From IMG/VR virus record IMGVR_UViG_3300005533_000002, positions 13,117 to 77,116 of that record: a stretch of DNA of 64,000 nucleotides. One strand, written 5' to 3'. Position numbers and translations under genes: made by a program. Shown one piece after another: positions 1 through 64,000 of the stretch. How positions within the stretch are numbered: the first letter of the stretch is position 1; the number at the start of each line of letters is the position of its first letter. This stretch comes from a virus. The notes under the pieces were generated by a model, which was not told the DNA's origin, searched no databases, and saw only the letters and a list, made by a program, of their open reading frames with translations.

Positions 1-199
1 ATACCGTCTCATCCGCGCCTTGAGCCGACCGCGCCGCCAGTACGATTATCCCATCCCGCAGCTCGCTTTCCATGACCAGGCGCACCGCCCGGCGCACATA
101 GCCGCTGACACTCAACCCGCTGGCCCTGGCAGCCTGCCGAAGTTGCTCCCGATCGTCTACCGTGAATTGGATGATGCGTGACTTGTCACGTGCTGCCAT
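1..199 (-). CDS. Ribbon-helix-helix (CopG/MobC-like) DNA-binding protein, 3' end runs off window
   Basis: Manual translation from ATG at 199 (GGAGGG RBS): MAARDKSRIIQFTVDDREQLRQAARASGLSVSGYVRRAVRLV; strand plus helix-GLSVSGYVR-helix pattern; not in ORF track. Confidence 0.65.
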   Translation of the reverse strand, partial: MAARDKSRIIQFTVDDREQLRQAARASGLSVSGYVRRAVRLVMESELRDGIIVLAARSAQGADETV

Positions 200-271
200 A
201 GCACCCTCCGAGATATTTGACTGAATTGTACAGATAGAGTTACGGAACATGCAAGTCAAAAGTACCATTGC

Positions 272-694
272 GTGTACCAGCACAATGAGGGTATATTGGA
301 ATTGTTGGGCCGACAATGGCGGTCGGGGCTGGTGGGCGACAGCTCCGACCGCTCCTCTTTTTCTCGCCCCTGGAGATTGCGAATGCGTAGTACTTTCGAC
401 AGGTCCGAAGATGTCATGAGGCATGGAACCATCTGCCACCAGTGCCAGGGTTCGGGCAAGGCCAAGAACCCAGCATACTCCCACTGGGAAATTTACGTCG
501 GCGCCTATCTGCCTTGGATCATCGCTTCCGACCCGGCCCGCAACGGCACATGGGAGGAACAGGCGGACTGGGATATGCGGGCCGGCGCTCCACCACGGAG
601 AATCGATTGCTCCAGGTGCCACGGTGAAGGGTACGTACTGCCCACACGCCGCCGCCGCGATAATTATCAAGCTGCGCTCTACGCTGGCGGATAA
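272..694 (+). CDS. Zn-finger protein (CxxCxGxG...CxxCxGxG); true start probably ATG 416
   Basis: CHQCQGSG and CSRCHGEG DnaJ-like Zn motifs; paralogous to N-terminus of 37571-38242. Confidence 0.6.
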   Translation: MYQHNEGILELLGRQWRSGLVGDSSDRSSFSRPWRLRMRSTFDRSEDVMRHGTICHQCQGSGKAKNPAYSHWEIYVGAYLPWIIASDPARNGTWEEQADWDMRAGAPPRRIDCSRCHGEGYVLPTRRRRDNYQAALYAGG

Positions 695-729
695 CCAGCC
701 ATTTCAACCCGTCAACGAAGACGGGTTCA

Positions 730-1113
730 TTATCCATCCCTCAACAGGCCAAACCGTGTCGCCGTAATGGTGAGCGACTCACGCAAGCAGAGTATGTCGT
801 CCACGGCCTGGTTGAACAAGATTTTTCCGGACCGTAGCTTGCGGCACGTCACGCAAATCAAGCCGTCCGTTCCGTCCGTAAGCGAATCGATAACCCCCAT
901 CTCATCCTGGCTCAGGGGCGACGTATGGCCGCGTCCAATCATAGCGGCTTGCGTATGGCTGCGCCGTAGCTCGGTAATCGCGCCGGCCTCGAACTCAGCC
1001 AGTGGAATGGACTTGTTGTACAGTTGGTCGAACAGGTCAAGCAGAACGTCGCGACAGCTCGCGTTGAGTTGGTCGAGCGCGGACAGCTTGGCATGAGCGG
1101 TTGGGCGACTCAT
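730..1113 (-). CDS. Hypothetical protein, possibly minor head/gpF-like
   Basis: ATG at 1113 after GGGG RBS; helical ORF with ELRRSHTQAAMIGRG segment. Confidence 0.4.
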   Translation of the reverse strand: MSRPTAHAKLSALDQLNASCRDVLLDLFDQLYNKSIPLAEFEAGAITELRRSHTQAAMIGRGHTSPLSQDEMGVIDSLTDGTDGLICVTCRKLRSGKILFNQAVDDILCLRESLTITATRFGLLRDG

Positions 1114-1138
1114 GGTACACCCGCCCCATTGCAACATC

Positions 1139-1441
1139 TCAGGAAACCAGATTCCGGGTTGTTTCCCCGTCTTTGCTGCACTTCTCGTCCTTGCCCTCGC
1201 CAAGCACCTTGGGCGCTTTGCCGGAATCCCTGCCGCTGGTTTTGCCTTTGCGGCGCGCGCTGTTGGAGCCATCAGCTTGGCGATTCTTGGCTTCGAGCAC
1301 GTCACGCCGAGCCTTGATGACTGACTGGCCCAGCTGGGTTTGGCTCAGCAGAAACTCCCGCCGTTCCGGCGTCATTTCGCTGGCGTCGGCCCGCTGCTGG
1401 TTCGCCGCATTCACGTTTTGCTTTTCAGCTTTCCCGCTCAT
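1139..1441 (-). CDS. Hypothetical charged protein
   Basis: GGAG RBS, co-oriented with neighbours. Confidence 0.45.
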   Translation of the reverse strand: MSGKAEKQNVNAANQQRADASEMTPERREFLLSQTQLGQSVIKARRDVLEAKNRQADGSNSARRKGKTSGRDSGKAPKVLGEGKDEKCSKDGETTRNLVS

Positions 1442-1507
1442 GATGCTGCTCCGAGTTTGTGGTGGGCTCGGCGTGGGGCCGAGCCGAGCTATGCCGTTAT
1501 TTTAGAG

Positions 1508-2053
1508 TCATGCCGGCTTGCGCACAATGCACTCTATCGAGTATTCGCCCTGTGGGTGCTCGTTACCGATGCGCCTGTAGCCTTCATCAAGCACCCGGAA
1601 CGACACAATCTCACCGTTGGCCAGCGTCTGATACACCGTCTGGAACAACCCGAGCGTATGCGGGTTCTCGGCCCGGTGTGGCAGGTAAAACCACTTGTGG
1701 TCTGGATTCCACTGGCTGGGCAGCTTTTTGCGGCATTCGTACAGATCCCGGTGTGGCACCACGACGATAAGATGTCCGCCCTTGGCCAGAATACGCCACC
1801 AGTTTTGCAAAGCGATGCGCGGCTGCGTCAAGTGCTCAAGAACGTGACTGGCGTAGACAGTCGTGTACGTCTCGTTCTTGACGCCAGTCATTAACGTGGC
1901 ATCGCCGTTGCCAAGCTGATAATCCCACTTGCCGAATGTGCTGTGCAGCGGGTCGGCGCCGCAACCGATATCGATGCCCGGCTTGTCGGCCGGAGCGTAC
2001 CGATCGTACCAGCCTTCGACGAACCGGCGAGCATGCGACTTAGCGGTTTCCAT
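1508..2053 (-). CDS. Class I SAM-dependent methyltransferase (Methyltransf_11-like)
   Basis: IDIGCG motif I, YASHVLEH, WWRILAKGGHLIVVVP; overlaps end of TPR-GT gene. Confidence 0.85.
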   Translation of the reverse strand: METAKSHARRFVEGWYDRYAPADKPGIDIGCGADPLHSTFGKWDYQLGNGDATLMTGVKNETYTTVYASHVLEHLTQPRIALQNWWRILAKGGHLIVVVPHRDLYECRKKLPSQWNPDHKWFYLPHRAENPHTLGLFQTVYQTLANGEIVSFRVLDEGYRRIGNEHPQGEYSIECIVRKPA

Positions 2054-3437
2054 GCTTCATTACCTCTAATTGAAGGTTGCAAACTACTTCATGAATTACC
2101 GATTCCCAATCGCCATAACGCGGCTGCCGGAACAGCCGCACGGTTGGATACCAAGGCGAATCCGATCGGTCTAGCAGCCAGCGCCAATCGGGCGCGCAGA
2201 TGATCAGATTCCAGACGGGACGGCCCATCGCTCCGGCCAGGTGGACCAAGGACGTATCCACCGAGATGATGAGGTCGAGCGCCGCACAGGCCCCGGCAGC
2301 GTCCTCAAATGTCGAGAGATCAAAGCGCCCGCCCCAGTCACGCATCAGCAAGCTGGCCACGCCGGCTTCCAGAGGCTCTTTCGACTCGGGACCAGTCTGG
2401 AGACTGAAGAAGCGAACACCGGGCAGCCGAAGCAGCGGCTCGAATGTTTGCACGGGCACAGACCGGTCGCGGTCGCGACCGTGAACCGGATTGCCGCGCC
2501 ACTTGAGGCCAACGTTCAGGCTTCGGTGGCTGTGGTCCAGCTCATTGCGCCATTTCGCGGCGGCCGCCTCAGTGGCATGCAGGTATGGCACCCCGCCCGG
2601 AATCGTCTCCAGCGTCGTGCCGAGAGCGCCAGCGAGGTTGATCAGGCTGCATGACGCATCGAACTTGAAGGCGTGCTTGCCGTACGGTACATAGTCATCG
2701 ACCCAAGGATACGTTCGCCTGAACAGAGGGATAAGGGCCGCCTCGGTGACGAAGATTATCCGCGCCGGATTCTTGGCCTTAACCAACGGCAGGTAGCGGA
2801 CGAATTGAATCGTATCGCCCAAGCCCTGTTCCGAGTTGATGAAGATGGTTTTGCCCGTGAGATCGGAGCCATCCCATTGCGGTTCGCAAATGACGCCCAG
2901 CTTGGTATCGCTGCACTTCCACCGCCATTCGTATTGGCCGAAACCACGTCGCAAATCACCTTGCACGAGTCGCAAAATTGCGATGTTCCGATGGGCTTCC
3001 GGATACACCGGATTGATGGCCAAGGCCATGCTGTAGGCTGCCATCGCCTCATCGTAGTTGCCCAGATAACTGTGAATAACACCGATGCCGCAATGAGCCT
3101 CGACGTAGCGCGGCCGAAGGCGTAACGCCGCTTGAAAACACTCCATGCCGGCATCATATTCCCCGAATGTCGTCAGGACCGCCCCAAGGTTGCGGTGCGG
3201 GTCCGGGTAATCTGGCTTGATCTTGATGGCCCGGCGAAAGTGGCCGGCGGCCTCGGTGAAGCGCCTCTCGTTACTCAGCATGACGCCAAGGTTGTTGTGG
3301 CATTCCGGATTGTTCGGATCGGTGCGCATAGCTCGTTCGTAAGCCGCGATTGAATTCGGCGCGTCGCCCTTGCTGGCCATGACATTGGCCTTGGCAATGG
3401 TAACAGCGTGGGACAAGGCTCGTGCTTTCCGTGACAT
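2040..3437 (-). CDS. TPR-repeat protein fused to GT-B glycosyltransferase (family 9-like)
   Basis: About 4 TPRs (CHNNLGVML, PHRNLGAVL) then EQGLGDTIQFVRY, LDLIISVDTSLVHLAGAMG, DWRW..SPWYP motifs. Confidence 0.9.
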   Translation of the reverse strand: MSRKARALSHAVTIAKANVMASKGDAPNSIAAYERAMRTDPNNPECHNNLGVMLSNERRFTEAAGHFRRAIKIKPDYPDPHRNLGAVLTTFGEYDAGMECFQAALRLRPRYVEAHCGIGVIHSYLGNYDEAMAAYSMALAINPVYPEAHRNIAILRLVQGDLRRGFGQYEWRWKCSDTKLGVICEPQWDGSDLTGKTIFINSEQGLGDTIQFVRYLPLVKAKNPARIIFVTEAALIPLFRRTYPWVDDYVPYGKHAFKFDASCSLINLAGALGTTLETIPGGVPYLHATEAAAAKWRNELDHSHRSLNVGLKWRGNPVHGRDRDRSVPVQTFEPLLRLPGVRFFSLQTGPESKEPLEAGVASLLMRDWGGRFDLSTFEDAAGACAALDLIISVDTSLVHLAGAMGRPVWNLIICAPDWRWLLDRSDSPWYPTVRLFRQPRYGDWESVIHEVVCNLQLEVMKHGNR

Positions 3438-3530
3438 AAAAATGGGGCCGGCCGCATGCTACGACAGCCGGCCCCGCGCAAGGAGAGTGTCTATGAGACC
3501 GTGGTTACGACGCCACTCACGGCTTGGCGG

Positions 3531-4040
3531 CTATCCTCCAGATTCGATCTGCGGCACATGGCCATTGTGTTGCGGCTTCGGCGGCAACTTCACCGGGTGA
3601 TTCTTCTGCTCTGGCTGCATCAGCAGGTCCAGCTCTTCGAGCTTGCCGAGCCAGTGCCGAAGCAGTCCCGTGTACTCTTTGAGCCGCTCCCGAAGCGGGC
3701 GCAGATTGTCGAATTCGACCACTTCGGGATGCTGGCGGATGAACTCGACCATATTTTCTAGCCTGGTTGGATCAAGACGGGCCGGCATGTGGTTGAGATA
3801 CATCACGCCAAACTCTACGCCGAACTCGTAAGGCTTACCGACATTAGACGCCAAGAAGTCTTCGAACTCGGCAATCGCCTTGGCCTGGTCTTCGTTCTGT
3901 GCCACTGCCGGCATGCCGGTGAGAATGGCGATGAGTTCCCGCTTGAGATTGGTTTCGCTCACCTTGAACTTAAGCGTGCAGAAGCCGCTGCCCGAGACGA
4001 AGCACTCATTCGGATCGATATCTACGTTAAGCTGACCCAC
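3531..4040 (-). CDS. Hypothetical protein
   Basis: GTG at 4040 after AAGGAG. Confidence 0.55.
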   Translation of the reverse strand: MGQLNVDIDPNECFVSGSGFCTLKFKVSETNLKRELIAILTGMPAVAQNEDQAKAIAEFEDFLASNVGKPYEFGVEFGVMYLNHMPARLDPTRLENMVEFIRQHPEVVEFDNLRPLRERLKEYTGLLRHWLGKLEELDLLMQPEQKNHPVKLPPKPQHNGHVPQIESGG

Positions 4041-4060
4041 TGTTTCTGCTCCTTGTTTTA

Positions 4061-4567
4061 TTACGGTGCCGGCCACGCGCCAGCGTAGTAAGCTTCCGGA
4101 CCGACGATGCAACGCAAGCGATACAGGCATTCGCGACGCCGGCACCAGAAGTTAGATTCCTCTTGGGCATCGGCCGCCGTACGCCAGAATTCCGCAAGCT
4201 TGCGATCGTTAGCTAGTGCTAGGTCCGCCCAGTCCATCAAGTATAACCGCTCGTGCCGCACCGCTTCCAGCCATATTTGCCGCTCGGTGACGAAGACGAG
4301 GCGTTGCAAACAGGTGGCCTGCGAGGGCAACCGGCGGCAATCGGCAATAGACGGATAGCCAAAGCATTCCCAATAGCGGTTGCGGACCCAGCAAAGCTCG
4401 GACCGGAAGTTGGGCATCCACCTACAGTTCGGCCCGGAAACTTCCAGGTCGTTAGCCACGTCTTTAAGGGCATCCCAGCAGTATGCCGGCGCATCGACAG
4501 GGATGGCGGATTCCGGGATGCCACAGCAGGGGGCTGTGATCAGGACGAGAATCAAGTATTTGATCAT
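4061..4567 (-). CDS. Exported hypothetical protein resembling a Gemmataceae-conserved family
   Basis: Hydrophobic N-terminus; PSIADCRRLP...RRRECLYRLRCIVGPEAYYAG pattern recognised from planctomycete proteins (from memory). Confidence 0.55.
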   Translation of the reverse strand: MIKYLILVLITAPCCGIPESAIPVDAPAYCWDALKDVANDLEVSGPNCRWMPNFRSELCWVRNRYWECFGYPSIADCRRLPSQATCLQRLVFVTERQIWLEAVRHERLYLMDWADLALANDRKLAEFWRTAADAQEESNFWCRRRECLYRLRCIVGPEAYYAGAWPAP

Positions 4568-4583
4568 GGCAGTTCGCCACTCC

Positions 4584-5000
4584 CTAGTAAGTGCCGCTGC
4601 CAGTCGCGATCGTCGTTCGGTTCCAATTGGTGTCATACCAGTAGATGGTAACGGTGGCACTATCGCCGGGAGCCAAGCCAGCCGAACCAGGCTCATTCAC
4701 GGAGTAAGACCCAGTCACGTAACCAAAATCCCAAGGAATATACGTTCCCTGAGGTAGAGGCGCCGAATAGATCCAGGACGTACCGTTGGCCTGGAATGTC
4801 TGCACGGTGATCCAATAGCCATTGCCGCTGCCATTGTCGATGAGATACGGATCAATGATCCCGTAGATGTGGACCGAGCCATCCTGATTAGCCGCAAACT
4901 TGACCGAGACGGTTGTCTGTCCGTTGCCGGCTCGGACAAGAGGCGAGGCCGGACATGCGGCCAACGCCATGACAAAAAACCACAGAAGAAGACGCTTCAC
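4584..5000 (-). CDS. Secreted beta-rich protein
   Basis: GTG start after GGAGGG; signal peptide KRLLLWFFVMALAA. Confidence 0.65.
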   Translation of the reverse strand: MKRLLLWFFVMALAACPASPLVRAGNGQTTVSVKFAANQDGSVHIYGIIDPYLIDNGSGNGYWITVQTFQANGTSWIYSAPLPQGTYIPWDFGYVTGSYSVNEPGSAGLAPGDSATVTIYWYDTNWNRTTIATGSGTY

Positions 5001-5019
5001 GAAAAAACCCTCCAAACAC

Positions 5020-5053
5020 TTGACTTTGAACAGGGGAAAGCTAAGCTTTCCCC
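5020..5053 (+). promoter_or_regulatory. Sigma70-like promoter overlapped by a perfect palindrome (candidate operator)
   Basis: TTGACT-16-TAAGCT; GGGGAAAGCT-A-AGCTTTCCCC at 5033-5053; AAGGAG RBS follows. Confidence 0.5.
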
Positions 5054-5068
5054 CAAAGGAGAAAAACT

Positions 5069-5518
5069 ATGCGAATCAACCGAAGAAGGGCTTTGGGTAT
5101 CCTGGCCGCAGCGCTGGCCGTCCCCAGTGCAGCCCTCACGTATTTCTTCAGACAGCGTCCAAAGCGGAAACTGGACTGCCACGATGTCGCCATCGAGTAT
5201 GCCCGCGCCCTCCTTGGATTCGAAAACGGCAGGCCGACTACTCCGCAAGATTGCTGTTCTCCAGCGCCTCCAGCCGGACTATCTGAAGAGCAGGCTATCA
5301 CGATTGGTTGCGTGATAGGTGCTACAAACCGAATATGCGATTCTTCCAATCCATCCGAAGCAGAAATTACAAAACGATTTTTCCGCGAATACGTTGTGCC
5401 ACGGGCACGCAAGGCGAAACTTGAAAAATTCATATACGAGATTAAGGATCTTGCCACCAATGCGTACGCTGACAAAATCAAGAAATACGGTTTCACTCTC
5501 GAACCGTGGCATTACTGA
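5069..5518 (+). CDS. Moron-like gene with twin-arginine-like leader or membrane anchor
   Basis: MRINRRRALGILAAALAV; own promoter and RBS; opposite to flanking genes. Confidence 0.65.
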   Translation: MRINRRRALGILAAALAVPSAALTYFFRQRPKRKLDCHDVAIEYARALLGFENGRPTTPQDCCSPAPPAGLSEEQAITIGCVIGATNRICDSSNPSEAEITKRFFREYVVPRARKAKLEKFIYEIKDLATNAYADKIKKYGFTLEPWHY

Positions 5519-8500
5519 ACTTTGATCATCGCCGTTGCGGTTGCGCGGCCCCAAGAACCCTGAGCCTCGAATTCTGCCATGCAGAGGTACGTTCCGGGCG
5601 GAAGACTCCACAAAGTGAATTTGGTCGTTCCGTCTGAATTCAGAACGTGGGGGAATGCTTGGTTGTTCTGGAATCCGCTGTAAGACATCGTCAGCGTTCC
5701 CCGTGGGATTGTACCATCCGAAGACGACACACTCACGTTTAGCGTCGGATCTTTTTGGTTGCCCGAATAGATCGGCGAAAGAGGAGCAGAGATGGTAATG
5801 GTAGTTACCTGGCTCCCCCCCCCTCCAGAAGGCTCCACAATTAAATCGCCCCGACCTTTGCTAGTCTGGAAGTTTCCAGTCGGAACAAAAGTAGCGTCTA
5901 GAGTGTAATCACCAGGTCCGCCCGTAGGATGCAAGTTGTAGCTGGCGATTCCGCGCGAATCAAGACTGGCGACAATAGGGATTCCACCACTCACGGATAA
6001 CTTGACGCTACCAGTGGGAGTGCCGCTGTTCGAAGTCACGCTGACGTTGACAATCGCATTCGAACCGTCCGTCACCGACGGCGCACTGATTGACAGCGTT
6101 GTGGCGATCGGCCCGCTCCCGCCCCCGCCGTTGCCAAACGGATTGACAGTTAGGTCAGCATGGGCGGTGCAGCCTTGGAAGTTTCCAGTCGGTACGTAGG
6201 TAGCGTCCAGCGTGTAATCACCTGGGCCGCCAGTCGGGAGCAAGTTGATGCTGGCCGTGCCGCTTCCACCCAGCGTAAGCGGGAATGGCTTTCCGCCGCT
6301 GACAGACATCTGCACAGTTCCGATCGGTGTGCCGCCAGCCGATTGCACCGTTACCGTAACCGTAGCAATCGAGCCGTCCGTGATCGGCGGAGCCGAAATA
6401 GACATTGTCGTTGCTGCCGGGCTTCCGCCGCCTCCGCCCGTAGTGACGACTTTGATTTGCTGCTTCGTGCTGTCGATCTCGCCGATTGAGTTCTGTGCTG
6501 GATACTCAGCCCAGACCCTATAGGTGATGCCGGGAGGCTGCATGACGAGACTGGCGAAGTGATAGACCGTCTGGCCGTTGCCATCCAGCGTGTGCTGGAA
6601 AGGCGAGCCGGGGAAGCCGTCGATATGGAGCCAGACGTTTCCCGACAGTGGGTTGCCCCTGCCGTCCGTCACAGTCACGGTGGCTGTGGGGTCCTGTCCC
6701 GCTATCATCGTGGCCGGGATAGGAGAGACGGATACAGAAGGCACAGCGGGTGCCGGCGGGGGCGGCGAATCGACCAGAATAGAGCTTATTGGACCATCGT
6801 TGGAGCCGGCGTACTTGGTGTCATCGTCGGGCGAGAAGTTAGCGTCGAAACCCACAGCTACGCCCCCGGTTCCCCACGTGTCGAGCCAATTGTCTGCTGC
6901 ATTGCCAAATTGTGATGGAAAGAAGGCGAATTGAGATTGGTCCGGATAGTGAAACGAAGCCACCGATAACGCGGCAACGTTCCCAAAGAGAACCACATCC
7001 GTTACTGTCACGGTTCCCGGCGGCGTTGAGCCATCGTCCGCCGTTACCTGAACGGACCCAGTCCGCTGTGTATCGTCTCGGTAAATCGGATTCGGCACAG
7101 TCAGCTTTATGTGCGTAGGTACCACGCTGGAAACCACGCCCGGATAGACCACCAATGTCTGCGGGCCGCTGTCGCTTTCCTGGTAGTCGCCTTGAGCGGG
7201 AAAGTTGGCGTCTAACTGGTAGGTGCCGGGTGCTAGGCCGCTGAGATCAAAGGCTGCTTGGTTTTGGGTGAATTCAACCGTGCCAAGAACCAATCCGAAC
7301 GGGCTACCAGTGAGCGGCGAGAAGTTGCCCGTCTTGGGGTCTTGCACCGAAATGCTCAGATTCACCTTGAAGCCAGCCAGGTTGGCGCCGTCGTTGGCGT
7401 TGGTTTGAACATACGCCGACACTGGCACCACAGGGCCGGCGGTAAAGCTTGACGGAAGCTGCAAGGTTGTCTGAGTCGGAACTGTTTTGCCAATCACTTC
7501 TGTATCGCGCCATCCGGTGCAGCGGCTACTATATCCGTTCTGTCGATCGTAATATGCCATAAGTATCCAGTGCTGCCTTCCAAGCGACGAGAGATCAAAG
7601 TTGGCGTCTCCATTGCTGTCAAGATCCTGGTAAAGAGATAGGCTTTGCCCGTCATCTCCAGTACATACCAATTCCACTGTTCCCGCCGGACTAGACCAAT
7701 CAATCGCGTCAACATGCGCCGTTATCGTGGAGCCGCTGTCAGCATAGTATATGTCAGGCGGCTCCAAGGTGATTTCTGTTGCGACCTCCTCCTGAACTGT
7801 CAGTTCGTATACGTCACTCTGCGCGTCGGCAAAGCCGTTGTCACTGTGGTATCGGAGCTGAATCTGATACACTCCAGGATCGAAATCTTGTGAAAACGAG
7901 GCGGCCGCCGATTCGTTCAAATTGCAGGTTGTATAAAGTTTTCCATTAACTATAACGTCCACCTTACCCTGTGGCACCGGGTCGCCATCGTCGTCAGATT
8001 TCAAATACATGTAAGCAGTTGGAACCGGTACAGGAATGCTACGAAATTTAGGAATTATCGGAGGAGCTTTCAGCCTTAATTTGAGTCCTTTCTGCAAAGC
8101 TCCGGGAAGTCCGTGCTCAAGCGGAATGCTTATGTCCAATTCCAATTCAAAATTGAGATGTCCAAGGGGGAACGGGTTTGGTATTCTTATCTTCTCCTTC
8201 TTGTTCTTAAGGTTATTGACGGTGTACCCCCAACGTTCCCCGTTTCCAAAAATCCATGCAGCAACAGCCTTGTCTTTGTCGCACGGCCGGTATTTGCTCC
8301 ACTTAGGAAAGCTGGTTCCTATTTCCAGTTTCGGGTTCGGGTCAAGCTCTGCCCAGCAGCCACCAAAGGTGTTGAGTATCTTTGCCCCCACGGGGGCTAG
8401 AACAAATGGCGGTCCTTTTGCCGACCCAAAAGTAGCGGGCTGATCTATCATGCTGCTGCCGTTGGCATACCAGAACCATTTCTGTCGAGTTGTAAAAAGC

Positions 8501-9171
8501 GGCTGCTCTCTTAGGTGATGATCTGTGCCAATCCAAGGCTCGCCTTCTCTCGCTTTGTCGAAATACATCCATTCTCCCTGTGCATACTGAATGGAATACT
8601 GTTTCAGCGTGAGCTTTGGCGCGTAGGTGGTTTGGATAATTTGACACCACTGATACAGAGAGCGAGGAATCGTCGTTCCGACCGAACCAATGGACAGCCT
8701 AGCTCCAGAGATTCCGTAATCGTCCTCGTACGGATCTAGGATCGGAATTGGTCGCCAGTCACGCTGGTTCAGGCCTAGGGAAACGCCGTTAACGTCTGGG
8801 ATTCCTGTCTCGGCATACACGCCGTAGCGTACAGGCATAAGGAAGGAACCGATGGCTCCTTGAGCGTTGCGTGGCTCCGGATCTATCAGTAAATATGGCA
8901 CCGGTTTGTCAAGAGGCCCCCGTGGCATATAGAAAAGCTTTTGATACGTCAAGAAAGTGAATTTTGGAAACAGAATGTCTCCCCCACCCGGATCAGATAA
9001 CTGAATCCATTCGCTACGGTACGGGGTTGCGGTAACTACAATTTGGTTTCCGTCTGGACCCGCCGGCCCAATTGCTTGGGCCGGACTGGCAACCATCGTG
9101 CTGACTCTTTGCGCCTGTGCAATCCCAACAGAGAATAGAAGAATGATGGCTGCGAGGGTAAGGTTTCTCAA
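5512..9171 (-). CDS. Large secreted protein with multiple bacterial Ig-like (Big_3-like) domains
   Basis: Signal peptide ending AQA; repeated G.V...V.G...L..G.A......G.Y.L.A.Y domains, two near-duplicate (PTGGPGDYTLDAT.VPTGNFQ). Confidence 0.8.
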   Translation of the reverse strand: MRNLTLAAIILLFSVGIAQAQRVSTMVASPAQAIGPAGPDGNQIVVTATPYRSEWIQLSDPGGGDILFPKFTFLTYQKLFYMPRGPLDKPVPYLLIDPEPRNAQGAIGSFLMPVRYGVYAETGIPDVNGVSLGLNQRDWRPIPILDPYEDDYGISGARLSIGSVGTTIPRSLYQWCQIIQTTYAPKLTLKQYSIQYAQGEWMYFDKAREGEPWIGTDHHLREQPLFTTRQKWFWYANGSSMIDQPATFGSAKGPPFVLAPVGAKILNTFGGCWAELDPNPKLEIGTSFPKWSKYRPCDKDKAVAAWIFGNGERWGYTVNNLKNKKEKIRIPNPFPLGHLNFELELDISIPLEHGLPGALQKGLKLRLKAPPIIPKFRSIPVPVPTAYMYLKSDDDGDPVPQGKVDVIVNGKLYTTCNLNESAAASFSQDFDPGVYQIQLRYHSDNGFADAQSDVYELTVQEEVATEITLEPPDIYYADSGSTITAHVDAIDWSSPAGTVELVCTGDDGQSLSLYQDLDSNGDANFDLSSLGRQHWILMAYYDRQNGYSSRCTGWRDTEVIGKTVPTQTTLQLPSSFTAGPVVPVSAYVQTNANDGANLAGFKVNLSISVQDPKTGNFSPLTGSPFGLVLGTVEFTQNQAAFDLSGLAPGTYQLDANFPAQGDYQESDSGPQTLVVYPGVVSSVVPTHIKLTVPNPIYRDDTQRTGSVQVTADDGSTPPGTVTVTDVVLFGNVAALSVASFHYPDQSQFAFFPSQFGNAADNWLDTWGTGGVAVGFDANFSPDDDTKYAGSNDGPISSILVDSPPPPAPAVPSVSVSPIPATMIAGQDPTATVTVTDGRGNPLSGNVWLHIDGFPGSPFQHTLDGNGQTVYHFASLVMQPPGITYRVWAEYPAQNSIGEIDSTKQQIKVVTTGGGGGSPAATTMSISAPPITDGSIATVTVTVQSAGGTPIGTVQMSVSGGKPFPLTLGGSGTASINLLPTGGPGDYTLDATYVPTGNFQGCTAHADLTVNPFGNGGGGSGPIATTLSISAPSVTDGSNAIVNVSVTSNSGTPTGSVKLSVSGGIPIVASLDSRGIASYNLHPTGGPGDYTLDATFVPTGNFQTSKGRGDLIVEPSGGGGSQVTTITISAPLSPIYSGNQKDPTLNVSVSSSDGTIPRGTLTMSYSGFQNNQAFPHVLNSDGTTKFTLWSLPPGTYLCMAEFEAQGSWGRATATAMIKVQ

Positions 9172-9193
9172 GAAACTTCTCCCGTTAAAGCGA

Positions 9194-9225
9194 TATGGGC
9201 TCGGGCCGCAAAGCCCGAGCCCATA
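9194..9225. terminator. Intergenic 13-bp hairpin (weak terminator or mRNA stabiliser)
   Basis: TATGGGCTCGGGC-CGCAAA-GCCCGAGCCCATA; poor U-tract on the coding strand. Confidence 0.45.
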
Positions 9226-9235
9226 AATAAAATGA

Positions 9236-9793
9236 CTAGTCAGGAATCACGGCGACATGGAAGGTCCACGAACCGGGATGGTTATTCCACCCAGTCGCCC
9301 ACTTGGCACGAATCCGCCGGCCGATGCCCCACTGGTTGATGTTGTTCCCGGCAAGACTGCCGTCCGAATTCGTTTGCGGAATAACCGGCCACGTCGCCGA
9401 GGATGGGTCGGCAAGGGCCAGCGGCACGCAGACCGTCATCGTGTTTGTGAACGAAGCGAACGAAGCCGTGTACGAAGCAAAGTCGTTCCAGGTTTGCCCA
9501 TTGTCGGCGCTGCTTTGGAAGTAAACCCACAGCGTTCCGTTTTGTGGCGCCGACGAAATCTGAATCAGCCCCATCAACTTCTTGTTGAATTTCACGTCTA
9601 CGCCGTGGGCTCTTGGTGCAACATTTGGCGTAGACCCGAGGCCAATACCAGCATTCCAAATGGACGTTGGCGGAATCAGCTCGACCTGACGGCCCATGCC
9701 CTGCGTGGAAGAGTACTGGGCATACGACAGGGCAACCAGTGAAGAGGCACCCACCAAAGCGAGAACGGCTAAGATTACTAGCCATTTCTTCAT
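9236..9793 (-). CDS. Secreted beta-sandwich protein with Asp-box, paralog 1
   Basis: Signal peptide; YFQSSADNGQTWNDF. Confidence 0.75.
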   Translation of the reverse strand: MKKWLVILAVLALVGASSLVALSYAQYSSTQGMGRQVELIPPTSIWNAGIGLGSTPNVAPRAHGVDVKFNKKLMGLIQISSAPQNGTLWVYFQSSADNGQTWNDFASYTASFASFTNTMTVCVPLALADPSSATWPVIPQTNSDGSLAGNNINQWGIGRRIRAKWATGWNNHPGSWTFHVAVIPD

Positions 9794-9806
9794 GAGGCAC
9801 CCCCTT

Positions 9807-10340
9807 TCAGTCCGGCGTCACAAATGCCTGGAACGTCCAGTTGCCGGTAGACGTGCCGTAGCTGGTCGAGTATTTGATTCGCAGCATGTCGCCGATGGGG
9901 CCTTGGACAATCGTGTTCGCGCCAAGAGCGCCGTCGCTCGGCGTAGGAACCGAAGTCGAGCCGGCCGTGATGACGCTGACGGGGATGTACCAGGTGCCGG
10001 TTGCGGATACCTGAAGGTGGGAGAAATCTTGCCACGTCATGCCGCCGTCAACGGAATACTGATAGTACACGTCAAGAAGTTGGCCGCTGCCGCCGGTGGG
10101 GGCCGCCGTTACCTTCACGAAGCCAAGAAGACGCTGGAAAGCCTTGATGGCCTTGCCGAGCGGCACGGGAGCGATTCCGGTCTGGGCAACGCTCGAAGTG
10201 ATGGGAGGAACCAGTTCGATGGCACCCGAATTCGGTACGGTGCGAATCTGAGCCTGAGCCCGGTCGTACGAGATTGCTCCGCCAATCGCCAACGCCATTA
10301 CTAACAGCCCGCACAGGGCAACACGCGACTTCTGCATCAT
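9807..10340 (-). CDS. Secreted beta-sandwich protein with Asp-box, paralog 2
   Basis: ATG 10340 after GGAGG; signal peptide; YYQYSVDGGMTWQDF; colinear with 9236-9793. Confidence 0.75.
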   Translation of the reverse strand: MMQKSRVALCGLLVMALAIGGAISYDRAQAQIRTVPNSGAIELVPPITSSVAQTGIAPVPLGKAIKAFQRLLGFVKVTAAPTGGSGQLLDVYYQYSVDGGMTWQDFSHLQVSATGTWYIPVSVITAGSTSVPTPSDGALGANTIVQGPIGDMLRIKYSTSYGTSTGNWTFQAFVTPD

Positions 10341-10411
10341 CAGACCTCCAAAAAGGAAAATGGGAACATCGTGTTCCTTGAAAACACAAAACGAGCAATC
10401 GCTACGCTGAT

Positions 10412-10660
10412 TCATTTTTTGCCGCCGCGTATGGCCAGCCAGGTGCCAAGGGCGTACCCGGCGGCCGACGGCAGAAGCGTCGAATGACTGCTAAGAAACA
10501 GCAGGAACGACAGCGATCCAACAATCGGGCACAAGCCAGAGTAAATGCAAGCCGGCAGCACAGCGCGACGAGAAACGCAAATAACCCAACGTGCATGGAC
10601 CACGTCACTCGCGATGGCAAAGGCAAAGGCTGCGGCCCAGAGGGCGATTTGCTGGAGCAT
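10412..10660 (-). CDS. Small multi-pass membrane protein
   Basis: About 3 hydrophobic segments ending GYALGTWLAI. Confidence 0.6.
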   Translation of the reverse strand: MLQQIALWAAAFAFAIASDVVHARWVICVSRRAVLPACIYSGLCPIVGSLSFLLFLSSHSTLLPSAAGYALGTWLAIRGGKK

Positions 10661-10830
10661 CCTTCAGTCCTCATAAATTCGCCCTGAGCAACTCAAAACA
10701 TTGAGCGACTGAAGGAGTCGCGTCCAGTGGTATTATTGTAGAGGCGTCAGTTTTGAGTGTCAAGGGCCAGCGTGTTCGCCGACATTCCGTGTGCTATAAT
10801 TCAAGAGGTCACACACAAAGGAGCACAATC

Positions 10831-11127
10831 ATGGGTCCTGGACCGGGCTTGGCAGTGGCGCTGGCAGCGATGCATCAACCTTCATACGCCGAATCCGTCA
10901 AAGCGCATCTCGCGACTATTCCGCCTGGAAAATTCGCCTTGGTGGGCTGTCTGACTACTGGATCGCGCATGTCCTACAACCCGGCCAATCACACGCACGT
11001 CTTTGAAACAGAGGCTGCGGCTCATGCCTGGTGGAAAGAGCGGTACGCTCACCCGAAGGGCTATCGCGTCTACCATCGCGACGCAAACGGCACAATAACT
11101 CAAGTGTTCGGCGAGCCACTCGACTAA
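10831..11127 (+). CDS. Moron-like hypothetical protein
   Basis: Extended -10 TGCTATAAT at 10792-10800 and AAGGAG RBS; opposite to flanks. Confidence 0.65.
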   Translation: MGPGPGLAVALAAMHQPSYAESVKAHLATIPPGKFALVGCLTTGSRMSYNPANHTHVFETEAAAHAWWKERYAHPKGYRVYHRDANGTITQVFGEPLD

Positions 11128-12653
11128 CGCGGTGTCCACACGTCCAGCACAACGGGCACACCAGCTTTTGCAGCAAGTCCGGGAACTGCTAGAGCAAGGC
11201 GAAGCTGCGGATTGTCTCGAACTGTCTGAAACGTCAGATACTCGTACACGTATCCAAGCTGAGATATCTGGATTGGGGTAATGGTTTCCGTGCCGTGAAA
11301 TGGCAGCCACCCTTGCTGTGAAATGTATCCGCTATCCGATGGCGTCGGCTTGAGCGTGGAAGCGTCGGCCGCGATTGCCGCGTTCAGCAGCGATCCAGTC
11401 GAGGCTGAGCCCGGAAGCTGCGGCGGGAAGAGCACGATGAGCGGACGTACAATCCCATCCGTGCAAGTAACCGTCTGGGCCAATTGCGACTGCGTTGGCG
11501 GTACGGTGGAAACAGAGCAATCATCCGTGCTTCTGGCCCCCAGGCTGAAAATCAGATACCGCAATGGCCCAGTAGGACTATCGAACGTCGTCGGAAGGCT
11601 CGTCGGCGCAAAGTTTTGATCCAGCCAACATCCGGTGAAAAGTCCGTAAATGTTCAGGGCTGGGGGCAACTCTGAAGAGGCCGTAGGGGTATCGATAAAC
11701 CACTGGGGCGTGGCCGTCGCATGCGTCTGGCTCGGCGGAGGAGCGCCAAGAGGGTGAGGCGTATCGTAAAATGGGTCAAGGGGGTCGCCGGCGTTATCCA
11801 TCGACCAGTACAGGCCAAGAGAATCGGCCACCGTTGTTACGGCAGCGTCCCCATTCGTCTCAACCAGGTTTTGTCTGCTGGTGCTGCCAATGACTTGAAT
11901 CCAATGAGATGTATCGTATCCGGGGTCATTTCCCTTGGGCGTGTAATGCGCCCCAAAGCGCAACCCGCCATAAGACGGCGCGATCGGAAAATTCCTGAGT
12001 GTATTCCGTGGCATTGCAATTCCGCCGCCATTGGGATCGAGGTAGGGACCGCGCTTGCCAAGTCGTAGAGCATTCGAAATTGCTGGCAGAGGCGATCCGC
12101 CCACCTGAACAGTCGGACTGGCATCCATGCTGCTCAACAGACTTGCCGGCTCAGAAAATGCGTAGTTATTGATTTGGTCAGTGTACACCTGGTAGAAGTC
12201 AACAATCATGTTGCCGACTATTGGCTTGATGTTTTGGCCGCTGCTTGGCGGTTTGACTCCCGGAACCAGGCCAAGAGCCGCAGCGAAACCGGCGGCTATA
12301 GGGACCGCCGTATTGAATCCAGCCGTCTGGCCAGATGGTGGGCCGAGATTGGCAATCATCGGCGCCAGCAGTCGTTGCACATAGATCCCACCGTCATCAA
12401 GTTGGAAACTCTTCGAAAATTGATCTGGCTGCTTCGAGAAGAAATTTGACAGGGCATCGGAAATGGGGCCGCTCAGTTTGTACTGCGAACCCTTTTGTCC
12501 ACTTCCGCCTGCGTTGATAATGCCGTTGTGCGTGACATCGGTTGTGCATTGCCACTGGATTGTTTGCGTGGCATCGCCAACGACTACCGGCGTCAACGTT
12601 ATCGGCGAGATGCCATCGACGGGACAAATAAGACCGGGCTTAGTGATGGACAT
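11124..12653 (-). CDS. Large Pro/Gly-rich hypothetical protein with N-terminal CPxD...WQC module
   Basis: ATG 12653; N-terminus aligns with upstream 79-aa gene. Confidence 0.7.
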   Translation of the reverse strand: MSITKPGLICPVDGISPITLTPVVVGDATQTIQWQCTTDVTHNGIINAGGSGQKGSQYKLSGPISDALSNFFSKQPDQFSKSFQLDDGGIYVQRLLAPMIANLGPPSGQTAGFNTAVPIAAGFAAALGLVPGVKPPSSGQNIKPIVGNMIVDFYQVYTDQINNYAFSEPASLLSSMDASPTVQVGGSPLPAISNALRLGKRGPYLDPNGGGIAMPRNTLRNFPIAPSYGGLRFGAHYTPKGNDPGYDTSHWIQVIGSTSRQNLVETNGDAAVTTVADSLGLYWSMDNAGDPLDPFYDTPHPLGAPPPSQTHATATPQWFIDTPTASSELPPALNIYGLFTGCWLDQNFAPTSLPTTFDSPTGPLRYLIFSLGARSTDDCSVSTVPPTQSQLAQTVTCTDGIVRPLIVLFPPQLPGSASTGSLLNAAIAADASTLKPTPSDSGYISQQGWLPFHGTETITPIQISQLGYVYEYLTFQTVRDNPQLRLALAVPGLAAKAGVPVVLDVWTPR

Positions 12654-12669
12654 TGGGCGATCTCTTTCA

Positions 12670-12909
12670 TTATCCGAAATGCCGAGCGGGTGGGGCGGTA
12701 TTGGGCAACACCGAGGCTGCGTTGCTGGCAACGCCAACCGGTATGGCTGGAGCATCAAGCGGCAGGTTGCCGTTGTGAGTCGGGTCGTTAACACACTGCC
12801 AATCAACCTGTTGCACGTCGATGGCTCCGGGAATCGACGTAACGAACAAGCAGATGGGATACAAACGATCAATCGGACACACAAGATCAGGAATGGTTGG
12901 TGTGATCAT
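12670..12909 (-). CDS. Small protein made of the CPxD...WQCxxDxTHNG module
   Basis: ATGA overlap with terL stop; paralogy with next gene. Confidence 0.65.
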   Translation of the reverse strand: MITPTIPDLVCPIDRLYPICLFVTSIPGAIDVQQVDWQCVNDPTHNGNLPLDAPAIPVGVASNAASVLPNTAPPARHFG

Positions 12910-14429
12910 ACCTGAAAATCCCTCATGCGGCCCTTCGGCTCGATGCCGGGCTGCTGAAAATTCGTCACCGCCGGATCGCGTTCGCCGCTGATGGCAGCCG
13001 CGCCAGCCCGCGTCATGGCTAACATATTAAATGCGCCAGATGAAGAGTCTACGATATCATCATGAGTTCCGTTCGGGAACGAACACAACTCATCCAGGAA
13101 CGCCTTGTTCCAATCGGCCGTCAGAAGCTTAACGTTGCCAGCCTTGGCTTGGCCGCTGAGAGGGTCGGCGCGCTGAATCTTGTTGTGCCGCCCCAGCGAA
13201 GTGGTGCTCATCGTGCCGGCGGGATCGGCGAATACCGGATAGCCGGCCAGAACGTTCACAATGAGGTTGCGAACGGCGATTTTGGCGCCGGCGCCTGGCT
13301 CTTGTTCGATCCAGGTTCGCACTGGCGAGCCCACCACAGATACAGGAAGTCGGGCATCCTCAGCCGCCACACGCTGAATGGTAGATTCGACTTGGCCCGG
13401 ATCGCCCCGGAATCGACAAACATCAAGTACCCAGTACATGCCATTCTTGTCCACTCCCATGAGTACGCCAACCGTGTAATCGGGGTCGCGTGAAGTCAAT
13501 GCCGACGTGGCCGCCAGGTCCCAATAACGCACCGCACGAACGCACGGCGGCGCCGTCAGTGAAACGGTGAACCAATTGCGTTGAAAGATGCCGCCGCCCT
13601 CTGGGGCTGGCCGCTGCTGATAGAGGGCGTTCCAGTGGCGCGGCCCCTCGACAATTTCGATTTCGCGAAGCTTGTCGATGGGGTAACGCTCGGGCCAAAG
13701 GGCTTCGCCACGCTGCCGGCCCATGCCGTAGGGAAATGGTGGCTCGTCTTGTTCGGCGATGGCCGGCAGATTGAGAACTGTCCACTTCTGGCCACCGCCC
13801 TCGGCATCGCGAAGCAACCGGCCCACGAGGTCATCTTCGTGCCAGCGAGTCATGATTATGCAGAACACGCAGCCCGGCTCCTGGCGTGTGTATACCGTAC
13901 CGCGAAACCAGTTGTCCGTCTTCTCGCGGTAGACGGGCGAGTCGGCCTCTTCGTCGTTTTTCACGGGGTCGTCGATGACGATTATGTGTGCGCCCTTGCC
14001 AGTAATCTGGCCCCCAACTCCAGACGTGAACATGTTGCCGCCGCCGGCCAGGGAGAAGTTGTAGCCGCGCCTTGCTTTAAACGTGAGCTGCGATGCCGGC
14101 CCAAAGAGATGGCCATGCTCTTTGAGGACGGCCTTGGCTTGCTCGGCCCAGCTGGCGGCGAAGTCGGCGCCGTAGCTCGTGACAAGAACGTTGTGCTCTG
14201 GAAAGGTGCCGAGATACCAAGCAGCGAAGTATTTCGAGATAATGGTACTCTTTCCGTGACGGGGCGGGACGGTGACCACGAGATGCGTTACACTTCGTCC
14301 GGCAAGGTCGAGCAGATACCGGTTGAGAAGCATAAGATGCCGGGCCGGTCGCCACGCGCCCCGCGAAGCGAACGCAGCCAGCTTCGCGGGGCTGGATAGA
14401 TGCACGAACCAGGGATCAACCTGGCTCAC
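12906..14429 (-). CDS. terL: Terminase large subunit
   Basis: Walker A PPRHGKS, Walker B IIVIDD, MTRWHEDDL, nuclease WDLA...DYT...HDDIVD. Confidence 0.95.
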   Translation of the reverse strand: MSQVDPWFVHLSSPAKLAAFASRGAWRPARHLMLLNRYLLDLAGRSVTHLVVTVPPRHGKSTIISKYFAAWYLGTFPEHNVLVTSYGADFAASWAEQAKAVLKEHGHLFGPASQLTFKARRGYNFSLAGGGNMFTSGVGGQITGKGAHIIVIDDPVKNDEEADSPVYREKTDNWFRGTVYTRQEPGCVFCIIMTRWHEDDLVGRLLRDAEGGGQKWTVLNLPAIAEQDEPPFPYGMGRQRGEALWPERYPIDKLREIEIVEGPRHWNALYQQRPAPEGGGIFQRNWFTVSLTAPPCVRAVRYWDLAATSALTSRDPDYTVGVLMGVDKNGMYWVLDVCRFRGDPGQVESTIQRVAAEDARLPVSVVGSPVRTWIEQEPGAGAKIAVRNLIVNVLAGYPVFADPAGTMSTTSLGRHNKIQRADPLSGQAKAGNVKLLTADWNKAFLDELCSFPNGTHDDIVDSSSGAFNMLAMTRAGAAAISGERDPAVTNFQQPGIEPKGRMRDFQV

Positions 14430-14791
14430 GACAATCCCTCCCCTTCGCTCGCCTCGACGATGACCTTGACGCAGGCGACCCGAACTTTTGTGGCCGCTTC
14501 TGTGTCGGCATCTTCGCGAGTATCGTGGAAGAATGCTTCCGTCGGGCCGCTATTTGGATAATGGTAAACATTGGCCCACTGCTCAACTCGAAAACGACGC
14601 CGCTCATTGGCGATTGACACTGGCCCGCGCAACGGATTGCCCTCCATATCCCACTGGTCGGAAATCCATTGCTCGTGCATCTTGCTCCAAAATGCGCCGT
14701 GAATCGGATGCGTGCCGCCGCCGCTCAGGTTGTAGACCATGAACTCAGTGGCGATGCTGGCCAGCAACGGCCTCTGAAGATCCAAAGTCAT
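14426..14791 (-). CDS. Phage protein with C-terminal WxNVY...RVAC domain
   Basis: Paralog of 27693-28043. Confidence 0.6.
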   Translation of the reverse strand: MTLDLQRPLLASIATEFMVYNLSGGGTHPIHGAFWSKMHEQWISDQWDMEGNPLRGPVSIANERRRFRVEQWANVYHYPNSGPTEAFFHDTREDADTEAATKVRVACVKVIVEASEGEGLS

Positions 14792-14792
14792 G

Positions 14793-15110
14793 TCAGTACC
14801 CCTCCCGTGTGGCTTCAATGTTCTTGGATTGATACAACTCGTCGCCAGAACTCTTGTGCTTACGAACCGATCGCTTTACTGCTACCGACTGCGCTGTTAC
14901 GTGAAGTTTAATCGCGGTGGGCTTTTCGCGGCCACAAGAGTAGGCGCCGCGTGCCAAGGATGCCGGACGCTCGCCAGGCACCAAACAATAGTGCCACCCG
15001 CAATAGTGATAGTCATGTCCGTTGACGCATCGGCTTGGCAGATACGGCAATCCAGAAGGTACGTATTCAAGCGAAGGCGCCGCGCCGCATGTCGGACACT
15101 TGGTTGTCAT
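14793..15110 (-). CDS. Cys/His-rich hypothetical protein
   Basis: CPTCG, CVNGH, YCGWH motifs. Confidence 0.45.
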   Translation of the reverse strand: MTTKCPTCGAAPSLEYVPSGLPYLPSRCVNGHDYHYCGWHYCLVPGERPASLARGAYSCGREKPTAIKLHVTAQSVAVKRSVRKHKSSGDELYQSKNIEATREGY

Positions 15111-15227
15111 GGAATGGCCAGCAAGAAAGCATGGTAAACAATCCAAGCGAACAACATCGCCGCCAACGCCATGCCAATTCCCTGGACGAACAATTCTATG
15201 AACCGATCGCCGCTGTGCTGCTCTCGT

Positions 15228-15473
15228 TCACGAAGGCTCATTTTCCCAATCCTCTGCAGTGTGGCCGCCGCACTTGGGACAGCGATCGGGTTGCATGTTG
15301 GCATGGATACTCTCCAGCGCCATGCCAGCATCAGAGAGATCGCCCATGACGCAATTCAAGGCATCGTGCTCAAGATCCTCATTTATTCCCTGAAGAATTC
15401 TGTGCAGATCGTCCATCCGGATCTGCATGTGATTCAAGTGGTCGAATACCATCGCCAGATTCGGCTTGTTCAT
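15228..15473 (-). CDS. Hypothetical protein with C-terminal CPKCG
   Basis: GAGGGGAG RBS, ATG. Confidence 0.45.
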   Translation of the reverse strand: MNKPNLAMVFDHLNHMQIRMDDLHRILQGINEDLEHDALNCVMGDLSDAGMALESIHANMQPDRCPKCGGHTAEDWENEPS

Positions 15474-15957
15474 TGCTCCCCTCGTTGTGCGCTTCTTCTA
15501 GCTCGGCCAGCTCACACGAGGCCAGCCGAGCGTCAGGATTGCCAAGCATCCGCTGAATCAGGGCCGACACCGTTGGCGAAGTCGCCTCAACGCCAGTCGT
15601 CAAGACAATGGCACTTTCCGGCGCGTCGAGCCCGAGCAGCCGAGCCCGACGCGCCTGGATTTTGAGGACGATATCGGCTGCTTTTTCATCCCCAGCTCTT
15701 GCCAGCGGATACCATGTCTCAAGCAGGCCATCAAGCCTATCCAATTCAAGCGGCCTTAACTTTTCTGCCGGCTCTCGAATAGTCTCATCCATTGCCGACA
15801 TAACTGCCTTATAAGAGCCGGCCGTGCCGCTATAACCAAGCTCATCGGCAATCTTTTGATAGCTAGCCCCAGCAAGGCGCATTTCCATAGCACGGCGTTG
15901 CTTTAGCCTTGCCTCAACGCGCCTTTTACTCGCTTTGCTCTCGCCTTGGCCTGCCAT
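15379..15957 (-). CDS. Terminase small subunit-like HTH protein
   Basis: RLAGASYQKIADELGY HTH, ELDRLD...RRARLLGLDAP; upstream of terL. Confidence 0.75.
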   Translation of the reverse strand: MAGQGESKASKRRVEARLKQRRAMEMRLAGASYQKIADELGYSGTAGSYKAVMSAMDETIREPAEKLRPLELDRLDGLLETWYPLARAGDEKAADIVLKIQARRARLLGLDAPESAIVLTTGVEATSPTVSALIQRMLGNPDARLASCELAELEEAHNEGSNEQAESGDGIRPLESHADPDGRSAQNSSGNK

Positions 15958-16075
15958 ATCGGCATCCTACCATACCTCTACCATCCCGGAAAGGCAAGTT
16001 TGAGCCACGCGAGGGTTGCCAGGGCTGTGAGTGCGAAGACGGCCATCACGCCGCACCAAGCGTAGAGGACGGTTC

Positions 16076-16588
16076 TCATGGTGTCACCTTAACGGAAAAA
16101 ATTCTGGCGTTCGCTTGTCCGCCGATCTGGCCTGGCTGCGAGCCGGTATCGAGTACAAGGAATTGCACGGATACCTTTTCGCCAGCATGCACAAGCCGTC
16201 CCGTGCCCGCCGGGAAGAACTCGGCAGTAGCGGCGCAGTCGTACATCGTAACAGGGTTTTCCTTGTGCGGACCACGCAGAAAGAGCTGCGTGCCGTTGTG
16301 AATAAGAATGAAGTGTGATTCCAGCACAGATCCCTTGCCGTAGCCGATCCAAGGCGACCAACCGATAAGGTAGCGGTCCTCTGGCCAAGTGAGATCGGCG
16401 TTTTCTGTCTGGATTTGTCCCAGCGCCGGTTTGAGTACATCGGTGCCGAGAATATCGACCTCGACGGACTGCATCGACTGCACGGGCGCCACTGCGGTTG
16501 TCCGCGTCTTGGGATGCGTTGGCGCCCCATCCAGAACCGGGCCGAGCGAGGCCCCGAGCAGGAAGAGAGACAGATAGACAAATTTCAT
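16076..16588 (-). CDS. Secreted hypothetical protein
   Basis: Signal peptide MKFVYLSLFLLGA; AGGAG RBS. Confidence 0.6.
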   Translation of the reverse strand: MKFVYLSLFLLGASLGPVLDGAPTHPKTRTTAVAPVQSMQSVEVDILGTDVLKPALGQIQTENADLTWPEDRYLIGWSPWIGYGKGSVLESHFILIHNGTQLFLRGPHKENPVTMYDCAATAEFFPAGTGRLVHAGEKVSVQFLVLDTGSQPGQIGGQANARIFSVKVTP

Positions 16589-16599
16589 GGTTGAGTCTC

Positions 16600-17145
16600 C
16601 TACGCTTTCAGATTACCGTGCCGGTATGGGCGAAGCTGGTTGAATGCGTTTTTGGCGGCGATGGCGCCAGCCAAGTCGATGTGAAGATATTCTGCCAAGT
16701 CCATGATGCGAATCACGGCATCGGCCAGCTCGATGGCGAAGCCATCCGGTTTGGGCATCCCCGTTTTGCGATCTACCTTAGGCACCCACTCGCCTTTGCG
16801 GTTGCGAAAACCAGCCGCAAAGACTTCGTACAGCTCATGTCCTTCGTTGCCTGTCCGGAAGAACTCGACGGCTTCGCTGATCTCGGAATGGACCAGTATA
16901 AGCATTTCCAGGATGTTGCGCGATACTTTTCCTGTGCCGGCACATTCGCCGCACTGGAAGCCAAATTCCGGGCTGCCGCTCCAACCGGAGCCCTCGCAGA
17001 CCTGGCAATCGTGCCAACCTTTTTCTTTGGAAAGGGCGTGAACCCGCTTCTGCCATTCGCGAATTGAATCGTCTGGAACGATGTCGCCACCAGCGCCAGG
17101 GTTGAGAGTGACGCTCTGATAGCCGCCAATGTCATTCGCGCTCAT
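16600..17145 (-). CDS. MazG-like NTP pyrophosphohydrolase with inserted Zn finger
   Basis: LVHSEISEAVE...ELADAVIRIMDL...K..FN..RPYRHG; CQVCEGSG/CGECAGTG insert. Confidence 0.85.
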   Translation of the reverse strand: MSANDIGGYQSVTLNPGAGGDIVPDDSIREWQKRVHALSKEKGWHDCQVCEGSGWSGSPEFGFQCGECAGTGKVSRNILEMLILVHSEISEAVEFFRTGNEGHELYEVFAAGFRNRKGEWVPKVDRKTGMPKPDGFAIELADAVIRIMDLAEYLHIDLAGAIAAKNAFNQLRPYRHGNLKA

Positions 17146-17681
17146 AATTCGCCCCCTTGTTGTGCAGCGAGAAGACTGAGAAAAGAACGCACGCACTGAG
17201 CCGCATTCATGCCCCGCAGCATGTTCCACGGCCTTGGAACCAAGATTGCTTGGCCACCGCTGCGCAAGAACTCGATAACGTTCTTGTCGCTATCGTCAAT
17301 CAGCACCCGGCCCGGACCAGAGCAGAAATGCTTCGCTGGACCCATGAGATAGCGCCGACCGTAGTTCGGCATGTGGATGTTGATCCAAGCAAGCTTCCCC
17401 TCAAGGCACCCCCTGGTGAGACAGGGCGAGGTAAGTAAACAGACGTTTTCCGAGCCGAAGCAATCTTCGACAAGGCTGAGAATTTGCCGTCCGTCTGGTG
17501 TCTAGTCGAGCCCGGCCCAAAATTCTTCGTCACATTCATCCCAGAATTCCGCCGGACTTACCGGTAGATTCCGGTCAAAATCCCACGTTTCCACCGTGAT
17601 GCCGAAGCGCTTCTCGACGGCTTCCGTAAACCCCACCAAGACGCCATCCATGTCGAGAAGGCATTGCATTTTCTTGTTCAT
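17142..17681 (-). pseudogene. HAD-family 5'(3')-deoxyribonucleotidase interrupted by in-frame TAG at 17502-17504
   Basis: Manual translation: LLDMDGVL...FWAGLD*TPDG...LLTSP...GKLAWI...LIDD; ATGA overlaps at both ends. Confidence 0.8.
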
Positions 17682-18244
17682 TCCATGTCCCCCTTTGCCA
17701 CCGTGAATTTGATCCGCTTCCGAGCGAAGCGGTGCTTTGACCCTCCTAGCCCATCTGCTTCTCGGGGGCTTCTGTACAGGTAGGCCGAGCCATCCTCATG
17801 AACGTTGATCCAAGCCTCAATCGTAAGTTTTTTGAGCTTGGAAGCCAGATCGGTTTTAGGCTTGGACTTCAGCTCTCGGAAAAGTTGCAGAGAAATCATC
17901 GTGTAGGTCGCCAGATCAAGCAGTGAATCCTCTAAAGATTCGTTTTCAAGACGGCCGTTCTTGATGACACTTTTGATGCGCGTCACCTTGTCGTTGGCCC
18001 GGATCATGGCGCCGACCCACGCCGGCGTGGCGAACTCTTCACTGGCTCGGATATTGGCCAATGGATTCTCGTCCGTACCGTAGTCCTTGGACTTCTTGGC
18101 GTGAATCGCAATGATCTCGTTGGCTATTTCCATGAATCCATTGCGATCCGAAGAGAAAACGGTAACGGGAACAAGAACCTCTTCTGGGCCCATGCACCCA
18201 TCAACAAGTACCGTTCTTTTGGGAGCGAATTCATCTTGTGCCAT
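17678..18244 (-). CDS. DUF1599/nucleotide-modification-associated domain protein fused to WxNV domain
   Basis: KKSKDYG...N...IRANDKVTRI...ESLEDSLLDLATY. Confidence 0.75.
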   Translation of the reverse strand: MAQDEFAPKRTVLVDGCMGPEEVLVPVTVFSSDRNGFMEIANEIIAIHAKKSKDYGTDENPLANIRASEEFATPAWVGAMIRANDKVTRIKSVIKNGRLENESLEDSLLDLATYTMISLQLFRELKSKPKTDLASKLKKLTIEAWINVHEDGSAYLYRSPREADGLGGSKHRFARKRIKFTVAKGDME

Positions 18245-18301
18245 GTCCCGTCCTTTCTGTTAAGTAGCGGAAAACCCTTGATAAGCAGAAAAAGCCGATA
18301 G

Positions 18302-19760
18302 TCATCGATCGAATTGGGACTGATGGTTAGTTGCATAAGCCATCAATCTCTTGTGTAGAATTCTAAAAGCAAACGCAGCTTGCAACGCCACAACTCCATT
18401 GCCGGCTGCCCTGAGCTGATCAACCCGATATTGGTCTATTGCCACCTTTTTAAGGCGTTCCGTCTTCCCAACTCTGCCAGGCATTCGGCGCCGCAAACCT
18501 TGGTAGTCCTCTTTATGGGAAGAAATTCCTGTTGGCAAATCAGGCACTGTTTCACTTTTCTCTTCGGCTGACTTCCAATTGCCTGGTCCTCTACGCGATG
18601 GCATTGACTGCATAGAACTCTCACCATATCCGGTTGATTGGCAATGTCCGGATGATGTCTTTGCAAACTGTCTGTAGATCCACAAAGCTCGCACGAAATC
18701 AACGTCACCGCTCGCTGAGCGCGCTTCCTGGATGCACGCTTGGATGGCTTCAACAGCTTCTTGGCTTCCCCGTGGCACTTCCGAGAGCAGTATTTGACTT
18801 TCTTCCAATCCTTGCTCTCGATTGGCAACGAACAGTTCAAGCAGACTTTCATTAATTCTTCTCCAGTTATCAAAGTCCACCAACTTGGCAATCCCATCAT
18901 CCAGGAAACGAATGCCGGGTTCAGTCGCCGGCGCGAGGTCCGGACGTTCTCGCAAGATTTCTGCCCAGACGGATGATACTGATGGGCCTGGAGGGAAAGC
19001 GGCGTTCCGCCCTGAGAAAACCTCTTGTAACCGGCTTTGGCCTCTGTGGCTGTCGGAGTTGTCCACATTAGACATTGTTCGCCAGGGGGGGCGTGAGTTC
19101 TTCTCCAGGGTTTCGCGACTGGCCTCTCCCGATTTGTAATCTCTTGAACTCGGTGTCGCCCACCATACTACTGCCGTTTCCAGGGACAAGTCGTGATGAT
19201 TCTTGTGCCGCTCCCGTATTGCTACTCTGCCACCATTGGGCACCTTGCAAGTGGGCCAAAATAAAGACTCTCTTGCGGATATGCGGGGCGCCGATCTGGG
19301 CAGCCGAGAAAGTTTCCCAGCAAGCATCATACCCGAGCGCGGCCAGCGACCCGCAAACGGAGTCGATTCCTCGAACAAGGAGGGCGTCAACGTTTTCCAC
19401 GAAGACGTAAGATGGTCGAACTTCGCCAACGATTCGAGCCATTTCGTACCAGAGACCGCTTCGCTCGCCACGGATGCCGGCCATCTTGCCGGCGTTGCTG
19501 ATGTCCTGGCACGGGAAGCCGCCAACGACGCAATCCACAACTCCGCGCCACGGTTTGCCGTCGAAGGTTCGGATATCTGACCAAATAGGGAACGGAGCCA
19601 AGCAGCCTTCTTGCATGCGTTGTACCAGTAAGGCGCAGGCATAAGCCTCCCTCTCCACGCCGCAGACGACGCGAGAGTTTGTAACGGCCAACTCGACTCC
19701 AAAGTCAAGTCCGTAGCAGCCGCTGAAGAGGGACAGCACGTTAAAGGCATGTGAATCCAC
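18302..19760 (-). CDS. DNA cytosine-C5 methyltransferase split by a +1 frameshift at C7 (19085-19091)
   Basis: Motifs I (SLFSG), IV (GFPCQD), VI (ENV), VIII (RKRVF) in 19068-19760; motif X (RVDQLRAAGNGVV) in the next frame ending 18302. Confidence 0.8.
18436..18852 (-). CDS. HNH/Zn-finger endonuclease-like gene nested in another frame of the C5-MTase
   Basis: GGAG RBS plus ATG 18852; YCSRKC, CELCG...QRHH.D...LCSQCH, CLICQQEF...CGAEC. Confidence 0.7.
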   Translation of the reverse strand: MKVCLNCSLPIESKDWKKVKYCSRKCHGEAKKLLKPSKRASRKRAQRAVTLISCELCGSTDSLQRHHPDIANQPDMVRVLCSQCHRVEDQAIGSQPKRKVKQCLICQQEFLPIKRTTKVCGAECLAELGRRNALKRWQ

Positions 19761-19784
19761 ATTACTCCGCTCGCTCGTTAAAAA

Positions 19785-20687
19785 TCACGTTGTTGCAGTA
19801 ATATCGAACATCACTAACTTACCCTGTTCCGCACAGCGCCTCGTTGCCAGATCGATCTGTGACTGCCTGATATCGATGCCGATTCCGTTTCGTCCCAGCC
19901 TGTCTGCCACAGCAACCGTAGTGCCGCTACCCGAGAACGGGTCGAGAACTGTCCCGCCCGGCGGACAGAAGCTTTTGATGAAAAACTCAACCAGCTTCTC
20001 GGGGAATGGGGCTTCATTCTGCGAGGCATACTCATCTCCGCCCATGAGGCCGCATCCAACTGGTACGCTAATGATGTTGCCGGGGTTAGAAATATGGGGA
20101 TGGATGTATCCATTTGAATCCAGCTTTAATTTTCCTTCTTTACCCCTGCTTCCGCAAGTTGTTGTTTTGTTGCCGATTCTTCGCCCATCTGGCAAGCGGT
20201 GGCTAGCCGCGCCGCCGCTCTGGTATTTCGGCTCATGGCCACATGCCGTGTTGTCCGAGTACGGCAGCTTTCCTTTTCGGGTAACGCAGATGATAAATTC
20301 GTAATCGTTACGCAGCCAATCCGGGCCGCCAGAGCCTGGTATGCCAACGCGACGGAATATCGGTGGCTTGCGCAGATTGAAGCCGGCTCCGTGCAAGTCA
20401 GCCATCAGTAGGGCTGGCGTGGCGGACCAGCGGAACTTAGTCGTCTTCCCCTCGATGACGCACGCGATCAGACCCCGACAGACGCGCGCGCATTCGCCAA
20501 ACACTTTCATCATCCAGGCAACGTATTCCTCGCCGCGCAGATTGAATCCGATCCCGTATGTCCGAGCGTCCTCGTAAGGCGGAGAAAACATACACAGGTC
20601 TACCGAGTCGGCCGGCATCGTCCTTATGACTTCAAGGCAGTCGCCACAGTGGAAGTTCCAGGACACAGGCAGTTCCCCCATGTTCAC
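19785..20687 (-). CDS. Beta-class amino (N4-C/N6-A) DNA methyltransferase
   Basis: FSPPY before VLDPFSGSGTT. Confidence 0.9.
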   Translation of the reverse strand: MNMGELPVSWNFHCGDCLEVIRTMPADSVDLCMFSPPYEDARTYGIGFNLRGEEYVAWMMKVFGECARVCRGLIACVIEGKTTKFRWSATPALLMADLHGAGFNLRKPPIFRRVGIPGSGGPDWLRNDYEFIICVTRKGKLPYSDNTACGHEPKYQSGGAASHRLPDGRRIGNKTTTCGSRGKEGKLKLDSNGYIHPHISNPGNIISVPVGCGLMGGDEYASQNEAPFPEKLVEFFIKSFCPPGGTVLDPFSGSGTTVAVADRLGRNGIGIDIRQSQIDLATRRCAEQGKLVMFDITATT

Positions 20688-20715
20688 AGTTACTCAAAAC
20701 TTTGAGCAGCTCACC

Positions 20716-20961
20716 CTAATCGAACGGCTCTGATCCACGGCAGCCACGTCCCACGCGCACCATGCTTTTTGTCATCCGGCTAAACGGCGTGTTTGAGAAC
20801 TGGCATTCTTCGGCGGCACACTCTGTGCAGCGACGGCGCATGCTGCCTTGCCTGACGCCAGCAACGGAATGGCCGCACGAGAGCAAGTACAGCTGCAAGC
20901 CCTTGGGCAGATTCTGTAGGACGCGAACGACAGTGCGGAATGGATGCAGTTTCCTGGACAT
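20716..20961 (-). CDS. Small Zn-ribbon protein
   Basis: LSCGH...RRRCTEC. Confidence 0.45.
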   Translation of the reverse strand: MSRKLHPFRTVVRVLQNLPKGLQLYLLSCGHSVAGVRQGSMRRRCTECAAEECQFSNTPFSRMTKSMVRVGRGCRGSEPFD

Positions 20962-21050
20962 TGAGTGTCTTCGCTTTGAAAGTGGTTTGATTGTCATCGC
21001 CTGATTTTGAACCGCCCGTACCGTAATTATAGCAAACCTGTCTTCCAAGT

Positions 21051-21392
21051 CTATGATGCGGACCCAGTAGATTTGCAAAATGCTGACCCGAGTAGAGCCA
21101 GTGCCTCGCCAGAGCGAATCATGTCTGCGGTGGCACGAATGACGACCCAACCACAGATAGCAGCCTCGCTGTACTTCTGGCAATCGTTGGCGTAACCCTT
21201 GCCGCGAACGTGGCGCCCACCGGTCCAGGTTGCGCCCTCACGCTCAAAGGCAATCCGCTGCTCAGGCCATGCAAAATCAAAGCGCCACTTACGCTTGCCG
21301 CTAAGACCTGTAAACAGATACTCAGCATGCGGCTCGGGAATGCCACATGCCGCAAATATAACCGCCAGTTTACAGCTCGCCGTTTTCGCCAT
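21051..21392 (-). CDS. PD-(D/E)xK endonuclease (phage Vsr/DUF559-like)
   Basis: RKWRFDFAWP...FEREG.TW.GGRH.RG.GY..D..KY..A...GW. Confidence 0.8.
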   Translation of the reverse strand: MAKTASCKLAVIFAACGIPEPHAEYLFTGLSGKRKWRFDFAWPEQRIAFEREGATWTGGRHVRGKGYANDCQKYSEAAICGWVVIRATADMIRSGEALALLGSAFCKSTGSAS

Positions 21393-22938
21393 GTGATACT
21401 ACTTTCTTGATTTTGCCGATTTGTGTCCCAGCCTGTTTCTTGGTCATTCCCTCGACCCATGTCCCGTGCATCCTTAGGAAGAACTCTTGCTTGCTGGTGG
21501 CCGGCGCCGGAAATGTCTGTTCGTAGGCAATGGCCTGGTCTAATAGATACGCTGCTTCGCCCTTGGTGGGGTAGCGAGCTATCTTTAGTCCGAAGCCGGC
21601 CAGTGCCTGTAGCTGCTTCTCGCTGGCGTCGTCATTGTGCCAATTGCGGGTTGCTCGATATCCATCCAGGGAAGGCAACTCGGGCCACGGACACACGCTT
21701 TTGAGTCGCCATTTCACAATGCCGTTGCAACTCTCTTCCCAAACTCTTTCTTGCCGTTCCTTTTCCTCGCGCTCTTCCTGGGCCAGTACTTCTGTAATAC
21801 TGATACCTTCCGCGCTCTTTCTCTTGGCCCCAAGAAGAGAAGTAACGGTAATCAGTTTGTGCCGCTTGCAGTTGTCCGTGATGTCCAGAATCAAGCAATC
21901 GCGCTTCTCGTGATTGTGTTTGGGCCGGCGTAGACCCCTGCCGATGCACTGCGTGTAAAAAGCTCGGCTCTCGGTCGGACGGGCCATGATAATGCACGAG
22001 CAATCGGGGTCGTCAAAGCCCTCGGTAAGTATCTCGCAATTGACTAGCACCTGTACTCGGCCAGCAGCGAACCGATGGAGCCAGTCACGTCTTTCCTCGA
22101 GAGCCATCCTGCCGCTCACGCACGCAGAGGCGAAGCCGGCCTCAGAGAATTCGAGAGCCAGATTGTGCGCGTGGGACAGATTCACCGCAAACACGATAGC
22201 CCTTCTGCTGCCGCCACGCTTCCGGAACGCCTGGACAATGGCTCGATTTCGCGCATGCGTGTTGACCGCTTCAGCAAGCTCGCCTTCGGCGAAATCGCCC
22301 ATCCTGGTGGAAACGGTATCCAAGTCGGTTTCCGTCTCAATCTGATACTGGACGATATCCACTAGGTGCTTTTCGCGAATAGCCTGGATGAGCGGATAGA
22401 CGTAGACAGGTTCATTCCCGAACCACTTGGCTAAGCCTTTCCCATCTAGACGTTCCGGGGTCGCCGTCACACCGAGCTTGTAGCCGGCATCGAAGTAAGC
22501 GAACGCCCGGTCAAACGTCGGCGCTGGCACATGATGGCATTCGTCAATTATCAATACTCCGAAACGGTCTTTCGGAATCCGTTCCAATCGTTTAAGCCCG
22601 AGGCTCTGTATGGAAGCAACCACTACATCCCCATAATCTTCGTGCCGGTCTGCCTTGATGATTCCGGTAGTTGCCGTTGGCCACAGCTCGCATACCGTCC
22701 TGATGGTCTGATGGATCAGCTCATCGCGATGCACCATGACCAAGGTCGGCAGCCCGAGCAGACGAGCCAGCTCGGCGAACACAAACGTCTTGCCGCAGCC
22801 GGTGGGCAGAACGATGAGACCACGCCGTTTCTTATCCAGGATAGCCTCAAGAGCCCTCTCGATTGCCTGGCGTTGGTACGACCTCAACAGGGGGTTGAGT
22901 GCGGCCATCCGCCATCTGGATGGTTCCGTTGACGACAT
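21370..22938 (-). CDS. Superfamily 2 DEAD/DEAH helicase
   Basis: LRSYQ, LPTGCGKT, DECHH, TATP, LTEGFD, QCIGRGLR. Confidence 0.92.
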   Translation of the reverse strand: MSSTEPSRWRMAALNPLLRSYQRQAIERALEAILDKKRRGLIVLPTGCGKTFVFAELARLLGLPTLVMVHRDELIHQTIRTVCELWPTATTGIIKADRHEDYGDVVVASIQSLGLKRLERIPKDRFGVLIIDECHHVPAPTFDRAFAYFDAGYKLGVTATPERLDGKGLAKWFGNEPVYVYPLIQAIREKHLVDIVQYQIETETDLDTVSTRMGDFAEGELAEAVNTHARNRAIVQAFRKRGGSRRAIVFAVNLSHAHNLALEFSEAGFASACVSGRMALEERRDWLHRFAAGRVQVLVNCEILTEGFDDPDCSCIIMARPTESRAFYTQCIGRGLRRPKHNHEKRDCLILDITDNCKRHKLITVTSLLGAKRKSAEGISITEVLAQEEREEKERQERVWEESCNGIVKWRLKSVCPWPELPSLDGYRATRNWHNDDASEKQLQALAGFGLKIARYPTKGEAAYLLDQAIAYEQTFPAPATSKQEFFLRMHGTWVEGMTKKQAGTQIGKIKKVVSHGENGEL

Positions 22939-23398
22939 AGGCAATCGGCGGCAACTCTCCTTCGTATCGAAGAGAGTGTTCTGTTTTGAGTAGTTGTTTG
23001 TAGAGAGATTCCCACTCATCATAACTCTCGCATTTAACAGACGCAAGGTTAGACAACTCTTTTTTTGCTTGCGGGCTCCACGCGGTCGCCTGCCGTCTGT
23101 ATACCGAATCCATCTCAAGGCGCCACTCCTGTTGCCAGTCGATAGGATATTCCGGCTTGGGCTGGGGCCGAAGTAGGGCCATGAGATTGAATTTGTGTTT
23201 CTTGATCTTGGCCCGCAAATCGTCAGAAAGGCCCCCAGGAGACACTTTCACCTGTTCCCCGTCCAAAATGGCTTGGAAGCCGTTTCGGTGCAATTCCATC
23301 AGAACCGTGAGGGCTGTTTCGCCATTCTCTGCTCGGAGCCTGGAAAGGATGTCCGCTGCTCGGGAACGAAGGATGGTGGACCAGTCATTTTGAGGCAT
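22847..23398 (-). CDS. Primase-associated hypothetical protein (TubC N-terminal-like segment)
   Basis: LMELHRNG....LDGEQVKVSPGGLSDDLRAKIKKHK..LMALL. Confidence 0.5.
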   Translation of the reverse strand: MPQNDWSTILRSRAADILSRLRAENGETALTVLMELHRNGFQAILDGEQVKVSPGGLSDDLRAKIKKHKFNLMALLRPQPKPEYPIDWQQEWRLEMDSVYRRQATAWSPQAKKELSNLASVKCESYDEWESLYKQLLKTEHSLRYEGELPPIAYVVNGTIQMADGRTQPPVEVVPTPGNREGS

Positions 23399-23421
23399 TG
23401 CGGTTCTTTCCTATGATTGTT

Positions 23422-23693
23422 TGTCGCACTTGTCGCAACTCGTCGCAACTTTTTTGCGACACATTTAACCCGTTATTTTTCAATGGTTTAGATTCGTTTT
23501 CCTGTACCTTGTCGCAGTGTCGCAAGGGTTGACTCCCCAAATCTCAGTTTTCACTTTTGTGTGAAAACATGCTCTTTTTTATCCTTCTTAGTTGCGACAT
23601 GCGACAAACAGACACAAAAACATCTAAGTGATTGTTATAAGAGACGTTACGACTCAAGAACGTTGCGACAAATCTTTGCGACAAGTTGCGACA
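23422..23693. repeat. Putative replication origin with 11 TGTCGCA/TGCGACA iterons
   Basis: Copies at 23422, 23431, 23441 (1 mismatch), 23455, 23510, 23518, 23593, 23600, 23664, 23677, 23687 with AT-rich spacers, at the 3' end of prim-pol. Confidence 0.75.
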
Positions 23694-25936
23694 GCCTTCG
23701 CCAATGCAAATTCGCCTGTTTCTTGTACGCTGCCAATCCCTCGGTCTTCCAAATCCTTGATGATGCTCTTGGCATGACTGGCCTTTTTGGCGAAGTGGGC
23801 GCGCTGAAGGTCCCTGGGTTTGCATTTACCTTGTCCTTTTTCTTTAATCCACTCGATGATTTCTTGCATCCGCTTATCACCCTCATCCGCCTTCATGGAT
23901 TGGTACGTCCGCCTACAGTGTGCTTTGAAGTAGTCTATAGCCAGCCAGGCCCCCATTGCTGCACCCACACCCACATACCGAGCGTCACAGCCCTCGGTGA
24001 CATGAGCAAGGAAATGCAGCACCAGGGCTATTCGGTAGTAGTAAGCTTTCATCTTCGCCCACGGTCCGACCATGTTCAGCGGGAAGTCTTTCGCGTTACG
24101 CTCTCTCGCATGTTCGGCGAACCATAGTTCTGATATCTTCTGGCCCTCTGGGTCGAAGTACACAGTGGTCGGAATTTCGGTGCCGTTGCGACCGATTTCC
24201 GGTTCTAGCTGATACAGGCGATTGACGGCATCCCGCCAACTTTCTTCAGCGTCTTCCGAGAGCGGCTCGCCAATCCTTTCCGGCCATCTCTTGGATGCCG
24301 GATAACTGAAGAGGATACGGTGAATGAACCCATCCTCTCTAGCTCTTTCATCACAGAGCATGCCGATCATGTCGGGCTGGATGTTGCCAAATACGGTTAC
24401 AAATGGCCGATGGACAATCACCGGACCACTTTCGCCCTGGTTCTTCCTATCCACCTTCGCTTGGCCGCCGCTCCAGCAGCTCAACCAGAATTGCCGGTCA
24501 TTACCCTTGCCGCCGGCCTTGTACTGATTCATCGAACTGACCCAGCTCGTCACTTCGTCCTTCATCATGGCGAAGCCGCGTGGTGTTTCCTGAAGCATGC
24601 AAGCCATCGCTTCGGTGGTCGCATCGCTCGTGTAGACGTGCGGGTAACGCGGCTTGCTTGGGCGCTGCCGGACTATAACTTTCGAACCCGGCTTTCGCGA
24701 CATTTGGCGCTCGGCCTCGTAGTGAGCCAATTCATCTTCGTATTGCTGCTTCCTGAACTCGAAATCCCTGGACAGAATCTCTTGCCGTTCGTACAGAGGT
24801 TCGCACACTATGTCGAGCGCCGGGCTTTTTGCTTCGCCGGGGTCCGCCACGAGGGCAAGATACAGCCGTGCGCATTCCCGCCATTTCCGGGAAACGTAAA
24901 TCGCCCTGGACGTGCCAATAGCGGTTGCTGCCACGCCCAGCACAAACAGGGCCGGGAAATCCATCGGACAAGACAGCGATTGCGAAACTTCGCGCACAAA
25001 ACGCTGAATAACCGGCGGGAAGATTTCTATTGGCCAATCCGGCACTGGAATCTTGGGAAGCGGCTCAATCGGAACGCCATCGTCTATGGGTTCGGGTTGG
25101 TAGCGGCCGACGCTACGCGCAATCCGCTCAATATCCGCCAATGATAGCGGCGGGTCGCACACCGCCTCATTCATCGCGGCAATGGCTCTGGCAATCATTG
25201 CCGCCGAAGCGCCGTGCCGGCGCATCAAGCCGGCTTGCCGGGTTAGGAAATCGTCGCGCCCACCCTCGGCAATTCTTTGCAGCTCGCCGAAGACTGGTGC
25301 GGCACTTTGTGATTGACTGTCTGGTGTTAATTCTCGCAGTAACCAAGCTGGGGCTGGCGCGGTCTTGGTTTCTTGCGGACTGCGTCCTGGCTTCCATTCG
25401 TACCGGCGTCCGCTTGCGTGCCGCGATGGCGGCAGGACTGTTTGGGCGCCTGTCGCCTGAATACGGACCTCGGACCCTTTGCCCTGTTGCTCGCTGGTTG
25501 TGCGGCAACGGAAACCCGGCGGAATGGCGTACAGCAGCCCGCGCCCGCCGACCTCGCGACCACTGCTAAACTCTAAGGTGCCTGGCAAATCGCCTTCACT
25601 CATTCTCTGTAGAGCGATTTCACCTGCTTCGCCCTCTATGTCGATGCGCACCAGTCCGCTCACTGCGCCCAGAGCGATACCAACGTTGGCGTTTGGGTTC
25701 TGGTGCCAGCGGTCACGTAGTTCCTCTTCCGTGGGCAAGCGTTCCTGAAATTCCTTCCAAAGCCCGAGCGGCCTTTTGCCGGGACTGGAACAGGTTTTGC
25801 CATGATCGCGCCCGACGCCAACATGGTCCGGCGGACAGATGGCCAGCGGCGACCAGCCAAGCGAAAGGTAAAAAAGGGCCGCCTCCAAGCAATCGTTTCC
25901 GTCTTGGAGACGGCCCCCTACTCCTGCATCCGTCAT
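23654..25936 (-). CDS. Bifunctional primase/polymerase + PriCT + DUF3987 (YfjI-like helicase)
   Basis: GKRP..W, PNANVGI..G, RIDIE, VLPPSRH.SG..Y.W, GGRDD.L, ADPGEAKSP, KDE, DGFIHR. Confidence 0.88.
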   Translation of the reverse strand: MTDAGVGGRLQDGNDCLEAALFYLSLGWSPLAICPPDHVGVGRDHGKTCSSPGKRPLGLWKEFQERLPTEEELRDRWHQNPNANVGIALGAVSGLVRIDIEGEAGEIALQRMSEGDLPGTLEFSSGREVGGRGLLYAIPPGFRCRTTSEQQGKGSEVRIQATGAQTVLPPSRHASGRRYEWKPGRSPQETKTAPAPAWLLRELTPDSQSQSAAPVFGELQRIAEGGRDDFLTRQAGLMRRHGASAAMIARAIAAMNEAVCDPPLSLADIERIARSVGRYQPEPIDDGVPIEPLPKIPVPDWPIEIFPPVIQRFVREVSQSLSCPMDFPALFVLGVAATAIGTSRAIYVSRKWRECARLYLALVADPGEAKSPALDIVCEPLYERQEILSRDFEFRKQQYEDELAHYEAERQMSRKPGSKVIVRQRPSKPRYPHVYTSDATTEAMACMLQETPRGFAMMKDEVTSWVSSMNQYKAGGKGNDRQFWLSCWSGGQAKVDRKNQGESGPVIVHRPFVTVFGNIQPDMIGMLCDERAREDGFIHRILFSYPASKRWPERIGEPLSEDAEESWRDAVNRLYQLEPEIGRNGTEIPTTVYFDPEGQKISELWFAEHARERNAKDFPLNMVGPWAKMKAYYYRIALVLHFLAHVTEGCDARYVGVGAAMGAWLAIDYFKAHCRRTYQSMKADEGDKRMQEIIEWIKEKGQGKCKPRDLQRAHFAKKASHAKSIIKDLEDRGIGSVQETGEFALAKAVATCRKDLSQRS

Positions 25937-25974
25937 TGGTGGGGAGTCCTATTTTGCGTTGTAACGTTGGCCGG

Positions 25975-26508
25975 CTAGAAGACTTCTTCGGCGGGACCGT
26001 TGGGGCAACTGGCGCCGTAGTTCGCCTTTGGCTGGCTCTTCGCGCCCGCTGCTTCCTTGGCCGCTTTGAGCTTATCGGCGAACAGGGCGTTCAGGCGTGA
26101 AATGTTGTCCTGCCCAAGCTTGGCGCCCGCCGGCCCCCCGCCCCAGTACAGGTCCCATCGTTCCTTGTCTTCGCCCTTGTACTCTTCGTGTTTGCAGGTG
26201 ACGGTGATTTGCTTTCCGGCAAACACAAACGCTTGCGGATGGTTCGGGTCCAGGTATTCGAAGCCTTCCCGGTCGTACCCCAGATTTTGCAAATCCCGCA
26301 AAACGAAATCGATGGTTTCCGGCGTGATGTACCGGTACAAGGTGCGTTCGAACGCGGGGCACTTGATTGGCTTGCCGTCGCCGCCGATCTCGTTGAGAAG
26401 TGTAAAGGTGAAGAACACGAATGGGGTCTTCTTTTCTTTGGACTCGCCTAGGCCCGAGCTGACGATTTTGGCGAGATACTTTCCCTCAGATACCACTGCA
26501 CGCGGCAT
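25975..26508 (-). CDS. DUF669-like single-stranded DNA-binding protein
   Basis: EGKYLAKI...KTP, KHEEYKG, acidic tail EEVF; follows AAA_24 gene. Confidence 0.7.
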   Translation of the reverse strand: MPRAVVSEGKYLAKIVSSGLGESKEKKTPFVFFTFTLLNEIGGDGKPIKCPAFERTLYRYITPETIDFVLRDLQNLGYDREGFEYLDPNHPQAFVFAGKQITVTCKHEEYKGEDKERWDLYWGGGPAGAKLGQDNISRLNALFADKLKAAKEAAGAKSQPKANYGASCPNGPAEEVF

Positions 26509-26523
26509 GATTCGTACCTTTCA

Positions 26524-27453
26524 TTAAAACGGTGGTTGATTTGGATCGACTTCGGCAACGGGTTCTTGACTGGTTGTCATGGGCAGCGTTGCGGGAGGAT
26601 TCTCGGGCTCGGGCTGCGCCTGTCCGGCAGCCCTCGCGCCCTTGATGGCCGCCACAAAATTCGCCCAGCTTTCGTGCGGCTCCTTCCCCATGCTGATGCG
26701 CTCGGGCAATCCGTGCCTGTTCTTGGCGTCGAATGCGGCCGTCCTGGTCGTATACATCGTCCTGCCGCCGGCGCTCTTGCCCTTGGCCTTCAGCTCGCCC
26801 CGCCCCTTTTCTGCCAGCACGTCGAAATTGCCGAACAGGATGATGTCCGCCCACTTGGCCACATGGCCCCAAGTCTTCTCGTGCATCTCGGCCGCGTAGC
26901 GGTCGTAATCATCTCCCAAAGGGTTTTTGAACGTCTTAATTTTGGAATGAGCCAGAAGAACGAGCATAACCTTTTGCTCTTGCCTCAGACGGCCGAGCTT
27001 TTCGAGCAGCTCGGGCCAAAACTCGTTGGCGGCGATGTCCGGTCCCTTGCCGTAGCTGATGAACTTCTCCCAATCGCCTTGGTATTTTATACCGGCAATG
27101 TGCTCGAAGCACAAGCGCTCCGCTCCGTTGACCGTGTCGAGTACGACGGTTTTATTACCGCGCGGGTTCTGGATGAGGTAATCGATGGACCGAAGCAAAT
27201 CGGGCCAGTCCATAATCTCGTCGAAATGGTCCGTCGGTGGCACCAAGCCGTTGTCAATCAACGTCAACAGGCCGGTTTCGCCGCGAGTCATCAAGAAGAT
27301 CGGCTTTGGAGCGAATGCCGCGTAACTGCTCTTCCCGATCCCCTCCACGCCATGCAGTACAATCCTGCTTGGCAATCCGCCGCCGCCCCGGCTAATCACC
27401 GGGGCCGAATGTCCGTTGAACATGATTTTCCCTCTCACGGGTGATCCATCCAT
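26524..27453 (-). CDS. AAA_24 / Sak4-like ATPase (recombination)
   Basis: HGVEGIGKSS, VVLDT, LLAHS, WADIILF, AKNR. Confidence 0.88.
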   Translation of the reverse strand: MDGSPVRGKIMFNGHSAPVISRGGGGLPSRIVLHGVEGIGKSSYAAFAPKPIFLMTRGETGLLTLIDNGLVPPTDHFDEIMDWPDLLRSIDYLIQNPRGNKTVVLDTVNGAERLCFEHIAGIKYQGDWEKFISYGKGPDIAANEFWPELLEKLGRLRQEQKVMLVLLAHSKIKTFKNPLGDDYDRYAAEMHEKTWGHVAKWADIILFGNFDVLAEKGRGELKAKGKSAGGRTMYTTRTAAFDAKNRHGLPERISMGKEPHESWANFVAAIKGARAAGQAQPEPENPPATLPMTTSQEPVAEVDPNQPPF

Positions 27454-27477
27454 AACAACAACTCACAAAAACCACAG

Positions 27478-27557
27478 TAGGGCCGGCACGAATCGAACGT
27501 GCCTTCGCCGACTGGTGTACGGCCAGCCGACTTGTCGCGCGTAGCGCCAGCAGCCCC
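27478..27557 (-). ncRNA. Non-canonical tRNA-like element
   Basis: Acceptor GGGGCTG/CGGCCCT+A, T-arm GCACG-TTCGATT-CGTGC, 8-bp stem with loop CCGTACA, no normal D-arm, no CCA. Confidence 0.6.
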
Positions 27558-27616
27558 AGATGGCCGCTACGTCTACCAGCGGTCGAGCCATTCAGTTTGT
27601 TGCGCCATTGGCGCCC

Positions 27617-27676
27617 ATGCCTAACCATGCCTCACCATGCCTTGCCAGGCCGGGCCAGACCGTACCCCGCCAAGCC
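27617..27676 (-). repeat. 12 consecutive GGY-NN pentamers
   Basis: GGCTT GGCGG GGTAC GGTCT GGCCC GGCCT GGCAA GGCAT GGTGA GGCAT GGTTA GGCAT. Confidence 0.9.
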
Positions 27677-27692
27677 AAGATGGACATCGCCA

Positions 27693-28043
27693 TCACTCGA
27701 ATTCGCCCTCTCGGAACGTCACGGTCAAGTGTTTGCAGGCCACACGACGCAGCGACCCCCAAGCCACCGCCGCATGACTCGTCGGATGCACCGAGACGCT
27801 TTGGTCTGAGTACACATTCAGCCACACATCGACCGTTCTTTCCGGTGCAGGCTTCGGGACCAGGTCGTAGGGGTGGTGTCCGTCACCTCCTGAAAAGGCG
27901 CCGTCTTCGTTCCAATCCACATTAAACCAACCGCCGATGGGCGCTTCGGCTTCCCCGATAATCGGAAACACTCCCTTCGCTTTGGTCGTGTAGATCCTGA
28001 AATCGAAGCCCCCGCGCGTCTGGACTTTGTCCGGGTCGATCAT
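27693..28043 (-). CDS. Phage protein with WLNVY...RVAC domain
   Basis: VQTRGG...RIY...PIIG...W..DG...DL...WLNVY. Confidence 0.7.
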   Translation of the reverse strand: MIDPDKVQTRGGFDFRIYTTKAKGVFPIIGEAEAPIGGWFNVDWNEDGAFSGGDGHHPYDLVPKPAPERTVDVWLNVYSDQSVSVHPTSHAAVAWGSLRRVACKHLTVTFREGEFE

Positions 28044-28528
28044 CGGCCCTCCCCTTTTTCTTCCACGATGATACGCGGTGTGCCGCGCGGCTCCTGCTTG
28101 GCGCCGAGTAGTAGGGACCGGAACTCTTGAAAATCTTCGTCGCCACTCTCGTTGACGAGCTTCTTGGTTTCGATGGCACGTGTCCTGAGCCGGTCAATCG
28201 CGAGATATTGTGTGGCCAGATCGGGCCAAGTTGTCCAGATTTCCCTTAGCACCGATTGGTCCCAATGATAGTCTGGCCACTCAACGCGGATGCGAACCCG
28301 ATCACCCCGAAGCCTGGTGGTACGGCAACCGTCCTGCGTCATTGGCGCCCGCCTGGCGATGGCCGCAGCAAGCTGTATACGAGCATTGTGGGCCGCGTCC
28401 TCGACGACCCTCTGCTCTTCGTACAGCTGCACCAACTCGTCAACTGGCATGCTGTCTATCCGGCTCATGTCGATCTGCATCTGCCTGACCACTTCGCCGG
28501 CGTCCGGGTCGATCAACTCGTTTCCCAT
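28040..28528 (-). CDS. Hypothetical protein in recombination module
   Basis: N-terminal coiled coil; RBS; ATGA coupling. Confidence 0.6.
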   Translation of the reverse strand: MGNELIDPDAGEVVRQMQIDMSRIDSMPVDELVQLYEEQRVVEDAAHNARIQLAAAIARRAPMTQDGCRTTRLRGDRVRIRVEWPDYHWDQSVLREIWTTWPDLATQYLAIDRLRTRAIETKKLVNESGDEDFQEFRSLLLGAKQEPRGTPRIIVEEKGEGR

Positions 28529-28731
28529 TGTTCTTCCTCTTCTAGTGGCTCAAAACTTTGAGTTACTGAGTACACTTCCGGAACGGTTCCAAGAACCGCC
28601 TCGGCGCACATCTGGCACAGACGTAGGCCGTTTACTACGTGAGTGGCAGTCTTCGGGCATTGGCCCACCTTGCCGTGCTCGACGGACAGCATCCGGCATC
28701 TGGCGAATCCCTGCGGCGTGTCATTTACCAT
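28513..28731 (-). CDS. Small Zn-binding protein
   Basis: C...C...LCQMC; overlaps both neighbours. Confidence 0.45.
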   Translation of the reverse strand: MVNDTPQGFARCRMLSVEHGKVGQCPKTATHVVNGLRLCQMCAEAVLGTVPEVYSVTQSFEPLEEEEQWETS

Positions 28732-29116
28732 GCCGCGCCCCCTTCCCTGAAGCCTGGTGCCGACGAATCTTTCGGAGCGTTGGCGTCGATGGCTGCCGCA
28801 GCGTTCGCAGGAACATGCGGGCCGCTATGGAACTCTGGAAGACGAGCCGCTGTATAACGCCAAGGTGATCGTCAATCAGCTCAAAGGGGCCGCCCTGTCG
28901 CAGCGCCCGAATCGATCCCTTGGGCAAATTCCGTTGATCAGGTGGAAGAAGATTCCCCTTGGCATCGCGCGGCGGCATGGCCAGCCGCATCAAGACTTCG
29001 ATCTCCTCTTGCCGACAGCAGCCCTCAGACATGTCACGATGGTTGTGGCTGCGTTCGGTGGTGTATGTTTCGGCATAGAACCCTCTGCGGCGGTACTTGG
29101 TTGTGATTTCTTGCAT
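28721..29116 (-). CDS. Hypothetical protein
   Basis: GGAG RBS, ATG 29116. Confidence 0.5.
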   Translation of the reverse strand: MQEITTKYRRRGFYAETYTTERSHNHRDMSEGCCRQEEIEVLMRLAMPPRDAKGNLLPPDQRNLPKGSIRALRQGGPFELIDDHLGVIQRLVFQSSIAARMFLRTLRQPSTPTLRKIRRHQASGKGARHGK

Positions 29117-29241
29117 GGACGATTCTCCGATTAGTGAGAAAACCGGTGCGGCGTGCTGGCGAAGCTCCCGATTCTCCAGCACGCGCTTGCGCGACCCCTG
29201 ACCACAAGTCAGCATCATCGGGACCGCACCGGATGAAAATT

Positions 29242-29325
29242 AAAAAGCTCGCCGCAGGCGCCCAGTTTGAATCTGCCTCTCGCAACGAGCGAGTCCCCGG
29301 AACAGTAGCGGGGAACGGCGAGCCC
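29242..29325 (-). terminator. Multi-branched RNA structure ending in a U-tract
   Basis: Closing stem GCTCGCCG/CGGCGAGC + TTTTT enclosing three hairpins. Confidence 0.55.
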
Positions 29326-29332
29326 GAAGAGG

Positions 29333-30238
29333 TTATTCATCAAGCCGCAGCACCCAAGCCAAGACTTCCATCTCTCGCTTGTCTGCGGCATCCGTCTTGC
29401 TTGTATTCTCAAACTCGCTGACAAGTTGGTCGTATCGCTGGCGAACATCCCTGTACTTGCGAACGCGCCTGCGCTCGACACCGGAGGCGGCGCCTTCCGT
29501 GGCGCCGGCGTTTCCTCCGGCTTCCCCATCACCCTCAACATCATCCCCACCTTTGCGAAGAAGCTCCAGAGCTTTGGACATGGTCAGATTGCCGGAAGCT
29601 ACGGCTTTCTGCTGTTTCGCTGTCAACTCCAGGAGCCGAAGACGGTTCTTGATGGTCTGTTCCGAGCAACCTTCTCGTTCCGCGATTTCTGCCGTGGTAC
29701 TGCCGCCGTTGACGGCCAGCTGGATGGACCCGGCTCGTTCCATCAGGTTCGGCGCTTTGCGGCATGAGTTCTCCGAGATGCTGCGATAGAAGTTCTCGGA
29801 GTTGCAATCCTTGTTGACGCTGGCCTCGATGTATGGCCGACCGGCACCTTTCAGGAAGTTGAACCAGGTTGCCCAGAATCGGCGCTCGCCGGCCACGATA
29901 CTGAACGTCTCGCCGCCACGGTTTTCGCGAAGGACAATCGGGTTGATTGGGCCATTGGCCAAAATCTGGTGCGCCAGTGTTCGGATGCCATCCTCGCCTG
30001 ACTCGTACTGCCCAATCAGCTCCAGGAAGAGAGCGTGGTCCGCCTCGTCTCCCGTAACCAACTCGTAAAGAGTCTTGGCGTCTGTGTCTGGATCGGCAAT
30101 CCGGGTGGCGCGCCCGGCGGCCTGCATTTCAGCAGAAAGTGGGTTGCGGCTGTTGTCCGAGTGTGTGATGACTTCCAAGGGCACCCGCCACAGTTTGCGC
30201 TGCGATTCGCTTCGGGAAGTCGATTGGGCCCTCGCCAT
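29333..30238 (-). CDS. ParB/Spo0J-like protein
   Basis: GPINPIVL, IVAGERRFWA, SENSCRK, HTH TAEIAEREGCSEQTIKNRLRLL. Confidence 0.85.
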   Translation of the reverse strand: MARAQSTSRSESQRKLWRVPLEVITHSDNSRNPLSAEMQAAGRATRIADPDTDAKTLYELVTGDEADHALFLELIGQYESGEDGIRTLAHQILANGPINPIVLRENRGGETFSIVAGERRFWATWFNFLKGAGRPYIEASVNKDCNSENFYRSISENSCRKAPNLMERAGSIQLAVNGGSTTAEIAEREGCSEQTIKNRLRLLELTAKQQKAVASGNLTMSKALELLRKGGDDVEGDGEAGGNAGATEGAASGVERRRVRKYRDVRQRYDQLVSEFENTSKTDAADKREMEVLAWVLRLDE

Positions 30239-30249
30239 TGGTGAATCTC

Positions 30250-30495
30250 CTATCTGGTGGCCACCATTTCCTTGCTGGCTCGGTGGTAGTTCACGTAGTT
30301 CACCAATACCCATTCAATGATTTCAGCCCGCTCCTCTCGGGTCATGGTCTGCATGGACAGCTCGTAGCGTTGCAGGTTGTAAACCTGCACCTGGCAGCCG
30401 TAGATGCTGCGAATCGCCGCGATGACATTGTTGATTTGCCAACTATTCCCGAGCCGGCGAAGTGCCGCAACCACGGTGACGATGCGATGGCTCAT
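30250..30495 (-). CDS. Hypothetical protein, first gene of leftward early operon
   Basis: AAGGAG RBS, downstream of promoter at 30540-30568. Confidence 0.55.
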   Translation of the reverse strand: MSHRIVTVVAALRRLGNSWQINNVIAAIRSIYGCQVQVYNLQRYELSMQTMTREERAEIIEWVLVNYVNYHRASKEMVATR

Positions 30496-30517
30496 GGCTT
30501 TCTCTCCTTGTTATGTT

Positions 30518-30582
30518 TGACTCGACTACCGACACTTTCATACTAGGCTACCAGTAACAGGTAGTCAAGAGCTACTGGTAGT
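30518..30582. promoter_or_regulatory. Overlapping opposed sigma70-like promoters with CTAC-NN-GTAG operator-like sites
   Basis: Minus TTGACT-17-TAGTAT (30568-30540); plus TTGACT-16-CATACT from 30518; CTACCAGTAA at 30548 and CTACTGGTAG at 30572. Confidence 0.55.
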
Positions 30583-30665
30583 GAACATTTGATTTTGCTT
30601 CGTATACCAATCCGTGCTAGGATGAACGCATTGCTTCGTGTGTACAGAAAAGGGGAGAAACGCAG

Positions 30666-30854
30666 ATGAAGAAGCGTGACAACGAAGGCCAGAAGACCTC
30701 GACTGTGCGCGTCCGACTCGACATTCTCAATAAGGCGCGCACGGTAGCCATCTGGCGCGGCATGGAAATTTCGGAGTATGTGGACTGCATCTTGCGCCCC
30801 GTGGTCGAAAAGGAATTTGGCGAGTGGGTACACGCCGCCGCCAAGAAGTCATGA
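30666..30854 (+). CDS. Ribbon-helix-helix regulator (candidate repressor)
   Basis: TSTVRVRLDILNKARTVA..RGMEISEYVDCILR; GGGGAG RBS; divergent position. Confidence 0.7.
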   Translation: MKKRDNEGQKTSTVRVRLDILNKARTVAIWRGMEISEYVDCILRPVVEKEFGEWVHAAAKKS

Positions 30855-31040
30855 ATCCAGGAAGAAGACCGCGTGTTCGGTAACGAATGCTTCGCCGGCC
30901 TCAAGGTCTGCGATGATATTCTCTTCGTTTTCGTCGCAACCATTGGCCCGGAGATTGGCTACAGCGGCTTCCATGTCCATATAGTTCTTCGTACCGTCGC
31001 GTTTCCACTGCCTGGTAATTTTGATCTTGGCCAGTCCCAT
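30849..31040 (-). CDS. Small hypothetical protein
   Basis: ATG 31040 directly after Xis-like gene. Confidence 0.45.
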   Translation of the reverse strand: MGLAKIKITRQWKRDGTKNYMDMEAAVANLRANGCDENEENIIADLEAGEAFVTEHAVFFLDS

Positions 31041-31041
31041 G

Positions 31042-31263
31042 CTACGCACTCTCCACCAAACAGCCCGTGAGCCGCTCGGCGATATGGCTTGTTCCCAAAA
31101 ATGCCTGAACGTCGTCCAGGCGATACCATTCCTTGTTCGCATAGGGTCGGTAGGCCGGAATAAAGCCACGGCTGGACCAGATATCAACCTGCTGGACGGC
31201 GGTTCCGGCGGCTCGGGCAAACTCAAACCTGTCGATATGCACTACGCCCGCGATCCTCTTCAT
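31042..31263 (-). CDS. MerR-type HTH, excisionase-like
   Basis: EFARAAGTAVQQVDIWSSRGFIPAYR....WYRLDDVQAFL. Confidence 0.65.
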   Translation of the reverse strand: MKRIAGVVHIDRFEFARAAGTAVQQVDIWSSRGFIPAYRPYANKEWYRLDDVQAFLGTSHIAERLTGCLVESA

Positions 31264-31322
31264 CTCTTCCGCTCCCTTGGGGAGTTGACTAAGAGAATCC
31301 TACGGTGCGTAGACTAGTAGCA

Positions 31323-31766
31323 TCAATGCGAAGTTGCAAAGCTACTAGTATCACTGCCATTCCATTGGACCAAACCGTAGCCGCGCGGTTCCACGTCCTG
31401 GCGATTGTCGATGATTCCCAGCGCGATGAGATGCTTCAGGTATCTCTTGATGGTCTGCGGGTGTGGCCGGCGGCCGCGTTCTGATAGAGCCAGCACAAGC
31501 GGCTTGAACGTGACACGATGGTTGATTTCCTGAAGGGTTTCGACGATGGCCCGATCGTAGACAGAAGTGGCTGTCGAGCCATTCGCCGAATTGGGTTGTT
31601 GGCGGATCTGCTTGCCGATGGCGAAGTGCTGGCTCATTTCGGAGATGCTGCGCTTCATGCGTTTCAGTTCAGAAATGCTCTCTAGTAGAGCATTTTCGAG
31701 CCGTTCAATCGTGCGAACGATGTCCACTTCCGGCGAAGTGGCAGTGGTAGCGATACTGGGCTGCAT
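31323..31766 (-). CDS. Hypothetical protein with C-terminal winged helix
   Basis: AGGAG RBS; TIKRYLKHLIALGIIDN...GYGL. Confidence 0.6.
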   Translation of the reverse strand: MQPSIATTATSPEVDIVRTIERLENALLESISELKRMKRSISEMSQHFAIGKQIRQQPNSANGSTATSVYDRAIVETLQEINHRVTFKPLVLALSERGRRPHPQTIKRYLKHLIALGIIDNRQDVEPRGYGLVQWNGSDTSSFATSH

Positions 31767-31864
31767 TCTCTGCTCCTGGTGGAAACCGCATTGTTGTGGG
31801 GAGCTTCTCTGATGATGTATCCGAATTCTATCTCGTTTTGGTCATATCGACAAGGAGAAGTACG

Positions 31865-32071
31865 CTACTGGTTTGCATCTTTTGCGCCCGGTGGCTGAAC
31901 GCCCCGAGCCCGGCGGGCGCGCTCTTCGATGGCGGGAAGAAATTCAACAATCAGTAGCCGCAGCAACGTAGATACATCCACGGTGAGCATGTTTGCGCAA
32001 TCTTCGAGCCGATCGGCCAAGTCAAGTGGAATCCGAAAACCCATTTGCCGGTTGCCGCTTTTCTTCTTCAT
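31865..32071 (-). CDS. Ribbon-helix-helix regulator
   Basis: MGFRIPLDLADRLEDCA......VSTLLRLLI. Confidence 0.7.
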   Translation of the reverse strand: MKKKSGNRQMGFRIPLDLADRLEDCANMLTVDVSTLLRLLIVEFLPAIEERARRARGVQPPGAKDANQ

Positions 32072-32292
32072 GCGGCACACCGTAACGTCACGGAGGGAAC
32101 CCGTCCAGGGCTTCTGGCGGGCCGTCAAACAGCACCAAGCTGCATGACGACAAAAGGATAGCTTATGTTTTGCACCGCAAACCAAGTGTCCAACATTGTT
32201 CCGAACACCAGCACATCAATATATGTCAGCTGAACAGAATAATTTGCAAAAAGTAAGTATCACGGGCTGGTGCGCACATCAAAAAAAGGATA

Positions 32293-32634
32293 ATGAAGGT
32301 GGCACAAAAAACTCGGCACAGAGGAATGAACATGTCTGAAGTTGTTTATAGGTGGTGGTATCTGGTGGCCACAGAGTTGGGGATTGAAGTGCTGCCCGAC
32401 TACGAGGAGGGGGCTTTCCGTGGGGGTCTCGTTTTTGATCCCGGCATCGATGCCGACGACGCAAAACTACCGCTGTACATTCGCGTCGGCCTCAAGGGAC
32501 GCAGAGTATTCTCCATCCAGGAAATGAAGGCTTGGGGCGCGAGGGTCTACGTCCCCGGATCAGAGTTACCGGAATGGCTCGTTTTTGCAACGCAAGAAGA
32601 AGCCATCGGTTATATCAGAAAGCATCCTGCCTAA
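32293..32634 (+). CDS. Hypothetical protein
   Basis: Divergent ORF; likely start 32326 or 32332 after GAGGA. Confidence 0.5.
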   Translation: MKVAQKTRHRGMNMSEVVYRWWYLVATELGIEVLPDYEEGAFRGGLVFDPGIDADDAKLPLYIRVGLKGRRVFSIQEMKAWGARVYVPGSELPEWLVFATQEEAIGYIRKHPA

Positions 32635-34031
32635 GCTTCCAACTCTTTGGGCTGTTTTGCTGCACGCACAGACGCCAGTCGGTCGATGGCCAGTTGGGCG
32701 AGACGTGGGGATTGTTCGATGCCAAGGTAGCGGCGCCCGCCCAGCTCCAGGCAGACAACGCCAGCGGTTGCGGCCCCGGCGAAAAGCTCCACAACCATAT
32801 CGCCTGGCTCCGAGTGCGCTTCGACGATGGGACGCGCCAGGGCGAGGGGCATTTGTTGCGGAAAATCAAGGATGCGTTCGGCCGAGTTGTCCGCCAGTAG
32901 GCGGATTTCCTGGTCGATACCCCAAACGTCGTTCCAGATTTTTCCGGTTTCCAGGGTGAATGGCGCCGGGTTGAACACGAAGCGCTTGTTATTCACGCGA
33001 CAGCGCAGCACCGCCAAGTAGCTGTCGCTGAAGTCGCCACCGCGCGGCTTGCCGTAGGTGTAGTACCACGGGAAGAGTCGCGTTGTCATGCCGATGCGGT
33101 CTGCGATGGTACGGAAACGATGCTCGATAGCCGGATCACACACAATCCACATGGACCCGTCTGGCGTCAAACAGCGGAATGATTCCCCCATCCACTGTTC
33201 GGCCCATTGCCAGCGGCCGGGATCTTTTGGCGGACTGCCGTATTGTGTGAATGGCGGTTCGGTGATGACAAGACGAACCGTAGCCTTCTCAAGGCTATTG
33301 AGGGCCTGAATTACGTCCGAAACTTCGATCTTGTAGGATGGTTTGCCCTTGGTCCGCACCACTTCCTTGGCAGCCTTTCGGAGCTGGGCTTTCTTCTGTT
33401 TGCGCCTCATGAGTTTTTTGGCGTCGGTGATCGCCATTTCGCCGTCAAGCACAGACTGGAACAGCCGCTCACTGTACTGCTTGATTCGCTTCACATCGTG
33501 GACGTACTGGCGATTAGTGCCGGCGATGCGTGCCGCCTGCTCGGCTGCCGCCCCAGCGGCCTTGGCTTCTTTTCCTTCCACCAAAACCGGTTCTTCTGAC
33601 TCGGCGCCCTGTTGACCATCCGGCGCTTCCACTCGTGCCTTCGGCTTGGGCTGGCCACGAAGCTTCAAATTCGCCCTACCAGCAGCTTCTTGACGCGCCT
33701 TGGCCTCTTTGGCCAACTCGGGCTCGATAAGCAGGGCGAGAGCGGCCTTCTGGGCACTGCTAAGATGCCGGCGCGGCAGGTTCCATGAGACGACGGCCCC
33801 TACGACGGACTGCGCCGGTTCTGGCCGCCATTCCTCTACGATCGGCTCTCGGCCCAGTTCCTCGCAGACCCGATAGCGCGTCCAGCCGTCGATTACTTTT
33901 CCCTCGTACAGTCTGATCGGCTCAAGCTGCCCCTTGGCAGAAATGTCCGCCTTGAGAGACTCGTAATCCTGCTCGTTGGCCGGTGGGATAAATTTGGCAA
34001 CGGGGTGCTGCTGGTATTTTGGAGACGCCAT
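32631..34031 (-). CDS. ParB-N domain fused to degenerate beta-class DNA methyltransferase
   Basis: GQLEPI...IDGWTRY...WNLPRRHL; ITEPPF in place of (D/S)PPY; ELFAGAAT in place of DPFxGSGT. Confidence 0.8.
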   Translation of the reverse strand: MASPKYQQHPVAKFIPPANEQDYESLKADISAKGQLEPIRLYEGKVIDGWTRYRVCEELGREPIVEEWRPEPAQSVVGAVVSWNLPRRHLSSAQKAALALLIEPELAKEAKARQEAAGRANLKLRGQPKPKARVEAPDGQQGAESEEPVLVEGKEAKAAGAAAEQAARIAGTNRQYVHDVKRIKQYSERLFQSVLDGEMAITDAKKLMRRKQKKAQLRKAAKEVVRTKGKPSYKIEVSDVIQALNSLEKATVRLVITEPPFTQYGSPPKDPGRWQWAEQWMGESFRCLTPDGSMWIVCDPAIEHRFRTIADRIGMTTRLFPWYYTYGKPRGGDFSDSYLAVLRCRVNNKRFVFNPAPFTLETGKIWNDVWGIDQEIRLLADNSAERILDFPQQMPLALARPIVEAHSEPGDMVVELFAGAATAGVVCLELGGRRYLGIEQSPRLAQLAIDRLASVRAAKQPKELEA

Positions 34032-34131
34032 CAAACCTTACCTCTGTCTTTGGACTCAAGGGCGCTGGTACGGTAAACTATAGAGGTTGCTACCGGTTTA
34101 TGCTACTGGTTCTTGTGGGGTATTTGCAGCG

Positions 34132-35217
34132 ATGGCCAGCATCTGGCGTCCCATCTACACCGCTTCTGACGGCACAAGGCGACGTAGCCCAGTGTGGCGT
34201 ATCGCGTATTTCGACGAGAACGGCGAACGGCACCAGATAGCAGGATTCCGGTCGAAGTCAGAAACTCTTGAACTGGCGAACAAAATCGAGCAAGATATTA
34301 AGCGGGCCAAGCATGGCCTGCCGGCGGCAGCCAACGCCAACCTGCTCAAAACGGTGGATGAGGCCATCGAAGAGTATCTCGGCGAGCTGAAGCGTCTGGG
34401 ACGGTCTAAATCACACTTAGCCAACGAACGCGGCTTTCTCGCCCGGCTGGCTTTCGCCTGCAACTGGAACGTACTGGGAAACCTACGTGAGAGCCATTTG
34501 CTGGCGTACCTGGCGAAGCTGCACGATGAGGGCAAATCCCCCCGGACCCAGAATGCCTACCGGGACGCTGCATCGGCATTCGCGGGGTTCCTTGTGCGCA
34601 GGAAATGGCTGCCAGAGAATATGTTTCGTGCTGTGCCGAAGGCGAAACTAGCCGGGCGTAGACCCCGGCAGCGACGTGCCTTCACGCAGGAAGAGTTCAG
34701 TAAACTAGCCGCTGTGCATCCGCAACGCGGCCCGGTGTACCAGGTTGCTGGATTGTCCGGGCTGCGGCGTGAAGAGCTAACGCTGCTGGAGTGCCAGGAT
34801 TTTGTTCTCGGCGACTCGCCGCAGTGGCGCGTCCGTGGGGAAATCACGAAGGGGAAGCGTTATGAGATAGTGCCGATGCTGCCCGAGTGCGCAGAGATAC
34901 TGGCGCGAATCTGCGCCGGCAAGGCCGCGACGGATCGGGTTTTCGCCAGCGTACCCATCCCGCGAACCTTTAACCTGGATTTGACTCGGGCCGGCATCAA
35001 GAAGAGAGACGAACGCGGACGGCAGGCCGATTTCCACGGGCTGCGGTACTTCTTCTGCACGTTGGCGGGGCGAAAGCTGGCGATTCAAGTTGTGCGGGCT
35101 CTGATGCGCCATCGTGATATCCGCACTACCTGCAATCTCTACATGGACCTTGGAATTGAAGACGTGGCACAGGCAGCTTGGAAGCTACCCAGGCTACTGG
35201 TATACGGTTGTGATTAA
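34132..35217 (+). CDS. int: Tyrosine recombinase / phage integrase
   Basis: GLRREE (R), TKGK (K), FHGLR (HxxR), MRH, TCNLY (Y); N-terminal arm-binding segment. Confidence 0.93.
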   Translation: MASIWRPIYTASDGTRRRSPVWRIAYFDENGERHQIAGFRSKSETLELANKIEQDIKRAKHGLPAAANANLLKTVDEAIEEYLGELKRLGRSKSHLANERGFLARLAFACNWNVLGNLRESHLLAYLAKLHDEGKSPRTQNAYRDAASAFAGFLVRRKWLPENMFRAVPKAKLAGRRPRQRRAFTQEEFSKLAAVHPQRGPVYQVAGLSGLRREELTLLECQDFVLGDSPQWRVRGEITKGKRYEIVPMLPECAEILARICAGKAATDRVFASVPIPRTFNLDLTRAGIKKRDERGRQADFHGLRYFFCTLAGRKLAIQVVRALMRHRDIRTTCNLYMDLGIEDVAQAAWKLPRLLVYGCD

Positions 35218-35224
35218 GTATACT

Positions 35225-35474
<250 letters not shown>

Positions 35475-35532
35475 GGGCGGTAGCTGCGCCTGGTAGCGAA
35501 AGATCGATTTGTAATTCTAGATGTAACTCGTA

Positions 35533-35561
35533 TTGACTTACAAGTGGCGGTAGTCTAGGAT
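35533..35561 (+). promoter_or_regulatory. Sigma70-like promoter of rightward early operon
   Basis: TTGACT-17-TAGGAT. Confidence 0.6.
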
Positions 35562-35610
35562 AGAGTGTGTGTGGAAGAGGAGTCAAAAGTAACACAACGG
35601 AGACTCAAAA

Positions 35611-35814
35611 ATGGAATCAGAAATCAAACTTGTTACGATTCTCGATACAGAAGAGACGGCAGAGCCTTTTGCCGAGGTCCACCTGATTGGCAAGGAACAC
35701 GAGATTTACTGCGGCCCAGTGCATAGATGGGCTGGCAGATTGTGGATTAGTTACAAAAACGAGCCCCTGGAAGTGGCTTGGCTTCATGGGAACCAATACG
35801 AGGAACGTAATTAA
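35611..35814 (+). CDS. Small hypothetical protein
   Basis: GGAG RBS, ATG. Confidence 0.55.
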   Translation: MESEIKLVTILDTEETAEPFAEVHLIGKEHEIYCGPVHRWAGRLWISYKNEPLEVAWLHGNQYEERN

Positions 35815-35844
35815 CCGATCTGATAGAAATTTTGAGGATCACAA

Positions 35845-36030
35845 ATGCCTACCAAGTCAAACGCGCCGCGAACCCCCGAAAACCTGTCTCGGGACAAACA
35901 GTATGCAGCGATGGACTTTCGCCTGTTCTGTGCATCTCGGCTCGCACGTCGGCCCCGCCGTGAGTGCGGTTACGACCGGAAGCGAGTCGGAACTTCCCAC
36001 TGCCCGTATTGCGGCAAGGACCCAAGGTGA
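35845..36030 (+). CDS. Small protein with C-terminal CPYCG
   Basis: GAGGA RBS. Confidence 0.45.
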   Translation: MPTKSNAPRTPENLSRDKQYAAMDFRLFCASRLARRPRRECGYDRKRVGTSHCPYCGKDPR

Positions 36031-36056
36031 AACCTGTGATTGAAAGGAAAAGAGCG

Positions 36057-36347
36057 ATGGCAGCACGCAAGAAGAAAGTCGAAAAGGCAATGAGATTGCC
36101 GTCTGAGGAGCTGAGGGAACTAGTTGAGCTAGCTAAGACTCTCAACGTATCAGAGGATACGTTCGAGGGCGAGATTGAGGATTGTGCCAATGATGACGCG
36201 AAAATGATGGCCGAAGAAATCAACGGCGGCACTTGGTACACGAAGCTTGAGTTCCTCTTTTCTCACGGCTTCCGTATGGAAAGACTGCGGGGGCTTTTGC
36301 AAGAGAACGCCCCGAAGCAGGGCGGGCAAGGAGAAGAGAAGCAATGA
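36057..36347 (+). CDS. Acidic hypothetical protein
   Basis: ATG 36057; ATGA overlap with next gene. Confidence 0.55.
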   Translation: MAARKKKVEKAMRLPSEELRELVELAKTLNVSEDTFEGEIEDCANDDAKMMAEEINGGTWYTKLEFLFSHGFRMERLRGLLQENAPKQGGQGEEKQ

Positions 36348-36643
36348 CGCCAACTTTGAAAAACTTCCGCCAAGCCAAGAAACGTTACTCGGACATGCTC
36401 GTCCTCATGCTTGTGGACGATTTCTGTGAAACGTTTGACGAAGACGCCCGAACGGTTTCTCGGGAACTTGGCCTATCCGTCATTGCAAGGGACGGGGTGG
36501 ATGCGACGGTTGGCTTTCCCCAACGAAACCTAGAAACATACCTGGGGAAACTTTTGAAGGCCGGCCATCGCGTAGCCGTGTGCGAACCGGTCACAAAAAC
36601 CAAGATTCCCAAAAATAAAATCACTCGGCAGGTGATCGAATGA
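36344..36643 (+). CDS. Stand-alone MutS domain I (mismatch-binding) protein
   Basis: MTP....RQAK..Y.D.LVL..VDDFCETFDEDA..VSRELGL...GFP...LETYL.KLL.AGHRVAVCE matches the MutS N-terminus. Confidence 0.88.
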   Translation: MTPTLKNFRQAKKRYSDMLVLMLVDDFCETFDEDARTVSRELGLSVIARDGVDATVGFPQRNLETYLGKLLKAGHRVAVCEPVTKTKIPKNKITRQVIE

Positions 36644-37011
36644 TTTACCTACTCCATTTTGACCGGCCGCTAGCCCACGCATCCCACTATCTGGGATACA
36701 CCAAGGACGGACAGTCTTTGGAGGCTCGCCTTGAGCAACATCGGTCCGGGCGCGGCGCCCGTCTGATGGCCGTCATCAAGGAGGCCGGCATCGGCTTTAC
36801 GCTGGTGCGGACGTGGGAAGGCGGCCGTACAGAGGAACGGCTACTCAAAAAACTGAAATGCGGACCAAGGCTTTGCCCGATCTGTAACCCAAAAGTCTCA
36901 ACAGAAGGAGAGCAACCGCGCAACGAACAAAAACCAAAACTGGCCGCCGGTACGGCGTTGACCCGGCAACCACAAAGCGCGAGTACAGTGAGCGAGAGTT
37001 TGAGTTTTTGA
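36640..37011 (+). CDS. GIY-YIG endonuclease with C-terminal CPIC
   Basis: IYLLHF...HYLGYT...RLEQHRSGRGA...EERLLK. Confidence 0.8.
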   Translation: MIYLLHFDRPLAHASHYLGYTKDGQSLEARLEQHRSGRGARLMAVIKEAGIGFTLVRTWEGGRTEERLLKKLKCGPRLCPICNPKVSTEGEQPRNEQKPKLAAGTALTRQPQSASTVSESLSF

Positions 37012-37145
37012 AGGCGATGCAGCGATACAAAACCGAGAACCGCCGCCCATTCCCGACACTCAGCGAGACGCTCGAAGTCCTGCACGCCATCGGATATCGC
37101 AAAGTGGCCGAGCCCGAGCAACTGCCAGGGTTGTGTCGGCCGTGA
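36918..37145 (+). pseudogene. Planctomycete-type small protein lacking a canonical start codon
   Basis: Manual translation VDPATTKREYSEREFEFLKAMQRYKTENRRPFPTLSETLEVLHAIGYRKVA; AAGGAG followed by GCG. Confidence 0.55.
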
Positions 37146-37162
37146 CAGAGTGGAGGTTGACA

Positions 37163-37504
37163 ATGAGTTGGGAAATTGAAACTGAGGCTGAAGCCGAAGC
37201 GAGACGAAAAACCGGAGCCATCGACGGCCGCTTTCAGGTTTGTCATCCAGCCGCCGGCTTTGTAGATTCGGCCAATACGCTCGCTGAGGCGTTTGAGATT
37301 GCAGACCGGTACGCGGCACGCAAGATGCCAGATGGCGGGCTTTTTCTTGGCGATCCGTTCGAAATTGAAGTGTATGACCGAATGGCTAGGCGCGGGAGGG
37401 CAAGAACATGGAGAAGGCGGCCAAAAAACGGCACCTACTCAGTCAAGTATGGAGACAAGTTTAGCAAGGACGCCTTTTGGCAATGCGTAGATATTCGCAA
37501 CTAG
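37163..37504 (+). CDS. Hypothetical protein
   Basis: GGAGG RBS, ATG 37163. Confidence 0.6.
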   Translation: MSWEIETEAEAEARRKTGAIDGRFQVCHPAAGFVDSANTLAEAFEIADRYAARKMPDGGLFLGDPFEIEVYDRMARRGRARTWRRRPKNGTYSVKYGDKFSKDAFWQCVDIRN

Positions 37505-37570
37505 AAGTTGGGCCGGCGGCCGTGTCAGCGGCCCCGGCCCGTGGACTCAAACCGCAATGGAGTTTGAATC

Positions 37571-38242
37571 ATGAGCAAGTCTACCAGCGATTGGACTGAA
37601 CGTCACCCCGAAGATATCGTCATCACCGATACCGAAGACGACTTGTGCGCCCTCTGCGGCGGCGAAGAGTGCATTCTGAACCCGGATTACATTACCTGGG
37701 AAGAAACCGAGTGCGAGCGGCTTCCCTGGTGGGTACAGAACGATTCACGCCGGCATGGGCCGTGCGGCGGCCAACGACAGTGGGACGAAGACGTTGGCGC
37801 TCCGCCGCGATACATCCCTTGCCCCCGTTGCGGCAGTCCGAGCACCATGCCGGAAGCGGCCCGCAAGGTTTGGCGTGAAGGTATCCTGCCCAATATAAGC
37901 ACCGAAGGATTGCAGGCGCTACGGTTGGCCTTACTCAAGGATGACAAAGCGTTGATTCAAGGTGCCACCACGAACCCGCCGGCGTTCCAATCGTTCCTGG
38001 AATGCCCAGTGCACGGATGCTGCCTGATCTGCTACACCGGCTGGAAAGGGCTCGGGCTCGATACGATTGCCGATGTCGAAGATTACTTTTCCGGACTGTG
38101 CCACGCGGCCGAAGAGCGCTTGGGCGAGCCGGCGGTCACCCGCTACCTCATGAGCTGGTACGACGAAACGCCACGAGAGCAGATGCTGGCAACCATGCTG
38201 GCAGAAGTCCACGCAAACCTTGCTGAGCGTGCCAAATCGTAG
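37571..38242 (+). CDS. Zn-finger domain fused to a Gemmataceae-type conserved domain
   Basis: CALCGG...CPRC; then RKVWREG..P..ST.GL.AL..AL..DD..LIQGATT.PP...LGEPA..RY...WYDETPR (recognised from memory). Confidence 0.7.
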   Translation: MSKSTSDWTERHPEDIVITDTEDDLCALCGGEECILNPDYITWEETECERLPWWVQNDSRRHGPCGGQRQWDEDVGAPPRYIPCPRCGSPSTMPEAARKVWREGILPNISTEGLQALRLALLKDDKALIQGATTNPPAFQSFLECPVHGCCLICYTGWKGLGLDTIADVEDYFSGLCHAAEERLGEPAVTRYLMSWYDETPREQMLATMLAEVHANLAERAKS

Positions 38243-38248
38243 TACACT

Positions 38249-38506
38249 GTGGGTGCCAAAATGCAACACGAAAAGGGGGAACACATGGCAGGGCACCCAA
38301 GGGAAGATTCGCCAATGTTTGAACATGGCCGGGAAAATCTCTCGAAGACTGTAAGCGTCAGGATGACAGAACGGGAGTTTGACTTTCTGAACAAAGAGGC
38401 CGAGCGGACTGGGCTGGGCAAGGCGGATATCCTTCGCCGGGCGCTCGGACTGCTGTACAACATGGCGCATGGTGAGATCGACAAAATCCTAAAGAGGAGA
38501 AAGTGA
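38249..38506 (+). CDS. Ribbon-helix-helix (CopG-like) protein
   Basis: KTVSVRMTEREFDFLNKEAERTGLGKADILRRAL. Confidence 0.8.
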   Translation: MGAKMQHEKGEHMAGHPREDSPMFEHGRENLSKTVSVRMTEREFDFLNKEAERTGLGKADILRRALGLLYNMAHGEIDKILKRRK

Positions 38507-38507
38507 A

Positions 38508-38708
38508 ATGCTGTTCTTCAAGTGGATTAGGGACCAGATACGCCAAGCCGTAGTGGCCGGCTTCCAGGACGGCATGGAAGACCTGAACAACATGGCCGCC
38601 GCGAACGCTCCAGCGACGTCCGATAAGCTACTCGGGCGGTTCGACCGAGTTCTTTCCATGACCGCTACGGAAGCGGCGGGGCCGGTCGAGAAGAAGGCGA
38701 AAAGATGA
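38508..38708 (+). CDS. Small hypothetical protein
   Basis: GAGGAG RBS; last gene before terminator. Confidence 0.55.
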   Translation: MLFFKWIRDQIRQAVVAGFQDGMEDLNNMAAANAPATSDKLLGRFDRVLSMTATEAAGPVEKKAKR

Positions 38709-38735
38709 GTGGCTTGATTGGGGCGCCAGTTGGCG

Positions 38736-38781
38736 AACAAAAGGGGCCGCAGCAGATATTCTGCTGCGGCCCCTTTTTGTT
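38736..38781. terminator. Bidirectional intrinsic terminator
   Basis: AAAAGGGGCCGCAGCAGA-TAT-TCTGCTGCGGCCCCTTTT between convergent operons. Confidence 0.9.
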
Positions 38782-38797
38782 GTGGCGATCTGCTTGG

Positions 38798-39109
38798 TTA
38801 GCGATGGTGATGGTGCCAGCGGTATCCGTGCCACGGACGATAGTAAAGCGGCGCCCAGAAGCCAACTGGTCCCACGCGAATGCCGACTGCCGGGGCAGGT
38901 GCCACCACTACCGGCGGAGCAGCCGGGACAACCAGGACCGGCGGTTGGCAATCGCAGCGTGGATTACATTGGTACGCCGGCCCGCACTGGCACTGCGGAC
39001 CGCATGGGCAGCCGGGGCAGCATTCACAGCCGGCACTGGCGATTCCGGCACCAGCCAACAGCAACGCGGCAAGCATGGCTAAGACAGTCAAAATTTTGAC
39101 AGACTGCAT
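38798..39109 (-). CDS. Secreted Cys/Pro/His-rich small protein
   Basis: AAGGAGG RBS; signal peptide then CECCPGCPCGPQCQC...; ends HHHHR. Confidence 0.7.
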   Translation of the reverse strand: MQSVKILTVLAMLAALLLAGAGIASAGCECCPGCPCGPQCQCGPAYQCNPRCDCQPPVLVVPAAPPVVVAPAPAVGIRVGPVGFWAPLYYRPWHGYRWHHHHR

Positions 39110-39122
39110 ATCGGAACCTCCT

Positions 39123-39371
39123 TCAGATTGAGAACTGTTTGCGAAGCTCGGCAATGTGTTGTTCGAGTGCCTGCCTGGCACGCTCGGCGGCCACGTCGGC
39201 ATCGGCCTTCTTCTTGGTCGCGTCCTGATGCGCAACATGAAGCCTGCCGAGCTGCGTTGCCAGGTCGTTCAGCGGCTTGGGAATTTTCTCCATAATGCCA
39301 GCTCCCGTCTCGATGCCAATAACCAAGGCAACACAGCACGCGCCGATCATGAGCAGCAAATCAACGTTCAT
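39123..39371 (-). CDS. N-terminal TM plus coiled-coil protein (spanin-like architecture)
   Basis: LLLMIGACCVALVIGI then heptad-rich helix; ATGA overlap. Confidence 0.5.
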   Translation of the reverse strand: MNVDLLLMIGACCVALVIGIETGAGIMEKIPKPLNDLATQLGRLHVAHQDATKKKADADVAAERARQALEQHIAELRKQFSI

Positions 39372-40210
39372 CGGGCTGCCGGCCACAACGCCGGCCTCCA
39401 GCCGCTGAACTTCTGGTATCCGGCTGGCGGGCCATTGGCGGATGCCGGCGGCACACCGAGCGGAATGGACTGAAGCGGACTACCTTGGGGAGTAGGCGCT
39501 GGGCTCGCTTGCGGAGTGGGCGCCGGTTCAGCCTTGGGCATTTGCGGCACTGGAACCGGTTGCGGCTGCTGCGGAGTTGGTGCCGGCACAGGAGATGATT
39601 GGCTTGGTGGCACCAGCGGAATAATCTGCTGCGGCCCCTGGCCCAACGGGATGTTTTGCTGGGGAAGCGTCCCAATAGGAATGTTTTGAATCGGTGGTCC
39701 GCCCAGTGGGATATCTTGGCGCGGTGGTCCGCCCAGCGGGATGTTTTGCAACGGCGGACCGCCTAGCGGGATGTTTTGCAACGGCGGATACTGCGGGTTG
39801 AATTGCGGCTGCGGCGCCGGCTGATTGATGATAATCGGCGGCAACTGTTGCGGATGCGCCTGCTGCTGAAGCTGGTTGATCTGATTCTGAAGCTGCTGTT
39901 CCAACTTCAATAGACGCTGCTCATGGTTGGCCCGGAATGGCAACACAAAGCCGCGCGATTGGGCCGATGCCATTCCGGGCAACAGAAGCAAGCAGAGCAA
40001 GATTCCAGTCGCCTTGATGGCCGCGCTCGGCGGTTGGTCTTTCGGATCTTTGATCGGTGACGGCAGCAGATGCGTCAAAATGGCATAGAGACAGCCAAGG
40101 ACGGCCGCCGGCGTCGGATTCTGTGCCAAATACTGTTGGATCTGAGTGCTGTACGCGGTAGCAACCATCACTAGGACTGGCAAGACAGAGGGAAGCCAAT
40201 TCGTGTTCAT
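39368..40210 (-). CDS. Membrane protein (about 3 TM) with Pro/Gln-rich tail; holin-like N-terminus
   Basis: AGGAG RBS; hydrophobic segments; QNIPLGGPP repeats. Confidence 0.6.
   Translation of the reverse strand: MNTNWLPSVLPVLVMVATAYSTQIQQYLAQNPTPAAVLGCLYAILTHLLPSPIKDPKDQPPSAAIKATGILLCLLLLPGMASAQSRGFVLPFRANHEQRLLKLEQQLQNQINQLQQQAHPQQLPPIIINQPAPQPQFNPQYPPLQNIPLGGPPLQNIPLGGPPRQDIPLGGPPIQNIPIGTLPQQNIPLGQGPQQIIPLVPPSQSSPVPAPTPQQPQPVPVPQMPKAEPAPTPQASPAPTPQGSPLQSIPLGVPPASANGPPAGYQKFSGWRPALWPAAR
39640..39790 (-). repeat. Coding 30-bp tandem repeat (QNIPLGGPPx, about 5 copies)
   Basis: CCGCCGTTGCAAAACATCCCGCT units. Confidence 0.75.
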
Positions 40211-40254
40211 GGGCGATACTCCTGCCCCGCACGGGGGCAATGCGTTGTCTATCG

Positions 40255-40992
40255 TCAGCCGCCGCCGGGGCATGGCTGTGGTCGAAAGTATTGACGCTCC
40301 GGCTGCCATATCGGTTGCAGTGGCTGCTGTTGCTGGTTCTGCTGTGCGTTGTGCTTGGCCCGGTAGCGATCCAAAAAGTTGTGGATTGTGGCAAGGTCTA
40401 CATACATCCCTCGCCGGCTTGGGGAAGAGTAAGGAGTCTCGTATCCTTGACATGTTCCGATGAGCTGCCCCTTCGTGATATCGATCAGTCCGCCGCCGCT
40501 GCGGCCGTGCCACGGCTTTTCGCGCGTGTACCACGTCCCGCCCTCATCGCTGAGAATCGTCGTGGGCACCTGGTGCATGGGGAATTCCATCTTGTCGAAG
40601 CCGCACGAGAGAATGTTGTCCCCAGACGGATTGAATCCGCGCGGCGCCACGGGGGCAACATACTCAAGCGGACCATCGTTGAGCAGCACAAGCGACAGAT
40701 CGGCCTCGTAGTCCAGAAACACCAGTTTCGAGCCTACTTGCTTCGGCGGCCCCTGGTTCGCCCGGCAGATATCGAAGACCATCGGTTTGTTGCGACTGCT
40801 TCCTTGGTAAGCGTGGCCACAGCCGAGAATCCAGCTGTAGCCCTGTGCGGTATCGATTACCGTTGCCGATGCTCCATGCGAAGGGATGCGCACAACCGCA
40901 TACTGCTCGTTGGCGGCATTGGCAACTTGGGCAATGACGCCAACGAGCACCGCAGCCAGCGAAGTGGCCAGCAGGGGGGCAGAGAATTTCAT
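40255..40992 (-). CDS. Secreted trypsin-like serine protease
   Basis: Signal peptide; ILGCGH (His), ADLSLV (Asp), HGRSGGGL (Ser). Confidence 0.85.
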   Translation of the reverse strand: MKFSAPLLATSLAAVLVGVIAQVANAANEQYAVVRIPSHGASATVIDTAQGYSWILGCGHAYQGSSRNKPMVFDICRANQGPPKQVGSKLVFLDYEADLSLVLLNDGPLEYVAPVAPRGFNPSGDNILSCGFDKMEFPMHQVPTTILSDEGGTWYTREKPWHGRSGGGLIDITKGQLIGTCQGYETPYSSPSRRGMYVDLATIHNFLDRYRAKHNAQQNQQQQPLQPIWQPERQYFRPQPCPGGG

Positions 40993-41019
40993 GGGCGAAA
41001 CCTCGGCGTTGAGGTTGTC

Positions 41020-41451
41020 TTATCCAGCGGCAGCGCCAGCCAGGGCGCCGCTCACGGCTTGAGCCACACCGGCAACCGTGCTGGCGATTTGCGACACTTG
41101 GCCAACCGCCGTTCCCAGTGGAATCGGATTGGAGCTGACCGGGCCGGACGGAGCCGACGTAGCCGGCGGCGATGCCGGACCGACTGGCTTGGCCGGCGCG
41201 GGAATCGGGGTCACAACGGGCTTCGGCAGCACTGGATCGGGCCAGATTCCAGTTTGGTCCTGGAACGCCTGGAGCAAGACGGCATAGAAAATCTTCGCGC
41301 CTTCGTACAGCGCGACGTTCTTCGACTGCTCGGCCGCGTCCTTAAACGTCGGGTCTACGTTGACCGGACTGGCGCCGAATTCGGCGGCCGCCAGGACGCA
41401 CGATGCGTTCATCAGCATCGCTTTAATTTGTGCGGTTGGAAGATCAGTCAT
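41020..41451 (-). CDS. Hypothetical protein with Pro-rich linker and amphipathic tail
   Basis: GAGGAG RBS. Confidence 0.6.
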   Translation of the reverse strand: MTDLPTAQIKAMLMNASCVLAAAEFGASPVNVDPTFKDAAEQSKNVALYEGAKIFYAVLLQAFQDQTGIWPDPVLPKPVVTPIPAPAKPVGPASPPATSAPSGPVSSNPIPLGTAVGQVSQIASTVAGVAQAVSGALAGAAAG

Positions 41452-41466
41452 GGGCGATACTCCTCG

Positions 41467-42405
41467 TTAGCGAGACACTTGCGGAAAGCGGTTAGCCATG
41501 AGTCCAGGAACGTTCTGGGCCGCCGGCTGAATGTGCTGAACTGGCGGTTGTGCCAGCATTGTCGGGTTCGACTCAACAGCAATGGCTTGCTTCGGTGGAT
41601 TTTTGGTCTCTTGCAGCCATATGGCATATTCGGTCAATCCGACCAGGAAGAACGGATTCGGATTCGTTGCCGAACGTTTGGCCCGAACCATTGACAGGGC
41701 CTGGTCGCGATTCCAGCCGCATGATTTCATGTGGTACGCCACATCCACGAGGCCGGCGCGACTCTGGCCATCCGAGCAGTGAACCAGGACGGTCCAGCCG
41801 TGCGAACGCCATGCAGCAATCGTGTCAACAGCGGCGTCCAGCCAGTCAATGCCGGGGAATTGATGGTCTTGGATTGGCATCCAGACAAACGCGCGGGGCG
41901 CGTGCGTCGGATAGAAGGTGTCCTGCCGCTCGTTGGCCAGGCTCATGATGGCCTGCACGCTATCCGGCATGGACTGGATGAAACCGCTGGTCATGATGCC
42001 GTCATCGACGAATTCCGGGGAAACTTCGATTGTGGCAGTATCAGGGCACGGCTGCTGACTGATGATTGGTTGCATTGGTGTCGCTTCGACTTGCGGGGGT
42101 TTTTGCTCAGCCAGAGGCGGCGTGTTGTTCGGCCAGTGCCAAGAGTTGACCTCGTTGCAGCGTGCGCTATAGCGTGCGCTACGAGCGATCTGCAACGCAC
42201 CAGATTGGTGGTGAACGTTCACAACCGGATCAGCGGTCGGATCAATCATCACGTGGCAGTCGATCACGCCGTCAACGTGGTCAAGAACCTTACTGATCCA
42301 GGCCGCACGGATTTCGCCATTCGAAAGAACGTATCGAATTTCCCGCCCAATTTGAATTGGAAATGGTTGGAACGGATTGGAGAGCCTGCTCGGCAAATTG
42401 TTCAT
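41467..42405 (-). CDS. Dual-specificity protein phosphatase domain fusion
   Basis: WMPIQD acid loop, VLVHCSDGQSRAG (HCxxGxxR), A...VR.KR....PN..F. Confidence 0.85.
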   Translation of the reverse strand: MNNLPSRLSNPFQPFPIQIGREIRYVLSNGEIRAAWISKVLDHVDGVIDCHVMIDPTADPVVNVHHQSGALQIARSARYSARCNEVNSWHWPNNTPPLAEQKPPQVEATPMQPIISQQPCPDTATIEVSPEFVDDGIMTSGFIQSMPDSVQAIMSLANERQDTFYPTHAPRAFVWMPIQDHQFPGIDWLDAAVDTIAAWRSHGWTVLVHCSDGQSRAGLVDVAYHMKSCGWNRDQALSMVRAKRSATNPNPFFLVGLTEYAIWLQETKNPPKQAIAVESNPTMLAQPPVQHIQPAAQNVPGLMANRFPQVSR

Positions 42406-42416
42406 GGTTCCCCCCG

Positions 42417-42740
42417 TTATTTCTTGTTTTGCTGATTGAGCATGGCGGCCAGCATGCCGTTTTGGCCGTCTTTCTCAATCAACTCTTCGACCCACGCCGG
42501 ACTGAAACCGGCACGCCGCAGCTTTTCCGCCATGTCGAGTACAGCTTCGCCGTGTCGCACAAAAGCGTTGACGATGCTGGCCCATTTCAGACCGAGCGTA
42601 ATGGCGCGCGAAACGCAGTAGTTCAAGTCGTGATGCTCGGCCGCAACTGCGGCCTCGACTGGGGCCTGCGTTTGGCCCGGCGGACCGTCGGCGCCGCGCC
42701 CACTATCGACCGCCACAAAGTTCTTGACTTCTTCACTCAC
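42417..42740 (-). CDS. Hypothetical protein
   Basis: Overlaps upstream gene end. Confidence 0.55.
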   Translation of the reverse strand: MSEEVKNFVAVDSGRGADGPPGQTQAPVEAAVAAEHHDLNYCVSRAITLGLKWASIVNAFVRHGEAVLDMAEKLRRAGFSPAWVEELIEKDGQNGMLAAMLNQQNKK

Positions 42741-43035
42741 CCGTTTTCCCCTTTGTGTTGCGAATTACCGTAGCCACTTCCTCAAGAAATATGCGCCCCT
42801 GCACGATGGCAGCGTGATTATCTGCAATGCACCGCCTGAGATCGTCGCACATTTCCTTGTGATGGGCCTGAATCGTACCAAGCGATTGCAGGTAGCCCCT
42901 TCTGTCCGCGCTCGACTCTTCGCGTTGCTCTTGCAGCTCGGAAAACAGCCGGCGCACCACCCACGAGAGCAACCCCATGAGCATGAGGAAGCCAGAGGCA
43001 AAGGCCCCAACCAAGCTGACGTTGACGTTTTCCAT
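42733..43035 (-). CDS. Single-TM coiled-coil protein (holin-like)
   Basis: ATG 43035 after GGAG; TM LVGAFASGFLMLMGLLSWVV; first gene after tail genes. Confidence 0.55.
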   Translation of the reverse strand: MENVNVSLVGAFASGFLMLMGLLSWVVRRLFSELQEQREESSADRRGYLQSLGTIQAHHKEMCDDLRRCIADNHAAIVQGRIFLEEVATVIRNTKGKTGE

Positions 43036-43093
43036 TGTTGGGCGCTCCAATGGTTCACTACATGATAGCGAAACTCTGCCATTTTTGACAAGT

Positions 43094-44344
43094 CTACATC
43101 CTACTAACGGTTGCGTTGGACTCGTAGCCGAAGCCGCCGTCCTGGCAAAGGAGATTCTTGTTTGGCCCGAGAATGTCTTGAGGGGTCCAGGTTGGGCCGA
43201 CGAATTGCGTGGGGTCAAAAACCCCCTGCACCAGCGCCACTACATTGCCGACGCACGGGCCGCCGCTATTCCAACCAAGAACAAAGCTGGCCGCAAACAT
43301 CCCATTCACACCGATGACGGCAGTTGGCGTGCCAGTGGCCGTCAGAATGGTTCCTGTCTGCATGCCGTTGTAAGGTGCTCCCACGGACGGGAAGTACGCC
43401 GAATCGCATGTTGCCGGGCCAGCAACTACCTGTTGCCCCTGTGGGCTCGTGTAGAACAGCCAAAGCTGTAGCGCCAGCCTGTCGAAAGAATCAAAATCGA
43501 CGGCGCCCGGCACGGGCAGGTTGCTAGCCCGGCTGTTGGCATCTGCGGCGCCTGGATAGTACATCATGCACGCCGAGATCGTGGAATTGTCCGGACGGGC
43601 CATGCCGCCGTACCAGGCCACTACGCCCGACTTGGACATGAGAGCGTCGTTGAAATCCTGGACTGTAACAATGCTGGCAATATCCTTGTTGGGCGAACCG
43701 TAGTACCCGGACAGCACTAGAAACGGGATGGTATTGTATAGTGGCTCCAGGTATGGCCCCGGCGTCTGGAATTGGCCGAAATCGAGCTGGATTTGCGTCC
43801 CCGCGACAGCCGCGCACCCGAACAGATTGGACAGGGTCAATACCAGTCTGGTCGGAAAGCACGCCGGACCGAGTTGCTGCTGCGAGCCGAATGGCGGTGG
43901 AACCGGCGTGTTGACACTGTAGTCGCTCGGGTAGCCGAGTGGATCGGCGGCGCTCGCCAAACTGAAATCGAAAACGTTGCCGGGGTCCGGCCATTGGTAG
44001 GACATAAGCGGCACGTTCGGATTGTTGTTCAGCTCTTTGACGGTAATCGATCCAGAGCCCACGTTAATGGTGCCGTCACTGTTGAGGACAACCGGAACAG
44101 CGGTGTATTGCGGCTGGCCAAATCGGTCGGTTCCCGTGCCGGTAATCTGCACGGGCGTTTGGCCGAGTGTGCCGCCGGCCCCACCCGTTGTCTTGAGCCG
44201 CAGCGTCACGCCGCGCGAATCGCGCCACACCTTGAATGGCGGAGCGACGTTGACCATTGCGTTGCGCCGCTGCTGCTCCAGCATGGCATTCAGGTCTGCG
44301 GCCGTTACTGGCGTCTTGCCGCCGACGTAGTTGGGGTAGGTCAT
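43094..44344 (-). CDS. Tail tip/fibre protein, paralog 3
   Basis: N-terminal TAADLN...RRN...VAPP; position after tape measure. Confidence 0.65.
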   Translation of the reverse strand: MTYPNYVGGKTPVTAADLNAMLEQQRRNAMVNVAPPFKVWRDSRGVTLRLKTTGGAGGTLGQTPVQITGTGTDRFGQPQYTAVPVVLNSDGTINVGSGSITVKELNNNPNVPLMSYQWPDPGNVFDFSLASAADPLGYPSDYSVNTPVPPPFGSQQQLGPACFPTRLVLTLSNLFGCAAVAGTQIQLDFGQFQTPGPYLEPLYNTIPFLVLSGYYGSPNKDIASIVTVQDFNDALMSKSGVVAWYGGMARPDNSTISACMMYYPGAADANSRASNLPVPGAVDFDSFDRLALQLWLFYTSPQGQQVVAGPATCDSAYFPSVGAPYNGMQTGTILTATGTPTAVIGVNGMFAASFVLGWNSGGPCVGNVVALVQGVFDPTQFVGPTWTPQDILGPNKNLLCQDGGFGYESNATVSRM

Positions 44345-44529
44345 TCCCGTGCACCCCCACAGCACCCACCAGAGCGGCGAACGATATCTTGGCTGACTGC
44401 CAGGGCCGCGTATTCTTGTGCCGTAAGTTGCCGGCCTTCGCAACGGGCACGATAGCGCACGTCGGTCTCGTATAGCCGACAGAACTTGCAGGTTCCCGAA
44501 TACTCGCAAAGACAAGGTCCAGGTCTCAT
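44341..44529 (-). CDS. Small Cys-rich protein
   Basis: CLC...CKFC...GGCCGG; ATGA overlaps at both ends. Confidence 0.55.
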   Translation of the reverse strand: MRPGPCLCEYSGTCKFCRLYETDVRYRARCEGRQLTAQEYAALAVSQDIVRRSGGCCGGARE

Positions 44530-45482
44530 TGATGCACCGTAGCGGTTATATCCCCATTGCAGCCCAATCCGAAGCCGGCGAGATCGAAGGAAACGTTTAG
44601 CGGCGGCCCGCAATTGGCTGACAGGATGCTTCCGGCGTTGGGTGAGCCACCGTTAGGACAGAGCCAGGAAAAACAGAAGCTGCCGGCGGGTGTAAAGTTG
44701 CAGGGCGCTGGATCAGAGCCCGTACAGCAGCGGAACGCAAACGGCGCCAGGATATTGTTCGATGGCGGATTGTCTTCCCACTGGCCATCGGTGCTGTTGA
44801 ACACGAGGGCAATGCCCGACTCATTCGCGCCGGCAAAGTCCCCGGTGCCACCGGCCAAATCCAGGGTTAGGGTATTGGGAAGCTGGCCGGGACAGCAACC
44901 AGTCATCTGGCCACCGCCAGTAATCTGCACGCTGGCCGAGTCCCGGCCCTGGCCGCGTTCGGTATCAATTACCTGCCGCGCGTTTGGCGCGTAGGCGTCA
45001 AACCACCAAACGCCCGTGGGGTTGCCGTGATTGTCGAGAACCGGATAGAGCAATACAACCTGGTTAACCTTCGTGGTGGGAACGCTGGCTGATGGCGCCA
45101 GTCCATCTTGATCGAAGAATGCGTTCCCTGCATTCAACGCGAATGCTGCCGTGTCGCCAAACGGCGTAGTGGATTCGCCGTGCATCAGGATGGTCCGGTG
45201 GCCACCCGGCTTCGGAACGAAATCGTGGCGAACCTCATCGTACTCGACTTCGATGAAATCAAAGGGGGCAAAACCAATGGCTGCGCCAGTCTGGAAGCGA
45301 TGCAGCCTGGCTAAGACGCGCTGCGACGCGACAACGCCGGCCAGCTTGGCCTTGAGCCGCATGGCGTCCGGCAGGTTGAGCGAGTCGAGCGGCGGCGCGG
45401 ACCATAGCCGGTTCCGGCGCATCATTTCTTGGCGAAACCGCTGGAAGAAATCTGGAGTCAGTTCGTCGCCCGGCGAAATCAT
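44526..45482 (-). CDS. Tail tip/fibre protein, paralog 2, Cys-rich C-terminus
   Basis: PGDELTP...RRN...SAPP; CC...P.TL.L motif. Confidence 0.65.
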   Translation of the reverse strand: MISPGDELTPDFFQRFRQEMMRRNRLWSAPPLDSLNLPDAMRLKAKLAGVVASQRVLARLHRFQTGAAIGFAPFDFIEVEYDEVRHDFVPKPGGHRTILMHGESTTPFGDTAAFALNAGNAFFDQDGLAPSASVPTTKVNQVVLLYPVLDNHGNPTGVWWFDAYAPNARQVIDTERGQGRDSASVQITGGGQMTGCCPGQLPNTLTLDLAGGTGDFAGANESGIALVFNSTDGQWEDNPPSNNILAPFAFRCCTGSDPAPCNFTPAGSFCFSWLCPNGGSPNAGSILSANCGPPLNVSFDLAGFGLGCNGDITATVHQ

Positions 45483-45484
45483 GG

Positions 45485-45967
45485 TCAGCTCATCACAATG
45501 TTGGTGCCCTCGTAACCTTGGCCGTAGTCGGCCACCACGAAAGTAGTGGGCTGGCGTTCCTGATGGTAAAAGACCCAGCGAAAGCGATTGTACGTCGGCG
45601 AGAACACGCGCATCAACTCAACTGGTGTGCCGGCCGCAATGTTAGCCCGCCCGTTCTGCTCGATGGCCGGATCAGTATTCACGTCGGATTGTAGGCCGCC
45701 GGGGCGCGGCACCAAGACACCGCCCTGAACAATCTGTTCAGTCCAAGCGTACACGTTGCCGTTGGACGCACCGAGTCGAGCCGAGAGCGTGCCAGCATCC
45801 TGATTGGTCGGTGAGCTGGCCAGTCGAATAAGCCAGCCGAAGCTTCCGAAAATTGCGTGGATTGGAGGTGCCGGACTGACGATGCTTTGGCGGCGCAAGT
45901 CGGCAACGGCCCGGTTCAGCTCTTCGGCTGTGGGAATGGGCGCATCATTGTTCAGATTCCAGGGCAT
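45485..45967 (-). CDS. Tail tip protein, paralog 1
   Basis: TAEELN...RRQ...PAPP; YAWTEQ...PAIEQNG. Confidence 0.65.
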   Translation of the reverse strand: MPWNLNNDAPIPTAEELNRAVADLRRQSIVSPAPPIHAIFGSFGWLIRLASSPTNQDAGTLSARLGASNGNVYAWTEQIVQGGVLVPRPGGLQSDVNTDPAIEQNGRANIAAGTPVELMRVFSPTYNRFRWVFYHQERQPTTFVVADYGQGYEGTNIVMS

Positions 45968-46334
45968 GGGCTCTTCCGATAATGTTTTCAGCGTCCTGGT
46001 AGGCCACGGCCCGATTGTCGCCGACTAACAGCCAGTCCCCCGGAAGAATGGGTCTCGATGAATTGCCTATTGCTGCTCCAGGCTTCAGCCACGCAGAGCA
46101 ACCCACGCTATCTGCCGGGACAGCAAAAACAAGTTCGTAGGGTCCGGCATACCACTCGTCCTTACGAGCATCCCAACGGTAAGCGTCCGGATTGGTGGCA
46201 AGAAGATTCCTGACCATGTCGAGCTGATGGTGATTTTTGCAGCGCACAACCACGATAATATATCCGTTGGCGCGCCGGTCCGATGTACCATAGCCCTCGG
46301 GATGCCGGTTCCTGGCAAAGACTGCGAGAATCAT
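45945..46334 (-). CDS. Hypothetical protein in tail region
   Basis: GAGG RBS; operon context. Confidence 0.5.
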   Translation of the reverse strand: MILAVFARNRHPEGYGTSDRRANGYIIVVVRCKNHHQLDMVRNLLATNPDAYRWDARKDEWYAGPYELVFAVPADSVGCSAWLKPGAAIGNSSRPILPGDWLLVGDNRAVAYQDAENIIGRAHALESEQ

Positions 46335-46343
46335 GCGTAAACC

Positions 46344-47552
46344 TCACAGGAAGTACAATAGCGGGGTGAAATCCGCAAGAGCGTAAATGAAGCCGTAGTC
46401 GTTTACGGCTATCCCGACGTTGTTTGTGTACGGACCGATTTGGCTGCCATCCGTCCACAGCAGCGGCGGCGATGGCTGCGTTTGCGACATGGCTGCCGGT
46501 GTGGCCAGCGAGCGGACGTACTGGTATCCAGGTTGCGTGGTGCCGGCCTTGCCATCGGGGTTCCCGTTGTAAAGGGACAGCCACGAGTTGGGCTGAAATG
46601 ATGTCTTGAACACAATATCCCACACCGGCGCACCGTTGAGCGTCCATGTGCGCCGCGCCTCCATGCCCACAACCAGTAATGTACTCGGCTGAAAGCCAAG
46701 GAAGCTGGTGCTGTTGACAGCGCCAATTATCTGGGCAATGGGGGCGAAGTACGGTGCCGGCAGATAGTGCCGCGTCAGACTGAACTCGCCGCCCGGAATG
46801 ATCTTGCCAACATCTTCGGCCAGCGTCGTGTAGGCCGATGGATTCGTGGTGCCGTAAACATCCTGGAGTCCCTTGCGAATGTCGGTGCCCAGCCAGGCTA
46901 ATTGCGTCGATGGCACAGACAGGATTTGCCCGCTCACGTTCAGGGTGACATCCATGTCGAGCGGCATGTACGTGGCCGTTATTTTGGCGCGTTCGTAATA
47001 GATGCGCGGCGTTAGCGGATCGGCATCGTAGCCGCGAATCAAGCCCTCGATGCCCTCAACTTCCAGCTCGCGGCAGAACATCCACGGCATGCCGGCGGAA
47101 AACACGTCGGGCAGATAGTAGGTTGGCACGCCGCCGGACTGGTTGACTGAGTAACCGAGCAAAGCGTTGCCGAAGTCCATCCACTGAAACCACGGCACTT
47201 CGAAAATGCGCGTCCCCTTCCAGCCCGATCGGTTATACGAAACCTTCCCCGAGCCGGCGTACTCCTTCATGCTGATGAAGGTGGATAGGTAGCCATTACC
47301 CTGGAAATAGGGCACCCACACACCTACCGGCGGGGCGTTGCCCTGCTGGCCGCTGCTTGTCTGATAGAATACTTGGCCCGTGGGAACGCCCAGCGTGGCC
47401 GGTTGGATCTTGTCCGGGTCGTCTGGCGTCCCCGTTGGCGAAGGAAATGCTTGCGGCGGCTGCGGGATGACGCTCGGCTGAAGCGGGTAACTCTGCTGCT
47501 CGGGCGGGAACGTGCCGGGCACAATCAGGTTTTCGAAGTCGTTGAGCGGCAT
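46344..47552 (-). CDS. Tail tip / distal tail-hub protein
   Basis: Directly after tape measure; IGAVNSTSFLGF..STLL, Y..ADF..L. Confidence 0.65.
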   Translation of the reverse strand: MPLNDFENLIVPGTFPPEQQSYPLQPSVIPQPPQAFPSPTGTPDDPDKIQPATLGVPTGQVFYQTSSGQQGNAPPVGVWVPYFQGNGYLSTFISMKEYAGSGKVSYNRSGWKGTRIFEVPWFQWMDFGNALLGYSVNQSGGVPTYYLPDVFSAGMPWMFCRELEVEGIEGLIRGYDADPLTPRIYYERAKITATYMPLDMDVTLNVSGQILSVPSTQLAWLGTDIRKGLQDVYGTTNPSAYTTLAEDVGKIIPGGEFSLTRHYLPAPYFAPIAQIIGAVNSTSFLGFQPSTLLVVGMEARRTWTLNGAPVWDIVFKTSFQPNSWLSLYNGNPDGKAGTTQPGYQYVRSLATPAAMSQTQPSPPLLWTDGSQIGPYTNNVGIAVNDYGFIYALADFTPLLYFL

Positions 47553-47558
47553 GAGCGA

Positions 47559-49046
47559 TTATCCGGCCACGGCCATGAGTTTCGGTTTCTTGGGGTCAAG
47601 CTTATCGGCGATCTTGTCGAGCTTGTTGTTCGTCTGCACCTGCTGATCGTATTGCTTCCGTGCCCAAATGGACGGGTCGTTGATGGCTCCCTGCTGGAGC
47701 TTCTTCCAGAAGCCCGCCAAATCCGAGAATTCGGCCGGCTTGCCACCGCCTTCGATTTTCGGGACGTTAACCCTATCGCCCGTAGCGCCGTCTCCCGTTG
47801 CTCCGGTGGACTGGATGGAAGCTTTGAGGCGATCGAGCAGTGCCGTGCCGCCCGGAATCCACGCAGCAATCCGTTGCCAGAGATTGCCCAGAACCTCCGT
47901 CAGCATGCGCACGCCCCCGACGACCCAGCCCATTACCGTGATAAGTCCCACGAAGCCAAAGTAGACCGCCGTGATAATGGGAAACAGATAGGGCAGCAGT
48001 TTCTTGAGCGGCTCGATTAACTGACGGAAGTTGTCCACTCCGGCTGCCCGGTACAATTCCTTGACCATGTCCATGATGTTGCGGAGCGCATCGGCAAGAA
48101 CTTCCAGGATGGCGACAAAGGCCGGACCAACCATCTTGCCAATTTCTTCGATAACCTGACCGAAGGACTTCTTTACCTGTTCGAATTTGAAGCCGGATGT
48201 TTCGCGGTCGGCAGCGGCCATTGTCGAGCCCTGACCGGCGAACTTTTCCAGGATTTTGCGGACGGCGTCCGGGTTCTGCGCTTCGAGTAGCTCGGCACGC
48301 ATTTCCGGTCCCAGTTGCCTTCCCAGACGCATCTTGGCCGGGGCGAAGCCGCCTGGCTGGCGCATCATTTCCAAGGCACCCTGAAGCGACTTGTTGACTT
48401 CGGCAATCCGTTCGGCGGATGGTGCGGTGCCGGGCTCGGCGAAACGATGGGCGAGCATGACGGCGACTTTGGCCCAGTCGGCAGCGTCCTTGTACGACTT
48501 GGCCACCTTCTCGTTTTCCAGGATGAGGCGCCGGGCCTCGCCCACGGACAGGCGCGTGCTTTGGGCCAGCTGGTAGGCCCCTTCGGAAACCTTGTCCATC
48601 TCGCCCGCACTCTTGCCCAGCGCGTCCAGCAGGGACTTGGAACGAATCATCTCATCGTTCCACTTGATGAACGCGGACGTGGCCATTGTGATAAAGGCTA
48701 TTTCCGCAACCAGTACAGCCAAGACTGCCACAATGGCAGTGGCCAGCAGAGCAGTGGCGCCGGCGGTGGCACTGAGGCCACTCGTCAAGGGTCCGAGAGC
48801 CTGGGTGAGGCTGCTACTCACGCCCAGCATGTTGGCCATCTTGCTGACGGATTGCTTGAGGCTTTCTTGGAGCGTTTCCAGCGCCTTGGTAGTCCGTTCG
48901 ATTTCCTTCTTGTCGATGACGGGCGCTCTACCGAGCATTTGGAGCTTGTCTAGCTGCCGGTGTACGGCGTCAAGGGTAGGTTGCAACTTTCCCGTTTCGG
49001 TGACGAGGTTGACAACCAAACGCGCCAGCTCAAATGTAGGACCCAT
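47559..49046 (-). CDS. Tape measure protein (short, 495 aa)
   Basis: FELARLVVNL start, helical Ala/Leu-rich with hydrophobic stretches; follows chaperones. Confidence 0.8.
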   Translation of the reverse strand: MGPTFELARLVVNLVTETGKLQPTLDAVHRQLDKLQMLGRAPVIDKKEIERTTKALETLQESLKQSVSKMANMLGVSSSLTQALGPLTSGLSATAGATALLATAIVAVLAVLVAEIAFITMATSAFIKWNDEMIRSKSLLDALGKSAGEMDKVSEGAYQLAQSTRLSVGEARRLILENEKVAKSYKDAADWAKVAVMLAHRFAEPGTAPSAERIAEVNKSLQGALEMMRQPGGFAPAKMRLGRQLGPEMRAELLEAQNPDAVRKILEKFAGQGSTMAAADRETSGFKFEQVKKSFGQVIEEIGKMVGPAFVAILEVLADALRNIMDMVKELYRAAGVDNFRQLIEPLKKLLPYLFPIITAVYFGFVGLITVMGWVVGGVRMLTEVLGNLWQRIAAWIPGGTALLDRLKASIQSTGATGDGATGDRVNVPKIEGGGKPAEFSDLAGFWKKLQQGAINDPSIWARKQYDQQVQTNNKLDKIADKLDPKKPKLMAVAG

Positions 49047-49362
49047 ATCCCCTCGCTTCCATTATCTTCCTGGCGCGTTTCAGGGCATCTTCCGGACGTT
49101 GCTGCTGTCGCATGCGGCGCACCCACGCGGCGTATTCTTCCGGGGAACCGATCCGCACCCCCTGGCCATCCGCTTTGCTGGCCCGACTGATCGCCACAAG
49201 CTGAGCCGGTGTCATGCGGGCGATTTCGTCGGGCAGCTTCTTGAGCCCCTGCATCATTTCAAGAAAGAACTTGGGCCAATCGGGCTCGCCGGCCTCACCA
49301 TTGCAATGTTCATCTCCGGCGGCGTCTCCGGCACCAGGCTCGCCGCCGGCTTCGTAGGGTTT
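49030..49362 (-). CDS. Tail assembly chaperone gpT-like frame reached by -1 frameshift
   Basis: Open -1 frame from A-AAC-CCT (49362-49356) through DWPKFF...PDEIARMTPAQL. Confidence 0.7.
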   Translation of the reverse strand, partial: KPYEAGGEPGAGDAAGDEHCNGEAGEPDWPKFFLEMMQGLKKLPDEIARMTPAQLVAISRASKADGQGVRIGSPEEYAAWVRRMRQQQRPEDALKRARKIMEARGYGSYI

Positions 49363-49835
49363 GTGTCTGAACCCTTGACTTGCATGCTGTCTTGCAGTAA
49401 CTGAGCAATCCTGTCCACCTTCTGCTTGAGGCTGGCGATCGGCTCGGCCAAGACAAGCTCGCGAACCGTGTCGTAATCCAACGTAGGATGGTTCGGCCGC
49501 GCTGCCAGCCAGATGAGCAGTGCGACTCCTTCGCCCTCTTGCAGAAGCCTCAAGGCGCCGCTGGAGTCGATTCCACCCGCGCCGCTCTTGGCGTCGTCGT
49601 GCGCCGCGCGCAGAATCAGTTCAGAAGCGTCCTTGAGAACCTGCGGCGCAAGGCCACGCCCGGAAAGGCTCTTGAGCGCCTCTCCGGCAACTTCCCACGG
49701 ATCGGGCAAGCGTTCCTTGAGCCATGCCCGGATCGTCCCAAGCGCGCCAACGCTGTACTGAGACAGAAACAGCGTGCGGCCACCCAGCTCGATGGTGCCG
49801 GCCGCACCGGTCATCGTATGCAACTCTACTCCCAT
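49254..49835 (-). CDS. Tail assembly chaperone gpG-like
   Basis: Between tail tube and tape measure; slippery site near 3' end. Confidence 0.75.
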   Translation of the reverse strand: MGVELHTMTGAAGTIELGGRTLFLSQYSVGALGTIRAWLKERLPDPWEVAGEALKSLSGRGLAPQVLKDASELILRAAHDDAKSGAGGIDSSGALRLLQEGEGVALLIWLAARPNHPTLDYDTVRELVLAEPIASLKQKVDRIAQLLQDSMQVKGSDTNPTKPAASLVPETPPEMNIAMVRPASPIGPSSFLK

Positions 49836-49879
49836 ACCGTCGCCTCCATCAGTGGCTCAAAAAGTTGAGCCGCTCGCGT

Positions 49880-50332
49880 TTAGGCCGGATCAAGAATCGG
49901 GCCGCTGAAGCTGGCGGCCAGCCGCCAATCGACGGCACCGGAATTCGGATCTAGCACGACGCTGTTATCTTCCACAAAGATGGTGCCGACGTAGGCCGAA
50001 CCGGGATCGGCGGCGTTGAGCCAGCCAGGGCGACGGACATACGCGGAAATCGCGTACAGGGCACCCTGGCGAAGCTGCGGCGGCGTGATGGGCTGGCCGA
50101 CGCGCCAGTGGCCTTCGGCGGAAAGTGAACCCCCGGACGGACCGGGCGAATACTCTTGCCAAATCTGATTGACACCAGCAACGACGGCGCCAGAGGTCGA
50201 ACCGGTGACCTCGGTTTTCTTGGCCATTTTCTTGATTTCGACCTTGCTCATAGGCATTTCAGTCGAATTTACGAAGAGAGCCACAGAAGCGCCGGTCAGG
50301 GTGACCGAACTCTGCTCAACTGGGGCTGCCAT
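49880..50332 (-). CDS. Major tail tube protein
   Basis: GAGGA RBS; beta-rich, EVTGS...WQEY.PG..GG....G.W...FSG. Confidence 0.7.
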   Translation of the reverse strand: MAAPVEQSSVTLTGASVALFVNSTEMPMSKVEIKKMAKKTEVTGSTSGAVVAGVNQIWQEYSPGPSGGSLSAEGHWRVGQPITPPQLRQGALYAISAYVRRPGWLNAADPGSAYVGTIFVEDNSVVLDPNSGAVDWRLAASFSGPILDPA

Positions 50333-50348
50333 AGGAGTATCCTCTTGG

Positions 50349-51143
50349 TTAGGCGACGAAGACAAACGGTTTGTCTGCCTTCAATTGGTGTTTGCAAATA
50401 CCACTAATCCTCTTTGACATCTGGCAGTTCAAACAAAGAACCTGGAGACCGTCAGCAGAAAACTCTCTCTTTAGTAGTCTCCTGTATAGGTGCATGCCCC
50501 CGGCCCGCCAGCCGTGCTCTCTCCGGTGCTTACCACCGTCGTTGTTGACATGATCAACGCTGAGAAAATCGATTTCGTCTTCTCCGCAACAGCGACAAAA
50601 ACAACCCCCTAACAACTCAAAGCATCGCCTCTTTAGAGCCAGATGAGCGCGCTTGCCCGCACTTCTGAATTTATCCAGGCATCCTGAACACGCCTTTCGA
50701 CCGGGAACGTCCAGTTCCGAACCGCAGTTTTTGCAAAGCCCCGCCTCCCGAAAACGCTGGCGTCTCGTTTTCAAATCGTTGCACAAAACTGGAAGACAAC
50801 AATCCAAGCAGAGCGCCCTCCGATAAACCTCGTTGGAGCCGCACTTCTGACATTTGCCATTTCCGAGCGGGCATCTTTCGTGCTCCCAACAAGCCAGGCA
50901 CAAACCAGTATTTGTTGGAGTCCTTCCACCGCCACGCTTTGTCTGCTGCCCGCATTTGCGGCACACAAACCTTTGTGCAGGTTGTTTTGGGCTGGTCTCC
51001 GGATGATTTCTCCTGTGCCACTCACGATTGGTTATGGAGTGACAGGTCCTACACTGAGCCCTCAGCCTCCTGCCTTTGCCTTGGAAACCGAATTCTTCCC
51101 CTTCCTTCTCCACCCCGCACTTGCTGCACTTTTTCATCCCCAT
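50349..51143 (-). CDS. HNH endonuclease with multiple Zn fingers
   Basis: KKCSKCG, CRCCGE...FLSVDHVNNDG...LQVLCLNC. Confidence 0.8.
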   Translation of the reverse strand: MGMKKCSKCGVEKEGEEFGFQGKGRRLRAQCRTCHSITNREWHRRNHPETSPKQPAQRFVCRKCGQQTKRGGGRTPTNTGLCLACWEHERCPLGNGKCQKCGSNEVYRRALCLDCCLPVLCNDLKTRRQRFREAGLCKNCGSELDVPGRKACSGCLDKFRSAGKRAHLALKRRCFELLGGCFCRCCGEDEIDFLSVDHVNNDGGKHRREHGWRAGGMHLYRRLLKREFSADGLQVLCLNCQMSKRISGICKHQLKADKPFVFVA

Positions 51144-51149
51144 GCCCCC

Positions 51150-51653
51150 TCAAGGATAAGGCAACACGTTGTTTGTGTTCAAGGTGCCACTCATGGCTCG
51201 GTAGCGTAAGGGGCAGTGGTAGACATCCCGACTGAGCGTACTACGGTCCGGATCGGGCATGAGCGCGATCGCCGAAACGCGCTGCAAGTAGACGGGGACA
51301 TTCTGCCGGTTATCCACCTTCTTGCGATTCAGCAGACCATCGACTTGCTCGGCGAAAAACTCAGTCGGATCTTCCCCCTCCCCGTACACCGACACCTGCA
51401 CAATCAAATCATCGAAGTTCGCCCCGTCCGACTCCTGCATCGCTCGACCACCAACCTTGGACAGGATAATCAGCGGATACATATCGTCCCCCGCCGCGTT
51501 GTCCGGTCCGCTCGACGAGTCGATTCCCGGCACTCGGTAGGGCCTAATCCGATTCCGTCCGCACGCCGTGCCAACATTGGGGTCTTTGAGCAAGCGCGCG
51601 CGGATAGTGCCGAGTATCCCCCCATTCGTTCCAGCAATCTGCGGCATCGGCAT
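51150..51653 (-). CDS. Tail terminator-like protein
   Basis: RI.P...YPLIIL...VQVSVY; between neck and tube genes. Confidence 0.7.
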   Translation of the reverse strand: MPMPQIAGTNGGILGTIRARLLKDPNVGTACGRNRIRPYRVPGIDSSSGPDNAAGDDMYPLIILSKVGGRAMQESDGANFDDLIVQVSVYGEGEDPTEFFAEQVDGLLNRKKVDNRQNVPVYLQRVSAIALMPDPDRSTLSRDVYHCPLRYRAMSGTLNTNNVLPYP

Positions 51654-51664
51654 GTTGACAATCC

Positions 51665-52213
51665 TCAGCGAGCCATCTGGCCGCCATTACGGAACAGGCT
51701 CGTTGCAATCCTTACCGCGCGCTCCAAAAATGCGACAACCTTGCTTTTCTTCTTCCCACCTATTCTACCACCAGCCCCGCCGGCATTGATAGATGTCCGT
51801 GGCGCTGCCTCGCCATGATGTTCTGTCGGTTCTGATAGTCGCGCCGTCCCGCCGCTTCTGGCCCCGGCGGCAACCATCTGCGCGGTGGCATCCATCTCTT
51901 CCAGGGCTGTCACTGTCATGAAGGGGCGCGGGTCCATTTTGCGCGTCCCAAGCTCAAGGTAGACCGCGTAATCGAGCCCGCTTCCCACCGAGTAGCCTTT
52001 CTGGCCTGCTGGTATCGGTATGATCTCGATACTGCCCCGCAATGCCCCAGTATCAACGTGCGGTGCTTCGCCCGGCTGCGAACGCGGCGGCCCAATGATC
52101 GCGATTTTCACCTGGATGGCATCGCGCAAATGTATCGCGCCAGCGAGACAGCCTTGCAGGGCCATGCCGTTGGTTCGGTCCACGATATCCACACCATACC
52201 ATTGCAGGCCCAC
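51665..52213 (-). CDS. HK97 gp10-like neck/tail completion protein
   Basis: PGEAPHVDTGALRGSI...YAVYLELGTRKMDPRPF. Confidence 0.88.
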   Translation of the reverse strand: MGLQWYGVDIVDRTNGMALQGCLAGAIHLRDAIQVKIAIIGPPRSQPGEAPHVDTGALRGSIEIIPIPAGQKGYSVGSGLDYAVYLELGTRKMDPRPFMTVTALEEMDATAQMVAAGARSGGTARLSEPTEHHGEAAPRTSINAGGAGGRIGGKKKSKVVAFLERAVRIATSLFRNGGQMAR

Positions 52214-52222
52214 GCGACTGCC

Positions 52223-53332
52223 TCACAACTTGTACGTCTTGCCGCCAAACTCGATGCGATAGTCCGGCAAAATCGGAATCTGGTCAACGTGGAACCGATC
52301 TTCCGTGATGGTAACTATCGAAAACCCCTGTTGCCAATTAGGAAACTGTACGTATTCCGGGTCCAGACGGCACAGACAGCCGTTTTCCCACGCCCCGCGC
52401 GGTTCCCAAAGGTGGCTTACTAGGTAACTTCCCTGCCGGTGCGTGTGGCCGATAATTACACTCTTGCCGAGCCTATCGTAATGCCGCTTGGCCGAGTAGC
52501 CCGAGTGCATCGACACCGAAAATCCATGCGTTACAAGCAGATTGCCCTGCGCCAACTCAACGAAATGGCTATAGGGCCAATATTCAAAACCATGCTCACG
52601 GGTGCGAAACGCGGCCCGAAACGATTCGTCCGGATCGGCGCCATCAACCCCAATGCCGTGCATGAGAGCCTGCAAGATGGGCGACAACCCGCCGGCTGAG
52701 CGTGCTTCTTGCCAGAGACGACGGCGCCAGCGGTCTTCGTGGTTGCCACCGAGCCAGATTTTTTTCGGAATCTTCTTCAGCCGGATCATGAGCTGTTCGG
52801 ACTTGTGCAATTCCTCCAGCACGGTATCAGTCTTCAGTGGATCGCGATCAAAATTCGAAGAAGCGTAACAATCGGCTATGTCGCCATCCAGGATAATGCA
52901 ATCTGGCTTCCATTTCTCGACGAAGCGAAGTGCCAATTCTAGGGCGTTGGCATCCTCGAACGGATACTGTATATCCGAGAGAATGGCCGCCTTCTTGGCA
53001 TCGACTTTGTGCCCCTTCATGTTGCGCGGGTCGCGACATTCTTTTTTGGCCTCGTATACTCGACGGTGCGACTCCCGGTTCGCTTTCCTGACTCTCTCTC
53101 TTCTTACCGGATCGTTCCTGATTTTGTCATCGATTCGTCTTCGCCGGACCATCGAAGACTTTCTGCCCTTTTCCGACTTGCGATAACGTCCACTGTTGGC
53201 CTTTCCCTCGGGGCTTTTGTTGTAGCGCCGGCCAGATTCCCTAATACATATTTTGCAGCGCGCCCGTCCATCCTTGACCACCGTGTTTTCCAAGCTCTTC
53301 GGATGCCCGCACCGGAACGCATCTTTCGCCAT
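52223..53332 (-). CDS. Calcineurin-like metallophosphoesterase with N-terminal Zn ribbon
   Basis: LSDIQ, DGDIAD, GNHE, THG, GHTH; N-terminal CGH...ENT....RCKIC. Confidence 0.85.
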   Translation of the reverse strand: MAKDAFRCGHPKSLENTVVKDGRARCKICIRESGRRYNKSPEGKANSGRYRKSEKGRKSSMVRRRRIDDKIRNDPVRRERVRKANRESHRRVYEAKKECRDPRNMKGHKVDAKKAAILSDIQYPFEDANALELALRFVEKWKPDCIILDGDIADCYASSNFDRDPLKTDTVLEELHKSEQLMIRLKKIPKKIWLGGNHEDRWRRRLWQEARSAGGLSPILQALMHGIGVDGADPDESFRAAFRTREHGFEYWPYSHFVELAQGNLLVTHGFSVSMHSGYSAKRHYDRLGKSVIIGHTHRQGSYLVSHLWEPRGAWENGCLCRLDPEYVQFPNWQQGFSIVTITEDRFHVDQIPILPDYRIEFGGKTYKL

Positions 53333-53342
53333 CGCCGTCCCC

Positions 53343-53642
53343 CTATCGGTTCTCGATGTAGTAAGTCTTCGTTGACAACACGTTGCCCTGCGTGTCCATC
53401 GTTATTTCCGTGCGCTTTTCAAGGATTACGTCCTCTGGGTAAGAAGTTTGCGGCCAAAAGAGATGGCCGGCCAGAAGCCCGATCAGAAGCGGAATGAGGG
53501 GACAATGGTACGTACCCATCGTCACCAGATATGAAATGGAGCTTTTCCGGCCCGAGCAGCCGATAGCCACGATATCCCAAGCGCCCATGACGAGCAGGCA
53601 GGTCAGGATTACTGCCAGCGATGACCATTGCCATTTTGTCAC
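53343..53642 (-). CDS. Small membrane protein
   Basis: Two TMs; SIS...P..P...G.L.GHLFWP. Confidence 0.6.
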   Translation of the reverse strand: MTKWQWSSLAVILTCLLVMGAWDIVAIGCSGRKSSISYLVTMGTYHCPLIPLLIGLLAGHLFWPQTSYPEDVILEKRTEITMDTQGNVLSTKTYYIENR

Positions 53643-53699
53643 GTGTGCATCCCCGGATGTAAACAGAGTTTAGCAAAATTCTCTGCCGCCTGTCTACGC

Positions 53700-54065
53700 T
53701 TATAGTTTCGGGAAGATTTGAATCAAAAAGCTTTGGTTATCGGGCGGATAGTGCTGCACAAAGCTTCCTTGGGTAATGACGAAGTAGCCGGAATACAACC
53801 CCGGTGTCTGAGTGTCGGTGGGTTGCCAGTTGTATTGAGCGACGCCCTTGTTAATAGTGCCGCTTTGCAGTACGGTCGCCGGGCCATCGACGACTACCGT
53901 GTTTGGCGGTGCATACGTCACCATGTGGAAGCGCACGGTAGCCACGGTCAAATCGATCGGATTGCCGTTGCCATCTTCCAGGGTCGCCTGAATGAATGGC
54001 AACTGGTCGCCTTGGGTCAGACGGATGCGCTGCACAGGATCGAAGGGAACCACAGGCATGGCCAT
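53700..54065 (-). CDS. BppU N-terminal-like structural protein
   Basis: QGD.LP....L.D..G.PIDLT..TV.F.M...G...Y.W...DT...G.Y. Confidence 0.75.
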   Translation of the reverse strand: MAMPVVPFDPVQRIRLTQGDQLPFIQATLEDGNGNPIDLTVATVRFHMVTYAPPNTVVVDGPATVLQSGTINKGVAQYNWQPTDTQTPGLYSGYFVITQGSFVQHYPPDNQSFLIQIFPKL

Positions 54066-54069
54066 GCTC

Positions 54070-54333
54070 CTAGCTTTGTTCGTTGACTTGGATGGCAATG
54101 GGTCCGCTGATAGAGCCGGCGCCGAATGCCAGCGGCGCACCGAAATTGAGGGCCGCCGCGACCCCCAAGTCTGAACCGGCGCCGGAATCTGCCCCTGCAA
54201 CAGCGATGGGAATAGTTCCGATAAGCGCTAGCGGTATCCTCTGTTTCAGCTTGATTGCAAACGGGGCGCGCAGGCGCCCGCGCGGGAAGACTCGGCCAAG
54301 TGTGTGGTAGGATGTTGGGCTGTAGCTACTCAT
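54070..54333 (-). CDS. Small structural protein with one ADSGAGSD motif
   Basis: TGATG coupling; motif shared with 61074-62207. Confidence 0.55.
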   Translation of the reverse strand: MSSYSPTSYHTLGRVFPRGRLRAPFAIKLKQRIPLALIGTIPIAVAGADSGAGSDLGVAAALNFGAPLAFGAGSISGPIAIQVNEQS

Positions 54334-54791
54334 CAGCCAATCTCGCGGTAGGTAAGTTCCACGTCGAAGATCGTAGCCGCAAAGCTCGGCGTGTTGATCT
54401 TCAGGCCAATAATTCCCGATGGCGGGACGATGGGGCGCTTCTCAGGAATGGGCGCAAACTGATAACCCCCCACCGATGGCACGCCCTGCATGCCAAGCTT
54501 GGTGTTTGCCGTGTACGTCGGCTCGCTCGTGGGCACGGCGCCAACCGTGGACGCAGAAGCCTGATCGCCCGGCTCGTGTTTGCTTGGCGTCAGGACGGTG
54601 GGCGAACCCCCCGCCGCTGAGGCACGCTGCAAGAAGATTTCGAGCTGTTGGTTATTGGCATTGTTCAGATCGGTGACAAATGCCTCCAGAATCTCGATAC
54701 AGGCCCCGGGCGGGGCGGTTAGCTGAAGAAGCGTTTGCGGCCCCGCACTCAGGGAAACCGTCTGGAAATTGGCTGTGTAGACACCACGCAC
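54333..54791 (-). CDS. Putative virion beta-sandwich protein
   Basis: AAGGAG RBS plus GTG; resembles C-terminal domain of 56391-61067. Confidence 0.6.
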   Translation of the reverse strand: MRGVYTANFQTVSLSAGPQTLLQLTAPPGACIEILEAFVTDLNNANNQQLEIFLQRASAAGGSPTVLTPSKHEPGDQASASTVGAVPTSEPTYTANTKLGMQGVPSVGGYQFAPIPEKRPIVPPSGIIGLKINTPSFAATIFDVELTYREIG

Positions 54792-54807
54792 GGTAAAATC
54801 TCCTTAG

Positions 54808-56202
54808 TTAGCGGACAACCACAGCACGATGAATGACCACGGCGCCCGAAGGCGGATCGGGATGCTGCGCCGCGCCGATATCGAAATAGCTGCTGGTTGT
54901 AGACAAACCAAAGTAAGATGCCGGATAGCCGGCACCACGACAGAGGGCGCCGCCGCCGACCGCATTATTGAGACCGAAGTCTCCCCCGGCGGCGTTGGTG
55001 TTCGGATCAGCCGAGAGGGTGATAAAGCCGAACGTGTTCTGACTCGACCAGTTCGAGCCCTTGGTGACGCCAGCACAATTGAAGAGGCGCGCCCGCCATG
55101 AGGCGATGTTGTTGTCGTAGTCGTTTTGAGCGTTGTTCCACGCCAGGCAGTTAACCAGTACGCACCCATCAGCCATGTAGAAACCGTAGCCCTTCAGGGT
55201 CGTATTGTCGCGCGACGTGCAATTATTGAAGAACGCCGAGCCAGTGCTATAGAACCCATACCCCGGATTCGAGTAGGCAATGCAGCACGTGACATTGGAA
55301 TTGCCGGATATCTGATAGGCGTGATCGGTACATCCGGTGGCCGTGCAGAACTGAATGCAGCCGCCGCTGCCGGACCCGAGAATGCCTTCGGTGCAATTGG
55401 TGGCCCGGCAATCAATCACATCGTTGACGCCAAAGGAACTCCAGATGCCATTGGCGAAATTATCCGCCGTACACCGCTCGCACAAACCGAGGCCATTGTC
55501 TAACTGGAAGGCGTTGTAGCCGGCTGCGCTGTTGTTCGGATTCTTCGCGACGATGTTTCTGGTATGTACGTACTGGTCGTTGAAATAGACATAGGTGCCG
55601 GTAGCGATGCCAGAGGCCGCCTGAATAACCGGCAGAGAGCCGATCGGGTCCAGATTGCCGACTGTTCGATTTGTCACCCAGCCAACCAACCGCGTCGGCT
55701 TGAGATTGGTCCCGCCCGGCGTTGCGGGAATGTTGATCGGACCGCCGTTGGCGTTGCGCGTCGTAACGGTAAAGGAATAGGTAGCCGGCCCGAGCAGGAA
55801 AATCACATTGCCGCCTACGGTGAGCTTTGCGGCCGAGCCGAGCGTTGCCTTGGCGCCCCCCAAGTTCCCCGTGCCGCCTGTGCTGCCTGTCGTACCCACA
55901 GCCTTGTCACAAGTCGCGACGTTGCCGGATACCGAAAGAATTTCCACAGTCTGCACGGTGAAGCCAGTGCCACCTGTGATGTTGATCGTATTGCCTGGCG
56001 AAGTCGAATCAAATGGATGCGCGGCCGAAGTAATCTTGGTGTTTGTCGTGCCATCGATGACCAGATCGGTGTACGCGATCTGGGCCGCGTTCTGCTGGGA
56101 AAAATCCGTGCCGGGGGCGGCAACAGTCGGGTCGAAGCCGCCGCTGTTGGAATCGGAGCCCCCGCTTCGTACATCCCAAATCATACCTGCGTTAAACGCC
56201 AT
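54808..56202 (-). CDS. Parallel beta-helix (pectin lyase-like) spike protein
   Basis: W.VR..GSD.N.GG start; repeated xxNCxAxxNxxxGF turns; DF.L...DIGA.Q end. Confidence 0.75.
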   Translation of the reverse strand: MAFNAGMIWDVRSGGSDSNSGGFDPTVAAPGTDFSQQNAAQIAYTDLVIDGTTNTKITSAAHPFDSTSPGNTINITGGTGFTVQTVEILSVSGNVATCDKAVGTTGSTGGTGNLGGAKATLGSAAKLTVGGNVIFLLGPATYSFTVTTRNANGGPINIPATPGGTNLKPTRLVGWVTNRTVGNLDPIGSLPVIQAASGIATGTYVYFNDQYVHTRNIVAKNPNNSAAGYNAFQLDNGLGLCERCTADNFANGIWSSFGVNDVIDCRATNCTEGILGSGSGGCIQFCTATGCTDHAYQISGNSNVTCCIAYSNPGYGFYSTGSAFFNNCTSRDNTTLKGYGFYMADGCVLVNCLAWNNAQNDYDNNIASWRARLFNCAGVTKGSNWSSQNTFGFITLSADPNTNAAGGDFGLNNAVGGGALCRGAGYPASYFGLSTTSSYFDIGAAQHPDPPSGAVVIHRAVVVR

Positions 56203-56212
56203 TGCTTACCAC

Positions 56213-56389
56213 CTACGGATCGGGAACCACTGCGGCCACCGGCTCTAGTTCCTCCAGGACAACCGGAATCCAGTGTAAGATTGCGGCGGAACTGGAATCG
56301 ACGCCAGTACCGGCATCACTGGCCGAAACAAGCGTGATGTTGCCGCCGCTCTGCAAGTTCATCTGGAAGAGCAGCCACGCGCCGCCCAT
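56213..56389 (-). CDS. 58-aa protein with one SDAGTGVDS motif
   Basis: Manual translation MGGAWLLFQMNLQSGGNITLVSASDAGTGVDSSS...; fills the gap; below ORF-track cutoff. Confidence 0.55.
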   Translation of the reverse strand: MGGAWLLFQMNLQSGGNITLVSASDAGTGVDSSSAAILHWIPVVLEELEPVAAVVPDP

Positions 56390-56390
56390 G

Positions 56391-59300
56391 TCATTCCTCC
56401 GTCCATTCGAACTCGACTAGTGCAAAGGACGACGCTGGCAACGACACCCCAAGAAGGCTGAGGCACAGCAAATTAGAAACACCTTGCAACGTCGGCGGCT
56501 GCAATCCGTTTCTCGTGTAGTCCCAGACGTATTGTTGCAAGGTCGGGTTGCCCGTGTTCGTTACCATGATCGGCACGTACACATCCGAGAAAAACGTAGC
56601 CGCAGAACCCAGCCCCGTGGGATTGGCGGTATAGAAAGCTGGCGTAGCCCCCGGCAAGCTATTGTTCGTGTTATTTCGTCCGGCGCCATTGCCGACCGTA
56701 CTGGTGCCACCCGAATTGACACTAGTCCGCAAAAGCAAAGCCACCTGGACGGCGCCTGGATTGGCTGTCGTAGTCACAAACTGTAGCTTGATGCGCCATA
56801 CTTTGGTTGTCTTGCCAGAAGCCCCGGCCAGTGTCGCGAAATCTGTCGCCAGCGAAGCGGGCGTGAATATCCCCGAGCAAGCCGAGTAGCTTTGCTTCGT
56901 GCCCTCAGTCGAAACGAACAGGGCTCCAGAAGAACTGCATTGCAGAGAAACTGTCTGCTGATTTGCAGGAGCCGGCGGAGTCGAATTGAATTGGGCGCCA
57001 CTCACATGGCACTTGGTGGGCGCCGTGCCAACTCCAACCGCCGCGTCGGCCAAAGTCGGCGCCGGATTGGCGAGACTCACAGCCTGGCATCCGGCCGAAG
57101 CCTCGATGCTGACGGTTGCCGTGCTGGAACCAACCACCGAGCAGCGAACGCGAATTTGTGCGTATCCTGCACAGGGCACAATCCAACTACCGTTCGCTGT
57201 GGTTGTTGTAGCAAGCGCCCCGGTGCCGGGAACAACGCCACTGATGGTAAACCAGTTGCTTCCGTCCGTGGTTGCTTCAAAGATGAGCGTCCCGCTCCAG
57301 GAACCGGTAATCTGAACGGTTGCCGTGCCCGTACCGGGGGCCGTGAGTGCCACATTGTTCGTTGTGGCCGCCAGACTAAGTGATTGAGTAAGGTTAGTGC
57401 GGTCGTTTGGGGTGACAGCACTCGTGAACGAGACCGACCACGGGCCGCCGCTCTGCGTAACTGCGCCAATGACGTTGGAGCCGGTTGGTAGCGGCGCAAC
57501 CAATACGTTGCCATCGCCGATACTGGCGTTGATTGTAACCGTAGCGGTTCCGGTGCCAGTTACAGAGCAGCGCGTGCGTACCTGGGCAAGGCCGGCACTG
57601 CTGATGTACCAGTTGCCATTGGCCGTTATTGTGCTGGACAGCACGCCCGTAGTTGGCGTCAGTGCCTGAAGAGAAAACCAGTTGGTGCCGTCATTAGTGC
57701 CTTCGAAGATAATGGTTCCTGTCCAGGAACCGGTGATCTGAACACTTACCGTGCTGGTGCCCGGCGTTGCCAGAGAGACCGCATTCGTGGTGCTACTCAT
57801 CACCAGCGACTGGGTGAGCTGCGTTCGATCGGCAACCGTTACCGGCTGTGTCGTGGTGCCGACGGGGTCGATCCGCAGCGGTGCCGCTTGCGTGGCCAGC
57901 TCGGTGCCAGCCTGATTGCGAATGTTGACGTGCAGAGCGCGGTTGTTGGTGATGCGTGCCGTATCAACCGTGCCGCTAGAGACGGCAGAAAGGCCGTCGT
58001 TGAATACGCCCTGCACCGAAGTTCCGGCCGTTGTTCCCGCCGTGAACGCCGCGCCGTCTGCGGCGGACGTGCCGCCGACATTCGAGCCAGCGGCAATGTT
58101 CACCTTCAAGTTTCCGGAAGAATCAAACTGTACGGCCGCTGTTTGGCCGTTGGACAGGGATGGCGCCGAGCTGTTAAATACCCCGGCAATCAGCAGCGCC
58201 TTGGATGGCGCCGAACCGGCACCAACTGCGGCATCTGCGTTCGTTGCGACCGTCCAGGTTCCGCTTTGCGTCACAGCGCCGATAACATTCGAACCGGCTG
58301 GAAGGGCCGCATTCACGGTGACGTTAAAAGTGTCCGCCCCGGTGGCCACAATCTGGGCGCCGCGTGCCGTGCATTGGGCATCAACCACTTGGCCGTTCGT
58401 GACAGTTGGCTGGGTGCTATTAAAGACGCCGCCGACCTTGACGGGGTTGTTTGCATTTGCTGCACCCGACGCTACCGGGCCATCGACGTGGCCTATGAGG
58501 TTCGTGCCGGCGCTGAGGCCGACGGTCCACGTACCAGACTGGCCGACGTTCCAGGTTCCGCTTTGCGTTACCGCGCCGATCACATTTGAGCCAGTCGGCA
58601 GCGCCGCGTTTACCGCAACGTTGAAGGTGTCCACGCCCGTCGCGACAATGGCGGCGCCCCGAGCAGTGTACTGTCCGTCAACCACCTGCCCCGTCGTCAC
58701 CGTTGGCTGGGTGCTGTTGAATACACCGCCCACCTTTACCGGGTTATTGGCATTCGTGCCGCCAGAAGCAACCGGGCCATCGACGTGGCCTATGAGATTC
58801 GAACCGGCGCTGAGGCCGACGTTCCAGGTGCCGGACTGGCCGACGTTCCAGCTGCCGGCTTGGTTCACGGCGCCGATAGTATTACCGCCGGCAGGCAGAG
58901 CGGTAGTCACCGTAACGTTGAAAGCGTCAACGCCCGTGGCGACGATGGCCGCCCCCCGAGCCGAATACTGGCCATCGACAATCTGACCGTTGGTGACAGT
59001 CGGCTGCGTGCTGTTAAATACCCCGCCGACTTTCACAGGATTGTTAGCATTTGCCGAGCCCGACGCTACTGATCCATCCACATGGCCGATGAGATTGCTG
59101 CCAGCGCTGAGCCCGACGTTCCACGTGCCCGCCTGATTCACCGCGCCGATGGTATTGCCGCCTGCCGGCAGCGCAGCGTTCACTGTGACGTTGAACGTAT
59201 CTACGCCGGTGGCCACAATGGCGGCGCCCCGGGCTGTGTACTGGCCCTCAACCATCTGGCCGGTTGTTACCGTCGGCTGGGTGCTATTGAACACGCCGCC

Positions 59301-61067
59301 AATCTGCACCGGGTTGCCGGACTTGGCCGAGCCAGAAGCTGCGGCGCCGACCGCTGTCACCAGGCCGATATTATTGGTGCCGGCGGGTAAGGCCGTGTTG
59401 ACGGTAACGTTCCAGGTGCCGGATTGCGTCACCGCACCGATAACGTTGCTACCGGTCGGCAGCGCGGCGTTGACAGTGACATTCCAGGTTCCGCTTTGCG
59501 TCACGGCGCCAATGACGTTCGAACCAGTCGGCAAGGCTGTGTTCACGGTGACGTTGAACGTATCTGTTCCGGTCGCGACGATGGCGGCCCCGTGAGCGGT
59601 GTACTGGGAATCGACAATTTGGCCATTGGTAACGGTCGGTTGCGTCGTATTGAATACACCGCCAGTCTTCACCGGATTGTTGGCATTCGTAGCGCCGGAC
59701 GCCACCGGTCCGTTAACCGTCCACGGCCCGGCAGACTGGGTTACTGGCTGTGCCGTTGTGCCCACAGGGTCGATACGGACTGCGGTCGCGGCCGTGCCAA
59801 TCTCAGTACCGCTGTTGTTCCGCAGATTGACGTGTAGGCCGCGATTGGACGTGATTCGTCCAACGGCGATTTGCCCGCTACTGACAGCGGCGAGGCCATC
59901 GTTGAACACACCTTCAACCGGTGTTCCCGCCGTGGTGCCGGCCGTGAAACTGGCCTCGTCTGTGGCCGACGTTCCGCCACTGCCGCCGCCCCCGCTATTC
60001 ACGGCCACGTTAACCAGCAGGCGCCCGCTGGCATCGACCTGAAGGCCAGCTACCTGGCCGGATGAGAGAGTCGGCAGCGTTGAGTTGAAGATACCGGCCA
60101 CAAGAAGCGATTTCGACGGCGCCGCACCGGCACCCACGGAAGAATCCGCATTAGTCGCGATTGTCCAGGTCCCGGCCTGCTGGACGGCGCCGATGGTGTT
60201 TGAGCCGGTTGGTAGAGCCGTGTTGACGGTGACGTTGAAAACGTCTACGCCCGTCGCGACCAAAGCGGCGCCGCGCGCGCTATATTGAGCGTCAACGACT
60301 TGCCCAGTTGTTACCGTTGGCTGAGTCGAGTTGAACACGCCGCCCGTCTTCACCGGATTGTTGGCGTTTGCGGCGCCGGAAGCTACCGAACCGTCTACGT
60401 GGCCGATGAGGCTGCTGCCGGTGCTAAGACCTACCGTCCACGTTCCGGACTGTGTTACCGGAAATGCCGGCTGGTCGCTGGCGATGGTTACAGGCAGAGA
60501 GCTGGCCATTGCCTTCTGCCCGAGACTCAGGGCTGAGCCGCCAATCTGCGTAACGTTGATTGTCCACGGGCCAGAAGCTTGCGTTACGGCGCCGATGGTA
60601 TTGCTGCCGGCGCTCAGGCCGACGCTCCAGGTTCCCGATTGCGACACCGGCAGTGCCGATTGGTTGCTGGCAATCACAACCGGAATGGAAGCAGCCATTG
60701 CTGCTTGGCCAATTGCCAGAGCCGAGCCGCCGATCTGGGTGACGTTGATGGTCCACGGTCCGCCCGACTGCGTTACGGCGCCGATAACACTAGACCCGGC
60801 AGGAAGAGCGCTGACGATGGCGCAGGGCAGCGGATTGGCATTTGACAGTGGCGTTGGTGCCGAACCGGTATTCGGTCCAACGTAGATACAGCTCGCGGGG
60901 AGCTTGGCGTTGTTTGGATAAGAGAACGAGCCGGCAGTCAGATCAACCGTAACGATCAAGTCGCCACCGGCACCGGCATTGAGCTGGGTATCGTTCGCGA
61001 AGCATCGGCCCAGACGCCAATGGCGAGCACGTTGCGAATGAATTTCTTGGGCGAAAAATCTCAACAT
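56391..61067 (-). CDS. Very large repeat-rich fibre/appendage protein
   Basis: Six NPVxxGGVFNxTQPTVT repeats, many ALPxGxNxIGAVxQxGxW units, two FExTxDGxNWF domains. Confidence 0.8.
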   Translation of the reverse strand: MLRFFAQEIHSQRARHWRLGRCFANDTQLNAGAGGDLIVTVDLTAGSFSYPNNAKLPASCIYVGPNTGSAPTPLSNANPLPCAIVSALPAGSSVIGAVTQSGGPWTINVTQIGGSALAIGQAAMAASIPVVIASNQSALPVSQSGTWSVGLSAGSNTIGAVTQASGPWTINVTQIGGSALSLGQKAMASSLPVTIASDQPAFPVTQSGTWTVGLSTGSSLIGHVDGSVASGAANANNPVKTGGVFNSTQPTVTTGQVVDAQYSARGAALVATGVDVFNVTVNTALPTGSNTIGAVQQAGTWTIATNADSSVGAGAAPSKSLLVAGIFNSTLPTLSSGQVAGLQVDASGRLLVNVAVNSGGGGSGGTSATDEASFTAGTTAGTPVEGVFNDGLAAVSSGQIAVGRITSNRGLHVNLRNNSGTEIGTAATAVRIDPVGTTAQPVTQSAGPWTVNGPVASGATNANNPVKTGGVFNTTQPTVTNGQIVDSQYTAHGAAIVATGTDTFNVTVNTALPTGSNVIGAVTQSGTWNVTVNAALPTGSNVIGAVTQSGTWNVTVNTALPAGTNNIGLVTAVGAAASGSAKSGNPVQIGGVFNSTQPTVTTGQMVEGQYTARGAAIVATGVDTFNVTVNAALPAGGNTIGAVNQAGTWNVGLSAGSNLIGHVDGSVASGSANANNPVKVGGVFNSTQPTVTNGQIVDGQYSARGAAIVATGVDAFNVTVTTALPAGGNTIGAVNQAGSWNVGQSGTWNVGLSAGSNLIGHVDGPVASGGTNANNPVKVGGVFNSTQPTVTTGQVVDGQYTARGAAIVATGVDTFNVAVNAALPTGSNVIGAVTQSGTWNVGQSGTWTVGLSAGTNLIGHVDGPVASGAANANNPVKVGGVFNSTQPTVTNGQVVDAQCTARGAQIVATGADTFNVTVNAALPAGSNVIGAVTQSGTWTVATNADAAVGAGSAPSKALLIAGVFNSSAPSLSNGQTAAVQFDSSGNLKVNIAAGSNVGGTSAADGAAFTAGTTAGTSVQGVFNDGLSAVSSGTVDTARITNNRALHVNIRNQAGTELATQAAPLRIDPVGTTTQPVTVADRTQLTQSLVMSSTTNAVSLATPGTSTVSVQITGSWTGTIIFEGTNDGTNWFSLQALTPTTGVLSSTITANGNWYISSAGLAQVRTRCSVTGTGTATVTINASIGDGNVLVAPLPTGSNVIGAVTQSGGPWSVSFTSAVTPNDRTNLTQSLSLAATTNNVALTAPGTGTATVQITGSWSGTLIFEATTDGSNWFTISGVVPGTGALATTTTANGSWIVPCAGYAQIRVRCSVVGSSTATVSIEASAGCQAVSLANPAPTLADAAVGVGTAPTKCHVSGAQFNSTPPAPANQQTVSLQCSSSGALFVSTEGTKQSYSACSGIFTPASLATDFATLAGASGKTTKVWRIKLQFVTTTANPGAVQVALLLRTSVNSGGTSTVGNGAGRNNTNNSLPGATPAFYTANPTGLGSAATFFSDVYVPIMVTNTGNPTLQQYVWDYTRNGLQPPTLQGVSNLLCLSLLGVSLPASSFALVEFEWTEE

Positions 61068-61073
61068 GGGCGA

Positions 61074-62207
61074 TTACCTCGGTGGCAGAGCCGTGCCTTT
61101 GTCGAAGCCAGCGCCAAGATCCGCAGCCGACAAGGCTGGCGCAGGCGAGCCAGAGTCCGAGCCAAAGCCAAAATCAAATCCCGAAAGTGCGTTCGCGGCC
61201 GATGGCGAATCGGCGCCGGTCCCGTTGTCAGACACTGTGAAGTTCGCCGCCAGACTGAGCGAGTCGGCGCCGGTGGCAGAATCGGCAATCGGCCCGTAGG
61301 TTGCCGAAATGGCAGCCGAATCGGCGCCACGAGCCGAATCGCCCTGCGGCCCGGCCGATGGCTGCCAGCCGAGAATGTCAAAACCGGTGCCGGCGTCGGG
61401 AACGGTGAATGTCACGGTGATAGCCAGGCTGTCTGAGCCAGTACCAGAGTCGGACAGACTGGCCGAGTTGAGTAACGCCAGTCCGTCCGTACCTGTGCCA
61501 CTGTCGGGCAGCGTGGCGAACGTTACCGACAGACTGGCGCTATCAACGCCAGTCCCGGTATCAGTCTGCGGGCCAGCGGAAGGCTGCCGCGAGGGTGAGT
61601 CGGCAGCAACCCCGAATTCCGAAGCCGTGAACGTAAATGTGCCGGCCAGAGAGTCTGCGCCGGTTCCAGATTCAGAAACCACTAGGGCCGATGCCAGGGT
61701 GAGCGAATCGGCGCCGGTGCCGGAATCGTTGGCCGTGGCCACCGTGACACTGAGGGTTAGCAGATCAACGCCAGCGCCGGCATCGCTTGCGTTCCAGGTT
61801 GGAAACCAATTGAGCGTATCGGCGCCAGTGCCAAACTCGCGGCCCGTGAAACCGACGAAGTTGCTGTCCGTGCCCGTGCCGGAATCGCTGGCGTACGGCG
61901 CCGAAGCAACGCCGGTATTGGGTGAAGAGTCCGTGCCCGTGCCGGAATCGGCGTAGATGGGCGCGAAGAAGGAAACCAAGTCCATGCCTGTGCCGGCATC
62001 GGCTGCCGTCGGGTTCGGTCCGGGCAAGTCCAAGCCGAAACCGAAGTCCGCGTAAGAGCAAGTGAAGCTGCTGACGAGGTCTACCGAAAACCCCTGGTCG
62101 TTCGCCGTTGGCGCGAATGCGGAATCGGTGCCGGTCGCATTATCGTTGATCTGATACTGCGGCTGGCCGCTGTCTACACCGATCCCGAAATCACTGGCTT
62201 GCGGCAT
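61074..62207 (-). CDS. Acidic Ser/Thr/Gly repeat protein (about 21x D-S-G-T-G-x-D)
   Basis: Repeats visible throughout translation. Confidence 0.75.
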   Translation of the reverse strand: MPQASDFGIGVDSGQPQYQINDNATGTDSAFAPTANDQGFSVDLVSSFTCSYADFGFGLDLPGPNPTAADAGTGMDLVSFFAPIYADSGTGTDSSPNTGVASAPYASDSGTGTDSNFVGFTGREFGTGADTLNWFPTWNASDAGAGVDLLTLSVTVATANDSGTGADSLTLASALVVSESGTGADSLAGTFTFTASEFGVAADSPSRQPSAGPQTDTGTGVDSASLSVTFATLPDSGTGTDGLALLNSASLSDSGTGSDSLAITVTFTVPDAGTGFDILGWQPSAGPQGDSARGADSAAISATYGPIADSATGADSLSLAANFTVSDNGTGADSPSAANALSGFDFGFGSDSGSPAPALSAADLGAGFDKGTALPPR

Positions 62208-62223
62208 TGGCGATCACTCACTA

Positions 62224-62517
62224 TCAGCAAGTCACGAAAACTCCAGCTGTTAAGAAACCGTGCTACTGACAACCATCCAATACGCGAATGCTTGGCGTTG
62301 CTGTTGGTTTCTCCAAATCGCCATTCCATCCCCAAACAGGATGTTTGGAGGGATCGCCGCCAACAGCAACCCCGCAGACCGACTTGCAGCCGCACGGACA
62401 CACAAAAAACATCATGGTCGGTGGCGCATGAGGAGATTCACGTCCAGTCCACATAAAGCAGCCCGGATCGGTCATCAATTCGAACCTGTCAACCATCTTT
62501 GCTACAACATTCGGCAT
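62224..62517 (-). pseudogene. DUF6527-like protein interrupted by in-frame TAG at 62263-62265
   Basis: CPCGC...WGWNGDLEKPT.TPSI...GCQ*HGFLTAGVFVTC-stop. Confidence 0.7.
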
Positions 62518-62531
62518 CGGCGACTCTCAAG

Positions 62532-62570
62532 AAAAAGTCCCGCGTCCCTACGGGGGCAGGAAACGCGGGA
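62532..62570 (-). terminator. Intrinsic terminator after 62618-63187
   Basis: GTCCCGCGT...ACGCGGGAC stem followed by TTTTT on minus strand. Confidence 0.5.
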
Positions 62571-62617
62571 CACGCGGCGACGGTCAGGGGGCACTGATTG
62601 TGAGTTGTAGACAACCC

Positions 62618-63187
62618 TCAGCTGATGGTCACCTGCACGGTCATTGCCCATGTACCAGAATTTTTGCTGCCGAACGACTGCACGAGGCGGTTGAGCATGC
62701 GGCCCGTTGCGGCCGTCGTGCTGTTGAAAACGGCCACTTCGTTCCAGGCATAGTTAGCCGTGCCCGAACCGAAACTTGACTGGAACGTGATGGTGTTGGC
62801 CGAAGAAGTCACGCCGTCGGTATGCTGCGGGTAGCTGGCGTTCATGCCGACGCGCGTCTTGTTGCTGGCCGATTGCAGGTCGGTCTGCGTGGCAGCGGCG
62901 GCGGTCGAGCTGTCACCCACTCCAACGGCGGCATTGCCATTGTTGAAGTAGGTAAGGTTCTGCCCGGCCGTGGTTGTGCCGTTGCCGATCAGGCATTCCC
63001 ACAGGCAGGACACACCGCCGTACATGAGCAGATTCTTGCGAACAACCATCTCCTCGTCGGGGACGGTGTCAGGGGCAATCTGGTCGATATCCAGCTTGTG
63101 GTACTTCTTCAGGTGCCAGGTGCAGAGCCAACGGCCATGCTCCAGGGCGCCGGTGGGGTCGCGTTGTAGGTCGATTGCTTGCAACAT
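62618..63187 (-). CDS. Virion structural protein
   Basis: GVGDSSTAAAATQTDLQ...F....AN.AWNE..VFN...MLNR.V pattern common in phage structural regions. Confidence 0.7.
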   Translation of the reverse strand: MLQAIDLQRDPTGALEHGRWLCTWHLKKYHKLDIDQIAPDTVPDEEMVVRKNLLMYGGVSCLWECLIGNGTTTAGQNLTYFNNGNAAVGVGDSSTAAAATQTDLQSASNKTRVGMNASYPQHTDGVTSSANTITFQSSFGSGTANYAWNEVAVFNSTTAATGRMLNRLVQSFGSKNSGTWAMTVQVTIS

Positions 63188-63197
63188 GGGCGATTCC

Positions 63198-63638
63198 TCA
63201 TTTAACTGCGTGCTCGGTTGCGTGAATCTTCCAGAGCACAAATTGCTCTTTCACATTTTCGAGCGAAGTAACATTCAGGTTTCGATTGCCGTAAACTACC
63301 AGGTCCCCCGTTCTGCAAAGTCCATTCGTCGTCAGGTCCGTTGCTGTGTAGATTTCGTACCGTCGCTCGTACACCAGCCTTATCGAGTCCTCTTCAGGCC
63401 CCCCCTCGGCCGTCGTCACATCGACCACCAGGCAAGGCACATTGCTGGCCATCACCTGGAAGGCGCCATCGGCTGCGGATATCCTTCCGCCCGCGTCATC
63501 TTCGCCAGCCAATCCTTGCGGCATTCGCTGGATACTAATGCTGTGAATTAGCCATTCCAGCGGAACCCCAACCGGTGCGCCAAAGGCTGATCCGAACGGC
63601 CCTTGAAAGTCCCAAACCGGGTTCAGGTTTGCTGGCAT
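63198..63638 (-). CDS. Head-closure (stopper)-like protein
   Basis: H.ISIQR.....D..G......VPC......IY......GD.V. Confidence 0.6.
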   Translation of the reverse strand: MPANLNPVWDFQGPFGSAFGAPVGVPLEWLIHSISIQRMPQGLAGEDDAGGRISAADGAFQVMASNVPCLVVDVTTAEGGPEEDSIRLVYERRYEIYTATDLTTNGLCRTGDLVVYGNRNLNVTSLENVKEQFVLWKIHATEHAVK

Positions 63639-63650
63639 ACCGGCCTACCC

Positions 63651-64000
63651 CTAGAAGCCGGTCGTTCCCACTCCCGGCAAGAACGGCCCATTCGAATCCG
63701 TAAAAGCGTCGCCCTTGTAGGCCGGCGCGTCTGGATCTCCTTGGCCTCCCGACACCCCGCCGTTCGGCAAGGCCGGCTGAGATACTGGCAGCGGCGCGAG
63801 CGGCGGGTTCGAGATGCCGGGACTGGTTGGCGTCAACGTGGTAGCCGGCTGCACCACGGGCAGGCGCGCCGCCTGGCTTTGCTTCTCGATGCGTTTGATT
63901 TCGTCCGTGGTTTCCTTGTACATTTCGCGGACATTCTTCACGCTGTCGGACTGGGCGACATTCATTCCGCCCATGCTGCCGCTAACCTTGTTCCGCAGCT
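63651..64000 (-). CDS. Head-tail adaptor-like protein, 5' end outside window
   Basis: Open to window edge; KVSGSMGGMNVAQS pattern; position. Confidence 0.5.
   Translation of the reverse strand, partial: LRNKVSGSMGGMNVAQSDSVKNVREMYKETTDEIKRIEKQSQAARLPVVQPATTLTPTSPGISNPPLAPLPVSQPALPNGGVSGGQGDPDAPAYKGDAFTDSNGPFLPGVGTTGF

What the first reader, a model, noticed from the sequence alone, without database searches (positions are those of the whole stretch)
18436..18852. HNH/Zn-finger gene overprinted inside a DNA methyltransferase without breaking its frame
Seen: a 138-aa HNH-like ORF with its own GGAG RBS and ATG lies between DDGIAKLVDFDN and RVDQLRAAGNGVV of the C5-MTase C-terminal frame, and that frame has no stop across the whole ~420-bp insert. 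From memory these two segments are nearly adjacent in related phage MTases. I see no intein ends or obvious intron. Inference: a selfish endonuclease tolerated by read-through in another frame, a splicing-free way to invade a gene.
Basis: partly seen in the sequence, partly recalled or inferred. Interest (0 to 1): 0.7.

Follow-up and report, generated by a model that had tools for sequence, protein, structure and literature searches.

The report
Hidden HNH gene inside two-frame methylase

Summary
Observation confirmed. On the minus strand a 138-aa HNH ORF (ATG 18852, TAG 18438-18436, GGAG 18864-18861) fills a 441-nt insertion between ...DGIAKLV and DQYRVDQLRAAGNGVV. The methyltransferase frame has no stop across it. 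About 75 of 80 homologous viral loci, and the closest relatives (64-69% identical), lack the insertion.

The open frame is not chance. Resampling synonymous HNH codons keeps it open in 0.1% of trials. Seventeen other loci carry a relative of this HNH (37-70% identical among the 11 aligned), always between motifs IX and X, always with the methyltransferase frame open (Fisher p 4e-22 and 4e-12). No intron or intein signature was found.

- The host is an M.EcoHK31I-like two-frame methyltransferase, with motif IX in the +1 frame, so three frames are in use.
- The HNH is in frame with the motif-IX chain, and here no stop separates them.
- A C7 run (19091-19085), identical in independent metagenomes, breaks the catalytic chain upstream.

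The principle was published by Arsenault, Gosselin and Gogarten in 2025 (ShiLan domain). This scan has already noted the same arrangement on other DNA. I class it as a new variant of a known kind. Homing, read-through translation and methylase activity are inferred, not shown.

The parts
19068..19760 (-). Alpha-N ORF (230 aa, GTG 19760, TAA 19070-19068): C5-methyltransferase motifs I-VIII
   Evidence: PF00145 E 3.8e-35, profile positions 1-168; phrog_363 E 1e-56; 64-69% identical to insert-free representatives
19085..19091 (-). C7 homopolymer that shifts both overlapping frames by +1 relative to the family's canonical layout
   Evidence: Frames switch here. Removing one C in silico gives alpha of 485 aa and beta-HNH of 441 aa. 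The run is identical in independent contigs X3 record 16 and X5 record 23.
18302..19762 (-). 486-codon open frame. Upstream of C7 it is the +1 (beta) frame with WxTP repeats. Downstream it is the alpha frame: FPPGP..RPDLAPA, the read-through of the insert, and motif X.
   Evidence: phrog_1008 matches the N part (E 5e-19) and phrog_29583 the C part (E 7.5e-13).
18853..19068 (-). Beta-C segment (ATG 19068 overlaps the alpha-N stop as TAATG): one WxTP repeat and motif IX, continuing without a stop into the HNH (ORF B, 210 aa)
   Evidence: phrog_1008 E 1.6e-6 at residues 44-67. The same +1-frame motif occurs in 65 of 66 family loci.
18874..18924 (-). Motif IX (LNPAFVSWMMGLPSWWT), in the HNH frame. 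The same DNA reads EPGIRFLDDGIAKLVD in the alpha frame.
   Evidence: Codon-position entropy shows the +1 frame is the selected one here.
18437..18877 (-). 441-nt insertion (boundaries ambiguous by the 3-nt GAC): 25-nt leader with the ribosome-binding site, then the HNH ORF
   Evidence: Absent from about 75 of 80 viral homolog loci and from P0001-P0005, and from the closest representatives
18861..18864 (-). Shine-Dalgarno GGAG, 8 nt upstream of the HNH ATG
   Evidence: GGAG(G/A) sits at the same spacing in most related loci.
18436..18852 (-). HNH endonuclease ORF (138 aa): N-terminal CxxC..CxxxC, core CxxC-LQRHH-N-CxxCH, C-terminal zinc finger and GRRNALKRW
   Evidence: phrog_1271 HNH E 8e-8. 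P0007 is 50% identical and has the same N-terminus. AlphaFold2 pLDDT 92. The top structural matches are nearly all HNH nucleases, Z 4.1-4.7. Purifying selection acts on this frame.
18389..18403 (-). Motif X (GNGVV) of the alpha chain, downstream of the insert
   Evidence: Invariant in the alignment to homologs; phrog_1008 positions 294-322

Best explanation
The host gene is an M.EcoHK31I-like heterodimeric C5 cytosine methyltransferase written in two overlapping frames. The alpha chain carries motifs I-VIII and X. A beta chain in the +1 frame carries WxTP repeats and motif IX. A compact cassette (ribosome-binding site plus a 138-aa zinc-finger HNH nuclease ORF, 441 nt) is inserted just after the motif-IX codons and just before the lead-in to motif X.

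In the beta frame the HNH is a downstream cistron. Here it is also fused to beta, because the usual stop codon reads TTA. In the alpha frame the cassette adds 147 codons. Their HNH-synonymous codon choices avoid stops, so alpha can be translated straight through as an extra, probably unstructured loop at a position where alpha sequence is already weakly constrained. The HNH is made from its own GGAG/ATG.

The cassette most likely spreads by homing: it cuts insert-free alleles in co-infecting phages and is copied in during repair.

Shown here: the insertion, its absence from relatives, family-wide stop avoidance, purifying selection on the HNH frame, and no intron or intein signature. Inferred: read-through translation, nuclease activity and target, homing, and whether this copy's methyltransferase still works given the C7 frameshift.
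For: - The insert is defined against empty alleles.
- Probability that the alpha frame stays open, given the HNH protein: 0.0008-0.0011.
- 17 other loci have the same HNH family between motifs IX and X. In all of them the motif-X frame is open and the third frame is closed. Per-locus P is 0.0000-0.022; Fisher 4e-22 and 4e-12.
- Third positions of the HNH frame are the most variable: 1.36 vs 0.94 and 0.80 bits.
- HNH fold: pLDDT 92; best matches are HNH nucleases; PHROG HNH hit.
- A conserved ribosome-binding site precedes the ATG.
- Two-frame host: the +1 frame is open in 65 of 66 family loci and selection alternates between frames. Precedent: M.EcoHK31I (PMC2836561).
- Disjunct distribution: alpha-N is 64-69% identical to insert-free proteins but 40-50% to other HNH-bearing ones.
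- No Rfam hit and no Pfam intein hit.
- The published model is the same in principle (PMC11855218).
Against: - No expression, protein or cleavage data exist for any member.
- In this phage the alpha chain is interrupted upstream by the C7 frameshift, which is real in independent samples. A single read-through alpha cannot be made without a +1 slip, so the methyltransferase may be off or split here.
- HNH identity between loci (37-70% among the 11 aligned; 41-49% to the window) is similar to methyltransferase identity. One ancient insertion followed by many precise losses is not formally excluded.
- The empty-allele target site was not identified.
- The low AlphaFold2 confidence of the alpha frame comes from a single-sequence run and is weak evidence.
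Confidence: 0.75

Rival explanations
1. The HNH is not selfish but recruited. It could be a nuclease partner of the methyltransferase (a nested restriction-modification-like pair). In this phage it could be a beta(motif IX)-HNH fusion whose nuclease is steered by the methyltransferase's DNA-binding module.
For: The HNH is always in the same place and frame relative to motif X, and in frame with beta in the two-frame hosts. Here no stop separates beta from the HNH, giving a 210-aa ORF. Small zinc-finger HNH enzymes include restriction enzymes such as Hpy99I, which is among the structural matches.
Against: Most family members, and the closest relatives, lack the HNH altogether. In the other two-frame loci a stop codon ends beta just before the HNH ATG, so the fusion is peculiar to this phage. 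The compact cassette with its own ribosome-binding site at a conserved motif is typical of homing endonuclease genes.
Confidence: 0.12
2. One-off insertion into a dead gene: the methyltransferase is already inactivated by the C7 frameshift, and the open frame across the HNH is luck.
For: Alpha is broken at the C7 run in this phage and in independent samples. 4.8% of equal-length +2-frame windows in this phage are open by chance.
Against: Synonymous resampling gives 0.1%. The same open frame holds in 17 of 17 diverged relatives, most of which have an uninterrupted alpha ORF of 424-693 codons. Motifs IX and X are intact here.
Confidence: 0.05
3. The insert is removed after transcription or translation, as a group I or II intron with an ORF, or as an atypical intein.
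For: HNH ORFs are common in phage group I introns. The insertion lies between conserved motifs, as introns and inteins do.
Against: Rfam gives no match at E<=1 over 18000-20000. 417 of the 441 nt are ORF, leaving no room for a ribozyme core. The alpha-frame insert begins with D or F and ends with AI followed by D, so it has no Cys/Ser at position 1 and no HN-Cys/Ser/Thr at its end. Pfam finds no intein domain. Selection for a stop-free, in-frame host reading would be pointless if the insert were spliced from RNA.
Confidence: 0.04
4. Assembly or sequencing artefact: a chimeric join or homopolymer error creates the odd frames.
For: The record is a metagenome-assembled viral genome, and a 7-base homopolymer sits at the frame switch.
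Against: Contigs from three runs of a different study, seven years later, match with 0 differences and 0 gaps across both insert junctions and the C7 run.
Confidence: 0.02

Closest known systems
ShiLan domain and the Pacc40 gp60 insertion: hidden out-of-frame HNH endonucleases in actinobacteriophage DNA methylase genes (Arsenault, Gosselin & Gogarten 2025, Genes 16:178, PMC11855218)
   Same: [quoted passage not shown] An alternate frame encodes an HNH with flanking zinc fingers that nearly fills the insert, and the stop codon lies in the last bases. No intron or intein features are present. The distribution is disjunct. The host-frame peptide is predicted with low confidence and the HNH frame with high confidence.
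   Different: - The window's HNH has no tblastn match to any of 50,697 GenBank phage records even at E<=5, so it is a different HNH lineage. I did not verify that the published phages are in that collection.
- This HNH is 138 aa; the published ones are 195 and 160 aa.
- It has a canonical GGAG and ATG, whereas the paper found no ribosome-binding site and proposed leaderless GTG initiation.
- The host here is a two-frame alpha/beta C5 methyltransferase, so three frames overlap and the HNH lies in the beta frame directly behind motif IX. The paper does not describe this.
- The samples are soil and mine metagenomes, not mycobacteriophages.
- I did not test whether ShiLan gp65 belongs to the same methyltransferase family.
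M.EcoHK31I, a natural heterodimeric C5 methyltransferase (as described in PMC2836561)
   Same: Alpha carries motifs I-VIII and X. Motif IX is supplied by a second polypeptide encoded in another frame inside the alpha gene. Here and in 65 of 66 related phage loci motif IX lies in the +1 frame, and selection alternates between the frames.
   Different: In the phage family the +1 frame is open over almost the whole gene and also carries WxTP repeats. No HNH insert is reported for EcoHK31I. Sequence homology to EcoHK31I itself was not tested, and neither was a two-chain enzyme.
Free-standing homing endonuclease genes that split a host gene (for example mobE in the Aeromonas phage Aeh1 nrdA gene; recalled from my own knowledge, not checked here)
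   Same: A nuclease gene without an intron or intein, inserted inside a conserved phage gene that apparently keeps working.
   Different: There the host gene becomes two separate ORFs. Here the host frame runs through the nuclease gene without a stop.

Membership tests
Hidden out-of-frame HNH insertion element in a phage DNA methylase (ShiLan-domain type) | Insertion inside a methylase gene that is absent from close homologs | tested here: met
   the flanks are adjacent in about 75 of 80 loci and in the closest representatives
Hidden out-of-frame HNH insertion element in a phage DNA methylase (ShiLan-domain type) | Host frame has no stop codon across the insert, and the insert length is a multiple of 3 | tested here: met
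   441 nt with 0 stops. P=0.001 by synonymous resampling. 17 of 17 related loci are open.
Hidden out-of-frame HNH insertion element in a phage DNA methylase (ShiLan-domain type) | An alternate frame encodes an HNH endonuclease with zinc fingers that fills the insert | tested here: met
   phrog_1271 E 8e-8; invariant CxxC, RHH and CxxCH; pLDDT 92; HNH nucleases are the top structural matches
Hidden out-of-frame HNH insertion element in a phage DNA methylase (ShiLan-domain type) | No self-splicing intron or intein features | tested here: met
   No Rfam match at E<=1; no Pfam domain in the host-frame ORF; no Cys/Ser1 or HN+Cys/Ser/Thr ends
Hidden out-of-frame HNH insertion element in a phage DNA methylase (ShiLan-domain type) | Sequence homology of the HNH to the published ShiLan or Pacc40 HNHs | tested here: inconclusive
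   No match in the GenBank phage collection at E<=5 apart from short HNH-core hits. I did not confirm that the published phages are in the collection, and I made no direct pairwise comparison.
Hidden out-of-frame HNH insertion element in a phage DNA methylase (ShiLan-domain type) | Active homing (gain of the element by empty alleles) | not testable with these tools
   Only indirect evidence: disjunct distribution and purifying selection on the HNH
M.EcoHK31I-type two-chain C5 methyltransferase | One frame carries motifs I-VIII and X | tested here: met
   PF00145 on alpha-N. Motif X is aligned to homologs. In this phage the two parts are separated by the C7 frameshift.
M.EcoHK31I-type two-chain C5 methyltransferase | Motif IX is encoded in a different frame within the same gene | tested here: met
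   LNPAFVSWMMGLPSWWT lies in the +1 frame. The motif is conserved there, with that frame's wobble positions the most variable.
M.EcoHK31I-type two-chain C5 methyltransferase | Both polypeptides are made and both are required for activity | not testable with these tools
   No RNA holder was listed and there is no biochemistry
HNH (beta-beta-alpha-metal) nuclease | H-N-H catalytic motif flanked by CxxC pairs on a beta-beta-alpha core | tested here: met
   CELCG..LQRHHPDIAN..LCSQCH is invariant across 10 sequences. The model has strands 63-66 and 78-81 and helix 82-92. Matches: 5h0o Z 4.7, 4h9d Z 4.5, McrA, Hpy99I.
Intein | Cys/Ser/Thr at position 1, terminal His-Asn, a +1 Cys/Ser/Thr, and Hint-domain blocks in the host frame | tested here: not met
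   The host-frame insert reads DFDNW...KKVAI followed by D; no Pfam intein or Hint hit
Group I or group II intron carrying an endonuclease ORF | A ribozyme core recognisable by covariance models, and no constraint on the host frame inside the intron | tested here: not met
   No Rfam match. Only 24 nt of the insert lie outside the ORF. The host frame is under stop-avoidance selection. Splicing itself was not assayed.

The most novel reading that the evidence does not exclude
In this phage the locus is a three-frame switchable unit. The C7 run, which shifts the alpha and beta frames together, would act as a +1 ribosomal or transcriptional slippage site, or as a phase switch that turns the whole methyltransferase on or off. 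The loss of beta's stop codon (TTA instead of TAA/TGA) would make a beta(motif IX)-HNH fusion, tethering the nuclease to the methyltransferase's own DNA-recognition module. That would give a nuclease with the methylase's specificity.
Probability: 0.12. Interest if true: 0.7.

Novelty: new variant of a known kind. Interest (0 to 1): 0.45.

Why it matters
This shows that the 2025 'hidden HNH' trick is not confined to a few mycobacteriophages. An unrelated HNH lineage does the same thing in at least 18 environmental phage loci.

The quantitative result is that the host frame is protected from stop codons while only the nuclease frame is under amino-acid selection. This family also has a canonical ribosome-binding site, often placed directly behind the stop of the preceding chain. 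That suggests an answer to the question the paper left open, namely how the hidden nuclease is translated.

The locus is also a clean natural case of three reading frames in use over one stretch of DNA. Standard gene callers annotate it as one or two ordinary genes.

Tried and rejected
- No RNA holder was listed for this DNA, so nothing can be said about expression or splicing.
- Contigs of other runs showed no empty allele and no variation in C-run length. Contigs drop rare variants, so this proves nothing about minor variants.
- Foldseek against the PDB gave no match at E<=0.001 for the HNH model. A profile search of PDB sequences gave only zinc-finger noise.
- tblastn of the 210-aa ORF B and of the HNH against GenBank phages gave nothing useful. 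Mycobacterium phage Jung gene 55, a weak hit, is a free-standing gene and not relevant.
- A close-relative scan of viral contigs with the alpha-N protein found nothing.
- L001-L004 and L110 are unrelated or partial HNH or zinc-finger matches. They show no open host frame and served as informal negative controls.
- The single-sequence AlphaFold2 run of the alpha-C frame was uniformly low in confidence (pLDDT 39), including in the real methyltransferase parts, so it says little.
- I first took the frame-0 motif 'LNP..WMMG.P..WT' for a chance echo. I rejected that after seeing it conserved in the +1 frame of all related loci.

Full report
**What is there.** The window belongs to a complete 77-kb viral record with direct terminal repeats. 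All features below are on the minus strand.
- ORF A (19760..19068, 230 aa) carries C5-methyltransferase motifs I-VIII (PF00145, E 3.8e-35).
It contains ...AFPPGPSVSSVWAEILRERPDLAPATEPGIRFLDDGIAKLVDFDN..., then 147 odd codons, then ...DQYRVDQLRAAGNGVVALQAAFAF.
- A third frame (frame 0) holds a 138-aa ORF from ATG 18852 to TAG 18438-18436, with GGAG 8 nt upstream.
- That ORF has three Cys clusters and a CxxC-LQRHH-N-CxxCH core.
- It matches PHROG HNH endonucleases (E 8e-8).
- AlphaFold2 folds it with mean pLDDT 92 from a 10-sequence alignment.
- Its best structural matches over residues 37-96 are nearly all HNH nucleases: GVE2 HNH Z 4.7, Gme HNH 4.5, TagI, McrA, Hpy99I. These Z values are modest, so they agree with the sequence motifs rather than prove the fold.

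**It is an insertion.**
- Five homologous full-length methyltransferases read ...DG(M/I)A(Y/K)LV-D(E/Q)(S/Y)R..QLR..GNGVV with nothing in between.
- In 80 related viral loci the two flanks are at a constant, adjacent spacing in about 75.
- Among the 70 listed representatives closest to ORF A, almost all show adjacent flanks. None matches the host-frame translation of the insert; the best E-value is 0.59.
- The insert is 441 nt (18877..18437, ambiguous by a 3-nt GAC). It consists of a 25-nt leader with the ribosome-binding site and then the HNH ORF.
- Contigs of three mine-metagenome runs from another study match both junctions with 0 differences.

**The open host frame is not luck.**
- Keeping the HNH protein fixed and redrawing synonymous codons from this phage's usage, the methyltransferase frame stays open in 0.08-0.11% of trials.
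- Empirically, 4.8% of equal-length +2-frame windows in this phage's genes are open.
- Relatives of this HNH (37-70% identical among the 11 aligned; 41-49% to the window; signatures LQRHH and GRRNALKRW) occur in 10 metagenome loci and 7 further viral contigs.
- In all 17 the HNH lies between motif IX and motif X. The frame at +2, which carries motif X, runs through it without a stop. The +1 frame is closed.
- Per-locus resampling P values are 0.0000-0.022, with Fisher combined values of 4e-22 and 4e-12.
- In most loci that frame is one uninterrupted ORF of 424-693 codons from motif I to motif X.
- Across the aligned HNH genes the third codon position of the HNH frame is the most variable (1.36 bits vs 0.94 and 0.80). 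The nuclease is therefore under amino-acid selection, while the host frame is only kept free of stops.
- Weakly related HNH or zinc-finger hits outside methyltransferases (L001-L004, L110) show no such open frame.
- Selection for an open, in-frame host reading argues against RNA splicing.
- Rfam finds no intron. The host-frame peptide has no intein ends or domains.

The stretch upstream of the HNH in the HNH's own frame reads MWTTPTATEAKAG...RRLNPAFVSWMMGLPSWWT. It matches methyltransferase PHROGs at motif IX (phrog_1008, E 1.6e-6).
- The same DNA read in the motif-X frame gives ...EPGIRFLDDGIAKLVD.
- In all related viral loci inspected the +1 frame encodes RRLNPAF.CWLMGWP.WWT.
- In 65 of 66 loci that frame is open over nearly the whole gene. 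This includes Burkholderia phage phi1026b gp68, which is annotated as a single CDS.
- Codon-position entropies show selection alternating between frames. The alpha frame is selected in motifs I-VIII, FPPGP..RPDLAPA and motif X. The +1 frame is selected in the WxTP repeats and motif IX.
- This is the layout described for M.EcoHK31I, where alpha has I-VIII and X and a beta chain with motif IX is encoded in another frame inside alpha (PMC2836561).
- The HNH cassette therefore sits in the beta frame directly behind motif IX, and three frames are in use over 18877-18437.
- In the other two-frame loci a stop codon ends beta immediately before the HNH ATG, and a GGAG(G/A) lies in the last beta codons.
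- In four or five loci (L092, L095, L097, L099, and L098 as a variant) motifs IX and X share one frame and the HNH is at +1 to both.

**Peculiarities of this copy.**
1. The codon before the HNH ATG is TTA, not a stop. Beta-C runs into the HNH as a 210-aa ORF, which the public collection holds as P0006.
2. A C7 run at 19091-19085 shifts both frames by +1 relative to the canonical layout. Alpha-N therefore stops at TAA 19070-19068, five codons after the run. The beta-N frame flows into alpha-C, and beta-C starts at ATG 19068, overlapping the stop as TAATG. An ATG at 19075 opens alpha-C.
3. Removing one C in silico gives alpha of 485 aa and beta-HNH of 441 aa.
4. The C7 run is identical in independent contigs (X3 record 16, X5 record 23), so it is real. 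I cannot tell whether it marks an inactive gene, a three-piece enzyme, a phase switch or a +1 slippage site.

**Mobility.** ORF A is 64-69% identical to insert-free proteins (P0009, P0010, P0013) but only 40-50% identical to the catalytic domains of other HNH-bearing methyltransferases. L089 behaves likewise. This disjunct pattern fits repeated invasion. One ancient insertion with many precise losses is not excluded, because HNH and methyltransferase divergences are similar.

**Comparison with what is known.** Earlier notes of this scan, on other genomes, pointed to Arsenault, Gosselin and Gogarten 2025. I read the paper.
- It describes the ShiLan domain: an insertion in a mycobacteriophage DNA methylase that is stop-free in the host frame, lacks intron and intein features, and encodes an out-of-frame HNH with flanking zinc fingers.
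- It describes a second case in Pacc40 gp60, and similar elements elsewhere.
- This family differs in several ways. The HNH has no detectable similarity to any GenBank phage record. It has a canonical ribosome-binding site, whereas the paper found none and proposed leaderless initiation. The host is a two-frame alpha/beta C5 enzyme, a point the paper does not raise.
- I class this as a new variant of a known kind. The scan has already found the same arrangement several times on other DNA.

**Limits.** The target site, the homing, and the tolerance of alpha to the 147-aa loop are all inferences.

Noticed in passing
window 19085-19091 (minus strand C7): A single homopolymer shifts both overlapping methyltransferase frames at once. 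One C fewer would restore a 485-aa alpha and a 441-aa beta-HNH. The run is identical in a second study's contigs. Two ATGs in the other two frames (19075 and 19068) bracket the resulting stop within ATGTCTAATG.
   Followed up: partly
L008-L087 and L088:933-2260 (Burkholderia phage phi1026b gp68): In 65 of 66 related phage C5-methyltransferase genes the +1 frame is open over almost the whole gene. It carries WxTP repeats and motif IX, and selection alternates between frames. GenBank annotates a single CDS. PHROG family phrog_1008 ('DNA methyltransferase') matches the +1-frame translation, so it may be built partly from such alternate-frame ORFs.
   Followed up: partly
window 18853-18855: The codon before the HNH ATG is TTA, where the related two-frame loci have TAA, TGA or TAG ending the beta chain. 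Here beta(motif IX) and the HNH therefore form one 210-aa ORF.
   Followed up: partly
L091:2860-3418: This methyltransferase carries a second insertion of about 190 codons between motifs I and IV. It is also stop-free in the host frame, and its +2 frame encodes another HNH (CQECG..LRAHHIKH..LCKKCHNEMH). That makes two hidden nucleases in one gene.
   Followed up: partly
window 19785-20687 (minus strand): An N6/N4 DNA methyltransferase gene (PF01555, E 2e-29) lies directly upstream of the C5 locus, so the phage carries two methyltransferases in tandem.
   Followed up: no
L095 and L099 (HNH ORFs): These two HNH copies end early. They lack the C-terminal zinc finger and the GRRNALKRW tail, yet the host frame is still open. 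They may be decaying copies.
   Followed up: no
window 16076-17229: Several pairs of long ORFs overlap on the same or opposite strands (for example 16076-16588 with 16084-16581, and 16498-17067 with 16600-17229). I did not examine whether any is more than a compositional effect.
   Followed up: no
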